Source: Candidatus Eiseniibacteriota bacterium (lineage in GTDB: Bacteria > ARS69). Taken from it: a DNA stretch of 11,362 nt. Position 1 is the stretch's first letter; each line of letters opens with the position of its first letter. The DNA lies in the NCBI GenBank assembly GCA_052390515.1, contig JBQTGV010000031.1, positions 1-11,362 of the forward strand, in the 5' to 3' direction. Positions 1-11,362 of this stretch are shown here, in pieces. The notes below the pieces were generated by a model that was not told the DNA's origin, searched no databases, and worked only from the letters and a program-made list of their open reading frames with translations. The translations under genes were made by a program, and so were the position numbers.

Positions 1-1
1 C

Positions 2-850
<849 letters not shown>

Positions 851-873
851 CGGGCCGGTTACTGATCTCCCGG

Positions 874-911
874 GGCAACCCTGGCGGCTCCGCGCCGCCT
901 TCCGGGCTGCC
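874..911 (+). terminator. GC-rich stem-loop downstream of thiC, possible terminator
   Basis: Inner stem GGCGGC/GCCGCC (883-888/894-899) with outer stem GGCAACCC/GGGCTGCC. Only a weak T-tract (GTTT) follows. Confidence 0.3.
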
Positions 912-913
912 GT

Positions 914-943
914 TTGCGGTCGGTTTGGGTGCGGCGTTAGAAT
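914..943 (+). promoter_or_regulatory. Putative sigma70-type promoter for the first lipoprotein gene
   Basis: TTGCGG (914-919), an 18 nt spacer, then TAGAAT (938-943), which ends 7 nt before ATG 951. Confidence 0.55.
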
Positions 944-950
944 GGCCGGC

Positions 951-1598
951 ATGAAGAGACACGTACTCCGAGCAGCGGTAATCCCCTTCGCCTTGACGCT
1001 CGCGGCCTGCGGCGAAGGCGACGGTCTGCTCGAGGGGATCGACGAGCTCGACGACGGTCTCGTCGGTGGAATCCCGACCAACCTGACCGACCCCGCGGCC
1101 GTCATCGGGAGTCACGCGGCGGCGCTCGGGGCGAAGAACCTCGACGCGTACACCGCGTTGCTCGAGCCCGAGCCGGCGGGGCGCAGCGCGGAAGCGGGGT
1201 TCCGCTTCTATCCCTTGGACACCGATGCGGCCCAGTTCCCGTGGATGACCGGCGATTCCTGGGGCGCCGCCGACGAGCTCCGTTTCATGGGCAACATGTT
1301 CGACCCGGAGTTCTCGGGAGCGCAGCCGCCGGTGGACTCGATCGAGATGGGCTTCACCATCCTCTCGCAGCGGGAGGTCCAGGCACCGCTGTACGAGATC
1401 ACCATCGCCGCGCTCATCACCGTGCTGACCGCCCCGGACGAGGGATTCTCCACGGACACGAAGTTCATCGTGCTTCTGGCCAGGCAGGCGGATGGGTACT
1501 ACCGCATCCGGGAGATTCGGGAGGTCCCCAGGCAGCTGCGCGGCGCCGCCGCGGTCGCGGAGGCTTCCTGGGGCGAGAACAAGGCCCTCTACCGGTAA
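951..1598 (+). CDS. Putative lipoprotein of unknown function, possibly NTF2/SnoaL-like, with a C-terminal SWGxxKALYR motif
   Basis: MKRHVLRAAVIPFALTLAAC is a basic n-region, a hydrophobic h-region and a LAAC lipobox. ATG 951 is preferred over ATG 942 because 942 lies inside the -10 box. The protein ends ASWGENKALYR. Confidence 0.85.
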   Translation: MKRHVLRAAVIPFALTLAACGEGDGLLEGIDELDDGLVGGIPTNLTDPAAVIGSHAAALGAKNLDAYTALLEPEPAGRSAEAGFRFYPLDTDAAQFPWMTGDSWGAADELRFMGNMFDPEFSGAQPPVDSIEMGFTILSQREVQAPLYEITIAALITVLTAPDEGFSTDTKFIVLLARQADGYYRIREIREVPRQLRGAAAVAEASWGENKALYR

Positions 1599-1627
1599 CC
1601 AGCCCCCGCGCCACCCACGAGCTTCGT

Positions 1628-1636
1628 TGCTATACT
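1628..1636 (+). promoter_or_regulatory. Putative extended -10 promoter for the second lipoprotein and downstream genes
   Basis: TGcTATACT (TGn plus a TATAAT-like box) in a GC-rich intergenic gap. GGAG SD at 1655-1658 precedes ATG 1668. Confidence 0.55.
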
Positions 1637-1667
1637 CCGCTTGGTCCGCCCTCCGGAGCGAAACCGC

Positions 1668-2279
1668 ATGACATCTGTCCGGCGCCACGCCCTCGCCCTG
1701 TCGGCCGCCGCCCTCGCCCTCTCCGGCTGCGGAGGGGGAGGCTCGGGCCCAGCCGGCCCGCCGCCTCCGGACCTGACCACCCCGGACGGGGCCATCCTGG
1801 CCCTGGAGGACTTCTACAGCCACCGCCTGGCCGATGAAGCCATCGCGCTGCTGGCCCCGAACTACCGCTTCTTCCCGGCGGAGCCCGAGTCCCTCGCGTT
1901 CCTCGGCGCCGGCGAGACCTCCTGGGACCAGACCCGCGAGGTGGCCATCCTCCGCGAACTGCTCGTCGAGGAGCGAAGCATCTGGATCGATCAGGTGCTT
2001 CTCGAGGTGACGACCGAGTCCATCTCCTACAGCTCCGACCAATCGGCCGTCGACATCGAGGCGAAGGTCGAGCTCGGCCTTCTGCTCGGCGTGGACCTGT
2101 ACCTCAAGGCGCAGTCCGTCATGATGATGCACTACGAGCGGGACGCAGAAGGGAACTACCTGCTCGTCGAGGAGCACGAGAGCCTGTTCCGCGACGACGA
2201 CGGTACGGTGCTCGCCGAGCTCACCGTGGGTGAGCACAAGGCAGCGGTCCTTCTCGGCCCCGGCGGCACGCAGAACTGA
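1668..2279 (+). CDS. Putative lipoprotein, likely paralog of the upstream lipoprotein
   Basis: MTSVRRHALALSAAALALSGC has an LSGC lipobox followed by a Gly/Pro linker. SD GGAG lies 9 nt upstream. It shares the LTxP / ALLxP / (Y/F)RF(F/Y)P / SWxxxxE pattern with 951-1598. Confidence 0.85.
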   Translation: MTSVRRHALALSAAALALSGCGGGGSGPAGPPPPDLTTPDGAILALEDFYSHRLADEAIALLAPNYRFFPAEPESLAFLGAGETSWDQTREVAILRELLVEERSIWIDQVLLEVTTESISYSSDQSAVDIEAKVELGLLLGVDLYLKAQSVMMMHYERDAEGNYLLVEEHESLFRDDDGTVLAELTVGEHKAAVLLGPGGTQN

Positions 2280-2286
2280 TACCTTG

Positions 2287-2313
2287 TCCTCGCCGTTTCC
2301 CGCGGCGAGGAGG
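2287..2313 (+). promoter_or_regulatory. Perfect 9-bp hairpin overlapping the Shine-Dalgarno site of the oxidoreductase gene
   Basis: TCCTCGCCG (2287-2295) pairs with CGGCGAGGA (2303-2311) around a 7 nt loop. SD GAGGAGG is at 2307-2313 and ATG at 2319. Confidence 0.6.
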
Positions 2314-2318
2314 CGTCC

Positions 2319-3359
2319 ATGCCCGCCACCATGGGTGCTGTGGTCTTCCGCGCGCACGGCGGGCCCGACGTGCTGGAGTGGGCGGATGTCCCTCGTCCCA
2401 TCCCGCAGCGGGACGAAGTGCTGGTGAAGGTCTCGGCGTGCGGTGTGAACCGGCTGGACCTCTTCACGCGCGCCGGCCATCCCTCGCTGAAGCTCCGGCT
2501 CCCGCACATCCTGGGCTGCGAGCCGGTCGGCACGGTGGCGGAGCTCGGTCCCGACGCGTCCGGCTTCGCCCCGGGGGAACGCGTGCTCGTGGCGCCCGGC
2601 CAGCTCCGGGAGTTCCACGCCGACCGGCGGCGACCCTACTCCACGTACCCGGACTATCACGTCGTGGGTCACGGATTGCCGGGCGGGTACGGAGAGTACA
2701 TGACCGCCCGCGCCGAGAACTTGGTGCGCGTCGGGGAGCGCTGGTCGCTGGAGGAGTGGGCGGCCACGCCTCTCGTGTTCCTGACCGCCTGGCGCATGCT
2801 CGCCGAGCGAGCGCGCGTCCGCCCCGGAGAGACCGTGCTGGTGATCGCCGCGGGCAGCGGAGTCGGCTCGTCGGCCGTACAGATCGCGCGGCATCTGGGG
2901 TGCCGCGTCATCGCCACCGCGGGAACGGACGCGAAGCTGGAGAAGGCCGCGGCCCTCGGCGCGCACCACGGCGTGAGCCACGCGGACGAGGACTGGCCGA
3001 AGGCGGTGAGGCGGCTCACCGGTGGACGCGGCGTGGACGTCGTCGTCGAGCACGTAGGGCAGGCCGTCTTCGCGAAGGCGGTCACCACGCTTGCGCACGG
3101 GGGGCGTCTCGTCACCTGCGGGGTGACCACGGGGACCGAGGCGAAGATCGACGTGTCGCATCTCTTCGTGAAACAGCTCTCGCTGCTCGGCAGCTACATG
3201 GGCGATTTCCACGAGCTCGTCGAAGTCGTCGCGCTGCTCGAGGCGGGTCATCTCCGGCCGGTCGTCGACCGCGTGCTCCCGGTGCGGGAAGCTGCCGCCG
3301 CGCATCGCCGGCTCGAGTCCGGCGAGCACTTCGGCAAGATCGTGCTGAAGCACGGGTAA
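2319..3359 (+). CDS. Medium-chain dehydrogenase/reductase (zinc-ADH-like / quinone oxidoreductase family)
   Basis: Motifs HGGPDVLE, EVLVKVSACGVNRLD, LPHILGCEPVGTV, nucleotide-binding AAGSGVGS, GVDVVVEHVG, GGRLVTCG and C-terminal HFGKIVL. Strong SD. Confidence 0.95.
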   Translation: MPATMGAVVFRAHGGPDVLEWADVPRPIPQRDEVLVKVSACGVNRLDLFTRAGHPSLKLRLPHILGCEPVGTVAELGPDASGFAPGERVLVAPGQLREFHADRRRPYSTYPDYHVVGHGLPGGYGEYMTARAENLVRVGERWSLEEWAATPLVFLTAWRMLAERARVRPGETVLVIAAGSGVGSSAVQIARHLGCRVIATAGTDAKLEKAAALGAHHGVSHADEDWPKAVRRLTGGRGVDVVVEHVGQAVFAKAVTTLAHGGRLVTCGVTTGTEAKIDVSHLFVKQLSLLGSYMGDFHELVEVVALLEAGHLRPVVDRVLPVREAAAAHRRLESGEHFGKIVLKHG

Positions 3360-3366
3360 GCACACG

Positions 3367-5061
3367 TTGGCGAGGGATGCCCTGCTGGCGGCGGCGGCCG
3401 CCGTTCTCGTCTTCGCCTCGAGCCTCGGCAACGGCTTCGCCTACGACGATGCGGTCGTCGTCCGTGACAACCCGCTCGTGGCGTCGGGTGGCTTCGGGGA
3501 GACTTTCGTAAGCCCCTACTGGCCTAGAGCCGAGGCGCACCGTTACCGGCCGGAGGTCACCTACCGGCCGCTCACGATCCTTTCGTTCGCGTTCAACCGC
3601 CGCGTGTTCGGCGAAAGCCCCTTCTCTTTCCACCTGACGAACGTGCTGCTGCACGCGCTGGCGGCGGCGCTCGTCGTCGTCCTGGCGCGCCGGCTCGGCG
3701 CGGGCCGGGGCGTGGGGTTCGTCGCCGCACTCCTCTTTGCCGTGCACCCCATCCACACCGAGGCGGTCGCGAACGTCGTGGGGCGCGGCGAGTTGCTCGC
3801 GGCGCTCTTCTGGATCGCCGCGCTGACCGTGCACGTCGCGCGGCCGCCTGCCGCCCCGCTCGGCGTGCTGCTGCTTTCGCTGGCGGCGTGTCTGTCCAAG
3901 GAAGTGGCCGTCACCCTCCCCGCGGCGATCGTCCTCATCGCCTGGTTCCGCGGAAACGCGTCCTCGCGGGACACGCTCACCGATCTCGCGGCAGCGGTCG
4001 TGGCGGTGCTCGCGTTCCTCGGGGCGCGCTCGGCGGTGCTCGGCGCGGCTCTGGATCCCGGTGCCGCGGCGACCTACTGGGATGGAGGGGACGTGGGCGT
4101 GCGCGTGGCGACGGCCTTCGCGGCCCTCGCGAAGTACGCGCAGCTCTTCGCCTTCCCGGCGACGCTCTCGGCGGACTACAGCTTCGCCCAGTTTCCCGCG
4201 GCGAGGAGTCTGGCCGATCCGCGCGCTCTCGCCGGGCTCGTGCTGCTTGCAGCGTGTATCGCCGGCACGGTCGCGCTCCTGCGCCGCCGGTCCCTCGCCG
4301 GCCTCGGCCTCGCGCTCTTCGTCATCGCGTTTCTCCCGGTGTCGAACCTCCTCTTCCCGCTCAACGTGATCCTCGCGGAGCGGCTGCTGCATCTTCCGTC
4401 GCTCGGTCTGGGTCTCGCCGCGGCCGCCCTCGCCGTGCCGCGGCTCTCGGCGGGCGCAGCCGGCCGCGTTGTCCTGGCCGTCGTCCTCGTGACCCTCGCC
4501 GCGAGGTCCGCGGTGCGCAATCCGGTGTGGGCGGACGACGCTGCGCTCTTCGAGCGGACCGTTCAGGATGCGCCGCGCAGCGCGAAGGCGTGGGTGGGGC
4601 TCGGGAGCGTCCGCGCGGGGCAGGGCCGCAGGGAGGAGGCGCGCGCATGCTTCGAGAAGACGCTCGGAATCGACGCCGACGAGTACGCCGCGCACGACGG
4701 GCTCGGGCACCTCGCGCTGGAGCGCGGCGAGTGGGTCGAAGCGATGGGGCACTTCCAAGAGGCGGCGCGCGTCAGTCCGGCGGAGCCGGCGCCGCTGTAC
4801 AATGCCGGCATCGTGCATCTGCGCGGCGGCAATCCGGGCCGCGCCGTCGAGGCGTTCGAGGCGGCGCTGGCGCTCGATCCGCGCCACGCCCTCTCCATCG
4901 AAGGGCTCGCGGTGGCGTGGCAGACGCTCGCCGTGCGGCAGTCGGCGGCGGGGATGAATGCGGAGGCGGAGAGCAGTCTGGTCGCGGGGATCGCGCGGGT
5001 CCGGGAGCTCGGGGGGCAGACGACGGAGCTCGAGCGCGTGCTGGAGGAACTACGGCGCTGA
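3367..5061 (+). CDS. TMTC-like membrane protein (GT-C-like glycosyltransferase domain, DUF1736-like segment, C-terminal TPR repeats)
   Basis: Motifs FAYDD, YRPLT, FHLTNVLLH, LLFAVHPIHTEAVANVVGRGELL, SKE, LSADYS, AERLLHLPSLG and RNPVW. Many hydrophobic helices, then about 3-4 TPR repeats. The TTG start is uncertain (no clear SD). Confidence 0.9.
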   Translation: MARDALLAAAAAVLVFASSLGNGFAYDDAVVVRDNPLVASGGFGETFVSPYWPRAEAHRYRPEVTYRPLTILSFAFNRRVFGESPFSFHLTNVLLHALAAALVVVLARRLGAGRGVGFVAALLFAVHPIHTEAVANVVGRGELLAALFWIAALTVHVARPPAAPLGVLLLSLAACLSKEVAVTLPAAIVLIAWFRGNASSRDTLTDLAAAVVAVLAFLGARSAVLGAALDPGAAATYWDGGDVGVRVATAFAALAKYAQLFAFPATLSADYSFAQFPAARSLADPRALAGLVLLAACIAGTVALLRRRSLAGLGLALFVIAFLPVSNLLFPLNVILAERLLHLPSLGLGLAAAALAVPRLSAGAAGRVVLAVVLVTLAARSAVRNPVWADDAALFERTVQDAPRSAKAWVGLGSVRAGQGRREEARACFEKTLGIDADEYAAHDGLGHLALERGEWVEAMGHFQEAARVSPAEPAPLYNAGIVHLRGGNPGRAVEAFEAALALDPRHALSIEGLAVAWQTLAVRQSAAGMNAEAESSLVAGIARVRELGGQTTELERVLEELRR

Positions 5062-5063
5062 GT

Positions 5064-5525
5064 CTACTTCCCGCGGCCGAGCTTCCGCACCACGTCGAAG
5101 TGACGCTTCTCCACCGGCTGCACGGAGAGGCGCGCTCCCTGCTTCGCCACCATCATGCCGGCGAGCTCCTTCGCGGCCTTGATCCTCTCGAGCGTCACGA
5201 CCTCGGCGAACCTCTCCACGAACTCGACGTCGACGACGAACCAGATCGGCTGCGCCTTCGTCGCCTTGGGCTCGAAGTACTCGGAGCGGCGGTCGAACTG
5301 CGTCGGGTCGGGGTAGCCGCTCTGGCACACCCGCGCAATGCCGGCGACGCCCTTGTCCTTGGCCACGGAGTGGTAGAAGAGCACGAGGTCGCCGGGCTGC
5401 ATCTCGTCCCGGAGGAAGTTTCGCGCCTGGAAGTTGCGCACGCCGCTCCAGAAGGTCCGGCCGTCCCGCTCGAGATCGGCGATCGAGTAGACGTCCGGCT
5501 CGGTCTTCATCAGCCAGCAGCGCAC
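5064..5525 (-). CDS. EVE domain-containing protein (PUA/ASCH-like nucleic-acid-binding fold)
   Basis: Motifs WLMKTEP, WSGVRNFQARNFLRDEMQPGDLVLFYHS, YPDPTQFD and RLSVQPV. Start re-assigned to GTG 5525 because AGGAG lies 10 nt upstream (5536-5540) and EVE proteins begin just before WLMK. Confidence 0.95.
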   Translation of the reverse strand: MRCWLMKTEPDVYSIADLERDGRTFWSGVRNFQARNFLRDEMQPGDLVLFYHSVAKDKGVAGIARVCQSGYPDPTQFDRRSEYFEPKATKAQPIWFVVDVEFVERFAEVVTLERIKAAKELAGMMVAKQGARLSVQPVEKRHFDVVRKLGRGK

Positions 5526-5643
5526 AGCGTCTTCGCTCCTCGTTCGCCGAAACCCGGGCGAAAGTGAAGCACGGACCAGCACTGGACGCCAACGTGGGCA
5601 TTGACGACCACGTCGTCGCCAAAGGGCCGGGCAGCCGGACCCA

Positions 5644-5672
5644 TTGACCCTGGGGTGTCGAATGGCTAACGT
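5644..5672 (+). promoter_or_regulatory. Putative sigma70 promoter of the radical SAM / redoxin operon
   Basis: TTGACC (5644-5649), a 17 nt spacer, then TAACGT (5667-5672). GGAG SD precedes TTG 5720. Confidence 0.6.
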
Positions 5673-5719
5673 CTTTTCGCCGCATCCGCCGGCACCCTCG
5701 ACCCATCCCGGAGAGCCCC

Positions 5720-8380
5720 TTGAACCTGGCCGAGATCCTTCTCGACGAGATCCTGCCGCGCGTCGAGAAGCCGAGCCGCTACCTCGGCAACGAGCTGAAC
5801 GCCGTCCGCAAGGAGGCGAAGAAGGGCGATCTCCGCTTCGCCCTGGCTTTCCCGGACCTGTACGACGTCGGGCTCTCGAACCTCGGGATCCTCATCCTCT
5901 ACGACATCCTCAACCGCATGGACGGCGTGGTGGCCGAGCGCACGTACGCACCGGGCGTCGATCTGGAGGCGCAGCTCCGCGCCCGGGGCCTGCCCATCTT
6001 CTCGTGGGAGACGAAGACCCCGCTCGGGCAGTTCGATGCCATCGGGTTCTCCATCCAGTACGAGCTCGCCGCGACGAACATCCTGACCATGCTCGACCTG
6101 GCCGGGATCCCGCTCCGCGCCGAGGACCGCGGTGACGACGATCCCGTCATCTTCGCCGGCGGCCCGTGCGTGTATCACCCCGAACCGTACGCGCGCTTCA
6201 TCGACGCGTTCGTGATCGGCGACGGGGAAGACGCCGTCATGGGCGTGGCCAACTGCCTGCGTGAGACGCGCGGGATGCCGCGGCACGCCCGGCTCGATGC
6301 GCTCACCGAGGTTCCCGGGGTGTACGTGCCGCTACTCTATCCGATGATCACAGGCGCCGGCGGCGCCGTCCTGCCCGACCCTTCCGGCCCGAGGATCAAG
6401 AAGGCCCTGATCCGCAGCCTGGATACCGCGCCGTTCCCGACGAGCTACATCGTGCCGTACACGCAGCAGGTTCACGACCGCGTCTCGCTGGAGGTTCTGC
6501 GTGGCTGCACGCAGGGCTGCCGCTTCTGCCAGGCGGGGATGACCTACCGGCCGGTCCGCGAGAGAAGTCTCGAAACGGTGGATCGCCTCCTCCGCGAGAC
6601 TGTTTCCAAGACCGGTTACGAGGAGATCTCGCTCTCCAGCCTCTCGACCTGCGACTACTCGAAGGTCAAGCACCTGGTGCAGAACTCCGTGCAGGCGCTG
6701 ACGCCGCAGGCCGTCGCCGTGACGCTGCCCTCGCTGCGCACCGATTCCTTCTCCGTGGATCTCGCCGACATGGTGGCCACGGCGAAGAAATCCGGCATCA
6801 CCTTCGCGCCGGAAGCGGCGACGCCGCGGCTCCGTGCGCTCATCGACAAGTGGATCCCGGACGAGGAGCTGCTGCAGACCACCGGCTCGGTCTTCGCCCG
6901 CGGATGGAACAAGGTGAAGCTGTACTTCATGATCGGCCATCCGACGGAGACCGACGAGGACGTCGAGGCGATCGGCAACCTCGCGCTGCGCGTGCTGGAG
7001 CGCGGGCGGACGGTGAACCGCGGAGCGCAGGTGAACGTGGGCGTCTCCACCTTCATTCCCAAGCCGTTCACGCCGTTCCAGTGGGAGCGGCAGATCGACA
7101 TGGACGAGACGCGGCACAAGCAGGCGATCCTGCGCCGCATGCTCGCGGTGCGCGGCATCCGTTTCCGCCCGCACGAGGCGGAGAACTCCTGGCTGGAAGG
7201 CATCGTCTCCCGCGGGGACCGTCGCGTGGGCGGGCTCTTCGAGCTGGCCTGGCGCGAGGGCGCGCGGCTCGACGGCTGGACCGAGCACTTCGACTTCGCG
7301 AAGTGGCAGCGCGCCGTGGAGAAGTGGGGCATCGAGCCGGCGTCGCTGCTGCGCGAGCGCGGAATCGACGAGCCGCTTCCCTGGGATCACATCGACATCT
7401 TCATCGACAAGCAGTTCCTCGCCGACGATCTGTGCAAGGCGAAGTCGAAGATGCTGGAGGAGGCTCTGACCAACGACTGCCGCAACGGATGCCACGTATG
7501 CGGCGTGATCCACGAGGACAAGAAGCTCTGCAACACGATGATCCGGACCTACAAGAGCGGTCAGAAGGAGACGATGATCTGGAAGCAGGCGCCGCCTCCG
7601 AAGACGATCTGGGGCCGGCCCGACGTCGCGCGGATGCGCTTCCGCTTCACCAAGGACGACGACGTGCGGCTGCTCTCCCACCTCGAGCTGCAGCACGCCA
7701 TGGTGCGCGCTCTTCGCCGGGCGAACGTGCCGGCGTCCTACACGAACGGATTCAGCCCGGGGATGAAGCTGGCCTTCGGCGACGCGCTCCCGGTGGGCAT
7801 GTCCAGCGAGGGCGAGTACGGCGACGTCCGCCTGCACGAGGCGATGGATCCGGAAACGTTCGTGGCGCGGCTGCGCGACGTGGCGCCGGCCGGCGTCCGC
7901 GTGCTCGCCGCCACGCGTGTCGATCTGCATGCCCCGTCGCTCACGTCGAAAGTGGATGCGGCGCGGTATCTCGTGCGTCTCGGCCGCGTGGGCGTGACGC
8001 AGCCCGAGGCAGAGGCGCGCGTGCAGGATTTCCTGGCGGCAGGCGAGATGTGGGTGGAGAAGCGGGTGGCGAAGAAGCGCGGCGACAAGATCGTGCGCCT
8101 CGACGTGCGTCACATCGTCCGCGAGGTCGAGGTCGTGCTCCGTGATGGCCAGCCGTGCCTCGATGTCGTGGTCGGCCGGCTCTCCGGAAACCTCGGCCGC
8201 CCACGCGAGCTCGTCATGGCGCTCTTCGGTCTGGACCGCGCCGCCGTGCTCGACGTGAAGGCGCACAAGCTCGACTCCTTCGTGGATTTCGACGGCCGCC
8301 TCGTCTCGGTCGGCTGCGGATGGGCGGCCGGCCGCTTCGATCCCTGGTCGGGAGAAGTGCTCGCGCCGCTCGCGGTGTGA
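5720..8380 (+). CDS. TIGR03960-like B12-binding radical SAM protein fused to a TIGR03936/DUF2344-like radical-SAM-associated domain
   Basis: N-terminal VEKPSRYLGNELN and FPDLYDVGLSNLG. CTQGCRFC motif at 6506-6529, then LPSLR, TFAPEA, KLYFMIGHPTET, FIPKPFTPFQW, GARLDGWTEHF and LPWDHID. From about 7631: RFRFTK...LSHLEL...YTNGFSP..LAFGDALPVGMSSEGEY. Confidence 0.93.
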   Translation: MNLAEILLDEILPRVEKPSRYLGNELNAVRKEAKKGDLRFALAFPDLYDVGLSNLGILILYDILNRMDGVVAERTYAPGVDLEAQLRARGLPIFSWETKTPLGQFDAIGFSIQYELAATNILTMLDLAGIPLRAEDRGDDDPVIFAGGPCVYHPEPYARFIDAFVIGDGEDAVMGVANCLRETRGMPRHARLDALTEVPGVYVPLLYPMITGAGGAVLPDPSGPRIKKALIRSLDTAPFPTSYIVPYTQQVHDRVSLEVLRGCTQGCRFCQAGMTYRPVRERSLETVDRLLRETVSKTGYEEISLSSLSTCDYSKVKHLVQNSVQALTPQAVAVTLPSLRTDSFSVDLADMVATAKKSGITFAPEAATPRLRALIDKWIPDEELLQTTGSVFARGWNKVKLYFMIGHPTETDEDVEAIGNLALRVLERGRTVNRGAQVNVGVSTFIPKPFTPFQWERQIDMDETRHKQAILRRMLAVRGIRFRPHEAENSWLEGIVSRGDRRVGGLFELAWREGARLDGWTEHFDFAKWQRAVEKWGIEPASLLRERGIDEPLPWDHIDIFIDKQFLADDLCKAKSKMLEEALTNDCRNGCHVCGVIHEDKKLCNTMIRTYKSGQKETMIWKQAPPPKTIWGRPDVARMRFRFTKDDDVRLLSHLELQHAMVRALRRANVPASYTNGFSPGMKLAFGDALPVGMSSEGEYGDVRLHEAMDPETFVARLRDVAPAGVRVLAATRVDLHAPSLTSKVDAARYLVRLGRVGVTQPEAEARVQDFLAAGEMWVEKRVAKKRGDKIVRLDVRHIVREVEVVLRDGQPCLDVVVGRLSGNLGRPRELVMALFGLDRAAVLDVKAHKLDSFVDFDGRLVSVGCGWAAGRFDPWSGEVLAPLAV

Positions 8381-8859
8381 TGGCGGAGCTCGGTCCGGGG
8401 GCGAAGGCTCCCGCGTTCCACCTGCCCGGGCTCGCCTGTCGGAGCGTCGCGGTTCCGGGGGCCGCGCCGCTCACCCTGCTCGCCTTCACCAAGGCGTCGT
8501 GCCCCACTTGCCGCTGGATGTTCCCGTTCGTGCAGGCACTGCACGAGCGGGCGAAGGGTCTCGCCGTCGTCGGCGTCGCGTCGGACCCGGTCGGCGAAGC
8601 GCGGGCCTTCGTCGAGGAGCTACGTCTCACCTTCCCCATCGGCGTCGAGAGCGCGCCGTGGCCCGTCTCCGCGGCGTACGGCCTCACCAGCGTACCTACG
8701 CTCTTCCTGATCGAGACGGGTACCGTCCGTCTCGCCTCGGTCGGCTTCTCCCGCAGCGACTTCCTGGAGATCGCGAGCGCGGCGGCGGCGGCGAGTCCCT
8801 TCCCGGCGGGTGCGGCTGTTCCGGCGTTCCGCCCGGGCTGAACGTCGCGCAACGCCTAG
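8380..8859 (+). CDS. TlpA/AhpC-TSA (redoxin) thioredoxin-fold protein, probable selenoprotein (Sec at TGA 8839-8841; ends at 8841 if TGA is a stop)
   Basis: ATG 8380 overlaps the upstream stop (TGATG). Motifs GAKAPAFHLP, LLAFTKASCPTC (CxxC 8500-8511) and YGLTSVPTLFLI. The tail reads FRPG-TGA-TSRNA-TAG with a SECIS-like hairpin. The gene itself is near certain; the extended end is inferred. Confidence 0.85.
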
Positions 8860-8878
8860 CCGTGCGCTAGGAGACCGT
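8842..8878 (+). promoter_or_regulatory. Candidate bacterial SECIS element
   Basis: Stem CCTAGC (8855-8860) / GCTAGG (8866-8871) encloses loop CGTGC, with G second and followed by T. The loop begins after a 19 nt spacer from the TGA. Possible lower stem ACGTC (8842-8846) / GA-C-CGT (8873-8878). Confidence 0.7.
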
Positions 8879-8989
8879 CCGCGCTCCCGGTGGATTCGGT
8901 CACGGGCTATCGGGTACGATGCGCGTCTGTCCCGCACCTCGACGTCCGCCTCGCCCGAGGAGGCGGCATGCATCCTGGAGCCTCCACCC

Positions 8990-10279
8990 ATGACATGCCT
9001 CCCGCACGTGTCCTGCGCCGCCGCGGTATGCCTCGCCTGGTTCCTCCCGACCGCGTCCGTGGCCGGCGGGAATTGCCAGGGAACGTCGACCGGGTCCGTC
9101 CCGCTGATCGATCTCGGGGCCGGCAAGTACCAGGGCTTCGAGGGTGGGCTCTATCCCGGCGGCTCGAACGTCCGGCCCTCCGCGCACGAGGCCGCCGGCC
9201 TGCTGCGGGCCGCCCAGGTCGTCCCCCGCGACGCCGCCGGCCGCCCCGACCCGAACGGCAAGATCGTGATCCTGACGATCGGGATGTCCAACACGTCGAT
9301 GGAAACCGACTGGTTCGCGTTCTTCAGCCACTCGGATGTGCAGCGGAACCCGGCCGTGCTGGTCGTCAACGGAGCGCACGGTGGCCTGAGCGCGCAGGGC
9401 ATCTTCCTTCGTGGGAAACTCCCGCTGTCGTTCATCGATTCGCAGATCGCGCTCGCCGGCGTCACCCCCGAGCAGGTCCAGGTCGTGTGGTACAAGCTCG
9501 CCGACGAGGCCCCCCAGCAGCCGTTCCCGCAGCACGCCCTCGCGCTGGAGGCCGAGAACATCTGGATCATGCAGGAACTCCGGCGGACCTATCCGAACCT
9601 CGAGCTCGCCTACGTGTCGACCCGCATCTACGGCGGCTACGCGACCGCGGACGCCAGCCCCGAGCCGATCGCGTACGAGACCGGCTTCGCGTACAAGTGG
9701 ATGATCGAGCAGCAGGTCCTCGGCGATCCGTCGCTCAACTACGATCCCGCGCGCGGCGCGGTGATGGCCCCGTGGCTCTCCTGGGGTCCGTACCTCTGGG
9801 CGGACGGACTCACGCCGCGCAGCGATGGGCTCACCTGGGACTGCTCTGACTTCCAAGACGACGGGATGCACCCGAGCTTCCTCGGCGCGGTGACGGTCGG
9901 CGGGCATCTGCATTCCTTCTTCCGGAAGGACGCGACCACCGTGCCCTGGTACGTCGGGGGTGCTCCGCTGCTGTCGACGTCGGCGCCGATCCCCCGCGTG
10001 TCGGCATGGAGCGCCGGCGCGCCGCGGCCGAATCCGTTCGGCGCGCGCCTGTCGATTCCGCTGTCTCTCTCCGAGGCGGCTCCGGTGACCGCGACGGTCT
10101 TCTCCCTCGCGGGGCGGCGGGTGCGCGTGCTCCGTGACGGGACGCTCGGGTCCGGGCTGCACGAGCTCGTCTGGGACGGTCGCGACGAGTCCGGCCGCCG
10201 CGTCGTCGCCGGCACGTACCTGGTGCGCATCGAAGGTGCGGGCGAAGCCCGAACGGTGAAGGCCACGCTGGTTCGCTGA
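8990..10279 (+). CDS. Secreted SGNH/GDSL-hydrolase-like protein with a C-terminal FlgD-Ig-like (T9SS-CTD-like) domain
   Basis: ATG 8990 has GGAG 9 nt upstream and begins a signal-peptide-like N-terminus (…CLAWFLPTASVA). Motifs IGMSN (9278-9292), NGAHGG and DGMHP (9860-9874). Tail PNPF…VFSLAGRRVRVL…WDGRDESGRRVVAGTYLVR. Confidence 0.85.
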   Translation: MTCLPHVSCAAAVCLAWFLPTASVAGGNCQGTSTGSVPLIDLGAGKYQGFEGGLYPGGSNVRPSAHEAAGLLRAAQVVPRDAAGRPDPNGKIVILTIGMSNTSMETDWFAFFSHSDVQRNPAVLVVNGAHGGLSAQGIFLRGKLPLSFIDSQIALAGVTPEQVQVVWYKLADEAPQQPFPQHALALEAENIWIMQELRRTYPNLELAYVSTRIYGGYATADASPEPIAYETGFAYKWMIEQQVLGDPSLNYDPARGAVMAPWLSWGPYLWADGLTPRSDGLTWDCSDFQDDGMHPSFLGAVTVGGHLHSFFRKDATTVPWYVGGAPLLSTSAPIPRVSAWSAGAPRPNPFGARLSIPLSLSEAAPVTATVFSLAGRRVRVLRDGTLGSGLHELVWDGRDESGRRVVAGTYLVRIEGAGEARTVKATLVR

Positions 10280-10288
10280 TGCCCGCCG

Positions 10289-10306
10289 TTCGGGACGGAA
10301 CACTAG
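10289..10306. repeat. Second copy (one arm) of the CTAGTGTTCCG repeat, overlapping the sulfotransferase stop codon
   Basis: TTCGGGACGGAACACTAG versus TTCGCGACGGAACACGAG (833-850) is 16/18 identical. Its last 11 nt are the exact reverse complement of 805-815. Confidence 0.65.
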
Positions 10307-11271
10307 GCCAGCGCGTCCATGGTGGCTTCCTCGGCGGCGAGCTGCAGCGGCCGCACACGGTAGTACCACGTTCCCGGCAGGCGCTTGACCGACCACCGCG
10401 CACGGTCGAGCGCCTCCGCCACCCGCGCCCGCGCGAGCAGCGTCGGCGTGGCCGTCCCGCAGCAGGGGACGTAGCCCAGCTCCTTCATCGTGTCCCGCGC
10501 CAGCCACTCCACGAGCGCCGCCTGCGAAGGGGAGAGCTCCCGCTTCCATCGCATCGCCCGGCTGGCGTCGATCGCCGTGCGCGCTCGTCCGAGCCACCAG
10601 CGGTTCGCATCCTTCTCGTCGCCGGCCTCGAGCATCGCCGCGGAGAATGGTACGCCGACGAAGTCGCACAGCTTCCCGAGCTCGACCTCCGGGTTCGCCA
10701 CCAAGTCCTCGAAGACGACGCGGAAGTAGTTGGGCCGCCCCTGGACGGCGAGGGCGCCGCGCTCGCACTCCACCCACTGACGCGTGTTCGCCAGCACGCT
10801 CTTGTCGCCCCAGGGCATGCGCAGGAGCGATGCGACGACGTCCCGCGGGTCGCGGACGAGATGGACCAGCGCGCAGTCGGGGAAGAGGTTGCACAGCACG
10901 TCGGCCCGGCGCGCGTGATCCGGGGTCTTCTCGCCGAACCGCGTGCGGCCGTGGGCGCGCGCGCAGAACCGCATGAGGGACTCGAAGAAGGCCTCGTAGC
11001 TCGTGCCCTCCTCCATGAGCGCTTCGGCGAGCTTCGCCAGGTCCACGTCCTGCTGGCGAACACGCTTGGTGGCGAGGTAGGCGTCGACGAGGCGCCGCCG
11101 GTTGCGCTCGTTCCGCAGGTCGCCGAGACGCTGCCTTCGCCCCCAGACGAAATGCAGGAAGTACGTCTCCTCGCAGAGCCAAAGGTCAGGGTGGCGGTTC
11201 AGCGTCTCGAGCAGCAGCGTCGTTCCGCTGCGAGGCGCACCGACGACGAAGACAGGACCGGAGCGTGACAT
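10303..11271 (-). CDS. PAPS-dependent sulfotransferase (Sulfotransfer_3-like family)
   Basis: 5'-PSB loop VFVVGAPRSGTTLL, then LNRHP, FGEKTP, the 3'-PB motif VHLVRDPRDVVAS, FEDLVANP..LGKLCDFVG and terminal ELGY. Confidence 0.95.
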   Translation of the reverse strand: MSRSGPVFVVGAPRSGTTLLLETLNRHPDLWLCEETYFLHFVWGRRQRLGDLRNERNRRRLVDAYLATKRVRQQDVDLAKLAEALMEEGTSYEAFFESLMRFCARAHGRTRFGEKTPDHARRADVLCNLFPDCALVHLVRDPRDVVASLLRMPWGDKSVLANTRQWVECERGALAVQGRPNYFRVVFEDLVANPEVELGKLCDFVGVPFSAAMLEAGDEKDANRWWLGRARTAIDASRAMRWKRELSPSQAALVEWLARDTMKELGYVPCCGTATPTLLARARVAEALDRARWSVKRLPGTWYYRVRPLQLAAEEATMDALA

Positions 11272-11362
11272 GACCGCCCTTCTACCAGCCCCGGTGATCC
11301 GCCGGCAAGCTCCGACGGGACTGGGTCGATTGCGAGGTCGAGGGCCCGGCCCGCGCGAGCCC

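Follow-up and report, generated by a model that had tools for sequence, protein, structure and literature searches.

The question raised by this locus is whether the in-frame TGA at which a small redoxin gene is called to end is a stop codon or a codon for selenocysteine (Sec). The window, i.e. the whole 11,362 nt stretch of Candidatus Eiseniibacteriota DNA that was analyzed, carries a redoxin frame that starts at ATG 8380, overlaps the TGA of the upstream gene (8378-8380) by one base (TGATG), and ends ...VPAFRPG-TGA(8839-8841)-T-S-R-N-A-TAG(8857-8859). A sequence-only reading of the same DNA had described a called ORF that ends at TGA 8839 and a frame that runs on to the TAG, and translation confirms this. 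The features of the locus, all on the plus strand, are listed below with the evidence used for each.

5720..8380, plus strand: upstream gene (context), a fused B12-binding radical SAM protein, TIGR03960 and TIGR03936/DUF2344 (profile matches)
8380..8859, plus strand: predicted full-length selenoprotein gene for a TlpA/ResA-like CPTC redoxin, 159 codons with putative Sec at 154, then TAG (translation, Pfam, homologues)
8500..8511, plus strand: CPTC active-site codons, Cys41-Pro-Thr-Cys44 (alignments)
8818..8856, plus strand: conserved C-terminal arm, V-P-A-F-R-P-G-U-T-S-R-N-A (alignments, codon table, AlphaFold)
8839..8841, plus strand: in-frame UGA, very probably read as selenocysteine, residue 154 (TGA column, Cys homologues)
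8855..8871, plus strand: SECIS-like hairpin, CCUAGC/GCUAGG with loop CGUGC (family-wide hairpin, covariation)
8857..8859, plus strand: predicted true stop TAG, within the 5' arm of the hairpin (translation)

The upstream gene scored 686 and 172 bits against its profiles, both over the cut-offs. The same radical SAM neighbour was found by tblastn in the locus itself (L021) and in nine other fetched loci, among which L051, L052 and L053 appear to be duplicates of L023, L022 and L026, and was absent by tblastn from the loci of other clades. Since gene neighbourhoods around the redoxin vary between clades in this way, they indicate no shared partner or substrate.

Two Pfam families match the redoxin over their cut-offs (AhpC-TSA, PF00578, 40.9 bits; Redoxin, PF08534, 28.9 bits), and residues C41, P42, T43 and C44 are invariant in a 20-member alignment (A4) and nearly so in a second alignment (A1). 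The AlphaFold model has a mean pLDDT of 95.5, with values of about 94 in the last two ten-residue blocks, and the structures that it matches best, with Z 17-19 across residues 4-137, are chains of DsbE, ResA and TlpA-like proteins. Chains 3gl3, 4nmu and 1st9 superimpose on the model with Z 18-19 and rmsd 1.7-1.9 over about 130 residues, and like TlpA, ResA and DsbE (CcmG) the predicted protein has its CxxC (CPTC) at the same place in the same fold. From profile matches and model together, the redoxin has a thioredoxin fold of the TlpA/ResA/DsbE type, including an N-terminal beta-hairpin, a central insert and a CPTC dithiol placed where helix 1 begins. None of the equivalog models for ResA (NF002854), MauD (TIGR02661), StoA (NF041202) or DsbE (TIGR00385) was matched over its curated cut-off, the best scores (69 and 47.6 bits) staying well below the respective cut-offs of 170 and 188.6. 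Nor is the PxxxTxxC motif of peroxiredoxins present: Cys41 is preceded by L-A-F-T-K-A-S-C in the window, with Lys at -3 and no Pro at -7 (context K-A-S-C-P-T-C), and by F-Y-K-A-S-C in the family consensus, a context that speaks against classical peroxiredoxin chemistry at that residue. Family members begin about 40 residues before the CxxC and align from about position 35 of the ResA profile, and within the N-terminal 35 residues of 20 members no hydrophobic run exceeds six residues. Lacking a membrane anchor or signal, the redoxin is probably cytoplasmic, unlike its periplasmic relatives.

A further difference from TlpA, ResA and DsbE is a Pro-rich C-terminal arm of about 25 residues, which ends in a P-G turn and then PG-Sec-x-S-K/R-N. 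The putative Sec lies roughly 110 residues downstream of the intact CPTC, so that its location outside the active site, on a C-terminal arm, is as the sequence-only reading had placed it. In the AlphaFold model, P152-G153 is flanked on either side by residues in beta-bridge conformation (150-151 and 154-155). Judged by the extents of their alignments, the structural matches mostly stop at model residue 135-138, a few reach 150 (5cyy, 2hyx) or 159 (2cvb, 2ywo, 2ywi, 3u5r), and in sequence alignments no PDB chain extends beyond position 140 of the 167-position profile. Across the family the arm conforms to h-P-x-h-[KR]-[PA]-G-U-x-[SA]-[KR]-N, in which P148, P152, G153 and U154 are invariant (alignments A1 and A4).

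TGA follows ...PG in each of the 46 homologous loci in which this column is present (42 parsed rows plus L085, L087, L089 and L027, with the window's own locus and three twice-fetched genomes included), and likewise in 31/31 distinct sequences from these loci. TGA also makes up 68% of long-ORF stops in the host genome (70% G+C), and because it is the commonest stop and relatives are not independent, its presence in close relatives alone proves little. Every one of 25 database homologues stops exactly at ...PG, which is the truncation by standard annotation that had been foreseen, and the two called homologues that carry an NCBI name are "TlpA family" reductases. Among the top 150 of the 218 strong representatives are 141 proteins of at most 260 aa: 119 end at the Sec column, 12 go on with Cys and the tail, one has Ser and one Gly at the column, and eight end elsewhere (fragments or divergent C-termini). 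The 12 Cys forms carry ...G-C-x-[SA]-[KR]-N-like tails in one open frame, for example ...RPGCRSKN (P0039) and ...KPGCGSKN (P0122). Tails of the form PG-C-x-S-(K/R)-N, which the sequence-only reading had proposed, are thus real, and the residue it had asked about is TGA in the loci or Cys in these short proteins.

Homologues align through the TGA up to residue 158/159, and the codons that follow it vary more than the residues they specify. Over the 31 distinct sequences, position +2 is Ser (TCG, TCC, TCA or AGC) or Ala, +3 is Lys or Arg by way of eight codons, and +4 is AAC or AAT. The stop comes directly after this Asn codon (+5) in 20 of the 31, with TAA, TGA and TAG all in use (10, 6 and 4, respectively, in the true-stop column). 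The tail residues are kept through synonymous and six-fold codon changes, so that selection on x-[SA]-[KR]-N acts on the amino acids. The expected downstream conservation therefore holds in both the alignments and the codon table, and the pattern that had been named as fatal to a selenoprotein, with homologues ending at PG on variable TAA or TAG stops and nothing conserved beyond, is not what the family displays.

Following the UGA is an inverted repeat, CCTAGC (8855-8860) and GCTAGG (8866-8871), with loop CGTGC (8861-8865); the stem begins 13 nt and the loop 19 nt past the UGA, in agreement with the 6-bp stem and 19 nt spacer first reported, and the hairpin begins within the coding region and runs on into the 3' untranslated region. 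As given in a 2026 review, the bSECIS model (bSECISearch) calls for a loop of 3-9 nt, a stem of at least 4 bp, G in loop positions 1-2 (often GG or GU), a distance of 16-37 nt from the UGA and an MFE of at most -7.5 kcal/mol (PMC13188914). With a spacing of 19 nt, loop CGUGC, 6 bp and an energy of -7.6 kcal/mol for the isolated hairpin, just within the limit, the window element lies inside all of these bounds, as had been claimed for it. It departs from the bSECIS consensus in being minimal (stems of 5-9 bp in the family) and in overlapping the true stop and 3' untranslated region, an overlap due to the short tail of only about five codons past the UGA. The 65-nt segment 8836-8900 folds no better than its shuffles (z = +1.24; 178/200 shuffles at least equal), so the window hairpin is unremarkable by itself and its significance comes from comparison across homologues.

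That comparison is more telling. By a criterion that was set post hoc and is tighter than the published bSECIS model, a G-loop hairpin occurs 19-25 nt past the UGA in 30/33 distinct sequences (26/29, and 4/4 further loci), against 121/2053 (5.9%) of the remaining TGA sites of these loci and 288/5800 (5.0%) shuffles. The homologous hairpins have 14 distinct inner stems; when aligned, 95.6% of 113 cells pair and each of the six pairs varies on both of its sides. Covariation scores 0.532, compared with 0.124 for shuffles (reached by 0/500) and 0.02-0.14 for slid partners, in an alignment that was fitted to the model's structure and has the hairpin gapped out in about 10 rows. Covariation of the stem, which had been suggested as a check, is thus found at every pair. 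The hairpin 17-mer has one exact copy in the 4.27-Mb genome and the arm pattern occurs three times, so it is not a generic repeat of the kind that would have spoken against a SECIS. In L027 a T run follows the hairpin, which could double as a terminator.

All four genes for Sec insertion that the sequence-only reading had looked to are present in the host genome: selD (427 bits), selA (541 bits) and selB (371 bits) score above their curated cut-offs, and tRNA-Sec (selC) scores 71.8 bits and is also called by ARAGORN (anticodon tca), which leaves no objection from missing machinery. Among 12 family genomes examined for the host phylum, selA is found in 11, the twelfth being 82% complete, and it is present as well in a distant redoxin carrier (G027). 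From these comparisons, the TGA at 8839-8841 very probably encodes selenocysteine, and there is good reason to expect that 8380-8859 specifies a 159-residue cytoplasmic selenoprotein with its Sec on a C-terminal arm.

A scheme for the synthesis and action of such a protein can be proposed. SelB with Sec-tRNA(Sec) would bind the hairpin at 8855-8871 and selenocysteine would be inserted at residue 154, after which the ribosome would melt the hairpin, add T-S-R-N-A and stop at TAG 8857-8859; part of translation would end at the UGA and give a 153-residue by-product. The arm would dock on the domain and present the selenolate as an outward-facing reactive group. An oxidized substrate (peroxide, disulfide or sulfenic acid) would react with it, Sec154 would then form a selenenylsulfide with Cys41, and Cys44 would resolve this to a Cys41-Cys44 disulfide, to be re-reduced by the cellular thioredoxin/flavoprotein reductase system. 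Such a three-chalcogen relay of Sec154, Cys41 and Cys44, comparable by analogy to the Sec tail of animal thioredoxin reductase, is plausible, although we would place it slightly short of probable.

Two other readings deny that the codon specifies Sec, or that it does so alone. The TGA could be an ordinary stop, so that the protein ends at Gly153, the tail is non-coding and the hairpin is a transcript-end or stability element; gene callers let the protein end there, as do the sources of all 25 homologues, it is the commonest stop in this genome, the region of the hairpin does not outfold its shuffles, and the L027 hairpin has its T run. An ordinary stop is nevertheless extremely improbable, given that tail residues are kept while their codons change, that the second stop varies and the first is always TGA, that 12 homologues continue through Cys into the same tail, that P152 and G153 are invariant right to the supposed end, and that no terminator-like site or T run occurs in window positions 8300-9100. 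Because release factor 2 competes with Sec insertion in bacteria, a truncated redoxin product is to be expected. This lends something to a reading in which the UGA is read through by insertion of Trp, Cys or Gly, or in which 153- and 159-residue isoforms report selenium supply, the more so as the short form retains the whole thioredoxin fold and CPTC. We consider it very unlikely that readthrough is not, or not only, by Sec: the Sec machinery is complete, the hairpin has SECIS geometry and a G-containing loop, unlike any known read-through signal, and Cys, the usual partner of Sec, is the sole recurrent residue at the column, with Ser and Gly seen once each.

A different kind of alternative accepts the selenoprotein and has Cys41, Cys44 and Sec154 serve as binding or carrier groups for a metal, metalloid or Se/S species (Hg, As, Cu; selenium delivery). 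The near-C-terminal Sec of the SaoB, SaoC and UXX-star families may be a metal ligand (PMC13188914), and in most clades the redoxin has no redox partner in its gene neighbourhood. However, the fold and CPTC are of the thiol-disulfide oxidoreductase type, no metal-resistance genes are present among the redoxin neighbours scanned, and in three lineages a flavoprotein disulfide reductase is a neighbour (CoADR-like in L085 and L089; TrxB, over cut-off, in L027), so that a carrier role appears unlikely. The selenoprotein with a presumed redox role for its arm remains the preferred reading, and is the one compared with known families below.

Thioredoxin-fold selenoproteins with Sec in the active-site motif include the UxxC families Prx-like thiol:disulfide oxidoreductase and Redoxin, and UGC-containing TlpA (NF041054), as listed in Table 1 of PMC13188914. 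The redoxin family resembles them in being bacterial, apparently SECIS-dependent, thioredoxin-like in fold, and in having Cys/Sec pairs among homologues. According to the same table Sec replaces an active-site Cys in those families, whereas here CPTC is intact and the predicted Sec is on the tail. The ResA-like WAxxUGC model (NF041054) scored 24-25 bits against a cut-off of 300, the active site here being SCPTC with Cys. A P-G-U is also found in the motif listed for the VPGUxxT thioredoxin-like family (NF041383, OS_HP5; PMC13188914, Table 1), but compared by listed motif and model only, U+3 is T there and K/R here, and 0/7 members gave a match, even with E allowed up to 10. UXX-star families 1 and 2, KCU-star and the Cys-Cys-COOH SaoC likewise have Sec a few residues from the C-terminus, where annotation truncates the protein and the SECIS must sit at or past the stop codon. 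They differ in fold and motif, going by the descriptions in the review table (PMC13188914), and in the redoxin the putative Sec, fifth or sixth from the C-terminus, has a distant CxxC as its counterpart. Their NCBIfam models gave no match to the redoxin family; indeed, no NCBIfam model covers it, scores being far below every curated cut-off.

The other comparison is with animal thioredoxin reductase, a flavoprotein whose SECIS is of the eukaryotic 3'-UTR type and whose Cys and Sec are neighbours. Its tail is a C-terminal Gly-Cys-Sec-Gly (PMC10840350). Both proteins would have a Gly-preceded Sec on a flexible C-terminal extension, outside the primary dithiol centre, and in both the Sec is presumed to pass electrons between a buried dithiol and substrates. 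They are non-homologous, and unlike the reductase the redoxin would have a lone Sec on a thioredoxin fold, and this Sec would need to pair with Cys41.

The redoxin family was not found among the 119 families of the 2026 review table (PMC13188914), yet 218 representative clusters belong to it at E below 1e-30; the nearest protein-atlas clusters, which have as many as 574 members each, mostly bear the label Acidobacteriota. We tentatively suggest, while thinking the full claim less likely than not, an uncatalogued and very common selenoprotein family in which selenium was recruited onto a docked arm, and not into the CxxC, to serve in a bacterial relay like the tail of animal thioredoxin reductase. 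If true, prokaryotic selenoprotein families, of which roughly 119 are known, would gain a large one that the databases searched contain mostly in truncated form, and called proteins that end ...[KR]-[PA]-G would merit re-examination for a TGA and an x-S-K/R-N tail. It would also supply many natural minimal SECIS elements that overlap the stop and 3' untranslated region, of use to SECIS models and gene callers. Bacteria too would then place Sec on a C-terminal arm beside an intact CxxC, an arrangement otherwise known from animal thioredoxin reductase. Neither a Sec-type formate dehydrogenase nor a Sec-type SelD was found in the host's small phylum, so the redoxin could be one reason why the Sec machinery is kept there, and the family may explain the retention of selA, selB, selC and selD in some soil bacteria without classical selenoproteins.

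The redoxin gene starts at ATG 8380, overlaps the TGA of the upstream gene (8378-8380) by one base (TGATG), and encodes a 153-residue CPTC protein up to the TGA at 8839-8841. Past this codon the frame reads Thr-Ser-Arg-Asn-Ala and then TAG (8857-8859). A perfect 6-bp stem, CCTAGC (8855-8860) paired with GCTAGG (8866-8871), encloses the loop CGTGC, which starts 19 nt past the UGA. A sequence-only reading had described this TGA, tail, hairpin and spacing, and re-reading of the frame and the stem confirmed the description. The genes of the window are as follows.

Genes in the window (coordinates, strand, description)
2-808, +, 3' part of thiC
2319-3359, +, zinc-type alcohol dehydrogenase
between the alcohol dehydrogenase and EVE-domain genes, TPR membrane protein
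5064-5582, -, EVE-domain protein (180 bits)
5720-8380, +, fused B12-binding radical SAM/DUF2344 gene (TIGR03960, 686 bits; TIGR03936, 172 bits)
8380-8859, +, redoxin, with probable read-through of the TGA at 8839-8841
8969-10279, +, ORF with a C-terminal FlgD Ig-like domain (36 bits, above the cut-off)
10303-11271, -, sulfotransferase

The ORF downstream of the redoxin gene also has a sub-threshold match to a type IX secretion sorting tail (22 bits vs 23), and its product is likely to be secreted or exposed at the surface. The window also contains many long antisense ORFs, such as 6332-8266 (-) and 8900-11182 (-), which the high G+C (70%) probably produces as artefacts; a Pfam scan of the latter gave no match.

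All 25 homologues found in the databases, the most distant at 35% identity, have been called with an end exactly at ...[FL]-[RKQ]-P-G, and P148 and G153 are invariant among them. Conservation that persists to the very end of a called protein typically signals a truncated selenoprotein. Homologous DNA was obtained by six-frame searches and two collection scans, and in 42 of 43 parsed loci a TGA directly follows ...PG, the 43rd (L085) being a mis-registered match. The loci L085, L087 and L089 read ...AK[AGS]G-TGA-GSRN-stop, and the distant, low-G+C locus L027 reads ...FKPG-TGA-GALNKR-TAG. Overall, TGA is found in 46/46 loci that have the column, a figure that counts the window itself and three genomes fetched twice; the contig edge cuts off L083 immediately upstream of the column and L072 a short way downstream. 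Six loci (L031, L032, L042 and L045-L047) gave weak thioredoxin-fold matches with in-frame stops, carry no PG-U motif and were treated as unrelated, and a Paucibacter locus (L054) was dropped as its match covers 14 residues only.

Over positions -9 to +18, 45 loci reduce to 31 distinct sequences, and the putative Sec column is TGA in every one of them. At position +2 there is Ser, encoded by TCG (14), TCC (11), TCA (1) or AGC (1), or else Ala (4); eight different codons specify the Lys or Arg at position +3; and position +4 is AAC (16) or AAT (12). This codon usage indicates that the tail beyond the TGA is under selection at the protein level. A stop occupies position +5 in 20 of the 31 sequences, and since it may be TAA (10), TGA (6) or TAG (4), this is how a true stop column behaves, whereas the column after PG holds only TGA. 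Because TGA accounts for 68% of long-ORF stops in the window's own genome, the argument rests on this contrast between stop columns and on the coding pattern, not on the bare TGA count.

A profile of 20 read-through products (alignment A4) was searched against 1.84 billion representative proteins and retrieved 218 at E < 1e-30. Among the best 150 of these, 141 are no longer than 260 aa, and 119 of the short proteins end at the x-[P/A/S/H]-G column. Another 12 have Cys and the same tail in one frame, for example P0039 (...RPGCRSKN), P0122 (...KPGCGSKN), P0142 (...LGCASKN) and P0165 (...RPGCGSMN), so the PG-C-x-S-(K/R)-N ending that the sequence-only reading had suggested is real. One short protein carries Ser at the Sec column and one Gly, and the remaining eight end elsewhere, as fragments or with divergent C-termini. 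The profile was built from Sec forms, and the ranking is therefore biased toward them.

Taken in isolation, the hairpin of the window is unremarkable: a 65-nt stretch folds no better than its dinucleotide shuffles (z = +1.24), and the bare hairpin has a folding energy of -7.6 kcal/mol. It nevertheless agrees in every respect with the bacterial SECIS model as given in a 2026 review, namely a loop of 3-9 nt, a stem of 4-16 bp with a G within the first two loop positions, a distance of 16-37 nt from the UGA and an MFE <= -7.5 kcal/mol (PMC13188914). In most family sequences a hairpin starts 12-20 nt past the UGA, with loops that include CGUGC, CGUGA, GUG, GGC, GGUC, GGU, GUU and CGGGU. A tighter criterion, set after the data had been seen, picks out a hairpin in 26 of 29 distinct homologous sequences and in 4/4 further loci, compared with 121 of the 2053 other TGAs that these loci contain (5.9%) and 288 of 5800 shuffles (5.0%); the three misses (L025, L055 and L086) do carry hairpins of 7-8 bp.

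The inner five base pairs occur in 14 different versions across the family. When the regions past the TGA were aligned with MAFFT (A3), the hairpins were mis-registered, and this alignment was replaced by a covariance model, built from seven sequences of the same geometry, to which 38 matches were aligned. In this alignment, which is fitted to the model structure and in which the hairpin is gapped out in about 10 rows, 95.6% of 113 cells pair, and double changes occur in 49 cells, where shuffles give 18.9 ± 2.7 (0/500 reach 49). The stem covariation that the sequence-only reading had proposed to look for is thus present: both sides have changed in 6/6 pairs, and the covariation score is 0.532, compared with 0.124 for shuffled sequences and 0.02-0.14 for slid partners.

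Could the hairpin be something other than a SECIS? The idea of a generic genome-wide repeat, raised earlier as a reason to doubt the element, was rejected, as the exact hairpin has one copy in its genome. The arm pattern recurs at two other places, C141:1382 and C117:472, of which C141:1382 was inspected: it has the same arms around another loop (CCTAGC GGAGC GCTAGG), lies downstream of an RNA polymerase beta'-like frame with no in-frame UGA context seen, and is probably unrelated. A promoter and terminator scan of 8300-9100 found none, and the window hairpin lacks a T tract; an Rfam scan of 8700-9000 (E up to 10) returned no family. In the low-G+C relative L027, the hairpin in the 60 nt after the TGA (AAGCGAU AGUU AUCGCUU) is immediately followed by a T run, and this element might double as a SECIS and an intrinsic terminator.

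The assembly that holds the window (contig C31) is 4.27 Mb long, with 70% G+C and 95% completeness. It encodes the Sec machinery that had been suggested as a check: selD (427 bits), selA (541 bits) and selB (371 bits) all score above curated cut-offs, and a tRNA-Sec was detected at 71.8 bits, with ARAGORN concurring (tRNA-SeC, anticodon tca). These genes and related matches lie on contigs C36, C109, C71 and C114. The phylum is represented in the genome collection by 12 species genomes of one family, and selA was found in 11 of these, the genome without a match being 82% complete; with 11 of the same 12 genomes carrying selA, a phylum-wide comparison of the TGA form with selA offered no discrimination. 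The public relative L052 bears the depositor's label 'MAG: Gemmatimonadetes bacterium'. A search of the window's own genome for a Sec-type formate dehydrogenase (FdhA) reached no more than 58.9 bits (cut-off 814), without an in-frame stop, and its selD likewise has no in-frame stop. A molybdopterin-oxidoreductase-like frame lies near selB on C71 (17887-18168 and 20085-21956, respectively). The redoxin is a candidate among the selenoproteins that justify the Sec machinery of this genome.

From these comparisons, the TGA at 8839-8841 is very probably decoded as Sec. SelB, bound to the hairpin, would recode the UGA at residue 154, five further codons would be translated, and the true stop would lie inside the 5' arm of the hairpin; the comparative data support such recoding, and it follows the established pattern of Sec decoding in bacteria. 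In E. coli, recombinant mammalian thioredoxin reductase has reportedly been produced via a SECIS placed just past the stop codon, and the redoxin family would be nature's equivalent of such a construct.

Pfam assigns the redoxin to AhpC-TSA and Redoxin, and the peroxiredoxin motif PxxxTxxC is absent. Family members start about 40 residues before the CxxC with M-x-Q/E-L-x-x-G-x-x-A-P-x-F and have no hydrophobic leader, so the protein is probably cytoplasmic. The AlphaFold model made with A4 has a pLDDT of 95.5 (about 94 in the last two ten-residue blocks) and a pTM of 0.91, and has beta-bridge residues at 150-151 and 154-155, flanking P152-G153. Among solved structures, chains of the DsbE, ResA and TlpA type match best (Z 17-19, rmsd 1.7-2.0, model residues 4-137). 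The structural alignment extends to residue 159 for four entries whose C-termini are longer (2cvb, 2ywo, 2ywi, 3u5r) and to residue 150 for 5cyy and 2hyx, and by sequence no PDB chain aligned past profile position 140 of 167. A docked Pro-rich arm would present the Sec beside the CPTC centre, where Sec154, Cys41 and Cys44 would form a selenenylsulfide/disulfide relay that depends on a thioredoxin or flavoprotein system for its re-reduction. We propose this relay tentatively, at slightly less than even odds, and its main functional rival is a role for the redoxin as a metal or selenium carrier.

A redox role is consistent with the flavoprotein genes that lie beside the redoxin gene in a few loci. 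L085 (2-1444) and L089 (207-1484), of a small clade with the tail AK[AGS]G-U-GSRN, have a CoA-disulfide-reductase/NADH-oxidase-like flavoprotein gene immediately upstream in the same orientation (300-321 bits vs a cut-off of 579), and in L027 the adjacent, divergent gene encodes a thioredoxin reductase (2250-3200; 392 bits, above the cut-off); these flavoproteins may be dedicated reductants. The radical SAM gene precedes the redoxin gene in the window and in nine other loci of its clade (L022-L026, L051-L053 and L056), three of them apparent duplicates, and is absent beside it in about 30 loci of other clades. Being confined in this way, the adjacency was treated as lineage synteny, and a role for the radical SAM protein as a tail-modifying enzyme was set aside. 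In the abundant soil clade, with tails of the form ...LPATRPG-U-[TR]SKN, a T2SSE type II/IV secretion ATPase gene (about 157 bits) lies divergently upstream in 3/3 scanned loci (L058, L061 and L073, about 330-1500, minus strand), and several more loci have a 358-aa frame at this position. Downstream there are often adenylate-cyclase/STAND NTPase genes (L061, L064 and L081, about 2000-3480), or else genes for proteins without a Pfam match. These soil-clade neighbours have no obvious redox link, and no shared partner gene emerged among the scanned neighbourhoods of the clades.

NCBI names exist for two of the homologues ('TlpA family protein disulfide reductase' in each case), which are both called with an end at PG. 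All NCBIfam models (June 2026 release) were compared with seven family members and none came near its cut-off, the closest being ResA (69 bits vs 170) and MauD (47.6 vs 188.6). Table 1 of the 2026 review lists 119 families, including thioredoxin-fold selenoproteins whose Sec is part of a UxxC, CxxU or UGC motif, a 'VPGUxxT' family (NF041383) and the C-terminal-Sec families UXX-star, KCU-star and SaoC (PMC13188914). A CxxC redoxin with a PG-U-x-S-K/R-N tail is not among these 119 families (PMC13188914); in contrast to the UxxC, CxxU and UGC entries, the redoxin has its putative Sec in the tail and an intact CxxC. NF041383 did not match any of the seven members (E up to 10). Literature searches on the redoxin family found nothing, and searches by term of the main texts of PMC2398784, PMC5029168, PMC12013277 and PMC13326102 returned no passage on a redoxin of this kind. 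Absence from these sources is no proof, and we rate this as a probable bacterial selenoprotein redoxin family missing from the inventories checked. It would be a sizeable family whose Sec is unusually placed and whose minimal SECIS overlaps the stop codon.
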